Source: a virus
IMG/VR virus record: IMGVR_UViG_3300045988_163663
Length of the DNA: 11,450 nucleotides
Direction: 5' to 3' (one strand)
Part shown: piece after piece, positions 1 to 11,450 of the stretch
Layout of the letters: every line of letters begins with the position of its first letter
Position numbering within the stretch: the first letter of the stretch is position 1
Program-made: the position numbers and the translations under genes
The notes under the pieces: generated by a model
The model's database searches: none
What the model saw: the letters and a program-made list of their open reading frames with translations, nothing else
What the model was told of the DNA's origin: nothing

Positions 1-8961: not shown

Positions 8962-9856
8962 CAATGACCCCCGCACCTATTTTTCTACGATAAACAAATC
9001 TGTCGCTTAATACAGTAATGTATTTTGAAAAACCTATCTAAACACGGAAAATCCTTATTAAAGGATAACCGAGTGCTAAATTTCTACTTGCCTATATTTG
9101 CTCGATTTGGGAGGTAAATATATGGAAATCTGGAAAGATATAAAAGATTATGAAGGTTATTATTAGATTAGTTCTTACGGTCAAGTGAAAAGCCTTCTCA
9201 CTAACAAAATTTTAGTAGGTGATACAAATAGTTTAGGATATCGAAGAGTTACTTTGTATGCTCCTATTAAAAAACGTTTTTTTATTCATCGGCTTGTTGC
9301 TTTACATTTTTGTAAAGGTTATCAAGAAAATTTAATTGTAAATCATAAAGACGGAGATAAAACCAATAATAAAGTTGAAAATTTAGAGTGGGTTACTCGC
9401 TCTGAAAATGATTTACATGCCTACAAAAATAATTTAAGAAAATCTTATCCTTGTCAATTTAAACATAAAATTATCGCTTATAATTTAACAACTGGTGAAA
9501 TTGTTAAAATTTATAACAATGCTGATAGTTGTGCTAAAGATTTAAAAGTTGCTCGTACCAATATCTATAATTGTTGTAATAAAAAGCAAAAAAGTTGTAG
9601 AGGATTTGGATTAAGATATGATAAATAAAAAATAATAGTGTAAGTAGAATAAAAGCTAAACGACTATCGAAAATATAATAAAAGAGAAAAACTTTTATGA
9701 ATAAATGAGTAGAGTAGCTTCAAGTGAAGCGAAAAGATAGGATTCCTATAAAGGTTAAAACAATATAGGAATATGATATAGTCTGAACTTATATAGTAAT
9801 ATATAGCAGTTTTTTATAAACGATATAAGATTAACGACCTTATATGAACATATTTG
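8962..9856 (+). mobile_element. Group I self-splicing intron in nrdD carrying an HNH homing endonuclease gene (boundaries within about 30 nt).
   Basis: R-like element AAACGACTATCG (about 9657-9668) and S-like element GATATAGTCTGAAC (9775-9788) form P7. P9-like hairpin with GNRA loop ATATA-GTAA-TATAT (9791-9804). P4/P5-like ACACGG / ATCCTT-ATTA-AAGGAT / CCGAGT at 9042-9076. Splicing ...GAC AT(8961)|G(9857) GGA TGC AGA creates the M-G-C-R-T motif (T4 PMGC290RS thiyl-radical Cys). The last exon nucleotide is U and the last intron nucleotide is G. Confidence 0.75.
9122..9628 (+). CDS. Intron-encoded NUMOD4 + HNH homing endonuclease, 168 aa with one in-frame TAG.
   Basis: GGGAGG SD 8 nt upstream of ATG 9122. 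MEIWKDIKDYEGYY-Q-ISSYGQVKS is the NUMOD4 signature (TAG at 9164). HNH motif HRLVALHFCKG...VNHKDGDKTNNKVENLEWVTRSEN. Ends at TAA 9626-9628. Confidence 0.85.
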
Positions 9857-10838
9857 GGGATGCAGAACAGCCAATGGATACGATATTAACGGTTTTGGTT
9901 AGCTAAAAGATGGCCGTGGTAATATTTGTCCAGTAACTATTATTCTTCCTACTTTAGCTATGATTGCTAAAAAAGAATGTGAAGAAGAAGGGCAAGAAGA
10001 AGATATTATTCCAGTATTTATGGCTTTATTAAATAGAAAAATTAATGAAGCTCGCATTCAATTAATGGAGCGTTTTGATTGGATTTGCTCTCAAGATCCT
10101 AAGTCTGCTAAATTTATGTATGAAAATAATTTAATGGCTGGCTATATTCCAGAAGAAGGAATTAGAAGTGCCCTTAAGCATGGCACATTAGCCATTGGAC
10201 AAATTGGTTTAGCAGAAACTCTTTAGATTCTTATTGGTAAAGACCATACAACTAAAGAAGGTATGGAATTAGCGAAACGAATTGAACAAATGTTTAAAGA
10301 TTACTGTGCAAAAGCAAAAGAACAATTTAAACTTAATTTTGGAGTTTATTACACTCCTGCTGAAAATTTATGCTATACGGCAATGACTAAATTCAAAGAG
10401 AAATATGGTATTATCCCTAATGTGTCTGACAAAGAATTCTTCACTAACAGTATTCATGTTCCCGTTTGGAAAAAAATGTCATCTTTTGATAAGATTGACA
10501 TTGAGAGCCAATTGACTGGTTATTCTTCTGCTGGATGTATCACATATGTAGAGTTAGATTCTACTGTAAAACACAATATTGATGCTCTTGAACAAATTGT
10601 TAATTATGCTATGGATAAGGATATTCCTTATTTCGCAGTAAATGTGCCTAATGATACTTGTCTTGATTGTGGATATTGTGATGAATTTAATGATAAATGC
10701 CCAGAATGCGGTAGTACTAACATTCAACAATTACGTCGTGTAACTGGTTATTTAACTGGTAATTATAAGACTGCTTTTAATTATGGCAAACAAAAAGAAG
10801 TAGAAGCACGAGTAAAGCATACGGGGTAGATGGAATGA
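9857..10838 (+). CDS. nrdD: NrdD exon 2: catalytic Cys loop, C-terminal Zn-ribbon and glycyl-radical domain. TAGs at 9900 and 10224. The stop is TGA 10836-10838, or TAG 10827-10829 if that TAG terminates.
   Basis: (M)GCRTANGYDINGFG-Q-LKDGRGNICPVTIILPTLA is collinear with T4 MGCRSFL...DGRNNLGVVTLNLPRIA. YYTPAENLCYTAMTKFKEKYG is collinear with YSTPAENLCYRFCKLDTEKYG. Four-Cys ribbon CLDCGYC...CPECGS. Glycyl-radical region RRVTGYLTG...EARVKH is collinear with RRTCGYLG...HRVKHQ. Confidence 0.85.
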
Positions 10839-11182
10839 TACGTTCAATTTATGACTTAGCTAATTATTTTAATTAGGAAGAAGGAAGAAAATATCCTTGT
10901 TCTAATTAGATAGTAATATGTGCTTATATAACAAATAACTCACAAGAAGTTTATGATTATTTGAATAAAAATAATATTACACCAATCAGAATATCAAAAA
11001 CTTATATAGAATGGCAAGAAAATAATGAACAATGGATATGGACTCCAATAAAACATAACGTTAGAGGGTATAGATTTAATAAGGTAAAAATATCTAAAAA
11101 TTATGATAATGAAGAAATGTTAGAACAAGTAATTATACCTTGCTGTGATTTATATTGTTGTTCTTGGGAGGTTATAGAATGA
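10835..11182 (+). CDS. Hypothetical protein of 115 aa under TAG=Gln (2 in-frame TAGs). The standard-code version is 10961..11182, 73 aa with a TTG start.
   Basis: ATG 10835 overlaps the nrdD TGA (ATGA). Translation: MIRSIYDLANYFN-Q-EEGRKYPCSN-Q-IVICAYITNNSQEVYDYLNKNNITPIRISK...CCDLYCCSWEVIE. The stop TGA 11180-11182 overlaps the nrdG ATG (ATGA). Confidence 0.4.
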
Positions 11183-11450
11183 AATATGCAGGAATTATAA
11201 AAAATGATATTGCCGCAGCTCCGGGAGTATGTGTTTCATTTTTTACGCAAGGGTGCCCACATCATTGTCCAGGATGCCACAATCCTGAAACTTGGGATTT
11301 TGAGAAAGGTAAAGAATTTACTAATGATACTTTTGGAGAAATATTCCAAGCTCTTCAAGCTAATGGTATTCATAGAAATTTTTGTATAATGGGCGGCGAG
11401 CCATTATGCGAACAAAATCAATTACTTACTCTACTTCTTATTAATACAAT
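11179..11450 (+). CDS. nrdG: Anaerobic RNR activating enzyme NrdG (radical SAM), 5' part; it continues beyond the window.
   Basis: MKYAGIIKNDIAAAPGVCVSFFTQGCPHHCPGCHNPETWDF...IMGGEPL is collinear with T4 NrdG ...VVLFVTGCLHKCEGCYNRSTWN...TGGDPL, with a CxxxCxxC cluster. The frame is open to the window end, which is why it is absent from the stop-bounded ORF track. Confidence 0.85.
   Translation, partial: MKYAGIIKNDIAAAPGVCVSFFTQGCPHHCPGCHNPETWDFEKGKEFTNDTFGEIFQALQANGIHRNFCIMGGEPLCEQNQLLTLLLINT

What the first reader, a model, noticed from the sequence alone, without database searches (positions are those of the whole stretch)
8962..9856. Group I intron with a homing endonuclease interrupts nrdD just upstream of the catalytic cysteine codon
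NrdD homology stops at about 8961-8991 and resumes at 9857. The intervening 0.9 kb holds an HNH ORF plus group I core elements: R/S-like P7 strands at about 9657-9668 and 9775-9788, a GNRA-capped P9 hairpin at 9791-9804, and a P4/P5-like arrangement at 9042-9076. Splicing AT|G GGA TGC rebuilds the M-G-C-R motif equivalent to T4 NrdD Cys290. Two in-frame 5' splice-site candidates exist (8961 or 8991); both end in U and both give MGCR.
Basis: partly seen in the sequence, partly recalled or inferred. Interest (0 to 1): 0.6.

Follow-up and report, generated by a model that had tools for sequence, protein, structure and literature searches.

The report
Mobile group I intron splitting phage nrdD
An 865-base self-splicing-type (group I) intron that carries its own homing-endonuclease gene interrupts a gut phage's anaerobic ribonucleotide reductase gene two codons before the catalytic cysteine; this is a well-known kind of selfish element, found here at a previously unannotated site in a phage that reads TAG as an amino acid.

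Summary
The finding holds. nrdD (7709-8991 + 9857-10838) is interrupted by an 865-nt insert, 8992-9856. Four near-identical intron-less sibling phage contigs align up to base 8991 and resume at 9857, so the boundaries are exact; the alternative 5' site at 8961 is rejected. The insert has every group I hallmark: P1 with a U·G wobble at the splice site, a P3/P7 pseudoknot, P4-P6, P7.1/P7.2 (subgroup IA-like, as in T4 and Twort introns), P8, GNRA-capped P2 and P9, and a terminal G.

In 30 homologous introns, 94.7% of pair cells are paired (30-47% in slid controls) and 63 of 83 pairs show compensatory changes.

Rfam RF00028 gives only a partial hit in the window (27.5 bits), because the ORF sits in the P6a loop. 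An ORF-less orthologue scores 59.3 bits, above the gathering score of 50.

The ORF (9122-9628) is a full-length I-HmuI-type HNH endonuclease.

Splicing rebuilds S-T-M-G-C-R. T4's own nrdD intron lies 111 codons upstream, so this is a different site.

Extras: the phage reads TAG as Gln, including one codon in the endonuclease gene. A sibling genome carries a different, T4-like GIY-YIG intron 4 nt downstream.

Verdict: a new member of a known kind. Splicing itself is inferred, not shown.

The parts
7709..8991 (+). nrdD exon 1: ATP-cone plus the N-terminal part of class III RNR. It ends with the first two bases (AT) of the Met codon of M-G-C-R. Three in-frame TAG codons (7802, 7925, 8891) are read as sense.
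   Evidence: SD GGAGG lies 5 nt before the ATG at 7709. The boundary at 8991 comes from the intron-less relatives.
8992..9856 (+). Group I intron, 865 nt, IA-like with P7.1/P7.2. It ends in the terminal guanosine G9856.
8988..9005 (+). P1: exon CGAU plus intron A (8988-8992) pairs with the internal guide UGUCG (9001-9005). U8991·G9002 is the wobble at the 5' splice site.
   Evidence: 5 pairs, 100% paired, U·G in 30/30, and 4 of 5 pairs with compensatory changes. The exon -3 base G pairs with guide base C only in this allele group.
9009..9024 (+). P2 hairpin with a GUAA (GNRA) loop at 9015-9018.
   Evidence: 99% paired, 6/6 pairs with double changes.
9033..9039 (+). P3 5' strand CCUAUCU; pairs with 9735-9741.
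   Evidence: 96.7% paired, 4 pairs with compensatory changes. TR-TP2 has CUCAUCU/AGAUGAG.
9042..9074 (+). P4 (9042-9047/9069-9074, with one A·A mismatch) enclosing P5 (9051-9056/9061-9066).
   Evidence: P4 89% and P5 85% paired, with compensatory changes. Coordinates.
9075..9656 (+). P6 (GCU 9075-9077 / AGC 9654-9656) and P6a (9082-9087 / 9644-9649, extendable to about 10 bp). The loop of P6a holds the endonuclease gene.
   Evidence: P6 invariant; P6a 98% paired with 6/6 pairs covarying. ORF-less orthologues have a short hairpin here.
9122..9628 (+). I-HmuI-type HNH homing endonuclease gene, 168 codons. SD GGAGG is at 9110-9114. There is an in-frame TAG at 9164 (codon 15, read as Gln); the stop is TAA.
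   Evidence: The TAG aligns with Q in standard-code homologues and in I-HmuI ('EGYYQISS' / 'EGHYQVSN').
9657..9667 (+). J6/7 (UAAAC) and the P7 5' strand GACUAU (9662-9667).
   Evidence: P7 is 6 bp and invariant, so there is no covariation evidence for it. The sequence is shared with the T4 nrdD intron.
9678..9730 (+). P7.1 (9678-9684/9692-9698) and P7.2 (9717-9721/9726-9730), the insertion typical of phage IA introns.
   Evidence: 86-100% paired, and all pairs show compensatory changes.
9735..9741 (+). P3 3' strand AGAUAGG.
9743..9771 (+). P8 hairpin (9743-9750/9764-9771).
   Evidence: 97% paired, 7/8 pairs covarying.
9772..9783 (+). J8/7 and the P7 3' strand (..GAUAUAGUC; P7 3' strand = 9778-9783).
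   Evidence: it matches the RF00028 consensus 'AAGAUAUAGUCu' at high posterior probability.
9788..9845 (+). P9 (9788-9806, GUAA loop at 9796-9799), P9.1 (9809-9812/9818-9821) and P9.2 (9823-9829/9839-9845).
   Evidence: 95-97% paired, with compensatory changes in nearly all pairs.
9857..10838 (+). nrdD exon 2: G of the Met codon, then GGA TGC AGA (G-C-R, with the catalytic Cys), through the glycyl-radical motif RRVTGYL to the TGA stop at 10836. In-frame TAGs are at 9900, 10224 and 10827.

Best explanation
Bases 8992-9856 are a mobile group I intron of the phage IA type (with P7.1/P7.2), inserted in the Met codon of the M-G-C-R active-site motif of nrdD. The inferred mechanism has two parts. 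First, nrdD is transcribed through the intron; the RNA folds (P1 through P9.2, with the P3/P7 pseudoknot); an external guanosine attacks after U8991, which is wobble-paired to G9002; then the exon 1 3'-OH attacks after the terminal G9856. This joins AT to G GGA TGC, so a single 754-residue NrdD is made. Second, the gene looped out of P6a encodes an I-HmuI-like HNH nicking endonuclease with its own SD. During co-infection it cuts intron-less nrdD alleles near this site, and repair from the intron-bearing copy spreads the intron (homing). Shown here: exact boundaries, RNA structure with covariation, homology to known introns and to I-HmuI, and presence/absence polymorphism. Inferred only: catalysis of splicing, endonuclease activity, and the endonuclease's cleavage site.
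For: Boundaries: four sibling contigs (93-97% identical in exon 1) lack exactly 8992-9856.

Host protein: the spliced NrdD aligns continuously with solved NrdDs, and the junction reads STMGCRT. Pfam NRDD scores 4.7e-143 across residues 117-749.

Rfam RF00028:
- 27.5 bits, E=8e-5, on P8-J8/7-P7'-P9 in the window.
- 59.3 bits (gathering score 50), full model, for the ORF-less orthologue L016 at the same site.
- 105.3 bits for the T4 nrdD intron as a control.

Structure, on 30 distinct homologues:
- 94.7% of cells are paired, against 30-47% when partners are slid.
- 63 of 83 pairs have changes on both sides.
- 0 of 500 shuffles reach any of the five measures.
- RNAalifold independently recovers P1, P2, P3, P4, P6, P6a, P7.1, P7.2, P8, P9, P9.1 and P9.2.
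- U·G at the 5' splice site is present in 30/30; a G precedes the 3' splice site in all.

Endonuclease: NUMOD4 + HNH_3 + I-HmuI NUMOD-like domains; 1U3E at E=1.6e-27 over residues 4-166.

Splicing is needed: there is no in-frame start for exon 2 before 9960 and no SD there. There is no terminator in the intron.

Distribution: at least 37 distinct cores of the same intron, with and without the ORF, almost all at the same AT|G GGN TGY site, in IMG/VR, metagenomes and Thomasclavelia phages TR-TP1/TP2.
Against: - No RNA data, so splicing is not observed.
- The window itself does not reach the Rfam gathering score.
- P7 is invariant in the sample, partly because the search pattern included its 5' strand, so it has no covariation support.
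- P10 pairing is weak and was not established.
- The endonuclease has an in-frame TAG, so it is only made if TAG is decoded.
- No suppressor tRNA was found in the 20 kb held.
Confidence: 0.93

Rival explanations
1. The HNH gene is a free-standing homing endonuclease that has split nrdD into two separately translated genes whose products assemble, as with mobE in Aeromonas phage Aeh1 nrdA. No RNA splicing would occur.
For: GenBank annotates the orthologous Thomasclavelia phage locus as two NrdD CDS plus an HNH CDS, with no intron. Split RNR genes without introns exist (PMC3653736).
Against: The flanks of the ORF form a covarying group I fold. ORF-less versions of the same insert exist at the same site. 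Exon 2 has no start codon or SD until 34 codons after the catalytic Cys, so G-C-R would not be translated. Exon 1 would run on into intron sequence ('...STINKSVA*').
Confidence: 0.03
2. The element is a decayed intron and nrdD is a pseudogene. The many in-frame stops would be real stops.
For: Under the standard code there are six stops within nrdD and one in the endonuclease ORF.
Against: - All these stops are TAG, never TAA or TGA.
- With TAG as sense, the window resolves into contiguous genes carrying 19 in-frame TAGs in 8 genes.
- Two TAGs in highly conserved NrdD blocks, and the one in the endonuclease, align with Gln in standard-code homologues.
- The exons keep 68% amino-acid identity with TR-TP2 without frameshifts.
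- All ribozyme helices are intact in this copy; the only non-standard pair is an A·A in P4, which is also common in the family.
Confidence: 0.03
3. The insert is an intein or another protein-level element.
For: Inteins are common in RNR genes near active sites.
Against: The HNH ORF is not in frame with the exons and is flanked by TAA/TGA stops in all frames. There is no Hint or intein domain. The flanks are structured RNA.
Confidence: 0.01

Closest known systems
Bacteriophage T4 nrdD (sunY) group I intron with I-TevII
   Same: Same host gene and same structural class: P7.1/P7.2, J8/7-P7 'GAUAUAGUCU', and a GNRA-capped P9. Both are mobile introns in a phage RNR gene.
   Different: T4's intron lies after codon 179 (AYE|YEVN), 111 codons upstream of Cys290. 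Its endonuclease is GIY-YIG and is encoded downstream of the core (I-TevII lies downstream of the RF00028 match in the annotation), not an HNH gene in P6a. The sequences are too diverged for blastn.
Group I introns of Herelleviridae (SPO1-like) phages, e.g. Staphylococcus phage Twort nrdE introns and the SPO1 DNA polymerase intron with I-HmuI
   Same: The 3' core of the window intron (9701-9854) gives blastn hits of 74-83% identity to un-annotated gaps in split recA and nrdE genes of Enterococcus and Staphylococcus phages. The endonuclease is a full-length I-HmuI homologue. Insertion next to catalytic residues is the rule for these introns (PMC3653736).
   Different: A different host gene and site, and a different phage lineage: a 188-kb TAG-recoded gut phage.
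Orthologous, un-annotated intron in Thomasclavelia phages TR-TP1/TR-TP2 (PQ571309, PQ571310)
   Same: Same site (ACCAT|GGGTTGT). It is 76% identical over the whole intron, has the same HNH gene in P6a, and differs by many compensatory changes.
   Different: Those phages use the standard code: they have Gln codons where the window has TAG. The internal guide is GUGG rather than GUCG, matching exon CCAU rather than CGAU.
Group I introns splitting nrdD in gut 'Jug' jumbo phages, and recoded intron endonucleases in Agate phages
   Same: nrdD is fragmented by group I introns and HNH genes in 95 of 104 Jug genomes, with splicing seen in metatranscriptomes (PMC12880540). Separately, a group I intron endonuclease enriched in recoded stop codons, proposed to delay its translation, was described in TGA-recoded phages (bioRxiv 10.1101/2021.08.26.457843).
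   Different: Whether any Jug intron uses this exact site was not checked. Here the recoded codon is TAG, and the host gene nrdD is itself recoded.

Membership tests
Group I intron (Rfam RF00028) | P1 helix formed by the 5' exon end and an internal guide sequence, with a U·G wobble at the 5' splice site | tested here: met
   U8991·G9002. U·G is present in 30/30 homologues, and 4 of 5 P1 pairs covary.
Group I intron (Rfam RF00028) | Terminal guanosine (omega-G) immediately before the 3' splice site | tested here: met
   G9856. The boundary is fixed by intron-less alleles, and a G is present at this position in all homologues.
Group I intron (Rfam RF00028) | Conserved core P3-P9 in canonical order, with the P3/P7 pseudoknot, supported by covariation | tested here: met
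   94.7% paired against 30-47% in slid controls; 63/83 pairs with double changes. RNAalifold agrees. P6 and P7 are invariant, so they have no covariation evidence of their own.
Group I intron (Rfam RF00028) | Conserved J8/7-P7 guanosine-binding region sequence | tested here: met
   'AUGAUAUAGUCU' aligns to the model consensus 'AAGAUAUAGUCu'.
Group I intron (Rfam RF00028) | Covariance-model score at or above the gathering score (50 bits) | tested here: inconclusive
   Window: no gathering hit, and a 27.5-bit partial hit, because a 550-nt ORF sits in P6a. ORF-less orthologues: L016 scores 59.3 bits (above threshold), L080 49.3 and L081 39.3. The T4 control scores 105.3.
Group I intron (Rfam RF00028) | Guanosine-dependent self-splicing | not testable with these tools
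   Needs an in vitro transcription/splicing assay or RNA-seq.
Subgroup IA (phage-type) group I introns | P7.1/P7.2 insertion between the P7 5' strand and the P3 3' strand | tested here: met
   9678-9698 and 9717-9730; all pairs covary. The arrangement is the same as in the T4 nrdD intron (alignment). Finer assignment (IA1 versus IA2) was not tested.
I-HmuI-type HNH homing endonucleases | N-terminal NUMOD4 region, HNH (beta-beta-alpha-metal) motif and C-terminal NUMOD/helix-turn-helix DNA-binding region | tested here: met
   Pfam PF07463 5e-14, PF13392 8e-12, PF22083 9e-5. 1U3E at E=1.6e-27 over residues 4-166, with 'vnHkdgdktNnkveNlewvt' aligned on 'vdHkdgnkdNnlstNlrwvt'.
I-HmuI-type HNH homing endonucleases | Site-specific nicking of the cognate intron-less target, and mobility | not testable with these tools
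   There is only indirect support: presence/absence of the intron among 93-97% identical genomes, and ORF-containing and ORF-less forms in the family.
Class III (anaerobic) ribonucleotide reductase NrdD | NRDD domain with the active-site Cys loop (MGCR) and the C-terminal glycyl-radical motif (RVxGY) | tested here: met
   PF13597 4.7e-143, Gly_radical and ATP-cone. MGCR is restored only after splicing; RRVTGYL is present. A radical-SAM gene of the activase type lies downstream in the contig.
TAG-to-Gln recoded phages (genetic code 15) | In-frame TAG, but not TAA or TGA, in conserved genes, aligning with Gln in standard-code homologues | tested here: met
   19 in-frame TAGs in 8 genes. Gln at the conserved positions GFGQLKDGRG and AETLQILIGKD and at YYQIS in the endonuclease. 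At three less conserved positions the homologue has S, D or K.
TAG-to-Gln recoded phages (genetic code 15) | Phage-encoded suppressor tRNA(CUA) or a release-factor change | not tested
   No tRNA was found in the window or in the 20-kb loci. The rest of the 188-kb contig was not available.

The most novel reading that the evidence does not exclude
The two codons before the catalytic Cys of nrdD may be a contested landing pad. In one TAG-recoded gut-phage population, three alleles coexist: intron-less; this HNH/IA intron at AT|G; and a T4-nrdD-like intron with a GIY-YIG gene 4 nt downstream (GGT|TGC). The second intron shares a 31-nt core block with T4's intron. Its P1 target, AUGGGU, differs by one base from T4's AUGAGU, which lies 111 codons away, and its guide sequence carries the matching change. 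This suggests ectopic retargeting of a T4-type ribozyme within the same gene, for example by reverse splicing. Both endonuclease genes carry TAG codons, so their expression, and hence homing, would be restricted to cells where TAG is being decoded. That would couple selfish-element spread to the phage's code switch.
Probability: 0.25. Interest if true: 0.55.

Novelty: new member of a known kind. Interest (0 to 1): 0.35.

Why it matters
Practically, gene callers and GenBank records (for example Thomasclavelia phages TR-TP1/TP2) annotate this locus as two NrdD fragments plus an HNH gene. With TAG read as stop, the gene shatters further. Recognising the intron and the recoding restores one intact 754-residue enzyme.

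Biologically, it adds a widespread intron family at a new nrdD site: at least 37 sequence variants, with and without the ORF, in gut metagenomes. This again illustrates that phage introns target the most conserved catalytic codons of nucleotide-metabolism genes.

The coexistence of intron-less, HNH-intron and GIY-YIG-intron alleles in 95%-identical genomes gives a natural system for studying homing and competition between introns. The TAG codon in the endonuclease gives a handle on how code switching gates selfish elements. None of this changes current concepts.

Tried and rejected
- Rfam at gathering thresholds found nothing, either on the window or on ten related loci. With the more permissive filters of E-value mode, the same loci gave hits above or near threshold. 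The negative gathering-mode result is therefore a filter or ORF-insertion artefact, not evidence against an intron.
- The 5' splice site at 8961 is rejected. It would delete INDPRTYFST, which aligns with conserved residues of solved NrdDs, and intron-less alleles retain those bases.
- 'Same site as the T4 nrdD intron' is rejected.
- My first structure string used one bracket type, which mis-nested P3 and P7. It was redone with P7 as a pseudoknot.
- P10 was looked at by eye (GGAU 9858-9861 with AUCU 8998-9001). It is not conserved in homologues, so it is not claimed.
- ARAGORN found no suppressor tRNA.
- The promoter/terminator scan was uninformative in this AT-rich DNA.
- Rfam found nothing (E<=0.01) in the L021 GIY-YIG insert. 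Its intron nature rests on similarity to T4 and on P1 and omega-G read by eye.
- Two exact pattern matches (L004/L017, and L027/L073) are chance hits, not introns.

Full report
**Observation**

Under the standard code, the window shows NrdD-like ORF fragments on either side of an HNH ORF. In the nrdD frame every internal stop is TAG: 7802, 7925, 8891, 9900, 10224 and 10827. None is TAA or TGA. Reading TAG as sense gives exon 1 from the ATG at 7709 (SD GGAGG 5 nt upstream) to 8991, and exon 2 from 9857 to the TGA at 10836.

Joining AT (8990-8991) to G (9857) gives ...TYFST-M-G-C-R-TANGYD... The 754-residue product aligns without a break to Prevotella copri NrdD (8p23, E=4.7e-126, residues 3-751). 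There, 'fstmgcrt' lies on 'iatmgcrt'. It matches Pfam NRDD over residues 117-749 at 4.7e-143, together with ATP-cone and Gly_radical. The Cys is the equivalent of T4 Cys290, which sits in 'SPMGCRSF'.

**Exact boundaries**

The adjacent 189-residue kinase gene was used to find the source contig. The window is 100% identical to a 188-kb ENA gut-metagenome scaffold (locus L022).

Sibling contigs fall into three groups:
- L020, L023, L024 and L025 are 93-97% identical in exon 1 and have an uninterrupted nrdD. BLAST alignments run to window base 8991 and resume at 9857, with adjacent subject coordinates. The insert is therefore exactly 8992-9856 (865 nt).
- The intron-less L023 and L025 alleles differ from the window at only one base within 40 nt of the junction: ACA versus ACG for Thr at position -3. 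That G pairs with a C of the internal guide.

**RNA structure**

By inspection the insert folds as follows (window coordinates):
- P1: 8988-8992/9001-9005, with U8991·G9002.
- P2: 9009-9024, GUAA loop.
- P3: 9033-9039/9735-9741.
- P4: 9042-9047/9069-9074.
- P5: 9051-9056/9061-9066.
- P6: 9075-9077/9654-9656.
- P6a: 9082-9087/9644-9649, enclosing the ORF.
- J6/7 plus P7: 9662-9667/9778-9783.
- P7.1 and P7.2: 9678-9698 and 9717-9730.
- P8: 9743-9771.
- P9: 9788-9806, GUAA loop.
- P9.1 and P9.2.
- The terminal G9856.

Rfam at gathering thresholds reports nothing. In E-value mode, RF00028 matches 9744-9804 (P8, J8/7, P7', P9) at 27.5 bits, E=8e-5. The shortfall is explained by the roughly 550-nt ORF in P6a.

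**Homologues and covariation**

- blastn found a 76%-identical orthologue at the same nrdD site in Thomasclavelia phages TR-TP1/TP2. It already shows compensatory changes in P1, P3, P4, P5, P6a, P7.1, P7.2, P8, P9 and P9.2.
- A 20-nt pattern covering P6'-J6/7-P7 retrieved about 70 loci from IMG/VR, metagenomes and genomes. From these, 37 distinct intron cores were delimited.
- Nearly all of them sit at AT|G GGN TGY of nrdD. A few are in other genes.
- Both ORF-containing forms (850-920 nt) and ORF-less forms (307-370 nt) exist.

On an alignment of 30 ORF-deleted sequences (A3), my structure, with P7 written as a pseudoknot, gives these results:
- 94.7% standard pairs, against 30-47% for slid partners.
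- 63 of 83 pairs with changes on both sides.
- No shuffle of 500 reaches any measure.
- U·G at the splice site in 30 of 30.

RNAalifold, which knows nothing of my model, recovers all helices except P5 (whose variable loop is poorly aligned) and the pseudoknotted P7. P6 and P7 are invariant and so are uninformative. P7's 5' strand was part of the search pattern.

In Rfam E-value mode:
- The ORF-less orthologue L016 scores 59.3 bits over the full model, above the gathering score of 50.
- L080 scores 49.3 and L081 scores 39.3.
- The experimentally established T4 nrdD intron scores 105.3.

**Endonuclease**

The ORF at 9122-9628 has SD GGAGG at 9110-9114 and one in-frame TAG, at codon 15. It has NUMOD4, HNH_3 and I-HmuI NUMOD-like domains. 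It aligns over its whole length with I-HmuI (1U3E, E=1.6e-27), including the H...N...N motif. The TAG falls on the Q of 'EGYYQ(I/V)S' in I-HmuI and in standard-code homologues. I-HmuI is a strand-specific nicking enzyme; this is established knowledge, not tested here.

**Mechanism**

Shown here:
- Anatomy and covariation.
- Homology to proven introns.
- Presence/absence polymorphism.
- No independent translation start for exon 2 until 34 codons past the Cys.
- No terminator inside the intron.

Inferred only: guanosine-initiated two-step self-splicing that restores the Met codon, and homing by endonuclease cleavage of intron-less alleles during co-infection.

**Rivals**

- A split gene with a free-standing endonuclease, as implied by the GenBank annotation of TR-TP2, would leave G-C-R untranslated and does not explain the covarying RNA.
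- The pseudogene reading fails because all the stops are TAG and they align with Gln.
- An intein is excluded by frame and by domain content.

**Comparison with known systems**

- T4's nrdD intron is of the same structural type but lies after codon 179, 111 codons upstream, and encodes the GIY-YIG enzyme I-TevII.
- The 3' core resembles un-annotated introns in split recA and nrdE genes of Enterococcus and Staphylococcus Herelleviridae phages.
- Split nrdD genes with group I introns are reported in phage surveys and in gut Jug phages, with metatranscriptomic splicing evidence (PMC3653736 and PMC12880540).
- A recoded intron endonuclease was noted in TGA-recoded Agate phages.

This is therefore a new member, and a new insertion site, of a well-known kind.

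**Seen in passing**

- Recoding is pervasive: 19 in-frame TAGs in 8 genes.
- Sibling contig L021 carries, instead of this intron, an 850-nt insert 4 nt downstream (ATGGGT|TGC) with a GIY-YIG ORF. Its core shares a 31-nt block with the T4 nrdD intron. Its P1/guide pair (AUGGGU/GCCCAU) differs from T4's (AUGAGU/GCUCAU) by one compensated base.

**Verdict**

Observation confirmed and interpretation supported. The correct coordinates are 8992-9856. Interest is modest.

Noticed in passing
Whole window, e.g. 838-1956 (4 TAG), 6761-7051 (5 TAG in 96 codons), 7709-10838 (6 TAG), 9164, 10835-11182 (2 TAG): The phage uses TAG as a sense codon, most likely Gln. With only TAA and TGA as stops, the window resolves into contiguous genes with 19 in-frame TAGs in 8 genes. 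TAG aligns with Gln at conserved positions of a standard-code homologue. dnaE (2818-6798) and the kinase gene (7048-7617) have none. No suppressor tRNA was found in the 20 kb available.
   Followed up: partly
L021:11953-12802 (sibling contig ERZ27956891 k141_305597); corresponds to window position 8995/9861: A 95%-identical sibling phage lacks the HNH intron. Instead it has an 850-nt insert 4 nt downstream (ACA ATG GGT|...|TGC AGA) with a GIY-YIG ORF that contains 2 in-frame TAGs. Its core has a 31-nt block identical to the T4 nrdD intron. Its P1 target and guide (AUGGGU/GCCCAU) differ from T4's (AUGAGU/GCUCAU) by one compensated base, although the two sites are 111 codons apart. This may be ectopic retargeting of a T4-type intron. 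Rfam gave no hit with E<=0.01.
   Followed up: partly
L021:5184-5753, between window-equivalent positions about 2559 and 2818: The same sibling contig has a free-standing GIY-YIG endonuclease gene immediately upstream of dnaE. The window and the other siblings lack it.
   Followed up: no
L080:8921-9248 and L080:9336-9616 (minus strand): Two group I introns lie about 90 nt apart on one metagenome contig. One is of the window's family (49.3 bits). The other is a different, stronger RF00028 match (78.4 bits). The host gene was not identified.
   Followed up: no
L040, L056, L028 (Clostridium sp. CAG:221 contig NZ_FR883374), L044: Members of the same intron family sit in genes other than nrdD (exon contexts AACGT|...|TCATCAG and GCCAT|...|AGCGATC), some with different ORFs. 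L056 has a 219-residue ORF that is not of the HNH type seen here. The ribozyme has therefore moved between genes.
   Followed up: no
L001 (Thomasclavelia phage TR-TP2, PQ571310: 27345-30468) and PQ571309: The GenBank records annotate nrdD as two separate CDS plus an HNH endonuclease. The intervening group I intron, orthologous to the window's, is not annotated.
   Followed up: yes
Rfam searches, versus 50 (L016:8810-9090): Method note: the 'gathering' mode reported no hit for L016, although the same intron scores 59.3 bits (above the 50-bit gathering score) in 'evalue' mode. The default speed filters miss these AT-rich phage introns.
   Followed up: yes
L020:12933-13610 and L024:13289-13966; window exon 2 versus L020/L024: Two intron-less siblings have an extra 225-residue ORF near nrdD. 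Their nrdD exon 2 is only about 84% identical to the window, against 93% upstream. This suggests mosaic recombination around the RNR locus.
   Followed up: no
L046, L060, L071 (intron endonuclease ORFs): Other copies of this intron's HNH gene also carry in-frame TAG codons (1, 4 and 1 respectively). The element therefore resides in several TAG-recoded phages as well as in standard-code ones.
   Followed up: partly

What the first reader, a model, noticed from the sequence alone, without database searches (positions are those of the whole stretch)
9122..9628. Intron-encoded HNH endonuclease itself depends on TAG read-through
The NUMOD4 motif is encoded by ATG 9122 ... TAT TAT TAG ATT AGT. The standard-code ORF would start at GTG 9185 and lack NUMOD4. 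The homing endonuclease is therefore only made full-length when TAG is decoded, tying intron mobility to the recoding state. It is preceded by a strong SD, GGGAGG.
Basis: seen in the sequence. Interest (0 to 1): 0.5.

Follow-up and report, generated by a model that had tools for sequence, protein, structure and literature searches.

The report
Intron homing endonuclease with amber-as-glutamine codon
A mobile intron in the ribonucleotide-reductase gene of a ~188-kb gut phage encodes a DNA-cutting enzyme whose gene contains one TAG "stop"; the phage reads TAG as glutamine throughout its genome, so this is an ordinary gene of a recoded phage, and the idea has been published for related phages.

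Summary
ATG 9122 to TAA 9628 is a 168-codon ORF with one in-frame TAG (9164-9166, codon 15), preceded by GGGAGG (9109-9114). With TAG read as Gln it is a full-length I-HmuI-type HNH homing endonuclease. The GTG-9185 product loses the NUMOD4 match.

It lies in the P6a loop of a group I intron (8992-9856) in nrdD. Intronless alleles in ~95%-identical phages fix both junctions to the base.

TAG is a glutamine codon, not a stop:
- Position 15 is Gln in 115 of 120 homologues and CAA in seven standard-code orthologous loci.
- TAG is kept in four other copies, two of which have diverged (dS 1.13) under purifying selection (dN/dS 0.085).
- GTG 9185 is GTA in the diverged copy.
- Within the lineage, TAG swaps mainly with CAA/CAG.

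The "tie to recoding" is only partly supported. The host gene nrdD also needs TAG decoded. The endonuclease's TAG share (1 of 5 Gln codons) matches the regional average (23%). A second recoded lineage has its TAG at codon 29 instead. Borges et al. already described a stop-codon-gated intron endonuclease in TGA-recoded Agate phages.

No suppressor tRNA was found in the 20.5 kb I could reach. This is a new member of a known kind, of modest interest.

The parts
7709..8991 (+). nrdD exon 1 (ATP-cone + NRDD N-terminal part). In-frame TAGs at 7802-7804, 7925-7927 and 8891-8893. Ends ...TCT ACG AT.
   Evidence: Pfam ATP-cone E=3.9e-23 and NRDD E=5.7e-59. The junction is fixed by intronless relatives.
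8992..9856 (+). Group I intron, 865 nt, with IA-type P7.1/P7.2 hairpins. The 5' splice site follows U8991 (U.G pair in P1), and the intron ends at G9856.
   Evidence: Precise presence/absence polymorphism: L082 joins 8991 to 9857 directly. Consensus fold and covariation. Sub-threshold Rfam Intron_gpI hit at 9744-9804, 27.5 bits, E=1e-4.
8988..9005 (+). P1: exon/intron CGAUA (8988-8992) pairs with the internal guide UGUCG (9001-9005). U8991.G9002 is the splice-site wobble pair.
   Evidence: There is a compensatory change with the exon wobble base: CGAU/GUCG in the window, CCAU/GUGG in TR-TP2, and CAAU/GUUG in L004 (read by eye).
9033..9039 (+). P3 5' strand (CCUAUCU). It pairs with 9735-9741 (AGAUAGG).
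   Evidence: Helix 3: 4 of 7 pairs have changes on both sides.
9082..9093 (+). P6a 5' strand. It pairs with 9638-9649. The SD and the whole endonuclease ORF lie in the loop of this stem.
   Evidence: Helix 7: 12 of 12 pairs have compensatory changes.
9109..9114 (+). Shine-Dalgarno sequence GGGAGG, 7 nt before the ATG.
   Evidence: Seen in the sequence. GGAGGTAAA is conserved upstream of the start codon in all orthologues.
9122..9628 (+). I-HmuI-like HNH homing endonuclease gene, 168 codons: NUMOD4 (residues 2-46), HNH_3 (55-97), and a C-terminal NUMOD1/I-HmuI-like region.
   Evidence: Pfam. PDB 1U3E I-HmuI, E=1.6e-27, aligned 4-166. dN/dS 0.085 against L094. The HNH consensus residues are all present.
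9164..9166 (+). In-frame TAG, codon 15 of the endonuclease, read as Gln.
   Evidence: Position 15 is Gln in 115/120 homologues. It is CAA in L001-L004, L096-L098 and L099, and TAG in L092-L095. I-HmuI has Q at the aligned site.
9185..9187 (+). GTG, the start of the standard-code ORF. Not a plausible start codon.
   Evidence: No SD upstream. It is GTA in L094, GTT in L001/L002 and within-frame Val elsewhere.
9662..9667 (+). P7 5' strand GACUAU. It pairs with AUAGUC at 9778-9783 (a pseudoknot with P3).
   Evidence: Identified by eye. 5 of 6 pairs are invariant in six introns, 97% paired. The 3' strand lies within the Rfam match.
9678..9730 (+). P7.1 (9678-9684/9692-9698) and P7.2 (9717-9721/9726-9730) hairpins between P7 and P3'.
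   Evidence: Helices 9 and 10: 5/7 and 4/5 pairs are compensatory.
9742..9772 (+). P8 hairpin.
   Evidence: Rfam alignment. Helix 11: 5/9 pairs are compensatory.
9857..10838 (+). nrdD exon 2, starting G GGA TGC AGA (..M-G-C-R..). In-frame TAGs at 9900-9902, 10224-10226 and 10827-10829. Stop TGA at 10836-10838.
   Evidence: Pfam NRDD E=2.1e-77 and Gly_radical. The TAGs at residues 443 and 551 align to invariant Q in three standard-code relatives.

Best explanation
The window comes from a ~188-kb human-gut phage that uses TAG as a glutamine codon (genetic code 15). Its anaerobic ribonucleotide reductase gene nrdD is interrupted by a self-splicing group I intron at 8992-9856.

The P6a loop of the intron carries its own SD and a 168-codon gene for an I-HmuI-type HNH homing endonuclease. 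Codon 15 of that gene is TAG. It stands for the conserved Gln of the NUMOD4 DNA-binding motif (GYYQ[IV]S).

Inferred mechanism:
1. In an infected cell where UAG is decoded as Gln, the ribosome makes the full-length enzyme. The decoder is presumably a phage suppressor tRNA(CUA) charged by host GlnRS.
2. The enzyme cuts or nicks intronless nrdD alleles of co-infecting relatives at ...TCTACAAT|GGGATGCAGA....
3. Repair copies the intron in.
4. Where UAG is a stop, only a 14-residue peptide is made, and the intron can still splice but cannot home.

The TAG is best read as passive adaptation of a long-resident selfish gene to its host's code (CAA to CAG to TAG, favoured by AT pressure), not as a dedicated switch.

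Shown here: the ORF, its domains, the intron and its boundaries, TAG=Gln, purifying selection across the TAG, and the intron presence/absence polymorphism.

Inferred, not shown: the suppressor tRNA, endonuclease activity and target, splicing, and timing of expression.
For: ORF and domains:
- Pfam NUMOD4 (residues 2-46, E=5.1e-14) and HNH_3.
- Full-length match to I-HmuI, PDB 1U3E, E=1.6e-27.
- Catalytic and consensus HNH residues are present.

TAG = Gln at this codon:
- Gln in 115/120 homologues.
- CAA in orthologous nrdD introns of standard-code phages, including cultured Thomasclavelia phage TR-TP2.

Not a pseudogene:
- TAG-15 is retained in L092, L093 and L094/L095.
- Window vs L094: dS 1.13, dN 0.096, dN/dS 0.085.
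- Codons 1-21 show 7 synonymous changes against 1 non-synonymous.
- GTG 9185 is GTA in L094.

Genome-wide recoding:
- 68 in-frame TAGs in 19/26 genes of L084.
- nrdD TAGs align to invariant Gln.
- Among ~95%-identical relatives, TAG is replaced by CAA/CAG in 59 of 85 differing cases, and never by TAA or TGA.

Intron:
- The junction 8991|9857 is exact in intronless relatives.
- 97.5% of cells paired; 48/88 pairs compensatory against 7-10 in controls.
- Partial Rfam Intron_gpI hit.

Passive rather than special:
- HEG TAG share is 1/5, against a regional 68/298.
- An independently recoded relative, L099, has CAA at codon 15 and TAG at codon 29.
- TAG has only one synonymous single-base exit (to CAG), so its retention over dS ~1 needs no selection (inference).
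Against: - No tRNA of any kind was found in the window or in 10 loci of about 20 kb around it. The rest of the 188-kb genome could not be reached, so the decoding agent is unverified.
- There are no expression, splicing or cleavage data.
- The gene calls used for TAG statistics were made with TAG as sense, so 'no gene ends in TAG' is circular and is not used as evidence.
- Rfam's group I model scores below its gathering threshold (27.5 against 50 bits).
- The C-terminal I-HmuI_NUMOD-like and NUMOD1 matches are below their Pfam cutoffs.
Confidence: 0.85

Rival explanations
1. The TAG is a selected timing and containment gate. The endonuclease is deliberately kept untranslatable until the phage has switched the cell's code (suppressor tRNA expressed), so that homing or competitor cleavage happens only late. 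It is also kept inert if the intron moves into a standard-code phage.
For: - Borges et al. propose exactly this for a group I intron endonuclease that preferentially uses TGA in TGA-recoded Agate phages.
- TAG-15 is early in the ORF and is conserved across copies with saturated synonymous divergence.
- In relative L089 the TAG-free DnaE gene (0 TAG in 56 Gln codons) carries an inserted NUMOD3 endonuclease gene with 3 TAGs in 6 Gln codons.
- Five of the six other HEG copies counted in this phage group contain TAGs.
Against: - The host gene nrdD itself needs 5-6 TAGs decoded, so there is no differential gate here.
- The HEG's TAG share (20%) equals the regional mean (23%).
- The L088 GIY-YIG intron endonuclease has 0 TAG.
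- The L099 orthologue has its TAG at a different codon.
- Retention of TAG is expected under neutrality, because only one synonymous exit exists (inference).
Confidence: 0.12
2. The TAG is a real stop. The endonuclease gene is decaying, or is expressed only as an N-terminally truncated 147-aa protein from GTG 9185 that lacks part of the NUMOD4 domain.
For: - Under the standard code the longest ORF is 9185-9628.
- No suppressor tRNA was found nearby.
- Degenerate homing endonuclease genes are common in fixed introns (general knowledge).
Against: - dN/dS is 0.085 over the whole gene, including 7 synonymous against 1 non-synonymous change in codons 1-21.
- GTG 9185 is not conserved (GTA in L094) and has no SD. 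The conserved SD sits before ATG 9122.
- There are no other stops or frameshifts in five TAG-15-bearing copies, two of them diverged.
- Essential genes of the same genome carry in-frame TAGs at invariant Gln positions.
- The intron is polymorphic in the population, which suggests recent mobility.
Confidence: 0.02
3. The TAG is decoded by site-specific programmed read-through (context- or structure-stimulated), not by genome-wide reassignment.
For: TAG is followed by A, which is a leaky context in some systems (general knowledge).
Against: - There are 68 in-frame TAGs in varied contexts in 19 of 26 neighbouring genes.
- RNA 9085-9200 folds no better than shuffles, z = -1.27.
- The TAG position differs between lineages: codon 15 against codon 29.
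Confidence: 0.01

Closest known systems
[quoted passage not shown]
   Same: Same architecture and length (168 against 174 aa): N-terminal NUMOD4 region, HNH_3 catalytic motif, C-terminal NUMOD-like DNA-binding region. Aligned over residues 4-166, E=1.6e-27, with the motif WKDIKGYEGHYQVS matching WKDIKDYEGYY(TAG)IS. Both are encoded in phage group I introns.
   Different: The host gene differs (nrdD, not DNA polymerase). This gene has Asn rather than Asp before the catalytic His (NH against DH). It contains a TAG codon that must be read as Gln. Nicking activity and target were not tested here.
Orthologous nrdD intron plus HNH endonuclease of Thomasclavelia phages TR-TP1/TR-TP2 (PQ571309/PQ571310) and IMG/VR contigs L002-L004
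   Same: Same insertion site (..S-T-M|G-C-R..), same intron fold, same 168-codon endonuclease. 76% nucleotide identity over window 8630-10821.
   Different: Those phages use the standard code: there are no in-frame stops in their nrdD, and codon 15 is CAA. They are ~90-100 kb phages with a different replication module.
Group I intron endonuclease of TGA-recoded Agate phages (Borges et al., bioRxiv 10.1101/2021.08.26.457843; Nat Microbiol 2022)
   Same: [quoted passage not shown]
   Different: There the codon is TGA=Trp, the endonuclease family is significantly enriched in the recoded codon (p=1.3e-3), and the host gene is an early, standard-code gene. Here the codon is TAG=Gln, there is no enrichment (1 of 5), and the host gene is itself recoded.
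T4 nrdD (sunY) group IA2 intron with I-TevII
   Same: A group I intron in a phage nrdD gene with IA-type P7.1/P7.2 extensions, carrying a homing endonuclease (intron class from the record's note and general knowledge).
   Different: The insertion site differs: T4's lies between residues ~268 and ~303 of this NrdD, and this one follows residue 427. The endonuclease family differs (GIY-YIG I-TevII against HNH). In T4 the ORF lies near the 3' end rather than in P6a (general knowledge). T4 uses the standard code.
Inteins and introns with TAG codons in crAss-like phages (Yutin et al. 2021, PMC7886860)
   Same: Mobile self-splicing elements living in TAG-recoded phages. The intein parts of a TerL ORF contain multiple TAG codons.
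   Different: Those are Bacteroidota phages, and the elements are inteins or introns in structural genes. No orthologue pair across codes was analysed there.

Membership tests
I-HmuI-like HNH homing endonucleases (NUMOD4 + HNH_3) | N-terminal NUMOD4 motif | tested here: met
   PF07463, residues 2-46, full profile 1-49, 52.7 bits against a cutoff of 23.4, with TAG read as Q.
I-HmuI-like HNH homing endonucleases (NUMOD4 + HNH_3) | HNH catalytic motif with conserved His/Asn residues | tested here: met
   PF13392, residues 55-97, 45.1 bits against a cutoff of 24.8. H56, N74-H75, N82-N83, N87, N96 and H99 match residues that are invariant or nearly invariant in 120 homologues.
I-HmuI-like HNH homing endonucleases (NUMOD4 + HNH_3) | C-terminal NUMOD/helix-turn-helix DNA-binding module | tested here: inconclusive
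   I-HmuI_NUMOD-like scores 22.5 bits (cutoff 27) and NUMOD1 16.8 bits (cutoff 22.8). The phmmer alignment to 1U3E does run through to residue 166.
I-HmuI-like HNH homing endonucleases (NUMOD4 + HNH_3) | Site-specific nicking or cleavage of the intronless allele | not testable with these tools
   Needs a biochemical assay. The only indirect support is the intron presence/absence polymorphism.
Group I self-splicing intron | Precise insertion whose removal restores an intact conserved reading frame | tested here: met
   Intronless relatives join 8991 to 9857, giving ..YFSTMGCRT...
Group I self-splicing intron | Conserved core helices P1-P9 supported by covariation, including the P3/P7 pseudoknot | tested here: met
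   13 helices, 97.5% of cells paired, 48/88 pairs compensatory, covariation score 0.563 against at most 0.113 in slid controls. P7 itself is invariant, so it is consistent with the structure but not tested by covariation.
Group I self-splicing intron | U.G pair at the 5' splice site and a terminal G at the 3' end | tested here: met
   U8991 pairs with G9002 in all six sequences (UG:6). The intron ends in G9856.
Group I self-splicing intron | Match to the Rfam RF00028 covariance model at gathering score | tested here: not met
   No hit at the gathering threshold. There is only a partial hit covering P8 to P9, 27.5 bits against 50, E=1e-4. This is expected for an AT-rich intron with a 0.5-kb ORF in P6a and extra P7.1/P7.2 hairpins, and the comparative evidence outweighs it.
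Group I self-splicing intron | Self-splicing activity | not testable with these tools
   Needs in vitro transcription and splicing, or RT-PCR.
TAG-to-Gln (code 15) recoded phages | In-frame TAGs inside conserved genes, aligned to Gln in homologues | tested here: met
   NrdD residues 443 and 551 align to invariant Q. HEG codon 15 aligns to Q in 115/120 homologues. TAG to CAA/CAG accounts for 59/85 and 68/92 of polymorphic sites.
TAG-to-Gln (code 15) recoded phages | Phage-encoded suppressor tRNA(CUA), or RF2 or GlnRS | tested here: inconclusive
   No tRNA in the window or in 10 flanking loci of about 20 kb. Borges et al. detect such tRNAs in only 40% of TAG-recoded genomes.
Stop-codon-gated intron endonuclease (Borges et al., Agate phages) | The endonuclease preferentially uses the recoded stop codon relative to the rest of the genome | tested here: not met
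   1 TAG in 5 Gln codons, against 68/298 in the region. The sample is a single gene, so the test is weak.
Stop-codon-gated intron endonuclease (Borges et al., Agate phages) | The host gene is readable in the standard code while the endonuclease is not | tested here: not met
   The nrdD exons carry 5 internal TAGs plus one near the end. The condition is met for the DnaE insertion of relative L089, which is outside this window.

The most novel reading that the evidence does not exclude
Genetic-code divergence acts as a one-way valve and timing lock for homing endonucleases. The same nrdD intron/endonuclease family circulates in both standard-code and TAG-recoded Firmicutes phages. Once a copy acquires a TAG it is active only in cells where a recoded phage has switched the code. 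It is therefore expressed late, and perhaps used against co-infecting intronless relatives, as shown for the PhiPA3 intron endonuclease (PMC11620839). It is dead on arrival in standard-code phages. TAGs in endonuclease genes sitting inside TAG-free early genes (the DnaE insertion of L089) would be the selected form of this lock.
Probability: 0.15. Interest if true: 0.6.

Novelty: new member of a known kind. Interest (0 to 1): 0.3.

Why it matters
The case is a clean, fully anchored example. An orthologous intron and endonuclease are present in cultured standard-code phages and in a TAG-recoded phage. It shows that selfish homing genes take on their host phage's alternative code, and that their spread should then be limited to hosts with the same code.

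It matters in practice for annotation. Standard-code gene callers truncate this endonuclease and split nrdD into six pieces.

It adds a TAG/Gln example to the one published TGA/Trp case of a recoded intron endonuclease. It also provides a population with intronless, HNH-intron and GIY-YIG-intron alleles in which code-dependent homing could be tested.

It does not reveal a new mechanism.

Tried and rejected
- Rfam at gathering thresholds found nothing in the window or in four related loci. Only the permissive search gave a partial group I hit.
- ARAGORN found no tRNA in the window or in 10 loci of 16-20 kb from the same phage.
- I tried to fish the suppressor tRNA out of IMG/VR with an anticodon-loop/T-loop pattern.
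- Two IMG/VR contigs of this phage were located (L102, L103), but the stored stretches do not reach the intron.
- An exact 29-mer around the TAG is absent from IMG/VR.
I worked around this through the homologue search.
- The promoter and terminator scan of 8900-9900 gave no more sites than shuffles: 9 against 6.4±2.5, and 0 terminators.
- The fold of 9085-9200 shows no significant structure around or after the TAG, z = -1.27. I therefore rejected a read-through-stimulating element and SD sequestration.
- The idea that this is the T4 nrdD intron site was rejected. T4's intron lies more than 120 codons upstream. My first T4 coordinates were wrong, and one script failed on a file name.
- Megablast found no close genome in GenBank phages other than the nrdD/intron segment of TR-TP1 and TR-TP2. 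DnaE is only ~38% identical to Enterococcus and Bacillus phage DnaE, so no annotated relative could be scanned for a suppressor tRNA.
- 'No gene ends in TAG' was rejected as evidence, because the gene calls were made with TAG as sense.
Full report
**1. The observation**

- ATG is at 9122.
- Codons 13-17 are TAT TAT TAG ATT AGT, with TAG at 9164-9166.
- The stop TAA is at 9626-9628.
- GGGAGG is at 9109-9114, 7 nt before the ATG.

The standard-code ORF list shows only 9185..9628, 147 aa, with a GTG start.

With TAG translated as Q, Pfam finds NUMOD4 over residues 2-46. The match covers the whole 49-position profile, at E=5.1e-14 and 52.7 bits against a cutoff of 23.4. HNH_3 covers residues 55-97 at E=7.6e-12. 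The GTG-9185 product keeps HNH_3 but has no NUMOD4 match.

The protein aligns over residues 4-166 with the solved HNH homing endonuclease I-HmuI (1U3E, E=1.6e-27). I-HmuI has ...GYEGHYQVS... where this gene has ...DYEGYY(TAG)IS....

**2. Where the window comes from**

The window is 100% identical to positions 2954-14403 of locus L084. That locus is taken from a 188,486-bp ENA gut-metagenome scaffold. Contigs of 182-188 kb from other samples carry the same guanylate kinase protein and are about 93-97% identical in DNA, so this is a recurrent phage genome of about 188 kb.

The gene order in the window is: lysozyme-like gene, SF1 helicase, DnaE-type polymerase, guanylate kinase, NrdD, NrdG. DnaE is only ~38% identical to that of Enterococcus and Bacillus phages. 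The nrdD/intron segment is 76% identical to Thomasclavelia phages TR-TP1 and TR-TP2. A Bacillota host is therefore likely, by inference.

**3. The phage reads TAG as glutamine**

- Treating TAG as sense fuses the fragmented ORFs into full-length helicase and NrdD proteins with continuous Pfam matches.
- In the 20.5-kb locus, 19 of 26 called genes contain 68 in-frame TAGs, against 202 CAA and 28 CAG.
- Two NrdD TAGs (residues 443 and 551) align with Gln that is invariant in three standard-code relatives. Two more align with Gln in one relative.
- Among ~95%-identical relatives, a TAG in L084 is matched by TAG 388 times. When the codon differs, it is CAA or CAG in 59 of 85 cases. In the reverse direction the figure is 68 of 92. 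TAA and TGA never appear.
- The gene calls were made with TAG as sense, so I do not use 'no gene ends in TAG' as evidence.
- No tRNA gene lies in the window or in ten ~20-kb loci of the lineage. The agent that decodes UAG is therefore inferred from the literature on such phages, not shown here.

**4. The ORF is intron-encoded**

Seven relatives have an uninterrupted nrdD in which window position 8991 abuts 9857. The sequence is ...TCTACAAT|GGGATGCAGA..., giving ..YFSTMGCRT... The intron is therefore 8992-9856, 865 nt.

I built six ORF-deleted orthologous introns: the window, TR-TP2, two IMG/VR contigs and two metagenome contigs. They fold into P1, P2, P3, P4, P5, P6/P6a, P7.1, P7.2, P8, P9 and a 3' hairpin. 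I added P7 by eye (GACUAU 9662-9667 with AUAGUC 9778-9783).
- 97.5% of cells are paired.
- 48 of 88 pairs have changes on both sides, against 7-10 when partners are slid.
- The covariation score is 0.563, against at most 0.113 in controls.
- The 5' splice site is the U.G pair of P1 in all six.
- The neighbouring P1 pair co-varies with the exon's wobble base: CGAU/GUCG, CCAU/GUGG, and CAAU/GUUG in L004.
- The intron ends in G.

Rfam's group I model matches only P8 to P9, below threshold (27.5 bits, E=1e-4).

The SD and the ORF sit in the loop of the 12-bp P6a stem, and all 12 of its pairs co-vary. The extra P7.1 and P7.2 hairpins are the IA-type feature seen in T4 introns (my knowledge). T4's own nrdD intron lies at a different site, more than 120 codons upstream.

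**5. Is the TAG a sense codon in this particular gene?**

Yes.
- Position 15 is Gln in 115 of 120 homologues, Glu in 4 and Lys in 1.
- In the orthologous introns of standard-code phages (L001-L004, L096-L098) the codon is CAA.
- The TAG is present in the two 99%-identical copies (L092, L093) and in L094 and L095, which are 85% identical in protein.
- Window against L094: dS = 1.13, dN = 0.096, dN/dS = 0.085.
- In codons 1-21, the part that a GTG-9185 start would leave untranslated, there are 7 synonymous and 1 non-synonymous differences.
- GTG 9185 itself is GTA in L094.
- The conserved GGAGG lies before ATG 9122 in every orthologue.
- All HNH consensus residues are intact.

A pseudogene or a truncated product is therefore excluded for practical purposes.

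**6. Is there a special tie between mobility and recoding?**

The literal statement holds: no UAG decoding, no full-length enzyme. Four points argue against a dedicated device.
- **The host gene is also recoded.** nrdD needs five internal TAGs decoded, and has a sixth three codons before its TGA stop.
- **There is no TAG enrichment.** The endonuclease has 1 TAG in 5 Gln codons. The regional share is 68/298, or 23%.
- **The TAG site differs between lineages.** A second TAG-recoded relative with the same DnaE-Gmk-NrdD synteny (L099) has CAA at codon 15 and TAG at codon 29. TAGs therefore arise independently at different Gln codons.
- **Retention needs no selection.** TAG has one synonymous single-step exit (to CAG), so keeping it over dS~1 does not require selection (inference).

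CAG is rarer than TAG here (28 against 68). This fits C-to-T pressure in a 29% GC genome.

No RNA structure or promoter signal stands out around the TAG.

**7. What is known**

Borges et al. (bioRxiv 2021) report that in TGA-recoded Agate phages a group I intron endonuclease inserted in an early gene preferentially uses TGA. They propose that the in-frame stops delay endonuclease production until late in infection.

Yutin et al. [quoted passage not shown]

The concept is therefore published. This case is a TAG/Gln example in a different, probably Bacillota-infecting phage. It also offers orthologues on both sides of the code boundary.

**8. Mechanism, with shown and inferred steps**

Shown:
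- gene, domains, intron, boundaries and fold;
- TAG=Gln;
- purifying selection;
- population polymorphism (intronless, HNH-intron, GIY-YIG-intron).

Inferred:
- a suppressor tRNA(CUA) charged with Gln decodes UAG;
- the enzyme nicks or cuts the intronless allele, and repair copies the intron;
- in a standard-code cell only a 14-aa peptide is made, so a TAG-bearing copy that transfers to a standard-code phage would splice but not home.

**9. Verdict**

This is a new member of a known kind, with interest about 0.3.

The most novel reading still open is that the code works as a timing lock and a one-way barrier for homing endonucleases. The best hint is the TAG-rich endonuclease inside the TAG-free DnaE of relative L089. 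I give this reading about 15%.

Noticed in passing
window 2851-6798 (DnaE); L089 4649-9751: DnaE has 0 TAG among 58 Gln codons. The rest of the region averages 28% TAG, which gives a binomial P of about 4e-9 (my arithmetic). Gmk, NrdG, dUTPase and the lysozyme-like gene are also TAG-free. In relative L089, DnaE is split by a ~1.17-kb intron-like insertion whose NUMOD3 endonuclease gene has 3 TAGs in 6 Gln codons. That is the 'standard-code host gene, recoded endonuclease' arrangement Borges et al. describe.
   Followed up: partly
L083 11951-12798 and L088 11951-12793 (equivalent to window 8991/9857 +4 nt): Two close relatives carry a different, unalignable ~0.85-kb group-I-like intron with a GIY-YIG endonuclease. 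It is inserted 4 nt downstream of the HNH-intron site (ATGGGT|...|TGCAGA). The population therefore has three nrdD alleles: intronless (7 loci), HNH intron, and GIY-YIG intron. The L083 GIY-YIG gene has 2 TAGs and the L088 one has none.
   Followed up: partly
L003 4272-5246; L099 4235-5613: Other nrdD insertions occur in relatives. L003 (a standard-code IMG/VR phage) has an extra ~970-nt insertion between NrdD residues 221 and 222. L099 (TAG-recoded) has an insertion with a LAGLIDADG-like ORF containing 4 TAGs after ...NTLQSRSG. nrdD appears to be a hotspot for introns in these phages.
   Followed up: no
window 6788-7051: A small called gene of 87 codons overlaps the end of DnaE by 11 nt and contains 4 TAGs against 1 CAA. 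It has no Pfam match. It is conserved with all its TAGs in relatives (28 of 28 aligned TAGs retained).
   Followed up: no
window 10827-10838: The last in-frame TAG of nrdD lies three codons before the TGA stop (HTG-TAG-ATG-GAA-TGA). A standard-code reading would end the protein there, and relatives have Lys at this position. The next gene starts in an ATGA overlap at 10835.
   Followed up: partly
L083/L088/L091 about 5184-5774 (would fall at window ~2560-2805): A free-standing GIY-YIG endonuclease gene (189 aa, 1 TAG) sits immediately upstream of DnaE in three relatives. It is absent from the window, which has a 250-nt very AT-rich spacer there (GC about 0.23).
   Followed up: no
window 829-1956: The SF1 (RecD/Pif1-like) helicase reading frame is open from 829 with TAG as sense and carries 4 in-frame TAGs. 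The public gene call starts only at window 1105. The true start, and the AAA_30 N-terminal part, may be mis-annotated.
   Followed up: no
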